64,000 bases of DNA from Candidatus Giovannonibacteria bacterium (GCA_016432405.1 CP066687.1:219040-283039); one strand, 5' to 3'; shown: positions 1 to 64,000, numbered from the stretch's first letter. Translations and numbers: made by a program. The notes: generated by a model from the letters alone, not told the origin.

Positions 1-334
1 TTTCAATGTGTTCCAAAACGTCCAGCAGGGTTACGATGTTATATTGTTCGTGCAGGTGGATTTTGGGGAATTCGCCTTTAATTAACGTAAAGTCCGGGTT
101 TAGCTTTTTTGCGAGATCGGCGGCGACATCGGAAAAATCAAGCCCAAAAATGTTTTTTGAGAAATTGCCAAGGAGGGCGGCGTTAAAACCCGTGCCGCAG
201 CCGATGTCCAGTGCCCTCTCAACTTTTTGGGCGCAGAACAATCGCAGGCATTCGGAGATAATCTTGCGGCGGCCGCGAAACCACCAATGGTCCTTTTCCG
301 TGTTATAAAGTTCTATGTATTGGGCTCTTTCCAT
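1..334 (-). CDS. Class I SAM-dependent methyltransferase. The N-terminus is present; the gene runs off the 5' window edge.
   Basis: Minus-strand translation reads MERAQYIELYNTEKDHWWFRGRRKII...LDIGCGTGFN...; motif I is GCGTG. The minus-strand ATG sits at 334-332. The ORF track missed this gene because it has no stop within the window. Confidence 0.7.
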   Translation of the reverse strand, partial: MERAQYIELYNTEKDHWWFRGRRKIISECLRLFCAQKVERALDIGCGTGFNAALLGNFSKNIFGLDFSDVAADLAKKLNPDFTLIKGEFPKIHLHEQYNIVTLLDVLEHIE

Positions 335-360
335 GCTATAATTTTATTTTGTAAATTGTT

Positions 361-1083
361 ATGCAAAAAATTGATTTTTCCATAATAGTGCCGGTGTATA
401 ACGAAGAGAAGCGCATACCAAGAAGTATAAACCAGATTTTTAGTTTTTTTAATAGTTGCGGCGATGCGGTGGAGGTGATTTTTGTCAGCGACGGGTCTAC
501 CGACGACACGGAAAAGGTTCTGGAAAGTTATCAGGCGAAGCAGGGTTTTAAAATCATAAAATACGGCAAGAACCGCGGGAAGGGTTATGCTGTCCGACAA
601 GGCGTTTTGGCGGCCAGCGGGCGCTGGATAATTTTCTTTGACATTGACTTGGCAGTTCCCCTAAGCGAGTTCTCGCATTTTAAATCTTTCGTTGCGGACG
701 GCGATCAGGTAATTATCGGCAGCCGCCGGCTGATGGATTCGCGAATAAACAAGCGCGAGCATTGGCTGCGTGAATTTCTCGGCGCCGGATTCAGCGCGCT
801 GTCCCGCGTTTTTGTTCGCGAGGTCGCCGATTTTACATGCGGCTTTAAATGTTTTTCCAAACAGGCCGCTGAACAAATTTTCCCCATTGCGCGGATAAAC
901 AGATGGGCGTTTGACACGGAGCTTCTGTATATCGCCAAATTAAAACGCATGCCAATCCGCCAGATGCCGGTAGAATGGTCGCATGATGATGATTCCAGAG
1001 TAAGGGTTTGGAAAGATGCGCTGGTTTCCTTAAAAGAACTCGCGCAAATAAAAATTAACCAGTTAAAGGGACTCTACGCATGA
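361..1083 (+). CDS. GT2 family glycosyltransferase, polyprenol-phosphate hexose synthase-like (DPM1/GtrB/CsbB-like)
   Basis: N-terminus IIVPVYNEE, DGSTDDT, FFDIDL (a DxD motif); 240 aa; typical lipid-phosphate sugar synthase architecture. Confidence 0.75.
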   Translation: MQKIDFSIIVPVYNEEKRIPRSINQIFSFFNSCGDAVEVIFVSDGSTDDTEKVLESYQAKQGFKIIKYGKNRGKGYAVRQGVLAASGRWIIFFDIDLAVPLSEFSHFKSFVADGDQVIIGSRRLMDSRINKREHWLREFLGAGFSALSRVFVREVADFTCGFKCFSKQAAEQIFPIARINRWAFDTELLYIAKLKRMPIRQMPVEWSHDDDSRVRVWKDALVSLKELAQIKINQLKGLYA

Positions 1084-1745
1084 AAGCGATAATTTTAGCC
1101 GCGGGCAGAGGGAAAAGGATGAGACATTTAACGGACGATTTGCCGAAACCGCTTTTAAAGCTTGCCGGAAAAACGTTTTTAGACTACATATTTGATTCTT
1201 TCACGGAAGAAATAAACGAGGCCATCTTGGTAATCGGCTATATGGGCGAGAAAATAAAAGAATATTTGGGAGAAAATTATAAAGGGCGGAAAATTTATTA
1301 TGTTGTGCAGAGAGAGCTCTCCGGCACGGGCAATGCGGTGCTTCTTACAAAGCATTTATTCAAGGAAAAAGAGCGTTTTTTGATATTTTACGCGGACGAA
1401 CTGGTTTCAAAAGACGACGTGGAAAAATGTTTGGAAAATGAATTCGGATGGCTGTGCTGGGAAGTAGAAAACCCGAGAGCGTCCGGCATCGTTACGATCT
1501 CTCCGGGAGGATTTATCACGGAGATAATAGAAAAACCCCAAAACCCGAAGTCAAACTTGGGCGGCGGAGGGTTAATGCTTGTGAACGCCGATTTGTTTGG
1601 ATGCGCTCCCGACAAGCACGAGACCGGAGAATATTATTTAACGTCCATGATGAATAAATTTGTAAAAGATCATAAGGTAAAAGCAGTCGTGTCAAAAAAC
1701 CGGCCGTCTTTCACCTCCCCGGAAGACATTAATAGAGTTATATAG
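1080..1745 (+). CDS. Sugar-1-phosphate nucleotidyltransferase (HddC/RmlA-like short form)
   Basis: MKAIILAAGRGKRMRHLT...PKPLLK is the G-rich NTP_transferase signature; 221 aa; ATGA overlap with the upstream gene. Confidence 0.7.
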   Translation: MKAIILAAGRGKRMRHLTDDLPKPLLKLAGKTFLDYIFDSFTEEINEAILVIGYMGEKIKEYLGENYKGRKIYYVVQRELSGTGNAVLLTKHLFKEKERFLIFYADELVSKDDVEKCLENEFGWLCWEVENPRASGIVTISPGGFITEIIEKPQNPKSNLGGGGLMLVNADLFGCAPDKHETGEYYLTSMMNKFVKDHKVKAVVSKNRPSFTSPEDINRVI

Positions 1746-1748
1746 CTT

Positions 1749-2432
1749 ATGAAAATGATTTCGGTAGTAGTCCCGGTTTATAACGAAGAGCATACAATAA
1801 GCGAGCTTCACGAACGTCTTGTGAAAACGCTGGCGGCCTGTTGTGATTCTTACGAGATTGTTTTTGTCAATGACGGCTCAACCGATAACACGGAAAAAAC
1901 AGCGCTGACTTTGAAGCCGCTTGAATTGATTTCTTTTGCAAAAAATCAAGGGCAGACCCCGGCGCTGAATGCCGGAATACGCAAAGCGAAAGGCGACATC
2001 ATTGTGTTTTTGGACGCTGATTTGCAGAACAACCCCGAGGACATCCCGAAACTTTTGGAAAAAATTTCGCAGGGTTGCGGCGCGGTGGTGGGTCGGCGCG
2101 AGCATCGGCAGGACCCTGCCGCTCGCACCATATTTTCCAAAGTGGCAAATTTTATCGCCCGTTTGCTTTTGGGCGTAAAAGTCCATGATTTCGGCTGCGG
2201 GCTTAAAGCATATCGCGCGGAATTTATCAAAAACTTTGAGCTTTGGGGGCAGGTGCAGGTTTTTTTGCCGGCAATTGCCAAGGCGCGCGGGGCGAAGGTC
2301 TGTGAAGTCGGCGTTGCGCATAACGACAGAAAAGCCGGGGTCTCCAAAATAAAAATTTCCAATATGGTAAAAGGCGGCCTGGGCCTTTTAAAAATCGCTT
2401 TTATTGCTAGATTTTTAAATCCTTACAGGTAA
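1749..2432 (+). CDS. GT2 family glycosyltransferase (second polyprenol-phosphate sugar synthase-like)
   Basis: VVVPVYNEE, NDGSTDNT, LDADLQN motifs; 227 aa. Confidence 0.7.
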   Translation: MKMISVVVPVYNEEHTISELHERLVKTLAACCDSYEIVFVNDGSTDNTEKTALTLKPLELISFAKNQGQTPALNAGIRKAKGDIIVFLDADLQNNPEDIPKLLEKISQGCGAVVGRREHRQDPAARTIFSKVANFIARLLLGVKVHDFGCGLKAYRAEFIKNFELWGQVQVFLPAIAKARGAKVCEVGVAHNDRKAGVSKIKISNMVKGGLGLLKIAFIARFLNPYR

Positions 2433-2439
2433 TCCGCTT

Positions 2440-4383
2440 ATGAAACAGCGTCCAAAAATTTTATTAATCGGCGCGGGGAGATTCGGCAAAAATCATTTAA
2501 GAGTACTGCGATTATTAGAAAAGCGCGGCAAATTGGCTTTGGCCGGAGTTGCCGTAAAGAGCAAGGCGTCGGAAAAATTCGTCAAAAGAGAATACGGCGT
2601 GCCGGTTTTTAAAAAAATAACCCCGGCGCTTCTTAGTTCCGTGGATGCCGTTGATATCGTAACGCCGCCCCATACGCATTTCGCTCTGGCCAAGCAATGT
2701 CTGCGTTATACGAATGTGTTTATTGAAAAGCCGTTGGCTGAAAAAACAAGCGACGCGGAGCGTCTCAATAATCTCGCGCGGAGCAAGGGGCGGGTTTTGA
2801 TGGTTGGGCATATTTATCGCTACCACCCGCTTGCGCAAAAACTGAAATCAATGTTGCCGAAATTGAAAAATCTGGAAAAAATAGGCGGCGCGTTTATCAG
2901 CCCCATCGCGACTTACAGGGGCCAAGACCCGCTTCTGGAAGAGCTTCATTGGTTTGATGTTCTGGACTATTTATTCGGCAAAAAGCCGGACGCGGTTTGG
3001 AGCGGGGGCACAAAATATTTGCGGGACGTTTATTTGCGCTATCCGGGCGGCGCTGATGCACATTTGAAAATTGGCTGGGAGAACGGCCAAAAAATCAGGG
3101 CGCTGAATTTCGTTACGAAAGGAGGCAAAAAAATAGTTTGCGATTTTGAGCGCCCGGCGGCCGCAGAACCGCTGAAAAAAGAGCTTGAGGCGTTTATCGG
3201 CGCTCTTTGCGGACAAAAAAACGCTTACCCGAATGGCGAGGTTGGGGCCAGGATTGTTGAGATAGCCGAGCGGGCGAAGAGGCATTCCCCGCCAAAAACG
3301 CCGCGCGTCGCGGTCATAGGCGGAGGGATTTTCGGCGCGACCGCCGCGCTTGTTTTGGGCAGACATTTCCCGGTAGTTTTATTTGAAAAAAATCCGGATA
3401 TTTTCGGTGAAGCAACGCTGGCCAATCAATACAGGCATCACTATGGGTATCATTATCCGCGGAGCCCCGAAACCATAAAAGAGGTTCAGGAAGCGAGGCG
3501 CGATTTTGAATCGGTTTATCGCGAGGCGGTATCCTCCGGATTCCCAAGTTATTATTGCGTTTCCCGAAAAGGGTCGCTGGTTTCCGCGAAACAATTTTTG
3601 GAAGTTTGCAAAAAAAATAACCTGCCTGTCAAAATCGCGTATCCGCCGGACATATTTTTAAACCGCAATACGGTGAGCGTTTCCATCCGGACGCCGGAGG
3701 CAGTGTATGATTATAAGAAATTAAAGGGCTTGGTCTGGCGGACACTTCGCCAAAATCCGAATATTAAAGTCAAGCTCAACTCGGAGATTGTATCCGCACG
3801 GCTGAACAATGCCGGGAAGAAAATCTTGGTTATCAAAGCCAAAAGCGGCGCAAAAGGCCCGGAAGAATTTGACTATGTGATTAACGCCACTTACGCCCGA
3901 TACAATAATTTTTGCGGCTGGCTCGGCTTCCCTCTGAAAAATTTGAATTTCCGGCTGAAGGAACTGGCCGTTGTGCGCCTCAAAACGCAGGAGAAGTGCG
4001 CTGTCACCATTATGGACGGGCCTTTCGCTACAATTGTGCCGATGGATGGCCGCAGCGATTTATACACTTTGGGGGACGTGCCGCTCTCCGTCCACAAAAA
4101 TTACAATAATTTAAAAGGCCTTTCTTTGGATAAAATCCGCAAACTTCCGGCATCGCGCTGGGAGAAAATGAAGAAAAGATGCTCCGAATGGTTCCCGGCG
4201 CTAAAAAACAGCGAGTACATTAAATCAATGTTCGTTATTTTGCCGACAGAGCCCGCTTCCGCCGGAACAGACGCGCGCCCGACCGTCGTCGCTTCCCACG
4301 GGTTCGGCTGCTTCTCAATCTTCAGCGGCAAAATTATAACCGCTGTTTCCGCCGCCAAACAAATCCTGCGGGAGTTGCAATGA
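2440..4383 (+). CDS. Two-domain oxidoreductase: N-terminal Gfo/Idh/MocA NAD(P)-binding domain fused to a C-terminal FAD-dependent oxidoreductase domain
   Basis: N-terminus ILLIGAGRFGKNHL...FIEKPLA (the Gfo/Idh/MocA EKP motif). A second Rossmann motif RVAVIGGGIFGATAALVLG lies at about residue 290 and is DAO/FAD-like. 647 aa. Confidence 0.55.
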   Translation: MKQRPKILLIGAGRFGKNHLRVLRLLEKRGKLALAGVAVKSKASEKFVKREYGVPVFKKITPALLSSVDAVDIVTPPHTHFALAKQCLRYTNVFIEKPLAEKTSDAERLNNLARSKGRVLMVGHIYRYHPLAQKLKSMLPKLKNLEKIGGAFISPIATYRGQDPLLEELHWFDVLDYLFGKKPDAVWSGGTKYLRDVYLRYPGGADAHLKIGWENGQKIRALNFVTKGGKKIVCDFERPAAAEPLKKELEAFIGALCGQKNAYPNGEVGARIVEIAERAKRHSPPKTPRVAVIGGGIFGATAALVLGRHFPVVLFEKNPDIFGEATLANQYRHHYGYHYPRSPETIKEVQEARRDFESVYREAVSSGFPSYYCVSRKGSLVSAKQFLEVCKKNNLPVKIAYPPDIFLNRNTVSVSIRTPEAVYDYKKLKGLVWRTLRQNPNIKVKLNSEIVSARLNNAGKKILVIKAKSGAKGPEEFDYVINATYARYNNFCGWLGFPLKNLNFRLKELAVVRLKTQEKCAVTIMDGPFATIVPMDGRSDLYTLGDVPLSVHKNYNNLKGLSLDKIRKLPASRWEKMKKRCSEWFPALKNSEYIKSMFVILPTEPASAGTDARPTVVASHGFGCFSIFSGKIITAVSAAKQILRELQ

Positions 4384-4411
4384 CGGAAATTTTATAGTTG
4401 TATATATTAAT

Positions 4412-5398
4412 ATGCAATCGTCAATAATATTGAGCAGAGTGCCGTTTCGGCTGCCATTGGGCGGAGGGTCTACGGATATGCCCTCGTATTATAAAAAATA
4501 CGGGGGGTTTATATTTACCGCCGCAATCAATATGTATATGGACGTCTTGATTAAAGCGACCCGTTCGGACGATCTTATCCACGTGCATTACAAATCTTTT
4601 GAAGCCGTGCCTTCGGTTGGAGAAATCCGCCATGAGCTGGCCAGAGAGGCGCTGAAGATGACCGGCCACGAAAAAGGCATAGCCATTTCTTTTAAGGCGG
4701 ATACGCCCGCCGGCACCGGCCTTGGCTCCTCCGGCGCGTGCTCCGTGGCTTTGCTTAAAGGGCTGTCGGCTTACAACGGAAACGAGATGCCGAGCGAAGA
4801 AGCCGCCGAAAAATCATTTGAGATAACCCAGTCCCTTGGGCTTCACGACGGCAAACAGGACCCATACGCCTGCGCCCTTGGCGGCTTTTCCGTTTTGGAT
4901 ATTGATACCGACGGCAAAGTAAATGTTACAAAACCGGTTTTCGCCAAGGAGACAGTAGATAAATTTTTAAATAATACCCTGCTTTTTTACACCGGCGTCA
5001 GCCGGGAGAGCGACCCGATATTGGCCGCGCAGGATAAAGAAAAAGTTCTGGAGTTGAAACACAAAACCAAAGCGATTGGCCTCGAGGTTTATAAAGCGTT
5101 TCAGAACGGAGATTTAGACCGCTTTGGCTCTTTGATGGACGAGCATTGGCGGGTCAAAAAATCAATGTCTTCGCAAATGGCCAACCGGCGGTTTGACGAA
5201 ATTTACGAAGCGGCGAAAAACGCCGGCGCTTTGGGCGGCAAAATTCTGGGAGCCGGCGGCGGCGGATACTTTTTATTTTACTGCCCGTCGCAAAAATCCA
5301 AAGAGTCCGTGCGCGCCGCGCTAAGCGGCTACGGGCTGCGGGAGATGGATTTTAGCATTGACTATAAAGGCGCTCGCGTCCGGAGAGTTAATTTTTAA
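4412..5398 (+). CDS. hddA: GHMP family sugar kinase, D-glycero-alpha-D-manno-heptose-7-phosphate kinase-like
   Basis: PAGTGLGSSGACSVALL is the GHMP motif II; 328 aa; the genomic context contains gmhA, gmhB and a transaldolase. Confidence 0.6.
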   Translation: MQSSIILSRVPFRLPLGGGSTDMPSYYKKYGGFIFTAAINMYMDVLIKATRSDDLIHVHYKSFEAVPSVGEIRHELAREALKMTGHEKGIAISFKADTPAGTGLGSSGACSVALLKGLSAYNGNEMPSEEAAEKSFEITQSLGLHDGKQDPYACALGGFSVLDIDTDGKVNVTKPVFAKETVDKFLNNTLLFYTGVSRESDPILAAQDKEKVLELKHKTKAIGLEVYKAFQNGDLDRFGSLMDEHWRVKKSMSSQMANRRFDEIYEAAKNAGALGGKILGAGGGGYFLFYCPSQKSKESVRAALSGYGLREMDFSIDYKGARVRRVNF

Positions 5399-5399
5399 A

Positions 5400-7139
5400 A
5401 TGTCCGGATTTTTAAAAGAGCACAGGTTTATACTGATTTCCGCGATTTTTTTGGCGCTTGCGGTTATCTCGCCTACACTGCTGTTCCCGCTCCTCGCCGG
5501 CGATTCGTATAAGGGCATCAATCTTGGCGAATGGGACGACGACGCGGCATATATTGCCAAAGGCAGGGAAATTCTTGAAAGCCATTCTTTGGGCAATATT
5601 TTTCTTAAAATCGGCAAAAACGATTCGTCTGACCCTCACCAGGTTTACATAGAATATCTTCTTCTCGCGCCGGTTAGAATGCTGGGGCTTTCCAGCGTAG
5701 CGAAAAGTCATATCGTGGCGCTTTACGGCTTTTATGCTTTTTTGGGCGTTGCTTTGTTGATTTTATTCATTTATTTTTTTGTTCTTAACTTATCCGGCAA
5801 TAAATTGCTTTCAGCCGCAGCCGCATTGTTCGCAGTCGGCGGCCACGAGTTAGTAAAGCTGTACCACCTTCCGGTTACCGCCGTCGCCTACAATTTCAAC
5901 ATATTTTCCCGGCCGATTATGCCCGTTTACGGGCTTCTTGCGCTTTTTATTTACATAAATTTACTGGCAAAAAGTTTGCGTGAATCGGGATGGAGGTGCG
6001 TTTTTTGGGCAGGAATTTCTTTCGGCGCGTTGTTTTACGTTTACCCCTACACATGGACTTTCGCCCTGGCGCTGACAGGGAGCTTGTTTCTGATTTATCT
6101 TTTTTTGAGGGATTGGGGGCAGGCCAAAAAAGTTTTTTACATTTCGGCGATCGGTTTTGCTGTTGGATCTTACGCGCTCGTTTTATTTTTATCGTTTATT
6201 TCTTCGGAAATTGGCAAACAAATCGCCGGCTTTACAACGTTTATTTCCCACGCCCCCGCGCCTTTCAGCAAGCTCTCTTTTTTGATTTTGATTATGGCAA
6301 TTATTTACGCCTATAAAAATCGCGATAAAAAAGACTACCCGATTCTTTTGGCGATTATTCTAGCCAGCTGGATAACCCTAAATCAGCAGGTAATTACCGG
6401 GCGCGATCCGCAAGGAGTTGATCATTACTTTTGGTACTTTACCATTCCTACTTCCATTGTGGCGGGGTCTTATGTTTCGTGGGCGCTTGTGTGGGGCTGG
6501 GAGCGCGGGAAATTAATATTGCAAAAATACGGAAGCGCTTTGCTTGGCATTGTAATCATCGTTGCTTTTTTAAATACCGCGGGACAGCAATACGCAAGGA
6601 CGATTGTGATGATGGGCACCAAAGAATACGCCCAGAGTTACCGTCCGATTATTGACACGCTGAATCGCGATCCGAAACCGGGAGTTATTTTAAGTTCAGA
6701 GCTTTTCTACGGAGAGTTTTTCCCAGTATACACCGACCACGATTTATTTTGGGCCATGCACGCATTCAATTTCGCTACCCCGATAGAAAGAATGAAAGAC
6801 GCGCTTTATTTGTACGCGTATTTAGATAAAGAGGCCAGAGGCGATTTTGCCGGCGCGCTTTATAAGATAGACGCCGGCGGAGTTAAAAAAGCGTATGGGC
6901 GCCATTACTCATCAATCTATACTGCTTTAAGCAGAGAGAAAACCATAGATTTGCTTTCCGGCGAATACAAAAAAATAGTTGATAATCCCGAAGGAATCAT
7001 TAACATTTTAAAGAAAGCCGAAGTCAATTATATCGTCTGGGACAAGAATACAAACCCGGAGTGGGACCTTTCCCCGCTTGCTAATAATCTTCAAGAAATT
7101 GCCGCGTCAAACAATATTTATTTATATGCGTTGAAATAA
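5400..7139 (+). CDS. Large polytopic membrane protein, putative GT-C-type glycosyltransferase (paralogue 1 of 3)
   Basis: About 11 predicted TM helices, an acidic first-loop motif GEWDDDAAY, and a C-terminal soluble domain of about 200 aa. It is paralogous to 7144..8967 and 19786..21522. I moved the start to the ATG at 5400, just after the upstream stop. Confidence 0.5.
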   Translation: MSGFLKEHRFILISAIFLALAVISPTLLFPLLAGDSYKGINLGEWDDDAAYIAKGREILESHSLGNIFLKIGKNDSSDPHQVYIEYLLLAPVRMLGLSSVAKSHIVALYGFYAFLGVALLILFIYFFVLNLSGNKLLSAAAALFAVGGHELVKLYHLPVTAVAYNFNIFSRPIMPVYGLLALFIYINLLAKSLRESGWRCVFWAGISFGALFYVYPYTWTFALALTGSLFLIYLFLRDWGQAKKVFYISAIGFAVGSYALVLFLSFISSEIGKQIAGFTTFISHAPAPFSKLSFLILIMAIIYAYKNRDKKDYPILLAIILASWITLNQQVITGRDPQGVDHYFWYFTIPTSIVAGSYVSWALVWGWERGKLILQKYGSALLGIVIIVAFLNTAGQQYARTIVMMGTKEYAQSYRPIIDTLNRDPKPGVILSSELFYGEFFPVYTDHDLFWAMHAFNFATPIERMKDALYLYAYLDKEARGDFAGALYKIDAGGVKKAYGRHYSSIYTALSREKTIDLLSGEYKKIVDNPEGIINILKKAEVNYIVWDKNTNPEWDLSPLANNLQEIAASNNIYLYALK

Positions 7140-7143
7140 ATAC

Positions 7144-8967
7144 ATGTCTAATTTTTTTACCGAACATAAATTTATATTGATTTCCGCAGTCGGTTTGGCG
7201 CTTTTGGTGATATCGCCGGCCCTGCTTTTCCCGTTTATGGCCGGCGATGCGTATAAGGGCATAAATGTTGGTGAGTGGTCGGACGACTTCCATTATATCG
7301 CCAAAGGCAGAGAGATTCTGGAAGGCCATTCTTTGGGCAATATTGTTCTTAAAATCGGCAAAAACGATTCGTCCGACCCGCACCAGGTTTATATAGAATA
7401 TCTTCTTCTCGCGCCGGTTAGAATGCTGGGGCTTTCCCGCGCGGCGGCAGATTATATTGTTCCTATATACACTCTTTACGCTTTTTTGGGAGTTTTCCTT
7501 TTAATCCTCTCCATTTATTTTTTCATCCTGCGCCTCTCCGCGCATAAATTATTGTCCGCGGCGATAGCGCTATTTACAATAGGCGGCTACAGTTTGGTGA
7601 AGCTTTACCATGTGCCGATTACTGCAACCAATCCGGACCCCAACATATTCAGCCGGCCGATTATGCCCGTTTACGGGCTTCTGGCGCTTTTTATTTACAT
7701 CAATTTGCTTGCGAGAAGTTTAAAATCATCGGAGAAAAAACATATTCTTTGGTCCGGCATTGCCTTCGGAGCGCTGTTTTACGTTTACCCCTACACATGG
7801 ACTTTTGCCCTGGCGCTGACAGGGAGCTTGTTTCTGATTTATATTTTTTTGAGGGATTGGGAATCAGCGAAAAAAGTTTTTTGGGTTTTTACAATCGGGC
7901 TTGCCGTTGGCGCTTACACTCTTTTTAAAACGTTTTCATTTCAGTATTCGGAAATCGGCAAACAAATTTTATATTACGGGATTACTTTAAACCATAGTCC
8001 GGCGCCTTTCAGCAAGATTTTATTTTTGGCGTTAATTTTGGCAGTTATCTTTGCGTGCCGAAATAAATGGAGCAGGAACGCCCCCTTGCTTTTGTCTATT
8101 GTTCTCGCAAATTGGATAGCTTTGAACCAGCAGGTAATTACCGGGCGAGTCCCGCAAATAATGCACTATTTTTGGTATTTTACGATACCGACTTCTATCG
8201 TCGTTGGGGCTTACCTTGGATGGGCGCTTGTGTGGGGCTGGGAGCGCGGGAAATTAATATTGCAAAAATACGGAACCATTTTTTTGGCGGCGCTAATTAT
8301 CACCGCTTATTTTAATGCGGCTTCGCGGCAGTATCAGGTGACGCTGATTACGCGGGAGGCCAAAGAATACAGGCAGAACTACCGCCCTATTATTGACGCG
8401 TTGAAGTCGGATGCCGAACCGGGAGTTATCCTCGCGTCATCCCTGCCTTACGCAATGTTATTTCCGGTGTACACGCATCATGATTTATTTTGGGGGCATG
8501 CTACTGCTTTGGTTTACAATACGCCGATGGAAAGAATTAAAGATGCGCTGTACGTGTATATGTATTTGGATAAGAGCGCCAGAGACAATTTTTTGGGCCG
8601 GCTTCGCGATGTAGATGCCGGATACGGAGTTGGAGGCGAATGGGGAACCAGTTTTTACCCGCTTATTTATTTTTTTGTGGCCGGTTTTAATTCCGGTTTT
8701 GATTACGAGGAATATGGTTTTCGTTTGGCCAAGGGCGACCCGGCGACGGTTAAAAGCAGAGACGAAACGTCGGCCTTACTTTTCCGCGGATATCAAAAAG
8801 TAGCCAGTCCGGAAGGCATTGCAGGCATTCTGAAAAAAGGCGAGGTCAATTACGTCGTTTGGGATAAAAACAAAAATCCGGAGTGGAATTTGTCGCCCCT
8901 TTCCGGAAATTTAAGAGAGGTTGCCGCGTCTAACAATATTTATTTGTACAAATTTGGCGGTGACTGA
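7144..8967 (+). CDS. Large polytopic membrane protein, putative GT-C-type glycosyltransferase (paralogue 2, tandem to paralogue 1)
   Basis: Same architecture as paralogue 1. It shares several 55-80 nt stretches of nucleotide identity with it, for example 6479-6533 matches 8221-8275. Confidence 0.5.
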   Translation: MSNFFTEHKFILISAVGLALLVISPALLFPFMAGDAYKGINVGEWSDDFHYIAKGREILEGHSLGNIVLKIGKNDSSDPHQVYIEYLLLAPVRMLGLSRAAADYIVPIYTLYAFLGVFLLILSIYFFILRLSAHKLLSAAIALFTIGGYSLVKLYHVPITATNPDPNIFSRPIMPVYGLLALFIYINLLARSLKSSEKKHILWSGIAFGALFYVYPYTWTFALALTGSLFLIYIFLRDWESAKKVFWVFTIGLAVGAYTLFKTFSFQYSEIGKQILYYGITLNHSPAPFSKILFLALILAVIFACRNKWSRNAPLLLSIVLANWIALNQQVITGRVPQIMHYFWYFTIPTSIVVGAYLGWALVWGWERGKLILQKYGTIFLAALIITAYFNAASRQYQVTLITREAKEYRQNYRPIIDALKSDAEPGVILASSLPYAMLFPVYTHHDLFWGHATALVYNTPMERIKDALYVYMYLDKSARDNFLGRLRDVDAGYGVGGEWGTSFYPLIYFFVAGFNSGFDYEEYGFRLAKGDPATVKSRDETSALLFRGYQKVASPEGIAGILKKGEVNYVVWDKNKNPEWNLSPLSGNLREVAASNNIYLYKFGGD

Positions 8968-8997
8968 TAAGCGCGGCGGAGGTTGTATAATAAAGCC

Positions 8998-9618
8998 ATG
9001 CAGCAGAGCGACCATATAGAAACGTATTTAAACGAAGTTGTAGAGATTACAAAACGCATAGACCGTGGCTCTATACGCAAAATCGTCGGGATCTTGCGGG
9101 ATTTAAGAAATAAAAAAGGGCGCCTGTTTATTATCGGCGTCGGCGGTTCGGCGGCAAACGCCTCGCATGCTGTTAATGATTTCCGAAAAATTGCCCATAT
9201 TCAATCTTACGCTCCAACGGATAACGTCGCCGAGCTTACCGCTAGAGTAAACGATGACGGCTGGGATTCTGTTTTCGCGCGCTGGCTAGAGCATAATCAC
9301 ATAACGCCCAATGACGCAGTTTTGGTTTTGTCAGTTGGCGGAGGCAACGCTGAAAAAAACATAAGCGCAAATATTGTACATGCGCTGAATCACGCCAAAG
9401 AGCGCGGCGCAAAAATATTGGGCATTGTGAGCCGCGACGGCGGGTATACAGCTAAAGTCGCCGATGCCTGTGTTTTGGTGCCGGTTGTGAATCCGGACAA
9501 CGTGACGGCGCACGCGGAAGCATGGCAGGCGGTGCTGTGGCACGCGATTGTTTTTCATCCTGAATTAAAAATGACTGAAGGAAAATGGGAAAGCATAGAA
9601 AAACCGATGTTGTCTTAG
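8998..9618 (+). CDS. gmhA: SIS-domain sedoheptulose-7-phosphate isomerase
   Basis: LFIIGVGGSAANASHAVNDF...LVLSVGGGN...GAKILGIV is the phosphoheptose isomerase signature. GGAGG lies upstream. The ORF track starts at a TTG at 8983; I prefer the ATG at 8998. Confidence 0.75.
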   Translation: MQQSDHIETYLNEVVEITKRIDRGSIRKIVGILRDLRNKKGRLFIIGVGGSAANASHAVNDFRKIAHIQSYAPTDNVAELTARVNDDGWDSVFARWLEHNHITPNDAVLVLSVGGGNAEKNISANIVHALNHAKERGAKILGIVSRDGGYTAKVADACVLVPVVNPDNVTAHAEAWQAVLWHAIVFHPELKMTEGKWESIEKPMLS

Positions 9619-9633
9619 AGACAACAATTTTTC

Positions 9634-9662
9634 TTGACTAATATTAAAGGATTTGCTAGCAT
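9634..9662 (+). promoter_or_regulatory. Candidate sigma70-like promoter upstream of the P-loop kinase / gmhB / tal genes
   Basis: TTGACT, a 17-nt spacer, then TGcTAGCAT (extended -10-like) in a 76-bp intergenic gap. Confidence 0.3.
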
Positions 9663-9694
9663 AGCGGCTAGAAAATAAAACCCGGAGGTGACTC

Positions 9695-10330
9695 GTGATA
9701 GCAAATTTCCGTTTTGCGTTGGACAAACCAACGCTCATTTTGGGCGCGGGCATAGCAAGCAGCGGGAAAAGCACGGTTTTCAGGCCGATTGCGGCCGCGT
9801 TGTTTGATTCGGTGTATGTAGAAAAGGACCTGATTAACGATGCTTTTTTATGGATGCCCAAAAGCGGGGAAAGGCGGGACATGTCCCGTTATCTGGTTTC
9901 CGAGCGCATTTCAAATCAGAGTCCCATTTACAGGGATCACATATGGCTGCAAAGCTACCACTGCATGCTGATGTTGGCGCGGCAGGCGCTGGAGTTGGGG
10001 AAGCACCCGATCTTGGAAGGAAATTACGTTAAGGAAATTCGGTGGGGATATATTGAAAAGGTTTTGTTGCCCCAGCTCGCCGGTATCAACTATAAGCTTA
10101 AAATTCTTCTTGCGCATGCTCCGGCTGATTTGATTCGCGAAAGGATAATAAAACGCGACGAAGGCCGCGACAAAAAAGTAATAAGTTCCGACGAAGAATG
10201 GCAGCGCTTGCTTGCCGAACAGCCGCCCATCCCGCCAGAGATTGAGAAGTACCCGCATATGAAAATTGACACCTCCGAAGCGTTGTCTCTCCAAGCGCTT
10301 TTTGAGATCATGAGGTTTTTGGCTGATTAG
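9695..10330 (+). CDS. P-loop NTPase / predicted kinase (AAA_33 / zeta-toxin-like fold)
   Basis: Walker A GAGIASSGKST near the N-terminus. GTG start with GGAGGTG 5 nt upstream. 211 aa. Confidence 0.5.
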   Translation: MIANFRFALDKPTLILGAGIASSGKSTVFRPIAAALFDSVYVEKDLINDAFLWMPKSGERRDMSRYLVSERISNQSPIYRDHIWLQSYHCMLMLARQALELGKHPILEGNYVKEIRWGYIEKVLLPQLAGINYKLKILLAHAPADLIRERIIKRDEGRDKKVISSDEEWQRLLAEQPPIPPEIEKYPHMKIDTSEALSLQALFEIMRFLAD

Positions 10331-10394
10331 TTTTTGAGAGCCTCGGCTCGCCGCGTTACTGGCGGGCCTTTTATTTTGTTATTATTTTAGACAT

Positions 10395-10940
10395 ATGGCG
10401 CATGTCGGCAACAAAGCTGTTTTTTTTGACAGGGATGGCGTGATTCTCAAAGCGGTAGTAGATGCCGGCGTGCCGCGGCCGCCGTACAGCGTTGCTGAAT
10501 ATAAAGAGAAAAGCGGAATTATGCCTGGGGCAAAAGAAGCGGTTGAAGCGGTGCGCAGAAACGGCTTTCTTGCTATTTTGGCAACGAACCAGCCGGATAT
10601 TCGGTATGGGAGGATCACAAAGGAAGACTGGCAGTGGATACAGAACCAGATTGTGGATATTCCGTTTGACGATATTTTTATATGCTTTCACGGACGAGAT
10701 GACGGGTGCGAGTGCAAAAAACCGAAGCCGGGAATGCTGATTGCGGCCGCAAAAAAATGGGGGATTGATTTAAAAAAAACTTTTATGGTCGGGGATTCTG
10801 AAAGCGACGTGAAAGCCGGCCAAGCCGCAGGATGCAAAATAATTTTAATAGACCATGAACAAAATAAAAATTTGGAGCCCGATTTCAGGGTGACAAATTT
10901 ATCGGAAGTGGTAAAATTGATAAATGAAAATATTTATTGA
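10395..10940 (+). CDS. gmhB: D-glycero-D-manno-heptose-1,7-bisphosphate phosphatase (HAD superfamily)
   Basis: FFDRDGVI is the HAD motif I. CFHGRDDGCECKKPKPGM is the GmhB zinc-loop CxCxKP motif. MVGDSESD is motif III. Confidence 0.8.
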   Translation: MAHVGNKAVFFDRDGVILKAVVDAGVPRPPYSVAEYKEKSGIMPGAKEAVEAVRRNGFLAILATNQPDIRYGRITKEDWQWIQNQIVDIPFDDIFICFHGRDDGCECKKPKPGMLIAAAKKWGIDLKKTFMVGDSESDVKAGQAAGCKIILIDHEQNKNLEPDFRVTNLSEVVKLINENIY

Positions 10941-11658
10941 TAGCGCGAATTTAAACGATATTGAGGAGGCCTTAAAACGCGGATTCGCGGAGGGGATTAC
11001 GACAAATCCGTCTCTTCTGGCAAAAGAGCCGAAATCCTCTTTTGAGGCGCACATCGGAAAAATTGTGGAGCTGATTAAAAAACATCAGCCGGGTATTCAT
11101 TTGAGCGTGGAAGTTTTTTCGCGCGACCAAAAAATTATTTTGGAGCAGGCACAGAAATTTATGAAGCAGTTTGCTTATCCGCAAATGAGCATTAAGGTGC
11201 AAGTTGGGTGGGATGAACTTGAAACCATTAAAAAATTGAGCGCGGCTGGCATTTCGGTAAACTGCACTGCCTGTATGAATGTGACGCAAGCCGTGATGGC
11301 CGCGCGTGCTGGCGCAAAATACGTCAGTTTGTTTTGGGGCAGAATCCGCGACGGCGGGACAGATGCGGCAATGTCTAAAGAGCGAGATGAAGCCGTAAAT
11401 AAAAGAGCTTTAGACAGCGACGATTTCAATCCTTTTAAGGTTGTTCAGGCGACGCGGCAGATTTTTGACCAGGACAAAATTCCATCAGAAATTATCGCGG
11501 GCAGCATGCGCAGTGCCGTTGACGTCAGAAACGCGCGTTTAGCCGGCGCTCATATTGTGACCGTGCCCCCCAAATTTTTTCCAGATATGATTTCCCACTT
11601 CAAAACCGACCAAGTCGTCAACCAATTTTTGACTGATTTTGAAAAATGGATGAGCTAA
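10924..11658 (+). CDS. tal: Transaldolase / fructose-6-phosphate aldolase family (short type)
   Basis: FIDSANLNDIE...GITTNPSL signature; 244 aa; the product sedoheptulose-7-phosphate is the GmhA substrate. Confidence 0.7.
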   Translation: MKIFIDSANLNDIEEALKRGFAEGITTNPSLLAKEPKSSFEAHIGKIVELIKKHQPGIHLSVEVFSRDQKIILEQAQKFMKQFAYPQMSIKVQVGWDELETIKKLSAAGISVNCTACMNVTQAVMAARAGAKYVSLFWGRIRDGGTDAAMSKERDEAVNKRALDSDDFNPFKVVQATRQIFDQDKIPSEIIAGSMRSAVDVRNARLAGAHIVTVPPKFFPDMISHFKTDQVVNQFLTDFEKWMS

Positions 11659-12521
11659 AAAAAACTATAAAAAATTTAATAATCTCAATGCGGCCAAGGC
11701 AGTGGATAAAAAACCTCTTTCTTTTTGCCGCCATAATTTTCGTAAAGCAGTTTTCGGATATTGAGAAGCTGGCGGCTGTTTTTGAGGCCTTTATCATTTT
11801 CTGCTTCGCCTCAAGCGCGATTTATCTGCTAAATGACGCAGTGGACGCGCCGTATGACCGCAGACACCCGCAAAAACGCCTAAGGCCGATCGCCGCTGGA
11901 GAGCTCCCAGTATTCGGAGCTGTTTTCGCAGCCGCGGTTTTCGGAGCGCTCTCCGTTTTTTGGAGTTTTTACATAAATAATTTTTTCGCGCTTGCCGTTA
12001 TCGGATTTTTGGCGCTTAATGTTTTATATTCGTTTTATCTCAAGCGTTTCGTGATAATTGACGTGATAACAATCGCTTTGGGTTTTGTCATCCGCGTCAT
12101 CGCCGGCGCAGTCGCCATAGACGTCCGGTTTTCGGAATGGCTGATTCTTTCAACTTTTTTCCTGACGCTTTTTTTGGCTATTTCCAAGAGGAAAAACGAG
12201 CTTATGCATGCAGAGGAAACCGAAGCGCGCGAGGGGCTTGGCAGATATTCTCTCGCTCTCTTGGACCAGATGAATGCGATTGTTTTGCCTTCCACCATTA
12301 TCACCTACGCTTTTTATACGTTCAGCTCCGAGCACAGCAAGCTTCTCATGATTACAATACCCATCGTGCTTTACGGGCTTTTTCGGTATTTATTTTTGAT
12401 AAACATAAAAACGCGGAGCGACGATGGTCCCACGGACGATTTGCTTTTAGACAAACATTTGCTCGCCACTGTTTTTATCTGGCTCGCGGTTTCCGTAGCA
12501 ATGATTCTTTATGCCGGATAG
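11646..12521 (+). CDS. UbiA-family prenyltransferase, polyprenyl-phosphate phosphoribosyltransferase (DPPR synthase, Rv3806c)-like
   Basis: LLNDAVDAPYDRRHPQKRLRPIAAGEL carries the NDxxDxxxD motif; about 8 TM helices; 291 aa. Confidence 0.6.
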   Translation: MDELKKTIKNLIISMRPRQWIKNLFLFAAIIFVKQFSDIEKLAAVFEAFIIFCFASSAIYLLNDAVDAPYDRRHPQKRLRPIAAGELPVFGAVFAAAVFGALSVFWSFYINNFFALAVIGFLALNVLYSFYLKRFVIIDVITIALGFVIRVIAGAVAIDVRFSEWLILSTFFLTLFLAISKRKNELMHAEETEAREGLGRYSLALLDQMNAIVLPSTIITYAFYTFSSEHSKLLMITIPIVLYGLFRYLFLINIKTRSDDGPTDDLLLDKHLLATVFIWLAVSVAMILYAG

Positions 12522-12540
12522 ATTTTTTGAGGAGCTGGAT

Positions 12541-12918
12541 ATGCCGCGGCAGGGGGCTGTGATTTTTTTGGACATTGACGGCACTTTGCGGCCGGACGGA
12601 GATCAAGGAATGAGTCAGGAGGTTTTAAATAAGCTGGCGGAGCTTAAGGCCAAAAACGAAGTTCATTTAATCAGCAATAAAGGCAACGGCGCAAAAAAGC
12701 CGAGCCGAGAAGCGGCAGAGGGCGTTGATATGGCCGGGAAAAAAGTTGTGGTGATAGGCGATAAATTTTTGACGGACGGGCTGTTCGCGAAAAATATCGG
12801 AGCCGAATTCGTTAAAGTCAGAAGAAAAATTTCAGGCCGGGAGAATTTTTTTGTTAAAGTCGCGTATTTTATTGACGATTTTATTTCTGCTATATTATGG
12901 AAACAAAAAAATATTTAA
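12541..12918 (+). CDS. HAD superfamily phosphatase (small, IIIA-like)
   Basis: [11 protein letters not shown] is the HAD motif I; GDKFLTDG is motif III. GAGGAG lies 7 nt upstream of the ATG at 12541. Confidence 0.55.
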
Positions 12919-13940
12919 TAACAGGCGGCGCCGGGTTTTTGGGAATTAACCTCGCGCGTTTTCTGCTCAAAAAAGGGCAGAAAGTAAGAATTCTGGATTT
13001 GGCCCAGTTTGATTACCCGGAGAGAAACAAGGTTGAGGCGCTGCTCGGGGACACAAGAGATAAATCAGGCGTTGATAAAGCGATGGACAGAATTGACATT
13101 GTTGTCCATGCGGCGGCCGCGTTGCCGCTTTATTCGCAAAAAGACATATACTCCACGGAAGTGGACGGAACAAAAAACGTTTTAGAAAGCGCCGGGCGGC
13201 GCAACGTTGACAGATTTATACATATTTCCAGCACGGCGGTTTACGGCATTCCCGACCACCACCCGATTTACGAAAATGATAAGCTTCAGGGAGTTGGGCC
13301 TTACGGCGAGGCGAAAATTCTGGCGGAGAAATTTTGCGAGGAAGCAAGAAAAAATGGAATGTGCGTTACAATTCTCCGGCCGAAATCTTTTGTGGGACCC
13401 GAGCGGTTGGGGGTTTTCGCGCTTTTTTACGATTGGGCGGGCACCGGGCACAATTTCCCCATGATCGGCAACGGAAAAAACAGCTACCAGCTTTTAGACG
13501 TTGAAGATTTATGCGAGGCGATTTTTCTTTCGGCTACCTTGCCGAAAGAAAAGGCCAACGACACTTTCAATGTCGGCGCAAAGGATTTTGCGACGATGCG
13601 CCGGGACTGGCAGGCGGTTTTGGACCGCGCGGGATTCGGCAAAAAAATTATCGGTTTGCCCGCTGCCCCCATGATTTTTGTTTTGAGATTCTTGGAGATT
13701 TTGCGCCTTTCACCTCTTTACAAATGGGTTTATGAAACCGCAGGCAAGGACTCTTTTGTGTCAGTGGAAAAAGCTGAACGGATTTTGGGATTCCGTCCAA
13801 AATATTCCAACAAAGAAGCGCTCGTCCGCAACTATGAATGGTATTTGGCTAATCTGGATAAATTTAAAAACCAGACCGGGGTATCCCACCGCGTCCCGTG
13901 GAAACAGGGGATTTTAAAAATCGCTAAGCTTTTTTTTTGA
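12897..13940 (+). CDS. NAD-dependent epimerase/dehydratase (extended SDR)
   Basis: ITGGAGFLG glycine-rich motif; YGEAK is the catalytic YxxxK; 347 aa. Confidence 0.7.
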
Positions 13941-13943
13941 GTT

Positions 13944-14537
13944 ATGCGGTTTGACCTTTTGCGGGCCGCAATTGTGGGGGAAGCCATCGCGCTTTTGACT
14001 TTGCCGACGTTAAAAAATATAAATTTTTTTGAGCCGACATTTGTCGCCGTCTGGCTGGTCTTCGTGCCCGCGGCGGCGCTCGCCGGTTTTTATTTGATTT
14101 ATTTGACGTCGGCGAGGCGGCCCGTCTTGCTGGAGTTGGGAAAATACGGCCTCGTCGGATGCTTCAATTTTTTTCTGGACGCGGGCATTTTCAACTTTTT
14201 TATTTTAATTACTGGCATTGCCAGGGGTTGGCCGGTGGACGTTTTTATAATAATTGCTTTTGCGATAACGATAACGCAAAGTTTTTTGTGGAATAAATTC
14301 TGGATTTTTAAGGCGAACGATTTGGCCAATGCGCGCGCGCAGTACGCAAAATTTTTCAGCATGACTGTTGTCACTTCCCTTTTAGGGCTTTTGTTTATGC
14401 ATCTTATGATAAATACCATCGGTGCTCCCTCCGGTTTTGATTTGAAAGTTTGGGCGAATCTCGCGCTTTTAGTTTTGATACCGACGTCTGCCCTGGGCAA
14501 TTTCCTTGGCTATAAGTTTTTTGTTTTTAAAAAATGA
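13944..14537 (+). CDS. GtrA-family protein (lipid-linked sugar translocase / flippase family)
   Basis: LGKYGLVGCFNFFLDAGIFNFF...SFLWNKFWIFK is the GtrA signature; 4-5 TM helices. Confidence 0.65.
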   Translation: MRFDLLRAAIVGEAIALLTLPTLKNINFFEPTFVAVWLVFVPAAALAGFYLIYLTSARRPVLLELGKYGLVGCFNFFLDAGIFNFFILITGIARGWPVDVFIIIAFAITITQSFLWNKFWIFKANDLANARAQYAKFFSMTVVTSLLGLLFMHLMINTIGAPSGFDLKVWANLALLVLIPTSALGNFLGYKFFVFKK

Positions 14538-15202
14538 CTCACGCCGAATATTGCAGCAAGTTTATTCCCGCCGGCGGCAGGGTCTTGGATGTGGGCTCCG
14601 GCAGGGGCGATTTTCTGCGCGAGATGGCCGGCTTGGGATTTGACGCGTGCGGAGTTGAGCCGAACACCGAGCGGATTTTTTCCGCAATAGGCGGACCAGC
14701 CTTTGGCCGGGAAAAGGTTGTGAAGGTAAGCGCCGAAAACTTGCCGTTCCCCGATAATCATTTTGATTTTGTAAATTGCGCCGAGGTCAGCGAGCACGTT
14801 GACGATCCTTCTAAGATGCTCCAAGAAATTTTTCGGGTTCTAAAGCCCGGAGGGAAATGCTACACAAGTTTTCACAATCGCTTGGGGGTTTACGACTATC
14901 ATTATCGGCTTTATTTTATAAACTGGATGCCGAGGGTTTGGACAGAGCCGATTTTAAAATTTTTAGGAAAACAAAAAGAGGACGGCCCGGCCGGACGCCA
15001 GAAACTGACCACGATGCATTATTATACTTACGGACAAGTTTTGAAAATGCTTCACAATGCCAGTTTTTCCGCAGAAGACATCCGAAAAGAGAAAATTAGA
15101 CAATTCTTCGGCATCACGCGCTTGCCGTTTTTTATTTTATATTTCACATTGCTTCGTCCGTTATATTTCAACACCTTCCATTTTTTGCTTGCCAAACCTT
15201 AA
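14534..15202 (+). CDS. Class I SAM-dependent methyltransferase
   Basis: VLDVGSGRGDF is motif I; LKPGGKCY is the post-II motif. Confidence 0.7.
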   Translation: MTHAEYCSKFIPAGGRVLDVGSGRGDFLREMAGLGFDACGVEPNTERIFSAIGGPAFGREKVVKVSAENLPFPDNHFDFVNCAEVSEHVDDPSKMLQEIFRVLKPGGKCYTSFHNRLGVYDYHYRLYFINWMPRVWTEPILKFLGKQKEDGPAGRQKLTTMHYYTYGQVLKMLHNASFSAEDIRKEKIRQFFGITRLPFFILYFTLLRPLYFNTFHFLLAKP

Positions 15203-15227
15203 TCCGACCTGATAAGTTATAAGAGAT

Positions 15228-16985
15228 ATGAGATTTCTTGTAACCGGAGGGTGCGGATTTATGGGGTCAAATTTTATCCATTATGTTTTGGATAATTTCC
15301 CCGAGAGCGCTGTCATAAATCTTGACCTCTTGACGTACGCCGGAAACGAGGAAAATCTTCGCGGCGTCCCGCCATCCAGATACCGGTTTGTGAAAGGTGA
15401 CATTTGCGACACGGAGCTCGTAAAAAAGCTGATGCGGGAATCCGACTTCGTCGTAAACTTCGCCGCCGAGAGTCATGTGGACAGGTCAATCCATTCCGAC
15501 GCCGACGATTTTGTCCATACCAATGTCGTAGGAGTCCACTCGCTTTTGAAAGCGTTGAGGGGCTCGCCTAACGTTAAAAAGATGGTTCATATCTCGACGG
15601 ACGAAGTCTGGGGCGATTTGCATTTTAAGTCGCAGGAGAAGTTTACCGAAGAGTCGCCGCTTAGGCCGAGTTCTCCGTACGCCGCTTCCAAGGCCGCCGG
15701 CGAAATGCTTGTGCGTGCTTATCATAAAACCTATGGCCTGCCGGTGGTCATTTCGCGTTCGGTCAACAATTTCGGGCCGAGGCAGCATCCGGAAAAAGTG
15801 ATTCCGTTTTTCGCCATGCTGGCAATGGACAACAAGCCCCTGCCGATTCACGGCAGCGGTTTAAATGTGCGGTCGTGGATTCACGTAGACGACCACACCC
15901 GCGCCGTCCTCGCTCTTTTGGAAAAAGCTCCCTCGGGGGAGATATACGGCGTTTCCGCAGATGAAGAGTGCTCAAACATGGATATTGCCGGAAAAATATT
16001 GAGAATTTTAAACAAGCGGGAAAACCTGGTTACTTTCGTTGAAGACCGTCCGGCAAATGACAGGAGGTATGCGGTTAATCCGTCAAAGCTGCTCGCTTTA
16101 GGATGGCGCCCCCAGCGTTCGCTGGACAGCCACATCCCGGTGACCATTGATTGGTATAAAGAAAATCAGACATGGCTTAGTAGTGTTGCCAGGAAGTATG
16201 AAAGCACGAGCGAAGAGATGCGGCGTTCGTCCGCAGATATCAGAAAAAGGGCGCTTGCTGGTTCGCCCGCCAGATCTCTTTCAATTTTTTTCCCGTGCCT
16301 TAACGAGAAAGGGACAATCGCCACAATGGTTTTGGAAGGCAGAAAAACCGCCGTGTCGCTCACGGACGATTTTGAAATTATTGTCGTAGACGATGGCTCC
16401 ACCGACGGCAGCCGCGAGCTTCTTTTGGAGCTTCAAAAGAGCGTTCCGGAATTAAAATTAGTTTTTCGCGAAAAGAGGGGTTACGGCGCGGCGCTTAGAA
16501 ATGGATTTAAGGCGGCAACAAAAGAGCTTGTTTTTTATACCGATGGCGACGGGCAATATGACGTGAGTGAATTACCGATGCTGTGGAATAAATTAACCAA
16601 CGAAGTAGATATTGTAAATGGCTACAAAATTAAACGAGCCGACCCGTTGTACCGCATTATCATTGGTTTTATTTATCAGCATGTTACAAGATGGGCGTTT
16701 TGGTTGCCAATTAGAGACCCTGATTGCGACTTCCGCTTAATTCGCAGAAAAGTGTTTGACACGGTTGAGCTTAAAAGCGATACCGGCACCATAACTATTG
16801 AGATTGTAAAAAGAATTCAGCAAGCCGGCTTCCGTTTTGTTGAAGTTGGAGTTTCGCATTACAACCGCACATATGGAAGTTCTCAATTTTTTAACTTCCG
16901 TAGGATCGTTGTCACATTATGGCGTTTGGCTTTTTTGTGGGTGGAGCTGATTATATTTTCGGGCAGACGAAAAAATCATGGATGA
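15228..16985 (+). CDS. rfbB: Bifunctional fusion: dTDP-glucose 4,6-dehydratase (RmlB-like) N-terminal domain plus a GT2 glycosyltransferase C-terminal domain
   Basis: N-terminus VTGGCGFMGSNFIHYVL...NLDLLTYAGNEENL with YAASKAAGE, typical of RmlB. C-terminus from about residue 345: VVDDGSTDGS...YTDGDGQYD, a GT2 DxD core. 585 aa. Confidence 0.65.
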   Translation: MRFLVTGGCGFMGSNFIHYVLDNFPESAVINLDLLTYAGNEENLRGVPPSRYRFVKGDICDTELVKKLMRESDFVVNFAAESHVDRSIHSDADDFVHTNVVGVHSLLKALRGSPNVKKMVHISTDEVWGDLHFKSQEKFTEESPLRPSSPYAASKAAGEMLVRAYHKTYGLPVVISRSVNNFGPRQHPEKVIPFFAMLAMDNKPLPIHGSGLNVRSWIHVDDHTRAVLALLEKAPSGEIYGVSADEECSNMDIAGKILRILNKRENLVTFVEDRPANDRRYAVNPSKLLALGWRPQRSLDSHIPVTIDWYKENQTWLSSVARKYESTSEEMRRSSADIRKRALAGSPARSLSIFFPCLNEKGTIATMVLEGRKTAVSLTDDFEIIVVDDGSTDGSRELLLELQKSVPELKLVFREKRGYGAALRNGFKAATKELVFYTDGDGQYDVSELPMLWNKLTNEVDIVNGYKIKRADPLYRIIIGFIYQHVTRWAFWLPIRDPDCDFRLIRRKVFDTVELKSDTGTITIEIVKRIQQAGFRFVEVGVSHYNRTYGSSQFFNFRRIVVTLWRLAFLWVELIIFSGRRKNHG

Positions 16986-17373
16986 AATCATATTAAAATC
17001 GGTTAAGGGGCCGGTTGGCGAGCTACACGCAGGCAAGATCTACGAGCAAATACCGTTTGCCATAAAAGAGTTTTACGTTATACAGAATGTCCCCAATCGG
17101 CAGATTGCGCGCGGGATGCACGCGCATAAAAAACGGGAGCAGGTAATTTTTTGCCTGCAGGGCTCATTCACGCTCCATATGGATGACGGAAACAAAAAAT
17201 GGAGCGTTGTAATGAATGACCCGGCGCGCGGCATGCGGCTTAAAAAAAGAGTGTGGCATTCAATGACGGATTTTTCCAAGGACTGCATTATGCTTGTCGT
17301 GGCAGACGATTTTGAAGACGCAAGCGATTACATCAGGGATTACGACGAGTTTTTGAAGTTTGTAAAAACATGA
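16978..17373 (+). CDS. fdtA: dTDP-4-dehydro-6-deoxyglucose 3,4-ketoisomerase (FdtA/QdtA, WxcM-like cupin)
   Basis: ARGMHAHKKREQVIFCLQGSFTLHMDDG matches the FdtA RGxHAHKxxxQ...GSF core; 131 aa. Confidence 0.65.
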   Translation: MDEIILKSVKGPVGELHAGKIYEQIPFAIKEFYVIQNVPNRQIARGMHAHKKREQVIFCLQGSFTLHMDDGNKKWSVVMNDPARGMRLKKRVWHSMTDFSKDCIMLVVADDFEDASDYIRDYDEFLKFVKT

Positions 17374-18206
17374 ATCAAGCCAGATGCACAATATGCGGCA
17401 ACGCTGCCAATAATCTGACTAAAGATGCCGAGCTTTTTATTTACGAGTGCTCTTTGTGTAGCCATGTGTTTGCTGTTATACCTGCGGACCAGCAAAAAAA
17501 ATATAATCATGATTATTTTACCAAAGAACACGAGAACTGGTTTAAAAATCCGAACACGAAACTTTTTCGCTTTATAGCCGGTCAAATCAATGCGCATTTT
17601 GGTCAGAAAAATATTGCGCTTTTGGATGTTGGCTGCGGCAACGGAGATTTTCTAAAATTTTTTTACCGGCACCGCGGCAATTCAACGTTATGCGGCATAG
17701 ACGTTGCTCGGCTTTTTGAAGACGCAAACATTTCTTTTTTACATGGCGATTTTAATACGATGGAGCTCAAGCAAAATTTTGACGTTGTTACCAGTCTGAT
17801 GGCTATTGAGCATATAGAGAATCCTGTTTTATTTACTAAAAAGATTTTCAGCGCTTTGGAGCGCGATGGCATGGCTGTTGTGGCGACTATCAACAGCAAC
17901 GGCCTAATTTATCGTTTAGCCGGCTTATTGAAGGCGCTGGGCATTCGAGGCCCGTACGAAAGGCTTTATGACCACGCGCATCTGCAGCATTATACAAACG
18001 CGTCTTTGAAAAAACTTTTGGAAAACTGCGGATTTGAAGTTCTTTTGCAAAGAAATCATAATTTCCCGCTAGCCGCCTTAGATGTGCCCAAAAGCAATGT
18101 AGTTTTAGAAACCGTTTATCGCGCCGGAGTAGCCGCTATTTTTACGCTTACCTCGGTTTTCGGCGGAGGCATGGACCAGACCATAATTTGTAGAAAGGCC
18201 CCATGA
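17370..18206 (+). CDS. SAM-dependent methyltransferase with an N-terminal Cys4 zinc ribbon
   Basis: CTICGN...CSLCSH zinc ribbon; LLDVGCGNGDF is motif I. Confidence 0.6.
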   Translation: MNQARCTICGNAANNLTKDAELFIYECSLCSHVFAVIPADQQKKYNHDYFTKEHENWFKNPNTKLFRFIAGQINAHFGQKNIALLDVGCGNGDFLKFFYRHRGNSTLCGIDVARLFEDANISFLHGDFNTMELKQNFDVVTSLMAIEHIENPVLFTKKIFSALERDGMAVVATINSNGLIYRLAGLLKALGIRGPYERLYDHAHLQHYTNASLKKLLENCGFEVLLQRNHNFPLAALDVPKSNVVLETVYRAGVAAIFTLTSVFGGGMDQTIICRKAP

Positions 18207-18721
18207 TTCAATTTTTTGACTTTCACAAAAATTATTACACGGGAATAAAAGGCGTATATTTTCGTAGAATTTTAAAAAAAATAATAAAAATAGGTGATTT
18301 GAGCAGTAAACGGGTGCTTGATTTCGGCTGCGGGAGGGGCGAACTAAAAAAACTTTTGCCGAGCGTTGTGGGCTACGACATTTTGCCTGATTTGAGCGAC
18401 GTAGCGGACTGGAGAAGCGTTAAATTTGACACGGTGGTGGCGAACGAAGTATTCTATCTTTTTTCCAAAAAAGAGCTTGAGATTTTTTTAGACGAACTTT
18501 ATAAATGCAATCCCAAAGCAGAATTGATTGTCGGTATCAGCAGGCAGAGTATTTTAAACAACATCGCCAAATATCTCGGCGACGTAAAAGACGCTTATGC
18601 TGGGACTAAGCTTTCGCCGAGCGAGGAATTGGCTGTCTTGAAAGACAGAATGAATGTGATTGACAAAAAAACTGTATGGTTTATGTGTAATATATACTTA
18701 CTTCGTTTTAAACATTTGTAG
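18203..18721 (+). CDS. Small class I SAM-dependent methyltransferase
   Basis: VLDFGCGRGEL is motif I; 172 aa. Confidence 0.55.
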   Translation: MIQFFDFHKNYYTGIKGVYFRRILKKIIKIGDLSSKRVLDFGCGRGELKKLLPSVVGYDILPDLSDVADWRSVKFDTVVANEVFYLFSKKELEIFLDELYKCNPKAELIVGISRQSILNNIAKYLGDVKDAYAGTKLSPSEELAVLKDRMNVIDKKTVWFMCNIYLLRFKHL

Positions 18722-18722
18722 C

Positions 18723-19793
18723 ATGATTAAATTCGTAGATTTTACAAGAGAATACATATCTATAAAGAGCGAAATAGACGCCGCTATCAAGAAAGTCTTG
18801 CGGCGCGGAGTTTTCATTTTGGGTCCGGAGGTGGAAAATTTTGAAAAAAAATTCGCGAAATATTGCGGCGTCCGATACGCCGTGGGAGTCGCGTCCGGCA
18901 CGGACGCGCTCTATTTGAGCTTGCTGGCTTTGGGTATTGGGCGAGGAGATGAGGTGATTGTGCCGGTAAATACCGCTTTGGCGACTGCTATGGCCGTTAA
19001 GATGAGCGGAGCCAAGCCGGTTTTTTGCGACTCTGATGAAAATTTTTTGATAGACATAGACAAAATCCCGGCGCTTATAAATAAAAAAACAAAAGCGCTT
19101 ATCCCAGTGCATCTTTACGGCAGGGCGTGCAATATGGATAAATTAAGAGTCGTCGCAAAAAAACACAAACTATTTTTAATAGAAGATTGCGCGCAGGCGG
19201 CTGGGGCAAAATGGCGCGGCAAAAAAGCCGGCGGCTGGGGGGATTTTAGCTGCTTTAGTTTTTATCCGACAAAGAATTTGGGCGCTTACGGGGATGGGGG
19301 AGCCGTAACAACAAATAGCGAAGACCATTATAAAAAATTACGGGCATTGCGCTTTTACGGGGCGCACGACCGGATAACCAGCGCGATGTTCGGCATAAAC
19401 AGCCGTTTGGACGAAAAGCAGGCCGCGATTTTGAGCGTTAAGTTGAAATATCTGGATAACTGGAACAAAAAAAGAGCGTCCCTGGCCGATCTTTATAGAA
19501 AACTGATTACTAATAAAAATATTACTTTGCCTGCGGCAAATTCTGGCGAACACGTCTATCATTTATTCGTCGCGCGCGCGAAAAACCGCGACGCTCTGAT
19601 GAACGTGCTGAAAAAGAAAAGCGTTCAAACTATGATTCACTATCCGCTTCTTCTTCATGAGCAGCCGGTTTTTAATTACAAAGGCAAATTTGCCAACGCC
19701 GAAAAATATTCCAAAGAAATTTTTTCTTTGCCTATTCATCCGTTTTTGAAAAAAGAAGAAGTAGCGCGGATAGCCAAAATTTTAAATGCGTGA
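18723..19793 (+). CDS. DegT/DnrJ/EryC1/StrS family sugar aminotransferase (FdtB/QdtB-like)
   Basis: ILGPEVENFEKKFAKYCG...AVGVASGTDAL; FSFYPTKNLGA contains the PLP-lysine region. I chose the ATG at 18723, directly after the upstream stop. Confidence 0.75.
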   Translation: MIKFVDFTREYISIKSEIDAAIKKVLRRGVFILGPEVENFEKKFAKYCGVRYAVGVASGTDALYLSLLALGIGRGDEVIVPVNTALATAMAVKMSGAKPVFCDSDENFLIDIDKIPALINKKTKALIPVHLYGRACNMDKLRVVAKKHKLFLIEDCAQAAGAKWRGKKAGGWGDFSCFSFYPTKNLGAYGDGGAVTTNSEDHYKKLRALRFYGAHDRITSAMFGINSRLDEKQAAILSVKLKYLDNWNKKRASLADLYRKLITNKNITLPAANSGEHVYHLFVARAKNRDALMNVLKKKSVQTMIHYPLLLHEQPVFNYKGKFANAEKYSKEIFSLPIHPFLKKEEVARIAKILNA

Positions 19794-21522
19794 ACACGGC
19801 TTGATTATTATTTTGGGGCTCCTTCTGACTCTTTTGATTGAGGCGCCGCTTTTGGTGTTTCCTTTTGTTTCAAAAAATTATCAGGGCATCAACATTCCGC
19901 ATTTCGGCACCGATTCGCATTTTTATTTAAGCCGCGCCAAAGAAGCTTTGGAAGGGCGCGGCATGGGCAATCCGTGGCTGCGCGAAGGCAAGGAGCGGCA
20001 AGACATTATGTTTATGTATAACGAGCGCGCGCTTACTGCGCCGATAAGATTTCTGGGGCTTGCTGATAGAATCAATGTTGTAACTCTGTATAACATCTAT
20101 AATTTTATCGGGATTTTTATTTTGATTTTACTTGCTTATTTTTTTGTTTGGCAACTTTCGGGAAGCAAACTTTTATCCGCCGTCGCGGCGGTGTTTGCGA
20201 TCGGCGGCTACCATATTGTCTACAGGCAATTTCTTTACAATGATTTCAACATCTACGGCCGGCCGATGTTTCCTTACATGAGTTCTTTGGCTTTTTTTGC
20301 GTATTTAAATCTTTTAGTGTTATGGCTTAGGACGAAAAAATTTATTTACGGGCTTTTCTCCGCCGTCGCGCTTGGTTCGCTTTTTTACATATACTTTTTT
20401 GCCTGGACTTTCGCTTTGGCTTTAAACGGAGCGCTGTTTTTGCTGTATTTTCTAAAGCGCGAATGGGCGCCCGCAAAATCGCTGACTCTTATTTCCGCGG
20501 CCGGCGTACTTATCGGGTTTTATAATCTTTTTCAGATGTGGGCGCTCTTTCAATCCGACATCGGCGCGCAGATTGCGTATTTCCATTGGTCAAGCCGCAC
20601 GCATCTGCCGATTTTCAGTAAAATCGGCGCCGCCATGCTTTTGCTCCTCGCGTTTTTTTGGTACCGGAAACGAAATAATGAAAGGATTATTTTAATTTCG
20701 GCTTTGATTTTGGCCGGCTGGATTTCTTTAAACCAACAAATAATCACCGGCAAGGCGGTTGAGATCGGGCATTACTACTGGTATTTCATTGTCCCGCTTT
20801 CCATTCTCGCCGGCTTGTACATGTTATGGGAACTGCTGGATAATTTCGCGTGGCGGAAGCAGTTGTTTGCGTCTATGCTGGTTGTCGTATTTTTGCACGG
20901 CGCACTGGGGCAGTATCGTTCTTTTTTCATTACCTTGCCGGGGAAGGAATATGAGCAATCATACCGGCCGATAATTGCGGAATTAAAAAAAGACGCTGCC
21001 CCCGGAGTTGTATTGGCCGCGGACGACTATTTGGCTTATCTGATTGCAATTTATACCGACCGTGATTTATTTTGGGCGGGAGCGGCTTCGCAGACGATAA
21101 TGCCTTTTTCGCGTTTTTCCGACATGCTTTATGTTTACGCATATTTAAATAAAGAGGCGCGAGGGGATTTTGCCGGCTACTTGCGCAGCTTGATGAGCGA
21201 TGCAACCGACGACTCTTTTTATAAAGGCCTTTACGGATTTATAGAGGGGTTTTCCTCCGGCATGGATTATTATGATTATGTTTATAAAGCGAAAACAGAC
21301 AAAAATGTTATAGGTCCGCACAGGGAGCGGCTGATTGCCGATCTCGCTCGCGAATATTCTCAATTGACGGGCGGCGGCGGGATGGCCGGCTTGTTGAAAA
21401 AATACGGCGTCAAATACATTGTTTGGGACAAAAACAGACATCCCGAATGGGACTTGTCTTTTCTGAAATTTAAACTGCTTCTTGAGCATAACAATATAGA
21501 CCTTTACGAGGTTATATATTGA
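19786..21522 (+). CDS. Large polytopic membrane protein, putative GT-C-type glycosyltransferase (paralogue 3)
   Basis: Same architecture as 5400..7139 and 7144..8967. Shared motifs include INQQIITGK, YYWYF and a C-terminal YIVWDKN..PEWDLS. Confidence 0.5.
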   Translation: MREHGLIIILGLLLTLLIEAPLLVFPFVSKNYQGINIPHFGTDSHFYLSRAKEALEGRGMGNPWLREGKERQDIMFMYNERALTAPIRFLGLADRINVVTLYNIYNFIGIFILILLAYFFVWQLSGSKLLSAVAAVFAIGGYHIVYRQFLYNDFNIYGRPMFPYMSSLAFFAYLNLLVLWLRTKKFIYGLFSAVALGSLFYIYFFAWTFALALNGALFLLYFLKREWAPAKSLTLISAAGVLIGFYNLFQMWALFQSDIGAQIAYFHWSSRTHLPIFSKIGAAMLLLLAFFWYRKRNNERIILISALILAGWISLNQQIITGKAVEIGHYYWYFIVPLSILAGLYMLWELLDNFAWRKQLFASMLVVVFLHGALGQYRSFFITLPGKEYEQSYRPIIAELKKDAAPGVVLAADDYLAYLIAIYTDRDLFWAGAASQTIMPFSRFSDMLYVYAYLNKEARGDFAGYLRSLMSDATDDSFYKGLYGFIEGFSSGMDYYDYVYKAKTDKNVIGPHRERLIADLAREYSQLTGGGGMAGLLKKYGVKYIVWDKNRHPEWDLSFLKFKLLLEHNNIDLYEVIY

Positions 21523-21523
21523 T

Positions 21524-23173
21524 ATGCAGAGCGGCAGGGAAACTATCGTAATCGTTGGCTATGGCTGGGTGGGGCAGGCAAACGCCTTGGCGCTTACTCG
21601 GATGGGACACGAGGTTTTTTACTATGACATCGCGCCGCCTGTTTTGAGATATGCGGATAAGCACGCCGAGCTTTATGAAAGAATAAAACCGCTCGGAGAA
21701 GTTTTAGAAAAAGACGGCGAAAACACTTGGTATATTGTCGCCGTGGGAGACAGGGTGCTGGAAGACGGCTCGCAGGATATAACGCTTATAAAAAAAACCT
21801 TGGACGCGTTGAAACCGGCGCGCGGCAGAATAATTTTGCGCTCAACCGTTTTGTCGCAAAATTTGGAGAAGCTCAATTTTGATTTTTATGTTCCGGAATT
21901 TTTGCACGAACGCCACGCGGTTGAAGAATGCTTGAACCCGTATTATTTTGTTTTGGGCAAGCGAGGCAATATAGATGAACCAAATTTTTTGATGGACTGG
22001 CGGCTCCGGGCTAAAAAAGTTTTTAAAGGCACCCCCAAGCAGGCGTCCTACATCAAATATCTCTCCAATCTTTGGAACGCGGCCAGAGTCGCTTTTATAA
22101 ATGAATTCGGTGACTTGGCGCGGGACGAGGCGGTTATTGATTTTGTTTTTGAGAAAAAAAATTATTTGAGATATGGACAGGCGTTCGGCGGGCATTGCCT
22201 GCCCAAGGACCTTTTGGCGTTCTGGAGCGCGCACGCGGCGGATAAGAATGTAGAGCTCCTTCGCGCGGCTTATTTAAGCAATGAGCTCCACAAAAAAAGC
22301 GAGGCGGAGCAGGGCCCTTTGCCGGAATGGTTTTCGTCTTGGGAGGAGGAGCGGCGGGCGCTCGGCGAGATGCGCACGGGGGCTTTTTTGTGGAATAAAT
22401 TTAATTTAGCGCCGCCGGTTCAGGCGGCGCGGAGGAGATTAAGGTTTTTGGTGAATATCGCCTCGCGCCTTACTCCGAAGAGGTCGTTGGGAAACGTTAA
22501 AGAGATTTGGAATGATTTGGCGCGCAAAAACGCCAGATATTTCACGAACACCAAAACGCCGAGCGGCCGGGACGTAAATGAATTTGAGCTTCGGGAAACT
22601 GGTTTGGCGGATTATGAAAAATATGTCGCCGAGGATACTTTGCTCGCGCCGGTTTTGCGCAATCCGCCAGCTGGCCCCGACGGCACCGTCGGGGCTGGCG
22701 GACAAAATCAGTCAAGCGTTCTGGAGGTCGGCTGCGGGCTTGGGAGAATGACGGAATTTTTTCCGCGGCATTTTGCCAAAACTTCGGCTATTGATATCTC
22801 GGATATTATGGTGGAAAGCGCCAAAAAAAGGGTGGCGGACGCGAAAAACATAGATTTTAAAATTTCTGACGGCAAAACCATTGCCTTTCCGGACAATCAT
22901 TTTAATTTGGTTTTTTCATACCAGACGCTTCAGCATATCCCCGCGCGCGAAATTTTGGCTGAAAAATTTACAGAAATTTATCGGACATTGAAGCCCGGCG
23001 GGATGGCGAAACTGCATCTTCGCACTGGGCGTGGCCCCTACAAATGGCACTGGGCGTACGGCGTTTCGGTAACGCCCGTTGAAACAAAAGGGCTTGCCGA
23101 AACCGCCGGTTTTAAATTTATCAAGCACGAAATAGAAAACCCAAAAAGCTTATGGGTTTGGCTTGCTAAATAA
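21524..23173 (+). CDS. Chimeric protein: nucleotide-sugar dehydrogenase-like N-terminal region fused to a class I SAM methyltransferase C-terminal domain
   Basis: IVIVGYGWVGQANA Rossmann motif. GGHCLPKD matches the catalytic-Cys motif of UDP-glucose/GDP-mannose dehydrogenases. C-terminus VLEVGCGLGRM...LKPGG is an MTase. Confidence 0.5.
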   Translation: MQSGRETIVIVGYGWVGQANALALTRMGHEVFYYDIAPPVLRYADKHAELYERIKPLGEVLEKDGENTWYIVAVGDRVLEDGSQDITLIKKTLDALKPARGRIILRSTVLSQNLEKLNFDFYVPEFLHERHAVEECLNPYYFVLGKRGNIDEPNFLMDWRLRAKKVFKGTPKQASYIKYLSNLWNAARVAFINEFGDLARDEAVIDFVFEKKNYLRYGQAFGGHCLPKDLLAFWSAHAADKNVELLRAAYLSNELHKKSEAEQGPLPEWFSSWEEERRALGEMRTGAFLWNKFNLAPPVQAARRRLRFLVNIASRLTPKRSLGNVKEIWNDLARKNARYFTNTKTPSGRDVNEFELRETGLADYEKYVAEDTLLAPVLRNPPAGPDGTVGAGGQNQSSVLEVGCGLGRMTEFFPRHFAKTSAIDISDIMVESAKKRVADAKNIDFKISDGKTIAFPDNHFNLVFSYQTLQHIPAREILAEKFTEIYRTLKPGGMAKLHLRTGRGPYKWHWAYGVSVTPVETKGLAETAGFKFIKHEIENPKSLWVWLAK

Positions 23174-23209
23174 AAACACCCTTGTTATAATCCGTAAGGA
23201 GGTAAAAAT

Positions 23210-24214
23210 ATGAAAAAAATACTGATAACCGGAGGGGCGGGGTTTATTGGATGCCATTTATCCAGGCACCTATTGGACACGCATAAAGAGGATTTAGAGC
23301 TGGTTTTAGTTGACAATCTCCAGCGTGGGACAATGGATGAGGATTTTAAGAAGGTTTTGGAAGACAAACGGGTAACGTTTCTGAATCTTGACCTTACCGA
23401 TCTTGCCTCTTACGCCAAGCTGGGCGCGGGATATGACCACGTCTATCATCTGGCGGCGATTAACGGAACAAAGCTTTTTTACGAAATCCCGCAGGAGGTT
23501 TTGCGCATAAACGCGCTCTCGCTTATCTATATGCTGGAATGGTTCAAAAAGCATAGTGCTCAAGGCAAGTTTTGTTTTACTTCGTCAAACGAAGCATACG
23601 CAAGCGCCCTCTCCGCTTTCGGGAAGCTTCCGATTCCTACGCCGGAGAAAGTTCCTTTGGTGATTGACGATCCCTACAACGCGCGCTGGTCGTACGCTTC
23701 CACCAAGCTAGTGGGTGAATTGTTTGTGATTCACTACGCCAAGGCGTACAACTTCCGGGCGCTTATCGTGCGGCCGCATAACTTTTATGGTCCGCGCGCT
23801 GGGTATCATGGCCACGTCATACCTGATTTTTCAGAAAGAATCGCGGCTAAAGTTGACCCATTTCCGATTTTCGGCGCGGATGAGACGAGGACATTTTGCT
23901 ATATCTCTGACGCCGTGCGGGCTATGCGGATGCTGATGGATTCTCCAAAAACCGACGGCCAGCCGATAGAGACCGTGCATATCGGAGATTTCCATGAAAT
24001 CACAATGAAGGGACTCGCGGAAAAGTTGTTTGAAATCACCGGCTGGAAGCCGGAAAAATTGGATATCAAAACCGCGCCTCCCGGAAGCGTCCGGCGCCGC
24101 CTGGCGGACGTTTCCAAACTTCAAGCCCTTACCGGCTGGAAGCCGGAAGTTTCGCTGGAAGACGGCCTCAAACACACCTACGACTGGTATTTAGCGAATC
24201 CGAAAAAAGGATAA
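23210..24214 (+). CDS. NAD-dependent epimerase/dehydratase (extended SDR)
   Basis: [14 protein letters not shown]; YASTK is the YxxxK motif; 334 aa. Confidence 0.7.
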   Translation: MKKILITGGAGFIGCHLSRHLLDTHKEDLELVLVDNLQRGTMDEDFKKVLEDKRVTFLNLDLTDLASYAKLGAGYDHVYHLAAINGTKLFYEIPQEVLRINALSLIYMLEWFKKHSAQGKFCFTSSNEAYASALSAFGKLPIPTPEKVPLVIDDPYNARWSYASTKLVGELFVIHYAKAYNFRALIVRPHNFYGPRAGYHGHVIPDFSERIAAKVDPFPIFGADETRTFCYISDAVRAMRMLMDSPKTDGQPIETVHIGDFHEITMKGLAEKLFEITGWKPEKLDIKTAPPGSVRRRLADVSKLQALTGWKPEVSLEDGLKHTYDWYLANPKKG

Positions 24215-24243
24215 AAAAAGAGCCCCAATGGGGGCTTTTTTGT
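24213..24243. terminator. Bidirectional rho-independent terminator between convergent genes
   Basis: GAGCCCC-AAT-GGGGGCT hairpin flanked by an A-tract upstream and a T-tract downstream. Confidence 0.6.
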
Positions 24244-24248
24244 CTGGT

Positions 24249-24710
24249 CTATTTGTTATTGCACCGGACGCAGACCCAGTCTTCTCCTTTTATTTTGACT
24301 ATGTCCCGAAGCGGGATTTCCCCATCCGGATCGTAGAGCCGTGTTTTTATCATCGCCTCGCCGCATCTGGGGCAGGAACTTTCCGTTGTCTTGCCGAGAA
24401 ATGCAGGGTAGTGAATATCACCAGCCCGCCAGTCGGCGATATTTTTCAAGATGTTGGTAAGCTCAACGTGTTTAGGGTGTTTTCTATAAGCTTGGAATGC
24501 CTCGTTGCTCTCAAAAATACCGATTTCAACGAGATGAAAATTCTTTCGCAGGTCGAGGTTCCAGTCCACTTTCCAGAAGAGGATTCCTGCTTCTTTGCCG
24601 CCGCAATCTTGATCTAATGTCTGGTAGCGATCATAGACCTCTTGTCTCTTCACCGCCGTAGAGTACTCTTTAAATGAAATCAAAACTACGTGCCATAGAG
24701 CTCTTTGCAT
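24249..24710 (-). CDS. Dabb-type stress-responsive alpha/beta-barrel domain protein with a C-terminal Cys4 zinc ribbon
   Basis: HVVLISFKE...YRKHPKHVE is Dabb-like; CPRCG...CVRCN is the ribbon; 153 aa. Confidence 0.45.
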   Translation of the reverse strand: MQRALWHVVLISFKEYSTAVKRQEVYDRYQTLDQDCGGKEAGILFWKVDWNLDLRKNFHLVEIGIFESNEAFQAYRKHPKHVELTNILKNIADWRAGDIHYPAFLGKTTESSCPRCGEAMIKTRLYDPDGEIPLRDIVKIKGEDWVCVRCNNK

Positions 24711-24750
24711 ATTCGGCCCTCCTTTGTATTTTCAGTCTAGAACTAGAAAT

Positions 24751-24780
24751 ATACTAGCAGATCGCGGTTTATATTGTCAA
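24751..24780 (-). promoter_or_regulatory. Sigma70-like promoter for the Dabb gene
   Basis: Read on the minus strand: TTGACA, an 18-nt spacer, then TAGTAT, followed by AAGGAGGG 6 nt before the ATG. Confidence 0.4.
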
Positions 24781-24787
24781 GCGGATG

Positions 24788-25894
24788 TTATTTCGCAAAA
24801 AACTTTTTTATCTCGTCGCAAACTCTTAAGATATCCTCGTCCGTCAGCGTGAAGGCCGAGGGAAGCCAGAGGGATTTCGGCAAAAGCTCGGTGCTCACCG
24901 GAAAATTGTCATCAGGGAGCTTGTAGGGAGTTTGTCTGTGGATAGGATGCCAGTATTTTCTGCAATCAATATTTTTTTCGCGAAGATATTTTTCAAGTTC
25001 GTCTCGTTTGTCCGTCATAATATCCGTCCATTGCGGCATTTCTTCACTCGTGGACGGAAAAATTTTTATTTCTTTAACATCTTTTAAGTTTTCCGCGTAA
25101 AGCTCGTAATTTCTCTTCATCCTTGCGAATCTTTCCGAAAGATGCGCGAACTGCCCAAGTCCTACGGCAGCCTGCAAATCAGTCATGCGGAAATTGTAGC
25201 CGATTGTATCATGCAGGTCGTCCCCTCCCGTGCCGCGGACCGGGCGGCCTTGATCTTTCAGCGGGCGCAATTTTTTTAAAATTTCATCGCTGTTCGTCAC
25301 AATCATCCCGCCCTGCCCGGTGGCTAAGGTTTTGTTGGCGGCGAAAGAAAAACATCCGGCATCTCCGAACGTGCCCAAATATTTCCCTCCGCCGGAGGCG
25401 GAATGTTTTGAGCCGAGCGCTTCGGCAGCGTCTTCCACCACGAAAATATTATTTTTTTTGGCGATGTCCAAAATGGCTTCCATGTCGGCGACTCTTCCGG
25501 TAACATGCACCGGGATTATCGCTTTGGTTTTGGGCGTTATGGCTTTTTTTACGGCCTCAACGCTCACCGTAAGCGTTTTTGGGTCAATGTCAACTAATAC
25601 CGGTTTCGCGCCTGTGAGCTCCACGGCGTTTGCGGTTGCGATAAAAGTCGCGTCAGGCACGATGACTTCGTCCTCATGCCCGACGCCGACGGCTTTTAAA
25701 GACAAAAAAATGGCCGCTGTGCCGCTGGTCGTCGCTACGGCGTGTTTCGCGCCAACGAAATAAGCGATTTTCTTTTCAAATTCCTCCGTAAGCGGGCCTT
25801 CGTTTATAAAATTGGTGTCCAGCGCTCGCTTGATGAATTCGTAGTCCTCTTTTTCAACCCGCGGCTGCCACCAGGGGATTTTTTTATTTTCCAT
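24788..25894 (-). CDS. DegT/DnrJ/EryC1/StrS family sugar aminotransferase
   Basis: WWQPRVEKEDYEFIKRAL...AVATTSGTAAI...FSFAANKTL; 368 aa. Confidence 0.75.
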   Translation of the reverse strand: MENKKIPWWQPRVEKEDYEFIKRALDTNFINEGPLTEEFEKKIAYFVGAKHAVATTSGTAAIFLSLKAVGVGHEDEVIVPDATFIATANAVELTGAKPVLVDIDPKTLTVSVEAVKKAITPKTKAIIPVHVTGRVADMEAILDIAKKNNIFVVEDAAEALGSKHSASGGGKYLGTFGDAGCFSFAANKTLATGQGGMIVTNSDEILKKLRPLKDQGRPVRGTGGDDLHDTIGYNFRMTDLQAAVGLGQFAHLSERFARMKRNYELYAENLKDVKEIKIFPSTSEEMPQWTDIMTDKRDELEKYLREKNIDCRKYWHPIHRQTPYKLPDDNFPVSTELLPKSLWLPSAFTLTDEDILRVCDEIKKFFAK

Positions 25895-25895
25895 A

Positions 25896-27112
25896 TTACT
25901 TTATTATTTTTGGCGTTGGCAACGGCATTATAAATTTGCCCTTATATCCGTTTTTGCGGAGTATCTTCATAAGCTCTTCTCCGATGTGCCAGGAAAGCAC
26001 TAAAGCGTAGTCCGGCTGGTCTTTGAATAATTTGTTTTCCTCGAGCACGGGAATATGCGTTCCGGGGGTGAAGAGGCCGATTTTGGGCGAGCCGGCTTTT
26101 TCAACGGAATAATCAAGAATCCGGCTGTCTATTTTCGTAAAGCCCAAAAGGGTGTTGGAGCGGGCGGAACTGGTTATCCCCGCTATTTTTGCCCTTTTTT
26201 GTTTTAAATCAATCAGCAGTTTCAGCAGATTATTTTTCGCGCTTATTGCCTGCGTTCTGAATCGCGCCCAGTTTTTTGGGTCGTAAAGTCCGGCGCGCTC
26301 TTCATCGCGGATAAGTTTTTTGGCGCGTTCGGACATTTTCTTTTTTCCGGCCGCCGCGTAAACCCTTATTGACCCGCCGGCGGCGGAGATGCGCTCGGCG
26401 TCAATCAAGCTCATCCCGGCGAGAGCAAAAAGCTTGATTAAGGGCTTGAGAGAATAAAACCGCAGGTGCTCATGGTATATAGTGTCAAATTCAAATTTTT
26501 CCACGATATCCATAAGATATTGCGATTCGGAAACAAACACTCCGTCCGGCGCAAGCACGTTTTTGATATTTTTTGTAAGCTCAACTGGGTTTGGGATATG
26601 CGCAAAAGTGTTTGTTGCGGTGACGATTTTCGCTTTTCCGTATTTTTTTAATATTTTCTTCGCGGTGCTTTGTGTGAAATATTCCTGTATTGTCGGGATG
26701 CCGCGTTTATTCGCGTCTTTCGCGGCGTCAGTCGGCTCTATCCCCAAAACGCGCACGCCTTTTTCTTTAAAACCCTGAAGGAGTGTTCCGTCGTTTGAGC
26801 CGATATCTATGATTAAGTCATTTTTGGAAAGATTATATTTTTTTTCCACGGAGCCGGCGAGCTCGCGGAAATTCCTGATAAGCATATTCGTAAGCCCGGT
26901 GCGGTACGGATAGTTTTTCGGGAAAACGAGCTCGGGAGCAATGATTGAATCCAGTTGCAAAAGCCCGCATTTCGCGCAGCGGCATAAATTGAGCGGATAA
27001 GTCATTTCCGGTTTGCCCAGTTGTTGTTTTGTTAGATACGCCTGCACAATCGGCTGATGCCCCAAATTCAGCACCGACTCCAGTTTTTTATTTCCGCAGA
27101 TTTGACATTTCA
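25896..27112 (-). CDS. NDP-hexose C-methyltransferase family (TylCIII/EryBIII-like: zinc-binding domain, MTase, C-MTase C-terminal domain)
   Basis: The start MKCQICGN...CRCAKCG is the zinc-ribbon N-domain. LIIDIGSNDGTLL is motif I. I chose the minus-strand ATG at 27112; the longer ORF-track extension to 27554 is probably spurious. Confidence 0.6.
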
Positions 27113-27120
27113 TGACTATA

Positions 27121-27149
27121 TTATAACCTATTGCATTTAAATTGGTTTT
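27121..27149 (+). promoter_or_regulatory. Candidate sigma70-like promoter for the 27198 gene, in a divergent intergenic region
   Basis: TTGCAT, a 17-nt spacer, then TATACT. GGAGGG RBS lies 7 nt before the ATG at 27198. Confidence 0.35.
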
Positions 27150-27197
27150 AGTATATACTCTACGTTCAGATGCCCAAAACACAGAGGAGGGCTGAAG

Positions 27198-27920
27198 ATG
27201 AAGACATGGGAGAGATACCCAAATTTGGCTAGAGCGGTTAAAAGGACGCATGAGGAGGTGGAAAGGGAATTCAACGTTCAGGCGTTCCATTGCCATGATT
27301 TTTTCCACGCTTTCCGCGTCAGCAACTGGGCGGAGAGAATCGCACCTGATCCCGAAACCGCCCGGAAAGCTGGAGTCGCAGGGCTTCTGCACAACGATGA
27401 CAGAATTATGCAAATAAAGCTCGGCCTTGGGTTTGCGGACAAAGTTCCCACTGATTTGCGGGTGGAGATGATGATCAGCTGGCTTGATGCCGAGCCCACC
27501 GGGACATTTTTGCCGAAAGAAGAGAAAGAAATCATTAATGCGGTGCTCAAGCATTCCAATCGTAATGGGCCGGATGACAGCTTGGTGCTGATTACATTGA
27601 TGGACGCGGACAGATTAGTGAATCTGGAAGCGGATTGCATTATTCGCAACGGGCAGTATTTCGGAAACGCGCTGCAGGTCGTTGACCCGGTCTATCTCTT
27701 GGATGACCCGAAAGCCAACTTTCGAGATCCACGCTCGATTTTGTGGACGATGCCCACGCGGTTTGATTGGGAGCAAGAAGGCGGATTTGTTGGGTTGCGG
27801 CTGCCAAAGGCCCGCGAATTCGCAAAGAGGCGCTTCGCCTTTTGGCGGCTCTTTATCCAAGAAACGATTGAACAAATTAAAGAATCCGGAGCCGTCCCAT
27901 TCCCGGATTTTGAAAGCTAG
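27198..27920 (+). CDS. HD-domain metal-dependent phosphohydrolase-like protein
   Basis: FHCHDFFHAF contains the H..HD motif; LLHNDDR and DADRL are downstream motifs; 240 aa. Confidence 0.4.
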   Translation: MKTWERYPNLARAVKRTHEEVEREFNVQAFHCHDFFHAFRVSNWAERIAPDPETARKAGVAGLLHNDDRIMQIKLGLGFADKVPTDLRVEMMISWLDAEPTGTFLPKEEKEIINAVLKHSNRNGPDDSLVLITLMDADRLVNLEADCIIRNGQYFGNALQVVDPVYLLDDPKANFRDPRSILWTMPTRFDWEQEGGFVGLRLPKAREFAKRRFAFWRLFIQETIEQIKESGAVPFPDFES

Positions 27921-27933
27921 AAATCTAGCGAGC

Positions 27934-27964
27934 AACCGCCAGCCGAGCTGGCGGGTTTTTTATT
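27934..27964 (+). terminator. Rho-independent terminator
   Basis: AACCGCCAGC-CGAG-CTGGCGGGTT hairpin followed by TTTTTTAT. Confidence 0.6.
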
Positions 27965-27989
27965 ATTATGTTAATTTATATCGTATCGC

Positions 27990-28589
27990 ATGGATAAAAA
28001 TCCTAATCAATTAAATTCTCCGCAATACGATAAATCTCTGCTCAAATCGGCGGGCGAGAATGTTTTTATCAGCGCGAATGTGGAAATCAGAAGGCCGCAT
28101 TTAGTTTCTATTGGAAGTAACGTAGATATTGATTCTGGGTGTTATCTTACACCCGGATTGGAAATAGGCGATTATGTGCATATTGCGGCCTATGTTACTG
28201 TTATTGGTTGGCCAAACGGGTTTCTCAAAATGGGAAATTTTACCAATATCGCCGTGGGCGGAAGAATCATTTGCGTTTCGGATACTTTTTCGGGCGACGG
28301 GCTTATCGGCGCGCAGGGGATACCGGATGAATTCCGGAAGCTCAAAATCGCGCCCGTTGTTTTTGAAAATTTCGCCAATGTCGGCGCGGGGGCGATTATT
28401 TTGCCTGGGGTGACATTGCGCGAAGGGTCGGTTGTCGGCGCGGGGGCGGTTGTCACCAAAGACACGGAGCCGTGGACGATTTACGCAGGAAATCCGGCCA
28501 GGCCGATTAAAAAAAGGCCCAAAGAAAAAATGCTGGAATACGCCGCCAAGCTGGGGTATCCGAACGGCCATAAAACATTTAACACTTAA
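27990..28589 (+). CDS. Left-handed beta-helix (hexapeptide-repeat) acyl/acetyltransferase, sugar N-acetyltransferase-like (FdtC/QdtC or PglD-like)
   Basis: Hexapeptide repeats IGSNVDIDSGCYL, IGDYVHIAAYV and VGAGAIILPGVTL; 199 aa. Confidence 0.6.
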   Translation: MDKNPNQLNSPQYDKSLLKSAGENVFISANVEIRRPHLVSIGSNVDIDSGCYLTPGLEIGDYVHIAAYVTVIGWPNGFLKMGNFTNIAVGGRIICVSDTFSGDGLIGAQGIPDEFRKLKIAPVVFENFANVGAGAIILPGVTLREGSVVGAGAVVTKDTEPWTIYAGNPARPIKKRPKEKMLEYAAKLGYPNGHKTFNT

Positions 28590-28597
28590 CATGTGAC

Positions 28598-29788
28598 ATG
28601 AGGATTGTTTTTGTCACTTCCAAACTGAATTTCAAAACCGCGGGCGGCTCAATTGAGGAACTTGATTTACTTATGCAGACTTTGCAAAATTTAGGGAACT
28701 CCGTTAAAACAGTTACCGCTTTTTCCGCCAACAACGTTATTCCGGAAAAACGCCCCTACGAAGTCATAGAGGAGCAAATTACTTCCAAGCGTCTTTTGGG
28801 CATCGCCTGGCAGCTTTATAAAATTTTAAAAAAATATGAGCAGATGGCCGACATTTTCCACATTGACGGCCATATTTTTTTATACGGCGCTGGGCTCTAT
28901 AAGCTTTTGGGCGGGCGGGATGCACGCCCCGTGGCGGCGTATTTTAACTATTACCTGATGTGTTGGGAGGACACGGCTATCAGTTTGACGTCGCCGCCTG
29001 AAGAAAATATTTTGATTCGCGCAAAAAAGAAAATCCGCTGGCTGATAGAAAAATGTATCGGCATGCCGCTTGCTAACCGCATTGATATTTTTGCGTTTGT
29101 CAGCCCGAATTTGAAAGCGGTATACGAAGATTTCGGCCTGCGAAAAGACCCAAACACTTTTGTAATAGGCGACTTGATTGATTTTCAGAAAATTATGCGT
29201 GAGAACGGAATTTCGGAAGATACTTACCTGAACCGGAACAAGCGCACGGGGCCGTTTCTCCTTTTTTACTCCAGTCGGATGATCCGCGGGAAAGGCTTTG
29301 ATTTGCTGCTTCACGGATTTTCACGTCTCCGGAACAAAGAGAATTTTAAATTGATTTTGACCGGCATCGGGCCGGAGGCGGAGACGCTCAAAAAAATGGC
29401 GAAGGACCTGGGAATTGAAAAATACGTTGAGATGCCCGGATGGGTCACGTGGGAACGCCTGCTCCAATACAACAAGGAGGCGGATATTTACATACAGGTG
29501 GGCTGGAAGCCGGAGGGTACCTCTATTTCCCAGCTCTACGCGATGGCTTTCGGCGTGCCATCTATCTTGCCCGGAGGCGGAGGGCTTGAGTGGCAGGCAA
29601 AAAACACCGCGATTTACGTCCGAAACGGCGCTCACGACGATTTGGCGCGCGCCATAGAAAAACTGGCGGGCGATTTTGAGCTCCGCGCCGAGCTTTCCAG
29701 AAATTGCTACAAGCGCATCAAAGAAAATTCAATGGATTACAGAAAACAGATTCCAATCTGGAACGAGAAACTTAAATCTTTGGTTTGA
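28598..29788 (+). CDS. GT4 family glycosyltransferase (GT-B fold, Glycos_transf_1)
   Basis: C-terminal half GIGPEAETLKKMAKDLGI...GWKPEGTSISQLYAMAFGVPSI matches the GT4 EX7E region; 396 aa. Confidence 0.65.
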   Translation: MRIVFVTSKLNFKTAGGSIEELDLLMQTLQNLGNSVKTVTAFSANNVIPEKRPYEVIEEQITSKRLLGIAWQLYKILKKYEQMADIFHIDGHIFLYGAGLYKLLGGRDARPVAAYFNYYLMCWEDTAISLTSPPEENILIRAKKKIRWLIEKCIGMPLANRIDIFAFVSPNLKAVYEDFGLRKDPNTFVIGDLIDFQKIMRENGISEDTYLNRNKRTGPFLLFYSSRMIRGKGFDLLLHGFSRLRNKENFKLILTGIGPEAETLKKMAKDLGIEKYVEMPGWVTWERLLQYNKEADIYIQVGWKPEGTSISQLYAMAFGVPSILPGGGGLEWQAKNTAIYVRNGAHDDLARAIEKLAGDFELRAELSRNCYKRIKENSMDYRKQIPIWNEKLKSLV

Positions 29789-30608
29789 CGCAATATAAAT
29801 TCACGAATTCGCCGAAATTTGTGCCATCGGCGGATTTGGGTATGAATCTTGCGTAGTCGGCGTCACTTGTCGCCGGACTTAATTTTGACAAGCCCTGTTT
29901 TGTGATGGCGAAAATTTGGAAGCCGAAGGACTCAATGAAATTTAAAAAATTTAACGGCGTGTTTCCGGCCGCTCGAACCCACGCGGGGGCGAATTCAATG
30001 ATTAAGGCCAGATTTTTGTTTTCTGAAAGTATTTTTTTCATACCTTGAAGAGCCGCGTACTCGCCACCTTCTATGTCCATTTTTATAATATCCACCTTAT
30101 TTACGTCGTTTTTTTGCAGGAATGAATCTAGGTTGGCTGCCCGGACGCTTATTTTTGTTTTTTTAAAATCCAGCGGTACGTTGGGCAACACACTGCCCAC
30201 GCCGCTTTTTTCATCGTAGTGGTAAAAATCAATCTGACCGGTTTTGTCGGATATGGCAAGCCGGTATGATTTTATGTTTTTCAGCCGCCCGATATTTTTT
30301 TGCAGCAGGATAAAATTTTCCGGGTCTGCCTCAAAAGCGTAAACTGTTCCGCTGCCCCCAACTAATTCCGAAGCAATCCGGGCGTAATAGCCGATATGCG
30401 CTCCGACGTCAATTATTGTCATTCCGGGCTTTACGATTTTTTTAAAAAGAGAAATTGTTTCCGGCTCGTAGAGGTCAAAAAGCATGTCCAGTTTCCAGCG
30501 CCTGATATAATTTTTCGGAAAGTGGTAGCCCACGGAAAAAGCATAAACATCAACCAAGGCGTCAAACAGCTTATGCAAAAACAGCGCTCTATATATCTTT
30601 CTTAGCAT
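29772..30608 (-). CDS. FkbM family methyltransferase
   Basis: IIDVGAHIGYY and IKMDIEGGE are FkbM hallmarks; 278 aa. Confidence 0.65.
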   Translation of the reverse strand: MLRKIYRALFLHKLFDALVDVYAFSVGYHFPKNYIRRWKLDMLFDLYEPETISLFKKIVKPGMTIIDVGAHIGYYARIASELVGGSGTVYAFEADPENFILLQKNIGRLKNIKSYRLAISDKTGQIDFYHYDEKSGVGSVLPNVPLDFKKTKISVRAANLDSFLQKNDVNKVDIIKMDIEGGEYAALQGMKKILSENKNLALIIEFAPAWVRAAGNTPLNFLNFIESFGFQIFAITKQGLSKLSPATSDADYARFIPKSADGTNFGEFVNLYCVKPKI

Positions 30609-32100
30609 ACGATTTAATTTTTTTTGCCAAGAGATCGGCCAAGGGCTCCAGGACGGCCCGCTTTTTTCCCAAATCGGCTTCGTGCTCCCAGATATATGAC
30701 AGGTCCAGCGGAGCGGCGTCTTCCAACATTCCTTGAATGTACGCTAAAAGCTCTTTCTCATCAAAATTAAACCGCCGGAGCTGGTCTTCTACGATATATG
30801 GCAGCATATCTATCTGCTCGCATTTTTTTACCATGGATATGGCGTTGTAAAACTGGTCGCCGAATGTGATGACCGGTTTTCCCAGAAAAAGCGCTTCCCA
30901 GCCCGCCGTGCTTGTGATGGTTAGCACAAGTTTTGCTTTCGGCAATATCTCAAAGCTTGTTATTGACGGGTCCAGCAGTTTGACGTTCGGTATTTTTTTG
31001 AGCTCCTTATAATATGAGCGCGGCCGGAAAGGCACCATTTGCGGATGTTCTTTGATGTAGAGTTTAAAATGAACCGGCAAAGAGCGCGCGATTTGCCGGA
31101 CCAGCGTCAGCTGGTTGGCGTGGAACGGCGCGTGGAGGAGCGTGGAAATTTCCGGCTCCATCTGCAGGGTGTAATAAGCAAAATCCACATCCGGGTTAAA
31201 AGCATCATATAGGTCTTCCACGCCGATGAGGTTTCTTATTTTGCGTTTGGCGCGGTCATAAAGAGAATACAGGGGATTAATGTAGGTATAATCGCTTCTA
31301 TCAATTTTAGCGGCATAGTCGTAAACCTCTTTAGAATAAACGCGCACGAATCTTACAAAATTTTTTGGTTTTAAAAAATTAAAGTGGCTTGCTCTCTTTA
31401 CGGCCAGCTTTTTAATGTCCACCCCTTCATAGTAAGGATGCGGCGCGCTTCTGAAATCGCGCAGAAAATTGGAAGCTTTCTCCAGCCGCTTGAAATCGGT
31501 GCCCCCGGCCATAATCTCTTTTGCTATTTCCTCCACCTCCGTAAATCGGTCGTATCTCTTACTGATTATGGTTTTGTTTTTTGTGTATCCCGGCAGAATC
31601 GCTATCGGCTGAATTCCTTTTTTCACGGCTATCTCGTGCAAAAGATATCCTCCCATGCCGCCGAGCACGGAGAAGACAAGCGCGTCCGGTTTTTCTTTGT
31701 CCAAAAATTCAATAATCGCTTTGGCCCTTACTTGAAGGATGCGCATCATCTCTTCGTGAGTATAGGGCGGAGCGGCGTACGGATACTCGCGCACCAGCTG
31801 GTTAAACATTACGACCCTGTCAACGGCTATGTACGGCCATAGATTTGGAATCCCGTAGGCGCGCTCCAGCCAATTTAAATACGCCAAATCAAGCGGCTCC
31901 GTTTTGTACCGCTTATGAATCTCCTCGTCAAAAATTAAAGAGCTGTATTTAATCTCTTTTTGGTTCGCCAAAAAATCATGGCTCGTCCTAAGCGAAGTAT
32001 AGCCGCAAAATTCGGTTATGCCGTATTTTTCCTTTAGCGTGATTGCAAGGCAATGCGCGATATAAGCGAAGCGGCGCTGGGCCAAAAAGCAAATTTTCAT
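30589..32100 (-). CDS. Capsule polysaccharide biosynthesis protein family (KpsS/KpsC/LpsZ-like, Capsule_synth)
   Basis: 503 aa soluble protein. YTLQMEPEIS resembles the family's conserved LQvxxDs region. LFLGKPVITFG resembles the GT-B donor site. Confidence 0.45.
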   Translation of the reverse strand: MKICFLAQRRFAYIAHCLAITLKEKYGITEFCGYTSLRTSHDFLANQKEIKYSSLIFDEEIHKRYKTEPLDLAYLNWLERAYGIPNLWPYIAVDRVVMFNQLVREYPYAAPPYTHEEMMRILQVRAKAIIEFLDKEKPDALVFSVLGGMGGYLLHEIAVKKGIQPIAILPGYTKNKTIISKRYDRFTEVEEIAKEIMAGGTDFKRLEKASNFLRDFRSAPHPYYEGVDIKKLAVKRASHFNFLKPKNFVRFVRVYSKEVYDYAAKIDRSDYTYINPLYSLYDRAKRKIRNLIGVEDLYDAFNPDVDFAYYTLQMEPEISTLLHAPFHANQLTLVRQIARSLPVHFKLYIKEHPQMVPFRPRSYYKELKKIPNVKLLDPSITSFEILPKAKLVLTITSTAGWEALFLGKPVITFGDQFYNAISMVKKCEQIDMLPYIVEDQLRRFNFDEKELLAYIQGMLEDAAPLDLSYIWEHEADLGKKRAVLEPLADLLAKKIKSYAKKDI

Positions 32101-32155
32101 GGTTATAATTATGTAACAACCGGGGTTTAAATGTGGTTATTATATATGACATACC

Positions 32156-32707
32156 ATGGCGATTCAAGAAATTTTTGAGCGGATAAAATTCTGGCGGACG
32201 GCTGACAGGATCGGGCCTGATATTCCATGGACTCATTGGAAACTGCATTTTAATTCCACGATGCGCGCGTTTTGTAAGAAGAAGTTCAGGCATTTTGACG
32301 CGACCGCGGAATTGCGCCCCGGCTCTTATTTTATCTGCCCTTCCAAAATCAGTATTGGCAAAGGCGTTATTGTCCGGCCAGGCAGTTTTTTGGCCGCCAA
32401 TCCAAAAGACGGAGAGCATGGGATTACTATAGAAGACGAAGTGCTTTTGGGGCCCGGGGTTCACATGTATACAACCGACCACGAATTTAAAAATCCGGAC
32501 GTCCCTATTTGTTATCAGGACTATAAGCCATCCAAGCCGATAGTTGTAAAGCGAGGGGCGTGGATTGGCGCCAACGTCGTCATTTTGGCTGGGGTTACCA
32601 TAGGAGAAAACAGCGTAATTGGCGCGGGCAGCGTGGTGAGTAAAGATATCCAGCCGCGCGTCGTCGCCGCCGGAAGCCCGGCAAGAGTCGTGCGCTCGCT
32701 TTCATGA
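32156..32707 (+). CDS. Hexapeptide-repeat O-/N-acetyltransferase (maltose/galactoside acetyltransferase-like)
   Basis: IGANVVILAGVTIGENSVIGAGSVV hexapeptides; 183 aa. Confidence 0.6.
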   Translation: MAIQEIFERIKFWRTADRIGPDIPWTHWKLHFNSTMRAFCKKKFRHFDATAELRPGSYFICPSKISIGKGVIVRPGSFLAANPKDGEHGITIEDEVLLGPGVHMYTTDHEFKNPDVPICYQDYKPSKPIVVKRGAWIGANVVILAGVTIGENSVIGAGSVVSKDIQPRVVAAGSPARVVRSLS

Positions 32708-32710
32708 ATT

Positions 32711-33469
32711 ATGAAAAATATCCGCATCATACCGCGGCTGGACATAAAAGGGCCGAATGTTGTAAAGCCGGTGCATACGGAAGCGCTGCGCGTTGTGGGC
32801 GACCCGAAAGAATCGGCTATACGTTATCACAAAGAGGGCGCGGACGAGCTGATTTACTTGGACATCGTTGCAAGTTTATATCAGAGGAATCTTGATTTTG
32901 ATTTATTAAAATCCGTAACCGAAAATATTTTCATACCGGTAACCGTCGGCGGCGGCATCCGGACGATTCATGACATAAATAACGCTCTGCGTTCGGGAGC
33001 GGATAAAGTCGCGATTAACACTTACGCTGTCCGCCACCCGGAATTTTTAAGCGAGGCGGCAAAAGAATTCGGCTCTCAATGTATTGTGCTTTACATTGAA
33101 GCAAAAAAACAGCCCAACGGCGCTTATGAGGCGTACACAGATGGCGGAAGGGAGCATTCTGGGCTTGATGCCGTAGAATGGGCAAGACGCGGTATTGAGC
33201 TTGGCGTCGGCGAGATTTTGGTGACATCGGTTGACCGCGACGGAACCAGACGGGGGTATGATTTGGATTTAATCCGACGAATCAGCGCCTTCTCGCCGGT
33301 TCCGGTTATCGCGCACGGCGGCGCTGGGGATTTGGAATCTTTGGACAAAGTTATTATGGATGGGAAAGCAGATGCCATTTCTGCATCCTCAATTTTTCAT
33401 TACGGAGATTTTAAGATAGGAGATGTTAAAAATTATCTAAAAGCAAAAAATATAAATGTCCGAACCTAA
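32711..33469 (+). CDS. HisF-like cyclase subunit of the glycan amidotransferase complex (WbuZ-like imidazole glycerol phosphate synthase paralogue)
   Basis: IIPRLDIKG...VVK and VTVGGGIRT...VDRDGT are HisF motifs. It sits beside a HisH-like gene and a PP-loop amidotransferase. Confidence 0.7.
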   Translation: MKNIRIIPRLDIKGPNVVKPVHTEALRVVGDPKESAIRYHKEGADELIYLDIVASLYQRNLDFDLLKSVTENIFIPVTVGGGIRTIHDINNALRSGADKVAINTYAVRHPEFLSEAAKEFGSQCIVLYIEAKKQPNGAYEAYTDGGREHSGLDAVEWARRGIELGVGEILVTSVDRDGTRRGYDLDLIRRISAFSPVPVIAHGGAGDLESLDKVIMDGKADAISASSIFHYGDFKIGDVKNYLKAKNINVRT

Positions 33470-34064
33470 AATAACAATTATTGATTACGGTGTTGGAAAT
33501 CTGCATAGTCTGCGGCGGGCATTTAAGTTTTTTGAAATTGATGCGGCGATTTCTGAAGACGCGGATGAAATTTTAAACTCGGATGCCGTAGTTTTGCCCG
33601 GGGTCGGTTCTTTTGAGGCGGGAATGAGAGGCCTTAAGGTTCGCGGGCTCGTTGATGCCGTGAAAGAATTTGCTGTCAGCAACAAGCCGATGCTTGGCAT
33701 ATGTTTGGGCGCGCAGATTTTGCTTTCAGAAGGGCATGAGTTCGGGGTTTTTGAAGGGCTGGACATAATTCCTGGCAAAGTTACGCGTTTCCCGGAGCTT
33801 GCCGGCGGGGAGAAAATACCGCATATCGGATGGAATAGAGTCAGCTCGCCCGGCGGAGACGCGTGGAACAAAGATTTTTATTTCGTACATTCTTATATTT
33901 TGCGGCCGGAAAAAAGGGAGCACATTTTCGGGCTTACAACTTACGGCGGGCAGGAATTTTGCTCGGTTGTGAAAAAAGGCAACATTTACGGGACGCAGTT
34001 CCATCCGGAGCGCAGCGGCGATGCCGGGCTTGAGATAATTAAAAATTTCATTAAGATCGCATGA
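33456..34064 (+). CDS. HisH-like glutamine amidotransferase subunit (WbuY-like)
   Basis: IIDYGVGNLHS...LPGVGSF...GICLGAQIL...HSY...QFHPE; the class I GATase triad is present. Confidence 0.7.
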   Translation: MSEPKITIIDYGVGNLHSLRRAFKFFEIDAAISEDADEILNSDAVVLPGVGSFEAGMRGLKVRGLVDAVKEFAVSNKPMLGICLGAQILLSEGHEFGVFEGLDIIPGKVTRFPELAGGEKIPHIGWNRVSSPGGDAWNKDFYFVHSYILRPEKREHIFGLTTYGGQEFCSVVKKGNIYGTQFHPERSGDAGLEIIKNFIKIA

Positions 34065-35335
34065 TTTCAAAAGTTAAGAACACGCAAGTCAAATACGGTT
34101 TGCCGCAAGAGGTTAAGTTTTGTAAAAAGTGCGTAATTTCCAACCAGCGGCCGAATTCAGCAATTGAATTCGCGCACACAAGCGACACTCGCAAAGCCAC
34201 GATTAACTTTGATGCTGAAGGAGTTTGTGATGCGTGCCGCTTTGCCAAAATAAAAAAAACTCAAATTGACTGGGCCGAACGTGAACGGCAGTTGGCGGCA
34301 TTGTGCGGTAGATACCGCAAAAATAACGGAGAATACGACTGCATCGTTCCGGGGTCCGGGGGCAAAGATAGTTTTTACGCCGCCCATATTTTGAAATATA
34401 AATACGGCATGCACCCGTTGACGGTGACTTGGGCGCCGCATCTTTATACCGATTGGGGGTGGAAAAATTTTCAGGCGTGGATTCACGCCGGGTTTGACAA
34501 TTACTTGCATACGCCGAACGGCAATGTGCATCGCTTATTAACCCGCCTTGCTCTTGAAAAACTTTTTCATCCCTTCCAGCCGTTTATTTTGGGGCAAAAA
34601 TCCCTCCCGCCAAAATTAGCCGTATCTTTTAATATCCCCTTGGTTTTTTACGGAGAAAATGAAGCAGAATACGGCAACCCAATTGCGGATATGTCCACTG
34701 CCAAACGCGACCGGTCTTATTTCACGGCGAAAGATCAATCCAAAATTTATTTAGGCGGCGTATCCGTAGCGGATCTTAAACAGCGCTACGATATTTCAGA
34801 TAACGATCTTCAGCAGTATTTCCCCGCCGATCCGGCAAGAATGGAAAAAATCGCTTTGGAGGTACATTATCTGGGATATTATTTAAAGTGGCATCCGCAA
34901 TCCTGTTATTATTACGCGGTGGAACACGGTGGCTTTCAGGCCGCCCCGGAACGCAGCCCGGGGACATACGGAAAATATACCAGCATTGATGATAAAATGG
35001 ATGACTTGAATTTTTACACAATGTTCATAAAATTCGGCATTGGGCGCGCGACTTGGGATGCGGCGCAGGAAATAAGATCGGGCGATATAACGCGCGATGA
35101 AGGGGTATCGCTTGTGAGAAGATTTGACGGAGAATACCCCGCAAGATTTGAGGACGAACTTTTTCAGTATTTAAGCATTACGAAAAAGGACTTTTCGCCA
35201 AAGATTGTTAAAATGTTTGATTATCCTGCGATGAACAAAAAATATTTTATGAAATTAGCCGACGAATTTAGGTCGCCGCATTTATGGGAGCGTCTGCCGA
35301 ACGAAGAGTGGCGATTGAAACGCCAAGTCAGTTAA
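34061..35335 (+). CDS. N-acetyl sugar amidotransferase (WbuX/PseA-like PP-loop ATP pyrophosphatase)
   Basis: N-terminal zinc ribbon CKKC...CDAC; PP-loop CIVPGSGGKDS; 424 aa. Confidence 0.65.
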   Translation: MISKVKNTQVKYGLPQEVKFCKKCVISNQRPNSAIEFAHTSDTRKATINFDAEGVCDACRFAKIKKTQIDWAERERQLAALCGRYRKNNGEYDCIVPGSGGKDSFYAAHILKYKYGMHPLTVTWAPHLYTDWGWKNFQAWIHAGFDNYLHTPNGNVHRLLTRLALEKLFHPFQPFILGQKSLPPKLAVSFNIPLVFYGENEAEYGNPIADMSTAKRDRSYFTAKDQSKIYLGGVSVADLKQRYDISDNDLQQYFPADPARMEKIALEVHYLGYYLKWHPQSCYYYAVEHGGFQAAPERSPGTYGKYTSIDDKMDDLNFYTMFIKFGIGRATWDAAQEIRSGDITRDEGVSLVRRFDGEYPARFEDELFQYLSITKKDFSPKIVKMFDYPAMNKKYFMKLADEFRSPHLWERLPNEEWRLKRQVS

Positions 35336-35350
35336 AAAAGTTTTAAAAGC

Positions 35351-36076
35351 ATGAAAGAAAAACTTTTGGCCATTATTCCCGCAAGAGGGGGGTCTAAACG
35401 CATTCCCAATAAAAACATCAGGAATTTTTTTGGCAAACCTTTGATTGCGCATACGATTTTGCAGGCAAAAGAAAATTCTTTTATTGACAGGGTGGTTGTG
35501 GACACGGATTCCCAAAAAATTGCGGCGATTGCGCGAAGATGCGGAGCGGAGGTGCCGTTTTTGCGCCCCAAGCGCTTGGCTGCAGACAAAGCCAGCGTCA
35601 ATGATTCGGCCGTTTATTTTCTAAAGAGATTAAAAAAAGAAGAAGGATACGAACCGGAATATGTAATGTTTTTGCACACAACCTCGCCGCTTCGCGAACA
35701 AAAGGACATTCATGAATGCTGGGAATTTATGAAAAAAAGCGGCGCCACAACCGTTCTTACCGTGTGCCCCACGCATCCGCGCCTTTATTATCTGGGCGCG
35801 AAAAATAAAATCATTTTGGCTAACAGCCCCGGAGACAAGCTGCCGTCTAATGTCCAGCAATGGCGCAAGGCGTACATTTTAAACGGCTGTTTCGTGTATA
35901 TTGTAAAAACATCCGCGTTGCTTAAAGAAAAAGACATTTTTACCAGCGATACAAGAGCCGTGGTTTGTGACAGGTGGCGGTCGGTTGATTTAGATAATCC
36001 CGAAGATTGGGTTTTGGCGGAATTGCTCTACAAAAATCGGAAAAAACTGGGTAAGCAAATTAAAAATTTTAAATAA
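35351..36076 (+). CDS. Acylneuraminate/nonulosonate cytidylyltransferase (NeuA/PseF/LegF family)
   Basis: LAIIPARGGSKRIPNKN is the CTP_transf_3 signature; 241 aa. Confidence 0.7.
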   Translation: MKEKLLAIIPARGGSKRIPNKNIRNFFGKPLIAHTILQAKENSFIDRVVVDTDSQKIAAIARRCGAEVPFLRPKRLAADKASVNDSAVYFLKRLKKEEGYEPEYVMFLHTTSPLREQKDIHECWEFMKKSGATTVLTVCPTHPRLYYLGAKNKIILANSPGDKLPSNVQQWRKAYILNGCFVYIVKTSALLKEKDIFTSDTRAVVCDRWRSVDLDNPEDWVLAELLYKNRKKLGKQIKNFK

Positions 36077-36083
36077 ATTTTCT

Positions 36084-36989
36084 ATGAAAATCGGCTTAAT
36101 CGGATTCGGTTCAATAGGACAGCGGCATTATAACAATTTAGTTAAGCGTACAAAAAATGTCATTGTGTTTTCTAGAAGGGACGATGTCAATTTGCCGCGT
36201 CAGGTTAAAAATTGGCGCGAATTTAAAAAGTGCGGTCCGTATGACGGCATTATTATCGCGAACGAAACTTCTAAACATGTTGTGACAATAAAAAAATGCA
36301 TTGCTCTATCCGCCGGCTGGCGGACCAAAGCGCTTTTTATAGAGAAACCGCTATCGCATAATTTAAAAAATCTGAATTCGCTCGGTCGGCTTTTGCTGAA
36401 GAATCGGATAAGCGCTTTTGTTGGATACTGCTTTCACTTTTTCGGGCCATTTATTAAAATTAAAAAAATTATCAAGAGCGGCAAACTGGGCCGAATTTAT
36501 TACTTGCGCGCGTCGGTGGGGCAGGACCTGAAAGAGTGGCGGCCGGGGCGCGATTATCGCAAAATTTATTCTGCGAGAAAAAATCTTGGCGGAGGGGTTT
36601 TGCTGGATTTAGTGCACGATATTAATTATCCCGCATGGCTTTTGGACGATGTTTTAATCCCGCAACGTTCTTTGGTCAAAAAGATATCTGATTTAAAAAT
36701 AAATACGGAGGATTTGGCGGAAAGCGTTTTTGTCGGCAAAAAGACTGGGGTAATCGTGTCCGTGCACCAGGATTATTTAAGAATTCCCGGCAGACGGTCC
36801 CTGGAAATAGCGGGCTCCAAGGGTAGTTTAATATGGAATTCGTCGGACGCCGAAGACCGCGGTAAGATGTATCAAAGAGAAATTAATTTTTTTATCGGTT
36901 TGATAAAAGGCGGCAAGTATTTTTCCAATTGGGATGAAGCCGTTTGGGATGTTAAAAACATAGAATATTTGAAAAAACATGGCGGATAA
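36084..36989 (+). CDS. Gfo/Idh/MocA family oxidoreductase
   Basis: KIGLIGFGSIGQRH...FIEKPLS. Confidence 0.6.
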   Translation: MKIGLIGFGSIGQRHYNNLVKRTKNVIVFSRRDDVNLPRQVKNWREFKKCGPYDGIIIANETSKHVVTIKKCIALSAGWRTKALFIEKPLSHNLKNLNSLGRLLLKNRISAFVGYCFHFFGPFIKIKKIIKSGKLGRIYYLRASVGQDLKEWRPGRDYRKIYSARKNLGGGVLLDLVHDINYPAWLLDDVLIPQRSLVKKISDLKINTEDLAESVFVGKKTGVIVSVHQDYLRIPGRRSLEIAGSKGSLIWNSSDAEDRGKMYQREINFFIGLIKGGKYFSNWDEAVWDVKNIEYLKKHGG

Positions 36990-37971
36990 GCTTACATTTT
37001 TGCAAATTGGGCTTGGGTCAATGGGTAAGCGGCGGGTGCGCAATCTTTTTGCCAACGGCGAGCAGAATGTTGTCGGCCTTGATTTTTCGGCGGAAAGGAG
37101 AAAAGAAGCGGAAGAAAAATACGGCATTAAAACATTTGATAATTTAAATAAAATTCAGGTTGAAAACATTGATGCGGTGAGCATCTCCACGCCCCCAGAC
37201 AAGCACGGGGATTACATCCGCTGGGCGCTTGCCAATAAAAAACATTTTTTTGTTGAGCTCGCGACGACAGACGACGGTTATGAAGAAATCCGCCGGCTGG
37301 CGGATAAAAATTCGGGCATTGTTATGGCGCCCTCCTGCTCATTTCGTTTTTTTCTCCCGATTAAAATGGTGAAAAAGTTTGTTGACAGCGGGCGCATCGG
37401 GAAAGTTTTGGCTTTTCACCATCATGCGGGCCAATATTTGCCGGAATGGCATCCGTGGGAAGATTACCGCCAAATTTATTTTGCCAAAAAAGAAACCGGC
37501 GCTTTCCGCACGATGTTTTTATTTGAACTTAGCTGGCTGAATTGGCTTTTCGGGCATCAGGCCAACGTCGTCTTCGGTTTTACGGATAAAATTTCGGACC
37601 TGGAGTTGGAAATGGGCGCCAAAGATATTACTTGGGCTTACTTAAAATATCAAAATAAAATTTTAGGCAGTCTGTTGATTGATGTCATTTCGCGCAAGCC
37701 ATTCCGGACGCTGCGTGTTTTGGGAAGCGATGGGGTGCTGGAATGGGAGTGGCTTGAGAATGTTATTAAAATTTACGATGCTAAAACAAAATTAACCGAT
37801 AATATTGATGTTCCGAAAGGCAACTCTGCAACCGGCTATTTGACCGCCGAGGATATGTATAACGACGAAATGAAAGCATTTGTTGACGCTATCTACGGCC
37901 GCGCGCCTTATCCTTATACTTTTGAAGAAGACTTGCGAAATTTACGGACTCTATATAAACTTGAGGAATAA
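36979..37971 (+). CDS. Gfo/Idh/MocA family oxidoreductase (second copy)
   Basis: FLQIGLGSMGKRR...FVELATT; 330 aa. Confidence 0.55.
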   Translation: MADKLTFLQIGLGSMGKRRVRNLFANGEQNVVGLDFSAERRKEAEEKYGIKTFDNLNKIQVENIDAVSISTPPDKHGDYIRWALANKKHFFVELATTDDGYEEIRRLADKNSGIVMAPSCSFRFFLPIKMVKKFVDSGRIGKVLAFHHHAGQYLPEWHPWEDYRQIYFAKKETGAFRTMFLFELSWLNWLFGHQANVVFGFTDKISDLELEMGAKDITWAYLKYQNKILGSLLIDVISRKPFRTLRVLGSDGVLEWEWLENVIKIYDAKTKLTDNIDVPKGNSATGYLTAEDMYNDEMKAFVDAIYGRAPYPYTFEEDLRNLRTLYKLEE

Positions 37972-37973
37972 AT

Positions 37974-38720
37974 ATGAGTACGCAAAACCCGTTTAATAAA
38001 AAAATTGTTCGAGAGCACGATAAGTTATATTTAAGCGAGAATCGCAAACTTAAAGTTAAAGAGAAGTTTAAGTCAATAATACGGATTGCGGATCGTCATT
38101 TGCGGAAACTTACGCGCCCTGAAATATTGGATGTCGGCTGCGCGACCGGCGACTTTCTCCACTATCTGCGCGCGCGCTATCCCAATGCTTCGCTTACCGG
38201 ATTGGATATTATGCCCGCGCTTTTGAAACTGGCAAAACGCGAGGTGCCGCAGGCAAGTTATGTGCGCGGCGATATTTATACGGGAAGAGGACTGCCCAAG
38301 AGTAAATTTGACGCGGTATTTCTTCTGGCCGTGCATAGCATATTTGATGATGTTGGTTCTTGGTTAGATAATTTACTTCGATTGGTAAAACCCAATGGCC
38401 ATATATTTGTCGATGGGCTTTTCAACCCCGAGGATGTTGATGTGGTTATGCGCGTGCGTTATGCAAAGCCGGGTTCGCGCTATCAGCGCGGATGGAATAT
38501 GTTTTCGCAGAAAACAGTGCTTGAACATTTGCGCAAACGAGGCGCGAAGGGCGCCTTTCATCGCTTCGTTATAGGAATCGATATCCCGCGGCATAAGGAC
38601 GACCCCCTGCGATCATGGACTTTTAAGCTTGAAAACGGCGAACGCGCTATCATCAACGGAACGCAAATACTCCACCAGTTCTACTTTTTAGAAATTACTC
38701 TCGGCAAAAATGATTCTTAA
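37974..38720 (+). CDS. Class I SAM-dependent methyltransferase
   Basis: ILDVGCATGDF is motif I; VKPNGHIFV is a later motif. Confidence 0.65.
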   Translation: MSTQNPFNKKIVREHDKLYLSENRKLKVKEKFKSIIRIADRHLRKLTRPEILDVGCATGDFLHYLRARYPNASLTGLDIMPALLKLAKREVPQASYVRGDIYTGRGLPKSKFDAVFLLAVHSIFDDVGSWLDNLLRLVKPNGHIFVDGLFNPEDVDVVMRVRYAKPGSRYQRGWNMFSQKTVLEHLRKRGAKGAFHRFVIGIDIPRHKDDPLRSWTFKLENGERAIINGTQILHQFYFLEITLGKNDS

Positions 38721-39942
38721 TAAAGGCAGGATTAAGAAAACAGAAAGTGAGACCCTCAAAACTTTTCGGGAAGAAATTCCTTCGCAATACTTTTCCCATA
38801 AAAACGAAGCCGCGTACAGGGATTATGTAAAGAACGCCGAATTTGTTTATAGAGAGCTGTTCAAATTCCCTCCGCAAATGTTTCGCGGCGCGGAACTTAT
38901 AGACTTCGGGGCGGGAACGGGGGAAAACACCGTGTATCTTGCAAGCTGGGGCGCCAAGTGCACGCTTGTTGAAATGAATTCCAAAGCGCAGAGCATCTCA
39001 AAAGAGGTGTTTAAACAATACGCGCGGAATTTTGACGACCATACTTTTATTTGTTCATCGATTTTTGATTATAGCCCGGAGAGCGGCAAGCTGTATGACA
39101 TTGTTCATTGCAGGGCCGTGCTCTCGCACACCGCAGCAAAGGAAATTGCTTTCCAAAAAATCGCGAGGATGGTCAAACCGGGCGGATTTCTGATTTTCGG
39201 AGACCCAAATAAGGCCGGGGGATTCCAGAATATGCTGCAGCGCTTCGCTGTCTATCATTTTGCTTCAACGCCCGACGAAATGGTAGAGGTTTGCGAATTT
39301 CTTTTTAAAGAAGACATTGACCGCAGTGAGAAGTTTATTCCTCGCACGCGCCGCGCCATCATTTTTGACAGATGGGTAATTCAATCCCAGGACGACCCTT
39401 CTGTTGCGGAAGTTACTGGCTGGATAAAGAAGAGCGGCATGCGTTTATATTCGTCATACCCCTCGTTCACGATGCCCCTTTTGGGGGACTCGCTGCATCA
39501 CCAGCCAAAGTTTGATGCTGCATCTGTATCTAATCTTGCTAGTCTTGGCGCGCTTACCGAACTGGTTTGGATGCTGCAGACAGAATCGGATAGCAAGGTC
39601 TTTCCCAAATTCATGAGCGGGCTGAATCCGCTTGCGGCGGCGCTTGCGAATCTTACATCATATGTGGCGAACTTCAATAAAAATACAAAGCTCGATGTTG
39701 GCCGTTTTCAAGAATTATCGCGCGCGCTGGCAAATTCTTCCGACGCGCTGAATTTTCTCCAGCCCCTTCGCGAGAAGCTTCTGCGAGCTCTTGGGGAAGC
39801 CGACGAGTTTGTTAGTTTGGTTCATACATCCGACTTAAATAAACTGCGCAAGTTTATAGAAAAAACAGAGGTTCTTTTTAAGGGCGCTTGCGGCTTGCGC
39901 CATGCGGATTTCATCGCTTACAAACCAATAGAGAATCGTTAA
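38710..39942 (+). CDS. SAM-dependent methyltransferase domain protein with a C-terminal extension
   Basis: LIDFGAGTGEN is motif I; VKPGGFLIF is a later motif; 410 aa. Confidence 0.55.
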   Translation: MILNKGRIKKTESETLKTFREEIPSQYFSHKNEAAYRDYVKNAEFVYRELFKFPPQMFRGAELIDFGAGTGENTVYLASWGAKCTLVEMNSKAQSISKEVFKQYARNFDDHTFICSSIFDYSPESGKLYDIVHCRAVLSHTAAKEIAFQKIARMVKPGGFLIFGDPNKAGGFQNMLQRFAVYHFASTPDEMVEVCEFLFKEDIDRSEKFIPRTRRAIIFDRWVIQSQDDPSVAEVTGWIKKSGMRLYSSYPSFTMPLLGDSLHHQPKFDAASVSNLASLGALTELVWMLQTESDSKVFPKFMSGLNPLAAALANLTSYVANFNKNTKLDVGRFQELSRALANSSDALNFLQPLREKLLRALGEADEFVSLVHTSDLNKLRKFIEKTEVLFKGACGLRHADFIAYKPIENR

Positions 39943-39950
39943 AAAACAAT

Positions 39951-41084
39951 ATGAAAATCAACAGTCATAACGAATGGGACAAACTTCGGGAGATTATTGT
40001 TGGCCGCGGCGAAGGCCAGGCGCCACTTTTGTTTACAGAGCCCGGCCCGATTTCGGAGACTCTTTTGGAAAAAGCCAATCGTTTGGCGCGCGAAGCCTCG
40101 CCCAAATGGCTAATTGACGAAATAAATGAAGATTTAGAGGGATTAAGCGACGCGCTTAAATCCTTCGGCGTTAAGGTACATCGGCCGGAGACGTCGCATA
40201 TAAATAATTTCTTTGCAACGCCTTACTTCCGGGCGGCCGGAGATTATTGCTACAACATGAGAGACCTTCATCTTGTTGTTGGAAATACTGTTATTGAATC
40301 TCCATCTCAAGAAAAACATAGATATTTTGAGGCATCTGGTCTCTATGATATTTGGTATGAATATTTCAAAGAAGGATTTCGCTGGATTGCCGGGCCGAAG
40401 CCGAAACTTGCCGGCAATCCCATGATTACTTATTATGATGGCGAAAAAGATGAGTACGAAGACGGGCAGAAATTTATAAAATTAACCGAAAATGAAATTC
40501 TTTTTGAGGCAGCCAATACCGTGAGAATGGGCAAAGACTTGCTTTATCTGGTATCCAGATCAGGCAATAATCTTGGCGCAAAATGGTTGCAGAGCGTATT
40601 GGGTGATGAATATCGCGTGCACACTACTGAAAAAATTTACCGCTCCAGCCATATTGACTCAACTGTTTTGGCTTTGCGTCCTGGTCTTGTTTTGCTTAAT
40701 GCGACAAGGGTGTCGCCGGAGACTTGCCCTCCGATTTTAGATTCGTGGGAGAAAATTTATTTTACTGATATTGTTCCGGCGCCGGAGTCAACTGTAAAAT
40801 TTCACAAAGAGGTTCGTAAAAAGGTTCATGCCGAGCTTGCGTCTTTGGGCGTTCAATCAAGCCTTGATTCTATAGCATCGGATTGGATTGGCATGAATAT
40901 TCTTTCGGTGGATCCAAGCACCGTAATCGTTGACGAGCGGCAGGTTTCTTTAATCAATCTTTTAAAAAAACACAAAATTACTCCGGTCCCAATCCGCTTC
41001 AGACATTCTTATTACATGGGCGGCATCCATTGCAGCACACTGGACACGGTCAGAGAAAGCAAGCTGGAGAGCTATTTCAGTTAA
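39951..41084 (+). CDS. Amidinotransferase superfamily enzyme (guanidino-group modifying enzyme fold; glycine/inosamine amidinotransferase-like)
   Basis: C-terminal GGIHCSTLD is the catalytic Cys motif of the amidinotransferase/ADI/DDAH fold; about 378 aa. I chose the ATG at 39951, after the upstream stop at 39942. Confidence 0.5.
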   Translation: MKINSHNEWDKLREIIVGRGEGQAPLLFTEPGPISETLLEKANRLAREASPKWLIDEINEDLEGLSDALKSFGVKVHRPETSHINNFFATPYFRAAGDYCYNMRDLHLVVGNTVIESPSQEKHRYFEASGLYDIWYEYFKEGFRWIAGPKPKLAGNPMITYYDGEKDEYEDGQKFIKLTENEILFEAANTVRMGKDLLYLVSRSGNNLGAKWLQSVLGDEYRVHTTEKIYRSSHIDSTVLALRPGLVLLNATRVSPETCPPILDSWEKIYFTDIVPAPESTVKFHKEVRKKVHAELASLGVQSSLDSIASDWIGMNILSVDPSTVIVDERQVSLINLLKKHKITPVPIRFRHSYYMGGIHCSTLDTVRESKLESYFS

Positions 41085-41089
41085 AATCT

Positions 41090-42034
41090 ATGGCATATCC
41101 AAAAAAAATTCCGCACGGGATTATGTTTCATCACTTTTATAATGAAGCGCATCCCCGGGGGCAGGGCGCCATTTCCGCCGACGATTTAGACAACATATTA
41201 CGCTATGTTGGCATTGAAAGAATTTTGCCGCCGCTTGAGTGGTTAAAACGATTGAAAGAAAGCAAATTAAAAGACGGGGATGTTTGCCTGACTTTTGATG
41301 ACGCCCTTTTATGCCAGACGGAAATCGCCTTGCCTGTTTTAGAGAAATACGGTCTTAGGGCTTTTTGGTTTGTTTACTCCGGCGTTTTTGAAGGAAGACT
41401 GGAGAATCTGGAGCTCTACAGATTTTTCCGGGTAAAACATTTTGATAACATAGATGATTTTTATCAATTATTTTTAAAAAAAGTTTCTGATTTGGGAATG
41501 ACTGTACAAGTAAATTCGGAGTTTGAAAAAAAGATGCTGGCGGACTTCCCGTTTTACTCCGTAAATGACGTCCGATTTCGTTTTTTGCGCGACAAAGTGT
41601 TGGGAAAAGAGGATTACGAAAAAATAATGAATACTATGTTAAAAGATTATGGCTTGGACAAAAAAGAAATGTCGAAAAGTTTATGGATGTCGAACAGAAA
41701 TTTAAAATATCTTAGCGATAACGGACATATTGTTGGATTGCATTCTTATTCTCATCCCACATCATTTGCGGATTTGCCTTTTAAAGCGCAACTTGACGAG
41801 TATAAAAAAAATTACTCGCACATAAAACGAGTCACCGGCCAAAACCCGGTTGCCGTAGCGCATCCGGTGAATTCCTACAACGCGGACACGCTGAAGATTT
41901 TGGAAGAGCTAGGCATTATTTGCGGTTTTCGTTCAAATATGTTTCCAAAAACAAAAATGGGGGCGCTTAACGCCAACGCTTTTGAAATGGCCAGAGAAGA
42001 CCACGCCAATATTGCAAGGATGATGGAAACGTGA
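41090..42034 (+). CDS. Polysaccharide deacetylase (NodB homology, CE4-like)
   Basis: VCLTFDDAL is the NodB motif 1; HSYSHP is a His motif. I moved the start to the ATG at 41090. Confidence 0.55.
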   Translation: MAYPKKIPHGIMFHHFYNEAHPRGQGAISADDLDNILRYVGIERILPPLEWLKRLKESKLKDGDVCLTFDDALLCQTEIALPVLEKYGLRAFWFVYSGVFEGRLENLELYRFFRVKHFDNIDDFYQLFLKKVSDLGMTVQVNSEFEKKMLADFPFYSVNDVRFRFLRDKVLGKEDYEKIMNTMLKDYGLDKKEMSKSLWMSNRNLKYLSDNGHIVGLHSYSHPTSFADLPFKAQLDEYKKNYSHIKRVTGQNPVAVAHPVNSYNADTLKILEELGIICGFRSNMFPKTKMGALNANAFEMAREDHANIARMMET

Positions 42035-42071
42035 TAAGGTTCCGAAAGATTACATAAGAGGAGGTGAGGCG

Positions 42072-43256
42072 ATGTCTGAAGCCAAGATATGGATTTTGGA
42101 GAGGGGAGCAAAAAATGTTCTCTTGGCGTGTGGAAATCCGGGCGCTTATTCTGTCGTCGGTCCGTTGGTCGCCGCGCTAAAAGAAGACGCGCTCTGCGAG
42201 ACAATTATTGTTCTGACCTCGGGTTTTTCCAACAATGCGTTTGCCGAACAATTCGGAAAAGATTTTGTTCTGGTCGCCGGGCATAAGCTGGTTTTGGCGG
42301 ATTTGCTTGATCTTGCGGGACGAAAATGCATTGATATTGTTTTCGGAACGCTTAATGCCTTTAATAGTCCGGACGGCGTTGTGCTTTTTGGAGGAAAAAG
42401 TGTTCTTGGGGCTAAAAAGATATTTCTAGTTCTTGAGAGCTGGGGACAGCGGTTTAATCCGATTTTCGCGCCAAACAAGAAAAGAATGGACGAGATAAAC
42501 GGTATTTTTGTAAATGATGAGCTGGCTAAGGCGATTTTCGTTGAGAGCTGCGGTTTCCCGGAAGAAAAAATTTTTGCTACAGGCACGCCGAATTTAGATT
42601 CATTGGATGTGGCGAAAGCTGATAGTCACCGCAAAATGGCGCGAAACGAATGGGGCGTTAGCGAGGGCGATATTGTTATTTTGTACATCGGCGGCATCTC
42701 CAGCGAACTCCGCGATTGGTATGGTGCTAGGGAATATCTTGACGAAATTTCTTTTCGGATTTTGACGGACGAAGTTCAAAGCATTGCCCTGCATTTTCCC
42801 GAGAAGAATTTTGTTCTGGTCTTGCGGCCGCATCCCAGAGATTTGCAAAGAGAAGCCAAGCGCGCTTTGATTAGAAGCGCCGGCGTTTCAAAGAATTTAA
42901 TTTTCAAATCCGGCGGGCCTCCTTTTACCATAAACGACGCCGCTTACGGGGCTGACGTGATCTGCGGCATTATAAGTACGGAGAATTTTCTAGCGCCGCT
43001 TCGCGGCAGAAAAGCGATTTTCCTCGGCCTTAAAGGCAAAAACATGGGTTGGGAGACGTTGGAAGAAGTTTATGGAAAGCCGGGGATTGAGGCGATTGCC
43101 AAAATTTCGCCGGATGTCAAAATAGCCGATTCGCCGGAAAGTTTGGAGGATATTTTGGCCGATTTTGTGACGCGGCCGCGGACCAAGCCGCGCCTTGCTC
43201 CGGATTTTAAATCGGCAAAAAAGATTTTAGATATGGCTTTAGCGCAGGCGCAGTAA
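42072..43256 (+). CDS. Hypothetical protein, possibly GT-B-fold (epimerase/UDP-sugar hydrolase/glycosyltransferase-like)
   Basis: Alternating Rossmann-like beta-alpha pattern; it resembles nothing specific beyond the fold; 394 aa. Confidence 0.3.
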   Translation: MSEAKIWILERGAKNVLLACGNPGAYSVVGPLVAALKEDALCETIIVLTSGFSNNAFAEQFGKDFVLVAGHKLVLADLLDLAGRKCIDIVFGTLNAFNSPDGVVLFGGKSVLGAKKIFLVLESWGQRFNPIFAPNKKRMDEINGIFVNDELAKAIFVESCGFPEEKIFATGTPNLDSLDVAKADSHRKMARNEWGVSEGDIVILYIGGISSELRDWYGAREYLDEISFRILTDEVQSIALHFPEKNFVLVLRPHPRDLQREAKRALIRSAGVSKNLIFKSGGPPFTINDAAYGADVICGIISTENFLAPLRGRKAIFLGLKGKNMGWETLEEVYGKPGIEAIAKISPDVKIADSPESLEDILADFVTRPRTKPRLAPDFKSAKKILDMALAQAQ

Positions 43257-43276
43257 CTCATTACTGCGCTCTTTTT
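43248..43276. terminator. Bidirectional rho-independent terminator between convergent genes
   Basis: GCGCAGTAA-CTCA-TTACTGCGC perfect 9-bp stem followed by TCTTTTTAT. Confidence 0.6.
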
Positions 43277-44069
43277 ATCCAATATACGGATTTAGAAATT
43301 TTGAGAAGTCGCGATTTTTTAATTTTCCCAAAACCGTTTCCGGCGCGGGCAAATTATCCAGATAATCTCGCGCCACCTCATCGGTGAAATCCGCGCCTCT
43401 AGTGTATTTTATCTGCAAAGATTTATCCTGCGGCACCGGCGTCATTTTATCAATCTTGCCGTTTTTGATGTTTTCAATTAAACCTTTGTGGGCGGCTTTT
43501 ACCGCTCTCATGCCTAGCAGGAGTGGGTCGCCGATCGGCTCGGGGAACGCGTGAAAAAGCATATCGCCGGAATCCAAACCGCGGCTTAAAAGATGAATTG
43601 TTGCGCCAACATAATCAAAGTTTCCATGATAGGCCGCCCAAAAATTGCAGGAATTCCCGCGGTAATAAGGCGAGGTTCCAATATGGATGTTGTACGTTCT
43701 ATTCTTGACCAAAAACTCAACCAGCGGGCCTTTTATATAGCTTGAGCCAAAGACAATGTATTTATCCGATTTTAAGGCATCCGACAAAGTCTCCATGTTC
43801 AGCATGCTTAAATCGCCGGCTTTTATTGACAGCACCCGCACATTTTTAGGCAGAAATCTTGGCGCGCCGAAAATTTGCCTCTCCGGTTCAATAACCGCGC
43901 TCTTAAAATATTTCTGCATTATTTCCGTTTTGTTGTAAAAATCAGCCACCTCGCCGGTGAAAACGGTAAAGGATTCTATTACCGCGTAAACCTCCTCGGC
44001 AATTTTGGACAAATCTTCTATTAAAGAGATGTGGCGCGCCTGATTGCTTGTGAATATGGTTATTTTCAT
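43275..44069 (-). CDS. Formyltransferase-domain protein (Formyl_trans_N; sugar N-formyltransferase candidate)
   Basis: YNIHIGTSPYYRGNSCNFWAAYHG matches the hxSLLPxxRG formyltransferase motif; 264 aa. Confidence 0.5.
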   Translation of the reverse strand: MKITIFTSNQARHISLIEDLSKIAEEVYAVIESFTVFTGEVADFYNKTEIMQKYFKSAVIEPERQIFGAPRFLPKNVRVLSIKAGDLSMLNMETLSDALKSDKYIVFGSSYIKGPLVEFLVKNRTYNIHIGTSPYYRGNSCNFWAAYHGNFDYVGATIHLLSRGLDSGDMLFHAFPEPIGDPLLLGMRAVKAAHKGLIENIKNGKIDKMTPVPQDKSLQIKYTRGADFTDEVARDYLDNLPAPETVLGKLKNRDFSKFLNPYIG

Positions 44070-44128
44070 TTCTCAATTATTATAAATGCGCAGAAAACTT
44101 AATGCAAGCGCCGTTTGTTTAAATATTA

Positions 44129-45271
44129 ATGAGGGAAATCGCTTATGTTTCGGGAACGCGGGCGGATTTTGGGCTGATGGCGCCGGTTTTGCGCGCTGTG
44201 CAAAAAAGCAAAAAACTGAAACTCCAGCTTTATATAACCGGCATGCATCTTATGCCTCGGTTCGGCAAAACCATAAATGAGGTGAGGAAATTTTTTCCAG
44301 CCGCCAAACACATTGACGCCGTTTTTGAAACGGATGATAGATTTGGCATGGCGCGGTTTGCCGGAGAATTTTTAAAAAAAGTCGCGGCGGTTTTTGAAAA
44401 ACAGAGGCCGGATACAGTTTTAATTTTGGGAGACCGGATTGAGATGCTGCTTACGGCCGCCGCCGCGCTTTATCTCGGCGTTCCCGTCGCACACATCCAC
44501 GGAGGCGAAAAAACTTTTACTTTGGACGAAGTCGCGCGGCACGCGATTACGAAAATGGCGCACATCCATTTCGCGGCCACAAAAGAATCTGCTGAAAGAA
44601 TTAGAAAGATGGGGGAGGAGGCGCGGAGAATCCATGTTGTCGGCGCGCCGGCGCTTGATGTAATTTTAAATGAAAAATTGCCGACTCGGGCGGAACTTTT
44701 TCAAAAACTGGGGATTAATCCTGAAGAGAAAGTTATTTTGCTAACCCAGCACCCTGTTAGCGAGGAGTTTAATGACGCCGGCAGGCAGATAAAAGAAACT
44801 CTGGCCGCGGTGAAATCTTTCGGGTTGCCCGTTGTGGCTATTTACCCGAATGCCGACCCCGGCGGAAGAGAAATTATTAAAGCCATTGAGAAAGAAAGGA
44901 AAAACCCGCTATTCAGGATATTCAAAAGCTTGGGGCATAAAGATTTTTTGGCGCTGGAGCGGGAAGCCGCGGTCTGGGTTGGGAATTCCAGCGCCGCGAT
45001 GATTGAATCCTCGTCTTTTAAGACGCCGTGCGTGAACGTAGGCGCGCGCCAATTGGGCCGCCGGCGCGGGGGAAACGTGATAGACGTCGGCTACAGCCGC
45101 TCTGAAATTAAAAAAGCAATAAAAAAGTCCTTGTACGATAAAAAATATCTGGTCCGGCTGAAAAAAATAAAAAATCCGTGGGGCGACGGCAAAACCGGCC
45201 CTCGTATTGCCAAGATTTTGGAGGATTTGGAAATCAACCGGAAATTATTGACTAAGCAAATCACTTATTAA
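44129..45271 (+). CDS. neuC: UDP-N-acetylglucosamine 2-epimerase (hydrolysing), NeuC/LegG family
   Basis: YVSGTRADFGLMAPVL...DTVLILGDRIEMLL...HIHGGE; 380 aa. Confidence 0.65.
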   Translation: MREIAYVSGTRADFGLMAPVLRAVQKSKKLKLQLYITGMHLMPRFGKTINEVRKFFPAAKHIDAVFETDDRFGMARFAGEFLKKVAAVFEKQRPDTVLILGDRIEMLLTAAAALYLGVPVAHIHGGEKTFTLDEVARHAITKMAHIHFAATKESAERIRKMGEEARRIHVVGAPALDVILNEKLPTRAELFQKLGINPEEKVILLTQHPVSEEFNDAGRQIKETLAAVKSFGLPVVAIYPNADPGGREIIKAIEKERKNPLFRIFKSLGHKDFLALEREAAVWVGNSSAAMIESSSFKTPCVNVGARQLGRRRGGNVIDVGYSRSEIKKAIKKSLYDKKYLVRLKKIKNPWGDGKTGPRIAKILEDLEINRKLLTKQITY

Positions 45272-45273
45272 AA

Positions 45274-46335
45274 ATGAACGGCTTGATTATCAGCGGCTAC
45301 GAAGTAAATTACGGCAATCCGCCGTTTATTATTGCTGAAGCGGGGGTTAATCATAACGGCGATTTTGATTTGGCGCTGAAACTAATTGACGCCGCGTCAA
45401 ACGCGGGAGCTGACGCGGTGAAATTCCAGACATTCCGTGCCGAGCAGGTTGTGACCGGAGCGGGCAAGATGGCCGATTATCAGAAAAAGAACATTGGCGC
45501 CGAAGAAAGCCAGCTGGAGATGTTAAGGAAATTGGAATTAAAAGAAGACTGGTATCCCGCATTGATCAAGCGCGCCAAAGAAAAAGGAATAATTTTTCTT
45601 TCTACGCCGCACGGCGGCTTCCAATCGGTTGATTTGTTGGAGTCCTACGATGTGCCGGCTTTTAAGTTCGGCTCGGGAGACCTTGCGAACACTCCGCTTT
45701 TGGAATACGCGGCGCGCCTCGGCAAGCCGATGCTTATATCAACGGGCATGTCTAATCTGGAAGATGTAAAAGAAGCAGTTGATGCGATAAAAAAAGCCGG
45801 CAACGACCAGATTTTGGTTTTTCATTGCACAACTGATTATCCCTTATCGTCAGAAGATGTTAATCTGCGCGCAATGCAGACATTGATGAAAGAGCTCGGC
45901 GGGCTTGTGGGGTATTCCGACCACACCGTGGGGCCGCAAGCAGCCATCGCGGCAGTTGCTCTTGGCGCCTGTATGATAGAAAAGCATTTTACTTTGGATA
46001 GAAAAATGAAAGGGCCGGATCACATTGCTTCCACCGAACCAAAAGAATTTCAAGAAATGGTTGCAATGTTAAAACAGGTGCCGCTAATGATGGGCAGTGG
46101 CGTAAAAGAGCTTCTTCCTGCCGAGCGCCAATACGTGACCGTGGCGAGAAAAAGCATTGTTGCCGCCTGCGACATTAAAAAAGGCGAAAAATTCACTCGC
46201 GAAAATCTGGATATCCGCCGCCCCGGCACCGGAATGCCGCCAAAATACTTAAATCAAATCATCGGCAAGACGGCCAAGTCAGGCATTCCAGCCGAAACCT
46301 TGATTAGCGAGGAAATGTTTTCTAATCAGGGTTAG
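45274..46335 (+). CDS. neuB: Nonulosonic acid synthase (NeuB/LegI/PseI family) with a C-terminal SAF domain
   Basis: FIIAEAGVNHNGD...KFQTF; 353 aa. Confidence 0.75.
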   Translation: MNGLIISGYEVNYGNPPFIIAEAGVNHNGDFDLALKLIDAASNAGADAVKFQTFRAEQVVTGAGKMADYQKKNIGAEESQLEMLRKLELKEDWYPALIKRAKEKGIIFLSTPHGGFQSVDLLESYDVPAFKFGSGDLANTPLLEYAARLGKPMLISTGMSNLEDVKEAVDAIKKAGNDQILVFHCTTDYPLSSEDVNLRAMQTLMKELGGLVGYSDHTVGPQAAIAAVALGACMIEKHFTLDRKMKGPDHIASTEPKEFQEMVAMLKQVPLMMGSGVKELLPAERQYVTVARKSIVAACDIKKGEKFTRENLDIRRPGTGMPPKYLNQIIGKTAKSGIPAETLISEEMFSNQG

Positions 46336-46349
46336 TTAAGGAGGACGAT

Positions 46350-46772
46350 ATGTCTAGAACTAAAGCAAGATTCAAAAATTGGAGAGTGCCGAGAATTCGG
46401 CACGGTAAGCCGACAAAATATAATTGGGTGGTCTTGCGGCCGGAAGGATTAAAACTCGGCAAAAATACGGACATCGGCGCTTATACTTTGATTGCGGCCC
46501 ACTATGGCGTGGAAATAGAGGACGACGTGCAGGTTGGCTCGCACTGCTCGCTTTACTCGTATTCCACGATTGACAATAAAAAGGGGAAAGTGGTGCTCAA
46601 GACAAATTGCCGCATCGGCACGCATAGCTCCGTGATGCCCGGAATTACAATTGGCGAAAACACCATCGTCGGCGCGCATAGTTTTGTAAATAAGAGTTTG
46701 CCGCCCAATGTAATTGCCGTCGGTGTTCCCGCAAGGGTTTTGAGAAAATTGTCCAAGAAACCCCGAGCGTAG
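46350..46772 (+). CDS. Hexapeptide-repeat acetyltransferase (NeuD/PseH/LegH-like)
   Basis: LbH repeats IGTHSSVMPGITIGENTIVGAHSFV; 140 aa. Confidence 0.55.
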   Translation: MSRTKARFKNWRVPRIRHGKPTKYNWVVLRPEGLKLGKNTDIGAYTLIAAHYGVEIEDDVQVGSHCSLYSYSTIDNKKGKVVLKTNCRIGTHSSVMPGITIGENTIVGAHSFVNKSLPPNVIAVGVPARVLRKLSKKPRA

Positions 46773-46788
46773 TCTGGGGGTTTTATAT

Positions 46789-47934
46789 TTGATCATGAAA
46801 AAATATCCTAGCGCAAAGCCGCATATCACCGCTAAAGAAAAAAAATACGTAATAGAAGTTTTAAACTCCGGTATTTTAAGTATCGGCCAAAAACAGGAAC
46901 AATTTGAAAAAAAATTCTCGGAGTTCGTGGGCACCAAGTATGCCATTGCTGTCTCTTCCGGCACGGCGGGGCTGCATCTCGCTATGATTGCGGCCGGCAT
47001 TGGGCCGGGCGATGAAGTAATTACAACGCCTTTTTCGTTTGTCGCGTCCGCCAACGCGATTTTGTACGTCGGCGCCAAGCCGGTTTTTGCGGATATTGAC
47101 CCTTTGACTTACAACATTGACCCGAATAAAATTGAACAAGCTATAACAAAAAAAACCAAAGCGATTTTGGTCGTGCACATCTTCGGCCAGCCGGCGGAAA
47201 TGGCTCCTATTTTGAAAATCGCCAAAAAGCATAATTTAAAAATTATTGAAGACGCCTGCGAATCTCTGGGCGCGAAATACAAAGGCAGGATGGCCGGGAC
47301 ATTCGGCGAATCGGCCGTTTTCGCTTTTTACGCGAACAAGCAAATGACTACCGGCGAAGGCGGAGTCATTGTAACCGGCGATAAAAGGATTTACGAGCTT
47401 TGCAGAAGTTTGCGCAACCAAGGCAGGGCCGAGAATATGCAGTGGCTGGACCACAACCGGCTCGGTTATAATTACCGGATGGACGAGATGAGCGCGGCCG
47501 TCGGCCTTGCGCAGATTGAGAATATTGATTTTCTTTTGAGCGAGCGCCGCATCGCCGATTGGTATCATGAATTTTTGGCGCCGCACGGCGGCTTGATTCA
47601 AGCTCCTCAAACGCATCCGCACAACACCCACACATGGATGGTTTACGTTGTCCGCATCAAAAACCTGCCCGACGGCAAGGCGGGTAAAAATATTAATCGC
47701 GACAGAGTCATACTTGACCTTCAAAAACAGGGAATTAGCACAAAGCCGTATTTGCCTTCAATCCATCTTTTCAGTTTTTACAGAAGCAGGTTTGGATTTA
47801 AACCGGGCGATTACCCGATCTCCGAAGCCGTGAGCGCAAGCGCGCTGGCTTTGCCGTTTTATATAGGCCTGAAAAAACAAGACATTAAATATATATCCAA
47901 TAAAGTCGCTGATGCCGTCAAAAAATACAACTAA
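46789..47934 (+). CDS. DegT family aminotransferase (PseC/LegC-like nucleotide-sugar 4-aminotransferase)
   Basis: ILSIGQKQEQFEKKFSEFVG...AVSSGTAGL...FAFYANKQMT; 381 aa. Confidence 0.7.
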   Translation: MIMKKYPSAKPHITAKEKKYVIEVLNSGILSIGQKQEQFEKKFSEFVGTKYAIAVSSGTAGLHLAMIAAGIGPGDEVITTPFSFVASANAILYVGAKPVFADIDPLTYNIDPNKIEQAITKKTKAILVVHIFGQPAEMAPILKIAKKHNLKIIEDACESLGAKYKGRMAGTFGESAVFAFYANKQMTTGEGGVIVTGDKRIYELCRSLRNQGRAENMQWLDHNRLGYNYRMDEMSAAVGLAQIENIDFLLSERRIADWYHEFLAPHGGLIQAPQTHPHNTHTWMVYVVRIKNLPDGKAGKNINRDRVILDLQKQGISTKPYLPSIHLFSFYRSRFGFKPGDYPISEAVSASALALPFYIGLKKQDIKYISNKVADAVKKYN

Positions 47935-48868
47935 AGTATTGATTTGCGGGGGCGCCGGCTATGTCGGCGGACATCTCGCCGATTTGCTTATGGAAAAAAG
48001 ATACAACGTTGCCGTTTATGATAATCTTATCTACGAAGATCGCTATTTGAAAAATATAAATTTTATTTACGGAGATATCCGCGATAAAGAAAAATTGGGC
48101 CGGATTATAAACAATTTTGACATTGTTATTTGGCTGGCGGCTATAGTTGGGGATGAGGCGTGCGCGATTAATCCTACTGTTACCAGAGAAATTAATCTCT
48201 CCGCCGTTCAGTGGCTTACTAGAAATTATAAAGGCAAAATAGTTTATACTTCCACCTGCTCTGTTTACGGGAAAAACGACGGCTTGCTGGATGAATCGTC
48301 GGAGGTCAAGCCATTGTCGCATTACGCTGCAACCAAATTGAACGCAGAAAAAGAAATTATGGCGCGTTCAAACGACTATCTTATATTCAGGCTCGGCACT
48401 CTTTTTGGCGCAGGAGACAGGCACGCGCGGTTGAGATTTGATCTCGCCGTTAATTTGCTGACCCAAAGAGCCGCCGCGAATGAGCTCTTGACGGTTTTCG
48501 GCGGCGAGCAATGGAGACCGCTAATGCACGTCAAAGACGCCGCGGAGGGAATAGTGTTCGGAATAGAAAATAACCTGAACGGCCTGTTTAATTTAAGCGC
48601 CAAGAACTACAAGGTTTCTGAAATCGCGGATACGATAAAAAAGATAATTCCCGACGCAAAAGTTGAACACGATAATGTCACGTTTGAAGACTTGAGAAAT
48701 TATAAAGTTTCTTCTGCAAAGTTCATGTCATACGGATGGAAGCCGCGGTATAGTTTGGAAGACGGCGTGCGGGAAATTTACCAGCTTATCACGGCCGGCA
48801 GGATTCGCGACCCAAAAAACGCCATTTATTCTAATGGCCAATATTTAAAAAATGCAGAGCGAATTTAA
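47912..48868 (+). CDS. NAD-dependent epimerase/dehydratase (extended SDR)
   Basis: VLICGGAGYVGGHL; YAATK is the YxxxK motif; overlaps the upstream gene by 23 nt. Confidence 0.65.
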   Translation: MPSKNTTKVLICGGAGYVGGHLADLLMEKRYNVAVYDNLIYEDRYLKNINFIYGDIRDKEKLGRIINNFDIVIWLAAIVGDEACAINPTVTREINLSAVQWLTRNYKGKIVYTSTCSVYGKNDGLLDESSEVKPLSHYAATKLNAEKEIMARSNDYLIFRLGTLFGAGDRHARLRFDLAVNLLTQRAAANELLTVFGGEQWRPLMHVKDAAEGIVFGIENNLNGLFNLSAKNYKVSEIADTIKKIIPDAKVEHDNVTFEDLRNYKVSSAKFMSYGWKPRYSLEDGVREIYQLITAGRIRDPKNAIYSNGQYLKNAERI

Positions 48869-49889
48869 AAATAAGAATATTTTAGTCACTGGCGGCACAG
48901 GCTCAATCGGTTCTGAAATCGTCCGCCAGCTTTTGAAATTTAAGCCGAGAGTTGTCCGTATTTTTGCCAGGCACGAAGATCGGCACTACCAGCTGATGCA
49001 TGAATTCGGATTGGAAAACAACAAACTGCGTTTTGTTATCGGGGATATTCGCGACAAAGACCGCCTGCGAATGGCAATGGAAGGGGTTGACGTGGTTTTT
49101 CATGCCGCGGCTTTAAAACAAGTGGCAATGTGCGAATATAACCCTTTTGAAGCCGTGAAAACCAATATTATAGGCACGCAAAATATCATAGAAGTTGCGC
49201 GGGACCTTAACATACCTAAAGTTATCGGCATATCCACCGACAAGGTTGCCGAGCCAGAGGGGATTTTGGGCGTGTCAAAACTTATGGCTGAAAAATTATT
49301 TTTGGCTTCGTACTATTACAAAGGCGACAAGAAAACCAAATTCGCTTGCGTCAGATTCGGCAATGTTTTGGGCAGCCGCGGGAGCATTCTTCCTTTGCTA
49401 AAAAAGCAAATTTTAAGCAATGGCGCCGTGACCATCACCGATCCGCAGATGACGAGATTTGTTATGACAATTCCTCAAGCGGCCAATTTGGTGTTGGAGG
49501 CTGCCGGATTGATGCGGAGGCAGGAAATTTTTGTGCTTAAGATGCCGGCGGTCAAAGTTTTAGATTTGGTTAAAACCGCCGTCAGGCATTATGCGCCGCT
49601 TTTTGGCAAAAAAGAGCGGGATATAAAGGTCAATATTATCGGCAGGCGCGCCGGCGAGAAAATACATGAAAAATTGCTGGCCGACCATGAACTGCCGCGG
49701 GCGTTTGAGACCAAGGATATGTATATTTTGACTCCGCATGAAAAGGTTGTAGGGAAAGAATACAAAGAAAAGTATCCGGCAAAGTTGATAGCCGCAGAGA
49801 ATAAAAGTTTTTCTTCGGAATTTGCGCCAAAGCTTTCCGAAGACCGCCTTTCGGCGCTGGTCAAAGAGGCGGATTCACGCCAAATTTGA
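48852..49889 (+). CDS. UDP-N-acetylglucosamine 4,6-dehydratase, PseB/LegB/CapD family (Polysacc_synt_2)
   Basis: ILVTGGTGSIGSE...ISTDKVAEPEGILGVSKLMAEKLF matches the PseB ISTDKAxxPxNxYGxTK core; 345 aa. Confidence 0.7.
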   Translation: MQSEFKNKNILVTGGTGSIGSEIVRQLLKFKPRVVRIFARHEDRHYQLMHEFGLENNKLRFVIGDIRDKDRLRMAMEGVDVVFHAAALKQVAMCEYNPFEAVKTNIIGTQNIIEVARDLNIPKVIGISTDKVAEPEGILGVSKLMAEKLFLASYYYKGDKKTKFACVRFGNVLGSRGSILPLLKKQILSNGAVTITDPQMTRFVMTIPQAANLVLEAAGLMRRQEIFVLKMPAVKVLDLVKTAVRHYAPLFGKKERDIKVNIIGRRAGEKIHEKLLADHELPRAFETKDMYILTPHEKVVGKEYKEKYPAKLIAAENKSFSSEFAPKLSEDRLSALVKEADSRQI

Positions 49890-51688
49890 TGGTTGTAATG
49901 CAAAGCGCCGGCAAAAAGATTTTCGGTTTATTTAGATTATTCGGCGAAGCCTTCGGCGATTTTAAATGGGCGGTTGCGGCTTTCGCGCTTTTGAGTTTTT
50001 TAAGCAGTGTTTTGGAGGGCATCGGCATAAATGCTGTTATTCCTCTTTTTTCTTTTCTTAACAACGGCGCCGGCGGCACCGATATTATTTCGCGGATGAT
50101 TGGGAAGTTTTTTAATTTTTTTTATTTGCCGTTTACTTTGCAGTATTTGGTTTTGTTTATTGTCGTCGTTTTTGTTATAAAAGCCATCGTTTTTTTTGCG
50201 GCCAGTTTTATCGCGGCAAAAACAACCTCGGAGTTTGCCCGCAGGAAGCGCAGCTTGCTTTTTAGCCAAACCCTTTTCGCGGATTGGCCATATCTTACCA
50301 AACACAAACTTGGTTATTTGGATCAGATTTTAACAACTTACATCAATAACAGCTCCGCCCTGTTTTCCTACGTCAGCAGTTTGATTATTGTTGCCGCTAA
50401 TCTTTTAATTTACATTGTTTTGGCAGTCAATATATCGGCAACCGTCGCTTTCGCGGCATTTTTTCTGGCGTTGGCGTCCTTTTATGTTTTTAGGCCTCTT
50501 TTTAGAAAAAACGCAGCCGCGTCTTCGGAGATGAGCGCGATTTTTAAGGATGTGGCACATTTTATAAACGAGAGCATTTTGGGCATCAAAACAATTAAAT
50601 CCATCGAGGCCAAAGATAAAATTGCAGAGCGCGCTGACAATTATTTTGATCGGCTGAAGGAGCTTGATATAAGAATTACTCTGGCGTCCATATTAACCAG
50701 CGCGCTCATTCAGCCGCTAGCCCTTTTTTTTATAATGGCGGCGCTCCTTTATTTTTATATGTCGGATCAGGGTCTTAATATGGCATCTTTTGCGGTAATT
50801 GTCTATGCCATTAATAAAATTTTTACTCAAGCGCAACAGGGGCAATCTTTTTTCCACTCAGTCATTTCTTACGAGCCTTACTTGCGCGGATTAATGCATT
50901 ATGAGAACGAAATCCGCGGGCGCAAGGAAAAGGATTTAGGCGAGCGCGATTTTAATTTCCGGGATCGTTTGGAATTTAACAACGTCCATTTTACTTACGG
51001 CGCTTCTTACGGGCCGGTGCTTAATGGAATCAATTTTTTTATCAAAAAGGGGGAGATGGCCGGGCTTATTGGGCCTTCCGGCGTTGGCAAAACCACCATT
51101 GTTGACCTCATACTGCGCCTTTTGGAGCCGCAAAGAGGCGCAATTACTTTAGACGGTGTTGATATTTATAACCTTAAGCTCAAGGAGTGGCGAACCAGGG
51201 TCGGCTATGTTTCCCAGGATATTTTTTTGATGAATGACACCGTGGAAAATAATATAAAATTTTACGGAGAGAACGTAACTGATGATGATATGATTGAAGC
51301 GGCCAGAATGGCCAACATTTTTGATTTCATTGAATCTTTGCCCGAAAAATTTAAAACATTCGTTGGCGAGCGGGGCATTCAGCTTTCGGTTGGCCAGCGT
51401 CAGCGCATAGCCCTGGCGAGAGTTTTAGCCAGACATCCAGAAATTTTACTTTTGGACGAGGCCACCAGTTCTTTGGATAACGAATCCGAAATTTTAATTC
51501 AAAAATCAATTGAGGGTTTGAGGGGCAAAATAACCGTGCTGGCCATTGCTCACCGCTTGTCCACGGTTAAAGCTTCTGATAAGCTTATAGCATTGGATGC
51601 CGGGAAAATTATTGAAGAAGGGTCTCCGGCAATGCTTCTCAAAAATGAGGATTCTTATTTCTTCAAAACTTATAATTTAAGAGCATAA
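49889..51688 (+). CDS. ABC exporter, fused permease and ATPase (MsbA/PglK-like type I exporter)
   Basis: Six N-terminal TM helices. Walker A GPSGVGKTT, signature LSVGQRQR and Walker B LLLDEATSSLD. I chose the ATG at 49889, which overlaps the upstream stop. Confidence 0.75.
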   Translation: MVVMQSAGKKIFGLFRLFGEAFGDFKWAVAAFALLSFLSSVLEGIGINAVIPLFSFLNNGAGGTDIISRMIGKFFNFFYLPFTLQYLVLFIVVVFVIKAIVFFAASFIAAKTTSEFARRKRSLLFSQTLFADWPYLTKHKLGYLDQILTTYINNSSALFSYVSSLIIVAANLLIYIVLAVNISATVAFAAFFLALASFYVFRPLFRKNAAASSEMSAIFKDVAHFINESILGIKTIKSIEAKDKIAERADNYFDRLKELDIRITLASILTSALIQPLALFFIMAALLYFYMSDQGLNMASFAVIVYAINKIFTQAQQGQSFFHSVISYEPYLRGLMHYENEIRGRKEKDLGERDFNFRDRLEFNNVHFTYGASYGPVLNGINFFIKKGEMAGLIGPSGVGKTTIVDLILRLLEPQRGAITLDGVDIYNLKLKEWRTRVGYVSQDIFLMNDTVENNIKFYGENVTDDDMIEAARMANIFDFIESLPEKFKTFVGERGIQLSVGQRQRIALARVLARHPEILLLDEATSSLDNESEILIQKSIEGLRGKITVLAIAHRLSTVKASDKLIALDAGKIIEEGSPAMLLKNEDSYFFKTYNLRA

Positions 51689-51689
51689 C

Positions 51690-53204
51690 ATGAGACGATT
51701 ATTTAACTTGCCTATCCACCAATTTTTATTCGCGATATTCCCGGTCCTTTCCCTTTTTTTTCACAATAGAGACGAGGTTTCATACTACGAAGCCGTGCTC
51801 CCTTTTTTCGCCTCCGCCGCCGGCGCGCTGTTATTCTTTCTATTTTTAAGTTTTGTTATTAAGAATTACAAAAAAGCCGGAATCATAACGTCATTATTTA
51901 TTTTGTTCTTCTTTTCTTTCGGGGCCGCTTACGGATATTTTTTCCTCGGCTTTGCGCGGACAAGATATATTCTTGCTTTGTGGCTCCTATTATTCTTTTT
52001 GAGCGCTTACTTTATCTGGAAAACAAAGAAGGATTTGGATGACGTGACGCGCGCCCTGAATATCGCGAGCATTGTCCTTATGGCGATGCCGCTCGGCGCG
52101 CTCCTTTGGTACGAGTCAAGGATTGCGTTTTCGGCCGTGTCCGGAGATCCTAAGGCGCGCCAAAATGAAAGTCGGGCCGCGTATCCGGAATACAATAGCG
52201 GGCGAGGCGCGCCCGATATTTATTACATCGTCTTGGACGCGTACGCGAACGAAAAAACCCTTAAAGAACTCTATGGCTACGACAACAAAGAATTTATAGA
52301 TTATCTTACTGGTATGGGATTTCACGTTGTGCGCGAGAGCAGAAGCAATTACCCGCACACTTCATTGTCACTGGCGTCCACATTGAATATGAAATATGTT
52401 AATTATCTTGTTGAGGAATATAATGGAGACTATCCAAAAATTGCCAACGCGCTAAAACAATTAATAGAAGATAGCGAGGTCGCGCGTATATTAAAACACT
52501 ACGGCTATTCCGTTGTGCATTTAAGCTCCGGCTGGGGAGAAACAAATTACAACCGGCGCGCCGATTTGAGTTTCCGGGTTGACAATTCAATGGACCCGTT
52601 TTCAATCTTGGTTCTGAAAACAACTGTTTTGGGTCCTGTATACCAAAGGTATTTCACATATATTCAGCGAGAAAGGGTTCTGTATACTTTTAAAACGTTG
52701 CGCGAAATGCCTCGCCTGCCGGGCCCTAAATTCATTTTTGCCCACATATTGTCGCCGCACCCGCCGTTTGTGTTTAAGCAGAATGGTGAAGAAGTGCCGA
52801 ATGGCAAATATATGCTGGAGGGAGATATTTGGAAGCAAAAAGAGCAATATCTTGACCAATTAATCTTTATAAATCAAGTAGTAAAAGAAACGCTTCGGGA
52901 AATAATATCGGCGGACAGCGATGCCATTATTTTAATACAGTCGGATCATGGCACCTCAACGCTTGACAAACAGGACGCCTCCGCCGCGGCTTTTTTTCAA
53001 GAGAGGATGAGAAATTTTAACGCGTACCGTCTCCCGGGAATCAGCGGCGTTGAAGAGCGCGCGACCAATGTAAATACGTTCAGGATAATTCTTAACGAGC
53101 AATTCGGCTTCGATTTTGATTTCTTGGAAGACCGGAGTTACTATTCTGATAGCGCGACTGCTTATGACTTGATTGACGTGACTGACAAAGCCGATTACCA
53201 TTAA
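51690..53204 (+). CDS. Membrane-anchored sulfatase/alkaline-phosphatase superfamily protein (LtaS/phospho-alcohol transferase-like)
   Basis: Five N-terminal TM helices followed by a soluble domain carrying YYIVLDAY and LIQSDHG motifs; 504 aa. Confidence 0.5.
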   Translation: MRRLFNLPIHQFLFAIFPVLSLFFHNRDEVSYYEAVLPFFASAAGALLFFLFLSFVIKNYKKAGIITSLFILFFFSFGAAYGYFFLGFARTRYILALWLLLFFLSAYFIWKTKKDLDDVTRALNIASIVLMAMPLGALLWYESRIAFSAVSGDPKARQNESRAAYPEYNSGRGAPDIYYIVLDAYANEKTLKELYGYDNKEFIDYLTGMGFHVVRESRSNYPHTSLSLASTLNMKYVNYLVEEYNGDYPKIANALKQLIEDSEVARILKHYGYSVVHLSSGWGETNYNRRADLSFRVDNSMDPFSILVLKTTVLGPVYQRYFTYIQRERVLYTFKTLREMPRLPGPKFIFAHILSPHPPFVFKQNGEEVPNGKYMLEGDIWKQKEQYLDQLIFINQVVKETLREIISADSDAIILIQSDHGTSTLDKQDASAAAFFQERMRNFNAYRLPGISGVEERATNVNTFRIILNEQFGFDFDFLEDRSYYSDSATAYDLIDVTDKADYH

Positions 53205-53223
53205 AGTATCTCGCTAAGGTATT

Positions 53224-53469
53224 ATGAAATATTATAAAACAGCGTTGTCCGGCATTTTGCTTTTAGGCCTTGTTTTTCCGGTTGTTGCTTACGCCTATTT
53301 GGATCCGGGCACCGGAAGCTACATTCTTGGAATAATTATCGCCCTTTTTGCGGGCGTTGCCGTCGCCTTCAGGGTTGTTTTGCGCAAAATTATAATTTTT
53401 CTCGGCAGTATTTTTTCAAAAGCAGCGCAAACGAAAAAAAAGGACGACGGGATAAACGGAAATGCTTGA
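53224..53469 (+). CDS. Small hypothetical membrane protein
   Basis: Two hydrophobic helices; 81 aa; no recognisable motif. Confidence 0.3.
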   Translation: MKYYKTALSGILLLGLVFPVVAYAYLDPGTGSYILGIIIALFAGVAVAFRVVLRKIIIFLGSIFSKAAQTKKKDDGINGNA

Positions 53470-54625
53470 GTTAGTAAGAGAAATAAAAGATTTCTGCCGT
53501 TTTTTTTGGAGAACCCCCGGAGTAAAAAGGGGAATAGTTTTTTACGCCGAAGACGGCGGTTTTTATCCCTACTTTGAAGGATTGATTAATGAGCTTATAA
53601 GCAACTACAAACAGGATATTTATTATATTACTTCCGGACGTGGCGACCCCGTGTTAAAAAGTCATCCTTTTAAACTAAAGCCGTTTTATTTAAATAAACT
53701 TCTGCCCATTTTTATGCCCCTTGTTAAATGCGGGGTTTTTGCGGCAACGCTGAATGACCTGCACCGGCTGCACATTAAAAGGTCTATCTACGACGTCCAT
53801 TATGTCTATGTTCCGCACACGCTCGTGAGTACGCATATGGTTTTTAGATTCGGCGCTCTTGATTATTATGATTCAATATTGTGCGCCGGGCCGCGCCACA
53901 TGGAAGAAATTATAAAAAGCGAGCAACTGTACGGCTTAAAACCGAAAGAGCTGGTTAACGCCGGATATTACCGCTTGGAGCGGATTTTTAAAAAATATCA
54001 TGCGCGCGGCGCATCCGCCGACGTCCGCGCCGGCGGCAAAAAAACCGTTCTTGTCGCGCCGTCTTACGGAAAAAATAACGTGATTGAAAGCTGCGGAGAA
54101 AAACTTGCCGGCATGCTTTTAAAAAGCGGATATAAAGTTGTAGTCAGGCCGCATCCCGAGACCACCAAACGATTCCCCGCGTTGATAAACCGTCTGCGCG
54201 AGCGGTTTTTTGCGAACCCCGATTTCTTGATAGATGAATCCATTGAGTCAGATGAGCAAACGATCAGAGCCGATGTTTTGGTGTCGGATTATTCCGGCAT
54301 TTCTCTGGAATACGCTTTTGGAACGGAGAGGCCGGTATTGTTTATTGACGTGCCGCTTAGAGTCAACAATCCAAGATATAAAGAGTTGGGTTTGGAGCCG
54401 ATAGAAATTTCATTGCGCGGTGAAATCGGGCTGGTTTTATCGCCGGAGAAAATAGATTTGGCTCCGGATTTTGTTTTAAAACTGATAGCCGAAAAAGAAA
54501 AATACAGGGAAAAAATAATTGGTTTAAGGCAAAAATATATTTATTCTTTCGGCCGCTCCTCTGAAATAGGGGCCGAGCACATAATGTCTCATTTATTCGC
54601 GCGGCGCGAAAACGACACCTTGTAG
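53462..54625 (+). CDS. CDP-glycerol glycerophosphotransferase family protein (TagB/TagF-like)
   Basis: GVFAATLND...YVYVPHT...VSDYSGISLEYAF matches the C-terminal TagF catalytic region; 387 aa; tagD lies nearby. Confidence 0.5.
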   Translation: MLELVREIKDFCRFFWRTPGVKRGIVFYAEDGGFYPYFEGLINELISNYKQDIYYITSGRGDPVLKSHPFKLKPFYLNKLLPIFMPLVKCGVFAATLNDLHRLHIKRSIYDVHYVYVPHTLVSTHMVFRFGALDYYDSILCAGPRHMEEIIKSEQLYGLKPKELVNAGYYRLERIFKKYHARGASADVRAGGKKTVLVAPSYGKNNVIESCGEKLAGMLLKSGYKVVVRPHPETTKRFPALINRLRERFFANPDFLIDESIESDEQTIRADVLVSDYSGISLEYAFGTERPVLFIDVPLRVNNPRYKELGLEPIEISLRGEIGLVLSPEKIDLAPDFVLKLIAEKEKYREKIIGLRQKYIYSFGRSSEIGAEHIMSHLFARRENDTL

Positions 54626-55132
54626 TTCCAGGATCTTTACTCCTTTTTCTCTGCAGGTTTTCCTTGCCCTTTCAACAAGTTCTTCAAAGAGCTTATTATC
54701 AGCGAGGACATTAACATAAAGGTCGTCTTTATCAAACATAATATGCGTTGCGAGAATGCTGTCTATAATCTCGGCGAGTTTTTCAACGCCCGCTTTCGTT
54801 TCAATTTTCGGCACCAGATTTATGTTCCCGGGAAGGCGGTTTTTGATTGCCGCAATTGCCAAGGGCGTTTCAACGTTTGACACGGCGAAATGTTTAATTT
54901 GCTTGTAGCGCGGAACAAGCTCCAAGACATCGTCCAAAGAAATTGTCGGGAGAGGCGGTTTTGACCGTCCAGAAGGATAATCAAGATAAATATCGCCCGC
55001 GGTTTTATTGAGTAAATCCTCAAGCTCGCTTTTTTCCCGCAGCCACGCGACGTTAACGCGCGTCACCGCGCTTTCTCCGCGGAGAGATTCTACCGCGCCG
55101 TTTTTGAACAGGTGGTGAGAAACAATAAACAT
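54593..55132 (-). CDS. Hypothetical protein with an HpcH/HpaI-aldolase or pyruvate-kinase-like barrel motif
   Basis: LVPKIETKAGVEKLAEI...MFDKDDL resembles the metal-binding motif of the HpcH/PK TIM-barrel family; at 179 aa it is shorter than typical members. Confidence 0.25.
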   Translation of the reverse strand: MFIVSHHLFKNGAVESLRGESAVTRVNVAWLREKSELEDLLNKTAGDIYLDYPSGRSKPPLPTISLDDVLELVPRYKQIKHFAVSNVETPLAIAAIKNRLPGNINLVPKIETKAGVEKLAEIIDSILATHIMFDKDDLYVNVLADNKLFEELVERARKTCREKGVKILELQGVVFAPRE

Positions 55133-55133
55133 A

Positions 55134-55562
55134 TTAACTTTTCTTTATGCGTTTTATAAGGTCGCTTGTTGAGATGCCGTCATGATAGTCAAGGCGCACG
55201 ACGGAGCCGCCAATGGAAAGCATCGTTTCTTCTCCCGGCATAATTTTATTGCTTTTGTCCCATCCGGCGCCCGGCCCTTTGGCTAAAATGTGGGGTTTGT
55301 GAAGAAGTATGTTTTTGTCTGGCTTTAATTCGTCTTGCACAACCACTTCGTCAACATAAACGCAGTGCTTGAGGACTTCAATGCGGTGCTTGAGCGTTAT
55401 TGCTGGTTTTCGCTTAAAACTTTCCGCGACGTCGTCTGTAAAAAGCCCGACTATAAGATGGTCGCCAAGCGCCTTCGCTTCTCTTAAAAGCTTCACATGG
55501 CCGCTGTGAAATAAATCAAAGACGCCGTAAGTATAAACTCGTTTTTTACGTTTTTTCGCCAT
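55134..55562 (-). CDS. tagD: Glycerol-3-phosphate cytidylyltransferase
   Basis: YTYGVFDLFHSGHVKLLREAKALGD is the cytidylyltransferase HxGH signature; 142 aa. Confidence 0.8.
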   Translation of the reverse strand: MAKKRKKRVYTYGVFDLFHSGHVKLLREAKALGDHLIVGLFTDDVAESFKRKPAITLKHRIEVLKHCVYVDEVVVQDELKPDKNILLHKPHILAKGPGAGWDKSNKIMPGEETMLSIGGSVVRLDYHDGISTSDLIKRIKKS

Positions 55563-55630
55563 TATGTAGAATAATATACCTTATTAGTCGCGGCGTTGCA
55601 AGATGCCGGCGGCAAAGATACAATAATTCA

Positions 55631-57085
55631 ATGAGGATATTTTTAATGTCATGGTCGGGCAAGGAAGTCGGGATGATAGAAATCGTAAAGCGGCTCAAAG
55701 AAGGTGGCCACGAAATTGTTTATTGGGTTTGTGATTTTGGCAAAGAGGCGGATTATAAAACTTTTCCAGGCACGATTTTTCACGACCACTACGAAGCAAT
55801 AGCGGGCAAGCCGGCCCCGGGCGTTAACGCCGAAGAGTTCCCTTCGGTCGGACGGGACGCAATCCAGCAATTTTACGCCACCGAGTCGGTTGTTTTAACC
55901 ATGATGAACAAGAGGTTGGGACACTTAGCAATCAACGAGAGGAAGCATTTGTATTATCATATTTTGCAGTACTGGCGCGGAGTATTTGATAAATATAACC
56001 CGGATGCGATTCTTTTTCTTTCCGCGCCGCATGCGCTTTATGATTACATTGTTTACGCGCTGGCTAAAAGCAGAAATGTTAAAACGCTGGTGGTTGAGGT
56101 TTCGGTAGTGAACGATCGGCTGCTGCTTTATGAAGATTTTAAAGACGGGCATCCGTCGCTTAAACCGCAGGTTTGGAAAAATCAATCGGGTAAATTTAGC
56201 GTCGCGAATTTAAGCGAGGATTTGCGGGATTACTATTCTAAACACAGAAAGTTGTCTCAAAGCCCCGAGGACATTTCGGATTTTAGAGATGCGACATATA
56301 AGGAAATTAATGTTTTTTTAAAAGGAAGATTTGGCGCAGCGCATGCCTTTAAAGAACGGCTGCGGCTGATTGTGAATAGCGCCAAAGACCTTTCTTTGCC
56401 TAAAAAATCCATAAGGTTTTTTATCAACAGGCTTGGCCCCAATATGAAAAAAGAATATTTATCAGTTCAATCTCCTCCGGATTTCAGCAGAAATTTTGTT
56501 TATGTTCCGCTTCACACGCAACCAGAGCAAAACACCGTCACCCAGGGAGATGTTTTTGTAGATCAGCTTTTAATGCTGGAAATTTTAGCGGCGTCTTTGC
56601 CGAAGGGTTGGCTAATTTATGTCAAGGAACACCCTTTTCAGTGGTTGCCTCGCGGCCCGGCATTTTTTAACGATCGCCCGCGGGGTTATTATAAATCTAT
56701 TGCTGCCCTGAAAAACGCGAGAATAATGCCGATTGGAACGAACACGTTTGAGCTGATTCATTATGCTAAAGCGGCGGCCGCGGTTACCGGAACCGCCGCG
56801 TGGGAAGCAGTAATGAGGTCAAAACCCGCTTTGCTTTTTGGGCATGTTTGGTTTCAAAATAGCCCCGGGGTTTTTCGGGTGGATAGCGTTGAATCCTGCC
56901 GCCGGGCTTTTGCTGAAATTGAAACTTGGCGCGGATTTGATGAAGCCGAACTAATCAAGTTTTTAACGGCCTTTGATAAAGCCAGTTTTCGCGGCTACAC
57001 CGACCAGGAATACGCAGCATGCAGTGATTTGAGCAGGGAAGAAAATATAAACAATTTTTTACGCGCCATATATGAACAGCTATGA
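55631..57085 (+). CDS. Capsule polysaccharide biosynthesis protein family (KpsS/KpsC-like), second copy
   Basis: VYVPLHTQPEQNT resembles the Capsule_synth conserved core; similar in size to 30589..32100; 484 aa. Confidence 0.4.
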   Translation: MRIFLMSWSGKEVGMIEIVKRLKEGGHEIVYWVCDFGKEADYKTFPGTIFHDHYEAIAGKPAPGVNAEEFPSVGRDAIQQFYATESVVLTMMNKRLGHLAINERKHLYYHILQYWRGVFDKYNPDAILFLSAPHALYDYIVYALAKSRNVKTLVVEVSVVNDRLLLYEDFKDGHPSLKPQVWKNQSGKFSVANLSEDLRDYYSKHRKLSQSPEDISDFRDATYKEINVFLKGRFGAAHAFKERLRLIVNSAKDLSLPKKSIRFFINRLGPNMKKEYLSVQSPPDFSRNFVYVPLHTQPEQNTVTQGDVFVDQLLMLEILAASLPKGWLIYVKEHPFQWLPRGPAFFNDRPRGYYKSIAALKNARIMPIGTNTFELIHYAKAAAAVTGTAAWEAVMRSKPALLFGHVWFQNSPGVFRVDSVESCRRAFAEIETWRGFDEAELIKFLTAFDKASFRGYTDQEYAACSDLSREENINNFLRAIYEQL

Positions 57086-58667
57086 TATGAACCGGCTTAC
57101 AAGGGCCATCTCCTTATTTCTAATACTGGCTTCGCTTGCGTATCCGATTTTTGTTTTTACTATTTTCCCGAACTGGGTTATTGATGACGCTTTTATCACT
57201 TTTAGATACGCGGAAAATTTGGCGAAGTCCGGTGAATTTACTTGGAACGTCGGCGAGCCGCCGATTGAGGGATATACCGGCGTATTTTTGCCCGCGGCGC
57301 TCGCCGTTTTTATAAAATTTGGTTTTGACCCGATTAACGTAAGCCGCGCCATCGGCGTTTTTTCTTTCTTTTTGGGGTGGCTTATGCTTTTTTTATCGCT
57401 ACGGCTGCTGAAGTCCGATAAATTTGTCCTCGGCATTATATTGCTGCTTTACAGCACGACGCCGATTTTATTTACTCACGCCTCTTCCGGGCTGGAAACA
57501 ATGCTTTTTATCGCTTCTATTTTAGCGTCGTCATATTTCTTACTGCGGTTTTTATTGCGCGGGGAGAGCGCGCCCTTGTTTTTGTCTCTGCTTCTTACAA
57601 GTTTGGTGCGGCCGGAGGGCGTTGCGCTTGCCGGGTTTTTTGCGGCTGCCGCGGCGCTTTATGAATTTAGACAACGGCGCGGAAGTTTAAAAATTTTTAT
57701 AATCGGCTTCGCGATTTTTTACTTTGTGCCCGCGCTTCTTTATTTCCTGTGGCGATTAAATTATTATCATGCCCTCTTGCCGAATACTTATTACGCAAAA
57801 AGCGACGTCGGGTTTAGCGTGGACATTTTAATTGACATTTTCAGGTTTCTGCGCGGAAACTTTGCGCTCCCAATTTTGGCGGGCATAGCGCTCTTACTGC
57901 CGGAAATTGACTGGTTTTGGGCGCGGATAAAAAGTCGCGCGGGAGGGTTTTGGGAATCCAATATTTTATACGTTTTTCTGCCGACCGCGGCTTTCGCGGC
58001 TTTACTTATGCTGTTTTATGCGCGCTCTCACCTTACTACGAATTTCTCCGAGCGTTTTTATACTTCGTTGATGCCGGCAATGTGGCTGGGATTGGCTTTC
58101 GCATTTAATTTTGGTTTTGCGGTTCTTAATTATATTAAAGGCAACAAAAAACTTGGTTATAAGTTGGCAATATTTTTGTTCTTTGCTTTAAGTTCATATC
58201 AAATTTTATTCCATGCGGCGAAACTGAAAAACGAAATAACTTTTGCCAATGATGAAAAAACCGAAAAAGAGAGTCAGCATTATTTAGCTGGCGGGTTTCT
58301 TCAAAAAAATCTGTCGCCGACAGATTGGGTGGTAATTTATTTGGATGCTGGCGCGGTGCCGTATTTTTCTAAAATGAAAGCCGTTGATTTCGGCGCGCTA
58401 AACGACCCTGTTTTGGCGCGCGGCAAGCTGTCGCCCAAAGAGCGCATAGATTATTTTTATTCTAAAAATCCGGCGGCGATTTTTATTACCAGTTCTTCTT
58501 TAGAGAGAGTGGAGTCCGACAAGGAGGCCATGGCGATTGCCGGCGACCCGCGCTTTCAAGGATATGCGCTTGCGCAAAAATACCCATCGCCGTTTGCTTA
58601 CCGTTATCCGGTAATAAACCATCAACTGCTTTTTTTACGAAACGACATATATTCTAAATTAAAATGA
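57072..58667 (+). CDS. GT-C fold membrane glycosyltransferase (ArnT/PMT/arabinofuranosyltransferase-like)
   Basis: DDAFITFRYAENLAKSGEF is the first-loop acidic motif typical of GT-C enzymes that use polyprenyl-phosphate sugars. About 11 TM helices plus a C-terminal soluble domain; 531 aa. Confidence 0.6.
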   Translation: MNSYDMNRLTRAISLFLILASLAYPIFVFTIFPNWVIDDAFITFRYAENLAKSGEFTWNVGEPPIEGYTGVFLPAALAVFIKFGFDPINVSRAIGVFSFFLGWLMLFLSLRLLKSDKFVLGIILLLYSTTPILFTHASSGLETMLFIASILASSYFLLRFLLRGESAPLFLSLLLTSLVRPEGVALAGFFAAAAALYEFRQRRGSLKIFIIGFAIFYFVPALLYFLWRLNYYHALLPNTYYAKSDVGFSVDILIDIFRFLRGNFALPILAGIALLLPEIDWFWARIKSRAGGFWESNILYVFLPTAAFAALLMLFYARSHLTTNFSERFYTSLMPAMWLGLAFAFNFGFAVLNYIKGNKKLGYKLAIFLFFALSSYQILFHAAKLKNEITFANDEKTEKESQHYLAGGFLQKNLSPTDWVVIYLDAGAVPYFSKMKAVDFGALNDPVLARGKLSPKERIDYFYSKNPAAIFITSSSLERVESDKEAMAIAGDPRFQGYALAQKYPSPFAYRYPVINHQLLFLRNDIYSKLK

Positions 58668-60016
58668 TTTTAGATGTCATTAAATCGCGGCGCACCCAGC
58701 GGCATTTTTCCGATAAGCCCGTGCCGGAGGAATATGTTGAAAAAATTCTTGAGGCGGCCAGCTGGGCGCCGAGCTCCTGCAATATGCAGCTTCTGGGGCT
58801 GATTCGCGTAACCGACCCGGCGCTCCGCCAAAAACTTGTTTATGAAGCGAAGTCCGCCGGCGAGGCCGCGAGAGCCCCGGTGCTTTTTGTGGCTACTTAC
58901 GATAAAAGATTCAGCCAGGAATACCATTCAAACATCCAATCCGGCGCGGCGGCGATTCAAAATATGGTCCTTACCGCGGAAAGTCTTGGTTTGGGAGCTT
59001 ATTGGGCGGCGAGCGTTGGGAAAGAAGAAATTGTGCGGAGCATTTTTAAAATACCTGAAAGGCGCGAGATTCTTGCTTTGGTTATGTTCGGCTGGCCGGA
59101 CAAAAAGCCGATTCCTCCGCGGCGAAGGCCGCCGGCGGAGTTTGTGCATAATAATTTCTACGACGGCAGCCGCGACCTGCCGCTTTCCGGGGACCCGGAC
59201 GACTGGCCAATTGAGCAGTTGAAAGCATTTCAGGAATTCAGGGTCTGGAGCGGCGCGAAATACCGCCCCTATCTTAGGGAGGAGTTCTCGGCGGTTCTTG
59301 ATTCAATCAAAGCGCACGCGCCCGCTGACGCGAAGGAATGGATTGATTTTTTGCCGTCAACCGGCGCGTATTTGGAGGGCTTGGTCAGGATTTTTCCGCG
59401 CGCGAGATTTAAAATTCTGGAGATTGCCGACCAACTGGCGCGTTTTTCAATAGAAAGAATCGGCGGCGCGGGCAAGCCGGAGAACCCTGTTGATTACGCC
59501 AATTACAATTTTGCGGGCGCGGAAAGCAGAGCCGACGCGGTTTCCTGCCTTTTTCGTTTGGAAGCGTATCCGACCGATTTGCATGAAAAAATACTGGAAG
59601 ATCTGTCGTCTTTGGTAAAGCCGGGCGGTATGCTGATTTTAGGCGTCTGCAACAAATTTTCTTATTTTTTGCCCCTGCACCGCCTCAAGGCGCGCCGCAA
59701 AAAAGAAATTCGTTTTCCGGTGATGACTCCGCAGATGGTGGCGCCATTCAAGCCGGTTGATCCGGACTGGACTTGTGGGATATTAAGGAGAGCTGGGTTC
59801 AGTTTGGAAGCGCGGGAATGTTTGTTTCTTTTTCCGACAATTGAAGAGCTGACTCCTTATTACAGCAAGTCCCCGCCATTGCCGTTTTCATTATTTGTCA
59901 AAGCCGCGAGGATGTTTTCTAAAATGATGCCGCGGCAGGTTTGGAGAAAATACGCGAAGATACAATTATTTTTTTTGAGGAAGGAGAACGATGGACGCCC
60001 CTCTGGGATTTCTTAA
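58664..60016 (+). CDS. Fusion of a nitroreductase-family flavoprotein domain and a methyltransferase-like domain
   Basis: N-terminus RRTQRHFSDKPVPEEYVEKILEAASWAPSSCNMQ is nitroreductase-like. C-terminus VKPGGMLILGV is MTase-like. 450 aa. Confidence 0.45.
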   Translation: MILDVIKSRRTQRHFSDKPVPEEYVEKILEAASWAPSSCNMQLLGLIRVTDPALRQKLVYEAKSAGEAARAPVLFVATYDKRFSQEYHSNIQSGAAAIQNMVLTAESLGLGAYWAASVGKEEIVRSIFKIPERREILALVMFGWPDKKPIPPRRRPPAEFVHNNFYDGSRDLPLSGDPDDWPIEQLKAFQEFRVWSGAKYRPYLREEFSAVLDSIKAHAPADAKEWIDFLPSTGAYLEGLVRIFPRARFKILEIADQLARFSIERIGGAGKPENPVDYANYNFAGAESRADAVSCLFRLEAYPTDLHEKILEDLSSLVKPGGMLILGVCNKFSYFLPLHRLKARRKKEIRFPVMTPQMVAPFKPVDPDWTCGILRRAGFSLEARECLFLFPTIEELTPYYSKSPPLPFSLFVKAARMFSKMMPRQVWRKYAKIQLFFLRKENDGRPSGIS

Positions 60017-61736
60017 AAAAGCGTCCGGCGCACTTTGGGGCGCCTCGGAGAGGAACGGAAATATTTTTTGCGCGAAACACGGAGTTGAACACACCGGAAA
60101 AATCGCTTACGCGGCGATATTGAATTTGGAGCTTTTTGACGCGACAGGCGAAGCGGAATATTTAAAGCGCGCGAGGATTTACGCGGAGTTCGTGTATTCT
60201 AAAATAAAACCCGAGCCCTCGGAAAAATATTGGATAGTCTGGCCCGGGAATTATTCAAGATATAATATGTCCAATTCAAGTTTGGACGCCGGGGCCGGGA
60301 TTGACGCGCTTTCATCTCTTCTGCTTCATCCAAAGAGCGGCCTTTCGGGTGAAACGATAGAAAAATATCGTGACGCCGTGCGGAAAGTCGCCTCCAGCTA
60401 TCTCACGGAAGCGGCTTCAGAAAAGCCGATTACCAACCAGAGATTATGGGCGGGGACGGGGCTCGCCGCCGCTTACGCTTTATTCCGCGAAGACAAGTGG
60501 AAAGACGCCGTTTTAAAAGGCATTGAGCGCGCTCTTCGGGAGCAGTGGGCGGACGGTTTTTTTTCTTACCATCCTTCTCCGGAGAAATCCGGCATGCCGG
60601 ACTCCGCGCGCGACCTCACTTCCTTTTACCATTCCCGGCACATCGGTTTTATATTGTATTCTCTGGCCCGGCTGGGGGTTGATTGGCGCGCGTACGAAGC
60701 AAATTTAAGCAAGGGGATTCGGGCGCTGGTCGCGCTAATCGGCAGAGACGGGCTAAAAAACGTCCGGGCCGAAGCCAAACGCTGGTATTGGCACTCCTTT
60801 TACGAGGTGGCGAGTTATTCTTTTGACCTCTACGCGCTTTTGGTATGGGGCGAACGCGCCGGAGACGAATTGGCAACAGAGTACGCGCGGCTTATGTGGG
60901 AGCGCTTGGAGAGCGAGCAGGCAAAAGACGGCTGGATTTTGGCTTCCAATGCGGGAGAAAATTTTCAATGTAAAATTTTCTGGACTTGCCAAACCGCCTG
61001 GCTTGCGCGCGTGCGGAATTTTGTTCCGCAAAAAACAAATATGCCGCAAGACGAATATACTTACTTCCCTGACGCCGACATTTTGCGCGTCGGGAAGCCG
61101 TCGTATCTTGTAACTCTGCGCGGAAAGACGTTTGCTCCAACAATGAGCTGGGGTTCCGGCTACGGCGGAGGCAATGCGCTTTATTTTGGTAATGCTTCCG
61201 AAGGATTTGCTAATAAATACCCGGCGCGCCATGGAGAGGTGGAGAGCGGCACGGGCTATGGCAGTTGGGTGGCTGCGCCGTCGTCTTTTTCGCTTCGCGC
61301 GCGCATTCAGCGCGCGTTAAAGCTTCTTAAAAACGAGCGGCACGAATTGAAAAGCCACATGTTTTATATGTTTGTTGAGCTCCGCGCCGGAAATATCCGG
61401 GCTTTTGGACACCTCTTCGCTGGACATTTTTTAAAACGCATCTTGTCCGCATTTTCGCCTTTGATTTCCACGGAGTGGAGCAGGGATGTTGCTGCCGACG
61501 TTTCTCCGCGCGCGGCATTTTATAAAGTGGCTCCGGCGGCGCGCGACGGAGAAGTGCGCGACGATTTTATTTTGGAAAGAAAATACATATTCGGGGAAAA
61601 TACGGTCTCCGTCCGCGACCAAGTGACCGTTAAACGGCCGCTTCGTTATCTTGCGCTGGTTGAGGGCGTGGGCGGAGAAACCCGCGTTTTTCATCCGAAG
61701 CAAAACGACACAATTGTCATAGAATATGAACTATGA
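59991..61736 (+). CDS. Hypothetical soluble protein, possibly an alpha/alpha-toroid polysaccharide lyase/epimerase-like fold
   Basis: 581 aa with no diagnostic motif; Trp/Tyr-rich repeats such as WYWHSFYEV. Confidence 0.25.
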   Translation: MDAPLGFLKKASGALWGASERNGNIFCAKHGVEHTGKIAYAAILNLELFDATGEAEYLKRARIYAEFVYSKIKPEPSEKYWIVWPGNYSRYNMSNSSLDAGAGIDALSSLLLHPKSGLSGETIEKYRDAVRKVASSYLTEAASEKPITNQRLWAGTGLAAAYALFREDKWKDAVLKGIERALREQWADGFFSYHPSPEKSGMPDSARDLTSFYHSRHIGFILYSLARLGVDWRAYEANLSKGIRALVALIGRDGLKNVRAEAKRWYWHSFYEVASYSFDLYALLVWGERAGDELATEYARLMWERLESEQAKDGWILASNAGENFQCKIFWTCQTAWLARVRNFVPQKTNMPQDEYTYFPDADILRVGKPSYLVTLRGKTFAPTMSWGSGYGGGNALYFGNASEGFANKYPARHGEVESGTGYGSWVAAPSSFSLRARIQRALKLLKNERHELKSHMFYMFVELRAGNIRAFGHLFAGHFLKRILSAFSPLISTEWSRDVAADVSPRAAFYKVAPAARDGEVRDDFILERKYIFGENTVSVRDQVTVKRPLRYLALVEGVGGETRVFHPKQNDTIVIEYEL

Positions 61737-61740
61737 CGCA

Positions 61741-61761
61741 CTTGGAAGTCCGGCTTCCAAG
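61741..61761. repeat. REP-like 21-bp perfect palindrome (8-bp stems, 5-nt loop), copy 1
   Basis: CTTGGAAG-TCCGG-CTTCCAAG; identical to the copy at 62422-62442; it sits exactly between two convergent stop codons. Confidence 0.7.
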
Positions 61762-61931
61762 TTAATCAAACAATAACGTTTCCAGCTCTTTGTAAAGCTG
61801 TTTACGCGCCAATATGTCTTTGAGCGATTCTTTTGCGAAAGTTTTATACTCCGCAATGTTTCTAAATTGATCTAGGATTATTTTTTTCTCACAAGTCCCT
61901 TTTTGTTTTTCTACATATTCTTCCCAACTCG

Positions 61932-61952
61932 ACTTGGAAGCTCGGCTTCCAA
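61932..61952. repeat. Intragenic REP-like palindrome, copy 2, in frame and encoding LGSRASK
   Basis: CTTGGAAG-CTCGG-CTTCCAAG inside the RAYT coding sequence. Confidence 0.6.
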
Positions 61953-62208
61953 GTCGGTGGATGCGGTCGTTTAAATTTACATAAGCGCTTATATGCAGAA
62001 GATACTCATTGGAGTCAATATGGCGAGATTTAAATTTACCTTGGAACAATACTCCACTGCGGTGATATTTATTATTAAAATAGTTTGTAAAACCAGTGCC
62101 GAGTCTTTGCATAAATTTTTCTACGCCCCTTTCTTCGGTTTGCTGAAGAATAAAATGATAGTGATTTGGATTAAGGCAGTAAGCTACGCAATTTACTAAT
62201 TTGCGTTG

Positions 62209-62229
62209 CTTGGAAGCCGAACTCCCAAG
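62209..62229. repeat. Intragenic REP-like palindrome, copy 3, one stem mismatch, in frame and encoding LGSSASK
   Basis: CTTGGAAG-CCGAA-CTCCCAAG inside the RAYT coding sequence. Confidence 0.5.
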
Positions 62230-62421
62230 TTGATTTTTTACGAAAGAATTCTCATAAATACTGCCTATTGGTTTTAACGTGTTAAATTCCTGCATGCTTT
62301 GCAGAAATCTCTCAAAATCGTATTTATCCAAAAAAATTTTTCGCTTATCGGTTCCGCGATTATAGATGTGATAAAATTCCCCAACGGAGAATACCTCTTT
62401 TCTCATATTGTTATATTAGCA

Positions 62422-62442
62422 CTTGGAAGTCCGGCTTCCAAG
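62422..62442. repeat. REP-like 21-bp perfect palindrome, copy 4, upstream of the RAYT start
   Basis: CTTGGAAG-TCCGG-CTTCCAAG; 16 nt upstream of the RAYT ATG on the minus strand. Confidence 0.7.
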
Positions 62443-62521
62443 TATTGCCGGATAGAGTTTTGCCATAATCACTTGACAAAAATCATTGAAAAAGCTAGGG
62501 TTACAGAAAGGAGGGGAAATT

Positions 62522-62698
62522 ATGCTTGGTCACATGGAAAAACCGGCAGAAGTTGCTAGGTCCGCGAAAGATGTAGTTTTGGAAGTATTGGATGAGTGGG
62601 ACAAAAAGATCAAGAAGATGGAAGAAGAAAACAATCTCCCCAACCCGACTACTTTGCTGGACTACGTCCGCAAAGACATCGAGAAAGCACTGGCTTAG
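62522..62698 (+). CDS. Small hypothetical protein (58 aa, charged/helical)
   Basis: AGGAGG 7 nt upstream of the ATG at 62522; followed by a terminator. Confidence 0.35.
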   Translation: MLGHMEKPAEVARSAKDVVLEVLDEWDKKIKKMEEENNLPNPTTLLDYVRKDIEKALA

Positions 62699-62707
62699 CC
62701 GCGCGAA

Positions 62708-62735
62708 TGGGCCCAATCTTGGGCCTTTTTCTTTT
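62708..62735 (+). terminator. Rho-independent terminator
   Basis: GGGCCC-AATCTT-GGGCC hairpin followed by TTTTTCTTTT. Confidence 0.55.
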
Positions 62736-62774
62736 GCCTTGCCGCAGGGTTTGGTTTTAGGTATCATTTAAACC

Positions 62775-64000
62775 ATGTCGCAAAAAACAATAGACATCAT
62801 TGTTAAAATAATCAAAGTCGGGCTTTGCGTTTTGCCGGCCGCCACGCTTATCGTGGGCGGAAATTTTTTCGCCAATATTTTTCTCCCCGGGGTGGGGGAT
62901 TTATTTTTTCCGTTCATTACCGGAAAAAACTTTTTCTTCAGGATAGTTGTTGAAATTTTGTTCGCCCTCTGGGCGCTGGCGGCGATTTTTGACAAGCGCT
63001 TCCGCCCGACATTGTCGCCCGTTTTTTGGGCGGTTTCGGCCACGCTCGTAATTCTGGTTTTATCCACTATTTTCGGGGAGAATCCTTACCGCAGTTTTTG
63101 GTCCAATTATGAACGAATGGAGGGGCTCGTGGGGCATCTTCATCTTTTTGCGTATTTCGTAATGCTCATCGGCGTTTTTAAATCGCAAACCGACTGGCGG
63201 AGATTTTTTTACTCAAGCATCGCAGTAAGTTTCATAATCACGACTTATTCGTATCTGCAGTTTATGGGGAGGTTGGAAATCCATCAGTCAAGCGATCGGC
63301 TTGACGCGACTTTAGGAAACGCGACGTATCTTGCGATTTACATTATTTTTCACCTCGCGCTTCTGGCTTATTATTTATTTCAACCTGCCCGCCAATTGGC
63401 AGGCGGGGAAAAACGAGTTTGGATAAAAGGTCTTTTTGCGGCGCTCATTGTTTTGGAGACCCCGATTGTGTTTCTTACCGCAACCAGAGGCGCGATTTTG
63501 GGGCTCATGGGGGGCGCGGTGCTTTTTGCTTTGCTTTTGGCGCTGTTGGATTGGGGTGCGAAGAGCAGGCTTTATAAACTTGTTGCCGCCGGGCTTGTTG
63601 CGGCTGTTTTTTTAATGGTCGGCGCGTTTTTTGCGTTAAAGAATACTAATTTTGTCCAAAAAAATTATGTGCTTAGCCGCTTTGCCCAGCTTTCGCCGCA
63701 GGAGCAGACAACCAAATCGCGCTTTACTATCTGGAGCATGGCGCTGGAGGGGTTTCAGGAACATCCTGTTTTGGGAGTAGGACTTGAAAATTTTAATCTT
63801 GTCTTCAATAAGCACTATAAAGCCATGTTGTGGCCGCAGGAGCCGTGGTTTGACAGGGCGCACAACGTATTTTTTGACTGGCTGGCGCAGGGCGGGGCGC
63901 TGGGGCTGATTGCTTACCTCGGAATCTTCATTGCGGCTATCTTCACGCTTTGGAAAAATCAATCGGATAAGTTCGCCACTGCCGCTTTCACGTCGCTTTT
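62775..64000 (+). CDS. O-antigen ligase / Wzy_C-domain polytopic membrane protein; the 3' end runs off the window
   Basis: At least 10 TM helices. LTATRGAILGL matches the Wzy_C motif xxRGAxLxL. The ORF track missed it because it has no stop within the window. Confidence 0.55.
   Translation, partial: MSQKTIDIIVKIIKVGLCVLPAATLIVGGNFFANIFLPGVGDLFFPFITGKNFFFRIVVEILFALWALAAIFDKRFRPTLSPVFWAVSATLVILVLSTIFGENPYRSFWSNYERMEGLVGHLHLFAYFVMLIGVFKSQTDWRRFFYSSIAVSFIITTYSYLQFMGRLEIHQSSDRLDATLGNATYLAIYIIFHLALLAYYLFQPARQLAGGEKRVWIKGLFAALIVLETPIVFLTATRGAILGLMGGAVLFALLLALLDWGAKSRLYKLVAAGLVAAVFLMVGAFFALKNTNFVQKNYVLSRFAQLSPQEQTTKSRFTIWSMALEGFQEHPVLGVGLENFNLVFNKHYKAMLWPQEPWFDRAHNVFFDWLAQGGALGLIAYLGIFIAAIFTLWKNQSDKFATAAFTSL

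Follow-up and report, generated by a model that had tools for sequence, protein, structure and literature searches.

Why would a transposase-like gene be bracketed by a short palindrome and also carry two copies of it, in frame, within its own coding sequence? The question was raised by a stretch of 64,000 nucleotides of Candidatus Giovannonibacteria DNA, here called the window, in which a first-pass annotation described a REPtron-like unit: a minus-strand, RAYT-type HUH transposase gene with an identical palindrome at either end and two more copies inside. For the internal copies it offered tolerated insertion, self-targeting or autoregulation, and decay of the gene.

The gene and its four palindromes

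The features of the locus, in gene order, are as follows.

62419-62443, unstranded: P0, the upstream palindrome copy (23-mer ACTTGGAAGTCCGGCTTCCAAGT at 62421-62443), its 25 nt identical to the downstream copy
61762-62406, minus strand: RAYT-like Y1 HUH gene, 214 aa (ORF, Pfam Y1_Tnp, structural match)
62209-62229, unstranded: P1, the first intragenic copy in gene order, encoding LGSSASK (aa 60 to 66)
62155-62163, minus strand: HUH motif H82-Y83-H84, with H82 and H84 invariant
61981-61983, minus strand: presumed catalytic Tyr142, invariant
61930-61956, unstranded: P2, the second intragenic copy, a perfect 12-bp stem (CGACTTGGAAGC-TCG-GCTTCCAAGTCG)
61738-61762, unstranded: P3, the downstream copy (23-mer at 61740-61762)

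The encoded protein contains both hallmarks named in the first-pass annotation, YHIYNRG and NHYHF, together with YLLHISAYVNLN. Its assignment to the RAYT-type HUH enzymes was borne out: Pfam Y1_Tnp (PF01797) matched at 28.8 bits, above the cut-off of 23, and the best Foldseek match of the AlphaFold model (pLDDT 79.7, pTM 0.79) was 4er8_A, the E. coli RAYT bound to its REP hairpin (E = 2e-5, TM[target] 0.60). The IS608, ISDra2, and IS200 transposases (TnpA) came next. Against the curated RAYT equivalog NCBIfam NF047646 (REP_Tyr_transpos) the protein scored 35.9 bits, under the cut-off of 80, and residues 65 to 156 alone were aligned. PDB sequence searches with the family profile gave no relevant match, so it is through the fold alone that the protein is linked to RAYT structures.

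More than 3,700 homologues of the 214-aa protein were found, and all of those that are named come from lineages of the Candidate Phyla Radiation (CPR), whose members are ultra-small, genome-reduced bacteria. The identical protein is annotated in a Candidatus Giovannonibacteria metagenome-assembled genome and was found (as P0001) on nine contigs from several sequencing runs. With an intact ORF, this recurrence of the identical protein, and H82, H84, and Y142 invariant in an alignment of 30 homologues, the suggestion of gene decay does not hold.

A search of the whole 64-kb window for CTTGGAAG-N5-CTTCCAAG, allowing up to 3 mismatches, returned four matches, at 61741-61761, 61933-61953, 62209-62229 (1 mismatch), and 62422-62442. 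The mean in shuffled sequence was 0.24, and none of 100 shuffles reached four. The described arrangement, a gene flanked by its own palindrome with two in-frame copies inside, stands. A relaxed outer-stem pattern run over the 64 kb found no credible palindrome copy beyond the four at the locus. Their architecture is ACTTGG-N4-N3-N4'-CCAAGT, a 23-bp, untagged, REP-like palindrome. The flanking copies share all 25 nt of GCACTTGGAAGTCCGGCTTCCAAGT (61738-61762 and 62419-62443). As had been noted, the palindrome directly follows the stop codon, and the P3 23-mer in fact shares 1 nt with the TAA; it also sits 3 nt past the stop of a convergent 581-aa gene (59991-61736). The distance to the start codon needs a small correction from 16 nt, since the upstream 21-mer ends 15 nt ahead of the ATG and the 23-mer 14 nt.

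P1 and P2 are read in one phase, CTT GGN ... NCC AAG, confirming the reported shared frame and the peptide LGS(R/S)ASK: P1 encodes LGSSASK and P2 encodes R-LGSRASK-S (aa 150 to 158, with LGSRASK at aa 151 to 157). In the AlphaFold model, P1 falls in a loop with a pLDDT of <50 ahead of the HUH strand and P2 in the loop following the catalytic-tyrosine helix. Folded as single-stranded DNA, three of the four hairpins reached -8.3 to -13.6 kcal/mol (z = -4.6 to -8.2 against shuffled controls), P2 being the strongest (-13.6 kcal/mol, z = -8.2). P1, whose 8-bp stem has one mismatch (G.T on the sense strand), folded weakly (-4.9 kcal/mol, z = -1.8).

Hairpin layout and concerted evolution in CPR relatives

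We compared 99 loci, comprising 80 homologous loci from metagenomes, 18 from a palindrome scan, and the window itself. Loci L001 to L120 were picked by an AAG-type stem, and half of the loci came through one stem type; genes at the related loci were inferred from ORFs, not from a gene caller. Hairpins occurred at these positions:

P0, about -40 relative to the ATG: hairpin in 87 of 95 loci
P1, about +175 relative to the ATG: hairpin in 66 of 99 loci
P2, about +445 relative to the ATG: hairpin in 59 of 99 loci
P3, just past the stop codon: hairpin in 79 of 95 loci

The four copies occupy the predicted promoter, two dispensable protein loops, and the edge of the stop codon, and these positions are conserved across the family. 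Of 125 scored intragenic hairpins in the 99 loci, 102 are in the CTT GGN phase, all with 3-nt loops, while hairpins scored with longer loops use other registers. The outer stem ACTTGG/CCAAGT is widely conserved, and the inner 4 bp occur in 61 forms with compensatory changes. At position 2 the protein has the same length with or without the hairpin, and stems there often extend to 13 to 18 bp by drawing in adjacent codons (HQLG..SKLV). An interior copy of the gene's own flank hairpin is missing in 25 of 96 loci, so interior copies are not required; the P1 and P2 slots are dispensable surface loops of the protein. The notion of tolerated insertions was only half right: the copies lie at two fixed positions, mostly in one phase, match the flanks, and at position 2 bring no change of length.

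Within a locus the copies resemble each other far more than they resemble those of other loci. Two copies from one locus have the same inner 4-bp stem in 69% of pairs, versus 4.4% for copies from different loci. The gene's own flank hairpin recurs inside it (≤3 mismatches in 23 nt) in 71 of 96 genes, versus 3.4% for non-cognate motifs, and such interior copies are confined to nucleotides 150 to 230 and 400 to 520. At the protein level, LGxxxSK segments differ between proteins and agree within one: LGHRVSK, LGGSASK, and LGGQASK each occur twice in their protein. Even in loci with wholly different palindromes (GTGGAC.., AGGGAC.., TTTGGG..), the interior copies still match the flanks, and the peptides are unrelated. 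Three loci that are 94% identical, L177, L183, and L184, have P0/P2 loops of GCC/GCC, GGC/GGC, and GGA/TCC, respectively; here a non-coding copy and a coding copy have changed together recently. A copy sequence shared within each locus and differing between loci is concerted evolution. Loops are equally frequent in both orientations and, between copies of one locus, are flipped about half the time. Pair counts over 124 hairpins are partly circular because the sequences had been selected as hairpins, and are informative only as to how varied the pair types are at stem positions 7 to 10.

These comparisons bear on another reading of the internal copies, in which the protein has a conserved LGSxASK motif and the palindromes are merely the DNA that encodes it. 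Both segments do align in the same columns of close homologues, at position 2 without a change in length. The non-coding flanks, however, have the same sequence, and the peptides follow the flanks (for example, LGHRVSK, LGGETPK, RGHRVST, and KKGLSPSERDLVPL); the match of genes to their own flanks and the joint loop changes in L177, L183, and L184 contradict that reading as well. Because the peptides vary with the non-coding flanks, LGSxASK is not a conserved protein motif; the refuting test named in the first-pass annotation fails, and we give that explanation practically no credence. For the intragenic copies, the family-wide results rule out chance, decay of the gene, and a conserved protein motif alike. 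Layout and joint change of the copies together point to an enzyme and a DNA target that co-evolve as one unit.

Predicted promoter, candidate hairpin-reading residues, and genomic distribution

Several results, among them the equal use of both loop orientations, point to DNA and not RNA as the level at which the hairpins act. On the sense strand, stem mismatches were G.T in 21 cases and A.C in 24; we rejected an RNA-structure reading, as G.U is not in excess over A.C and transcription is predicted to start downstream of P0. An Rfam scan of 61000-63200 (E ≤ 1) gave two sub-threshold chance matches and no family. A generic terminator scan found none at the hairpins, which have no T-tract, so an intrinsic-terminator reading was also rejected.

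The upstream hairpin overlaps a conserved promoter-like motif, the family consensus being ACTTGGa.gc...gc.tCCAAGTg.ta.aat......At. In the window this corresponds to one further feature.

62413-62441, minus strand: predicted promoter on P0, from the family consensus

The predicted -35 element, TTGGAA (62441 to 62436), lies in an arm of the P0 hairpin and is followed by a 17-nt spacer and a predicted extended -10 element, TGcTAATAT (TG at 62421 to 62420, hexamer at 62418 to 62413), the TG taking the last T of the hairpin. Six nucleotides (AACAAT) then precede the ATG at 62406. Upstream hairpins with a 3-nt loop number 71, and in 44 of them a TANNNT starts within a few nucleotides of the hairpin end; in 42 of these 44 the spacing from a left-arm TTGGAA or TTGGAC to the TAnAAT hexamer is 17 nt, and in 22 there are 6 nt between hexamer and start codon. 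A generic sigma-70 scan of the window did not call the P0 promoter, because the window copy matches 8 of 12 positions. From its position in the consensus, P0 seems to provide both the -35 element and the spacer of a promoter, and the 6-nt gap to the ATG predicts a leaderless mRNA.

Residues that might read the variable inner stem were sought by co-variation across 77 loci. The features concerned are the following.

62077-62127, minus strand: helix aa 94 to 110, between the HUH strand and the next strand (secondary structure predicted from the AlphaFold model)
62095-62097, minus strand: T104, candidate inner-stem reader
62083-62085, minus strand: N108, candidate inner-stem reader

Residues 108 and 104, one helical turn apart on this helix, had the highest mutual information with the inner-stem bases (1.06 and 0.89 bits; the 95th percentile of the background was 0.39 bits), in a ranking that leaves out hairpin-encoded residues and with a statistic that ignores phylogeny. 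Tryptophan at 108 pairs with CG.. stems (11 of 11), glutamine with CAA. stems (5 of 5), and methionine or arginine with AGG. stems (7 of 9). W108 proteins are spread over eight sequence clusters, and when the comparison is limited to pairs of proteins with ≥68% identity at their other positions, no column is linked more closely to a difference in stem than residue 108. Judged by this co-variation of residues 104 and 108 with the inner stem, the enzyme and its cognate repeat co-evolve. Diverged paralogues have their own, different flanking palindromes, and several such paralogue/repeat pairs can share one genome. By the order of secondary-structure elements, helix 94 to 110 would occupy the position of helix alpha-3 in TnpA-REP. 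A DNA-binding role has been described for that helix (PMC8266576). We also considered whether specificity might come from the hairpin-derived peptides themselves; this idea is weakened because many loci without P1 and/or P2 keep their flank hairpins.

The palindrome family is scattered through CPR genomes. Reference genomes contain the pattern ACTTGGAAG-N5-CTTCCAAGT in at least 120 stretches, where about 9 would be expected; among the matches listed, 64 of 80 record titles name a CPR lineage, and 98 of 120 stretches are without a RAYT-like gene in their vicinity. In 745 kb of DNA flanking RAYT genes, REP-like palindromes occur once per ~22 kb, and about 11 of 34 of these dispersed copies have the inner stem of the local RAYT (4.4% expected). 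About half of the dispersed copies (67 of 142) are found deep within long ORFs (≥150 codons), in frame in housekeeping genes. Their phases are not random: 31 read.LE..LPS, 33 read LG...SK, and 3 read TWK..FQV (chi-square P = 3e-6). Hosts in related genomes include DnaE, GyrA, UvrB, RecG, FtsK, ArgRS, and GlmS, in which the hairpin peptides are insertions of 8 to 15 aa relative to orthologues; in the window, only the RAYT gene has in-frame copies. That such copies are unusual, as the first-pass annotation held, is accordingly true of published RAYTs and not of the CPR family, where the layout is the rule and the same palindromes stand in frame in many housekeeping genes. In one locus, L069, a RAYT remnant starts exactly at the P2 hairpin.

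The RAYT-like gene is a single-copy, resident (domesticated) gene and not a multicopy insertion sequence, judged on the contigs carrying two exact proteins: each has one genomic context (P0001, 9 contigs; P0095, 24 contigs read of 106 index blocks). This bears on whether the locus could be an autonomous IS200/IS605-type element whose flanking hairpins are its left and right ends. Such an element would fit a roughly 700-bp (704-bp) unit with one Y1 gene between two hairpins, as well as a gene GC content of about 36% in flanks of about 50%. The single context per protein argues against it, and the GC offset is a general property: in all of the 71 loci compared the gene lies 9 points under its flanks, and its GC follows that of the host (r = 0.79). 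That universality also led us to reject recent horizontal transfer as the source of the low GC. Moreover, the ends are identical perfect palindromes, not distinct, imperfect left and right hairpins with guide tetranucleotides, and there is no second copy within the 64-kb window. We regard an autonomous element as very improbable.

Explanations for the locus and comparison with known systems

The explanation that we favor, and consider fairly probable, is a resident, single-copy RAYT-type Y1 HUH gene with four cognate 23-bp palindromes, for which we infer hairpin copying driven by the enzyme and autoregulation at the promoter. By analogy with E. coli TnpA-REP and IS608 TnpA, the enzyme would bind the folded, single-stranded hairpin (candidate substrate ACTTGGAAGCCGGACTTCCAAGT) through helix 94 to 110 and then nick and rejoin at the hairpin foot. 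Hairpins could in this way be copied or replaced at existing hairpin sites in either orientation, which would keep local copies identical and flip their loops at random. Occupancy of P0 may exert negative autoregulation. The intragenic copies would be long-standing, in-frame residents, kept palindromic by the enzyme's copying. Several points count against this explanation: the protein falls short of the NCBIfam RAYT cut-off, the hairpins have neither a tag nor a conserved flank by which strands might be told apart, the 63 kb of the window beyond the locus contain no fifth copy, 25 of 96 loci do without interior copies, the window's own promoter copy fits the pattern at only 8 of 12 positions, the choice of loci was biased toward one stem type, only about a third of the dispersed copies near RAYT genes share the inner stem, and concerted evolution could stem from ordinary short-tract gene conversion.

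The latter point can be put as an explanation of its own, in which the copies are kept alike by ordinary recombination in the host, be it short-tract gene conversion or template switching from one 23- to 39-bp repeat to another close by, and the enzyme merely uses, or is regulated by, the hairpins. The copies do lie within 700 bp of each other, often with 25 to 39 bp of identity; loop flips are a product expected of template switching within a palindrome, and a deletion between repeats could equally account for the L069 remnant. RecA-dependent exchange has a minimum length of identity, however, and the tracts here are at or below the usual value. The local stem type is also enriched in copies kilobases away, and the co-variation of residues 104 and 108 with the stem ties the enzyme to the sequence. 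Host gene conversion is a live alternative for the homogenization step, but as an account of the locus we find it rather unlikely. A different proposal concerns what the intragenic hairpins do: they might be selected cis-regulatory elements, acting as protein-bound roadblocks or attenuators, or limiting expression as sites of self-cleavage. The proposal can stand alongside enzyme-driven copying but gives the hairpins a function, and it draws on the two fixed positions and one phase kept over roughly 100 loci, on the frequent lengthening of position 2 to 13- to 18-bp stems through neighboring codons, and on the overlap of P0 with a promoter motif. Yet 33 to 40% of loci have no hairpin at one position and 25 of 96 have neither, there is no G.U bias of the kind expected for mRNA structure, and the peptides, even the whole hairpin sequence, are unconstrained. 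We consider a selected regulatory role unlikely.

Returning to copying by the enzyme, we can extend it one tentative step. The in-frame hairpins may be working parts, with the enzyme overwriting two of its own codon blocks and its promoter with whichever hairpin variant is currently mobilized; we think this possible but doubtful. If it were true, gene, promoter, and substrate population would evolve as one; it would be the first conservative hairpin-for-hairpin replacement by a Y1 HUH enzyme; and residues 104 and 108 would form a natural two-residue code for reprogramming the recognition of single-stranded hairpins. The repeat/enzyme pair occurs in many CPR lineages, where dozens of stem variants found in nature each have their matching protein variant. 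This set is ready data on the reading of a DNA hairpin by a Y1 HUH enzyme, 104 and 108 being the first candidate residues. Concerted evolution of a 23-bp element across coding and non-coding sites opens the mechanism by which REPs turn over to direct testing. There is also evidence that, in bacteria with reduced genomes, essential proteins routinely have repeat-encoded loops, and for annotation, LGxxxSK and LExxLPS peptides in CPR proteins are to be read as repeat derived.

Among known systems, the IS200/IS605 elements (IS608, ISDra2) have in common with the CPR locus a Y1 HUH enzyme and hairpins on both sides of the gene; recognition of single-stranded DNA hairpins is a likeness by analogy only, as is the control of expression by terminal hairpins in IS200. 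Unlike these elements, the CPR unit is not multicopy, its ends are identical perfect palindromes, and no guide or cleavage tetranucleotide is evident.

Rickettsia palindromic elements (RPEs) are longer than 23 to 24 bp. To our knowledge, occupancy of the transposase gene itself by repeats has not been reported for RPEs or intragenic REPs. REPs lying within genes for replication and repair have been described, as have REPs that overlap RAYT gene ends (Di Nocera 2013, PMC3733652). Both intragenic REPs and RPEs resemble the CPR palindromes in standing in frame within functional genes, notably those for DNA replication/repair and for tRNA synthetases (PMC3733652). The CPR elements differ from RPEs in being single hairpins of 23 to 24 bp, linked to a cognate Y1 gene and spread over a whole phylum-level radiation.

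REP/RAYT systems have been described mainly in Proteobacteria, and full-text literature searches found no paper linking them to the CPR. In REPtrons, RAYT (TnpA-REP) genes are flanked by REPs; the E. coli gene belongs to group 2 and those of Stenotrophomonas maltophilia and Marinomonas, with perfect palindromes, to group 3 (PMC3333891, PMC3479197, PMC8266576, PMC5581495). The CPR locus shares with them the Y1 HUH fold, a single-copy resident gene, and a short flanking palindrome, whose dispersal here was seen in related CPR genomes, as well as enzyme-repeat co-evolution and coexisting paralogue/repeat pairs (PMC3333891, PMC5581495, PMC8266576). It is a REP/RAYT-type system, in a variant form that we did not find in the REP/RAYT literature; in particular, that literature yielded no description of in-frame, gene-internal copies that track the flanks. 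Canonical TnpA-REP needs tag or flank features for strand discrimination (PMC8266576). The CPR family, in contrast, has no GTAG or GTGG guide tetranucleotide: beside 409 unique hairpins we found no GTAG-, GTGG-, or CGTC-like tag or target site, no flanking position exceeding 0.31 bits. The CPR protein also falls under the NCBIfam RAYT cut-off and, at 214 aa, is longer, with an insert ahead of the HUH strand and a long C-terminal helix. Unlike in REPtrons, finally, the CPR repeats are as often intragenic as extragenic, the upstream repeat appears from the family consensus to supply the promoter's -35 element and spacer, and two in-frame copies at fixed positions within the gene follow those at its flanks.

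Palindromes within housekeeping genes

In other CPR genomes, the 23-bp palindrome is found in-frame within housekeeping genes, as follows.

L068:7482, DnaE
L081:3992-4039, GyrA (tandem pair)
L098:2238, UvrB
L066:6944, RecG
L031:3419, FtsK
L105:3517, GlmS

The palindromes in these six genes encode LGSxxSK or xLExxLPS loops, which are insertions of 8 to 15 amino acids that are absent from orthologues at other loci. In another Giovannonibacteria genome, a palindrome whose stem is exactly that of the window and whose loop is reverse-complemented lies in-frame (L063:6826) in a 571-aa ORF, where the peptide reads ..RRIPPPRNLEAGLPSGSPASF..; by eye, it resembles LepA/EF4.

In two different genomes, the palindrome occupies one shared loop within the N-terminal domain of arginyl-tRNA synthetase, directly ahead of the VE(I/V)AGPGF motif.

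L009:3404, palindrome in loop
L048:6097, palindrome in loop (second palindrome in this gene at 7240)

The reading phases of the two loop copies differ (QLGSSASK and HLEAQLPS). Occupation of one loop in different phases in two genomes points to either a hot spot for insertion or repeated colonization.

Remnant, mixed, and paralogous loci

At L069:4656-4887, only amino acids 152 to 209 of a RAYT are left. The N-terminal 150 codons of this remnant are missing, the breakpoint falls exactly at a hairpin, and hairpins of the P2 type (intragenic) and P3 type (just after the stop codon) lie at its boundaries. Two hairpin types, named for their inner stems, share one RAYT locus in L001 (region 278-1012): GGTG hairpins occupy P0 (before the gene) and P2, and AAGC hairpins occupy P1 (intragenic) and P3. 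The pattern looks like competition between two populations of repeats for the hairpin positions.

Diverged Y1 paralogues (30 to 38% identity), often <10 kb from the main gene, were found at five loci.

L152:4010-4621
L169, 18598-18059, reverse strand
L198, 10189-9629
L120:1820-2251
L057

Each is flanked by its own unrelated palindromes, several of which contain a perfect TTGACA; in L169, the paralogue's palindrome is also interior, at +274.

Neighbors and base composition of the RAYT-like gene

The RAYT-like gene of the window has the following neighbors.

62523-62698, small ORF of 58 aa, divergent (region 62474-62698)
59991-61736, convergent gene of 581 aa
58664-60016, double-nitroreductase-domain gene

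The 58-aa ORF, present with the RAYT-like gene on all the longer contigs encoding the identical protein, has a textbook promoter-like site (TTGACA, 17 nt, TAGGGT) and an AGGAGG ribosome-binding site; unlike this ORF, the RAYT-like gene is predicted to be leaderless. The start of the 581-aa gene, for which no Pfam match is on record, overlaps the 3′ end of the double-nitroreductase-domain gene by 26 nt, and the neighbor on the opposite side of the RAYT-like locus encodes a Wzy_C plus TPR protein.

Among the RAYT-like loci (L001 to L200), GC content of the RAYT-like gene was 9 points below that of the DNA around it in 71 of 71 loci, with a slope of 0.64 against host GC. The deficit, which could be misread as recent transfer, is a constant compositional offset of RAYT-like genes.
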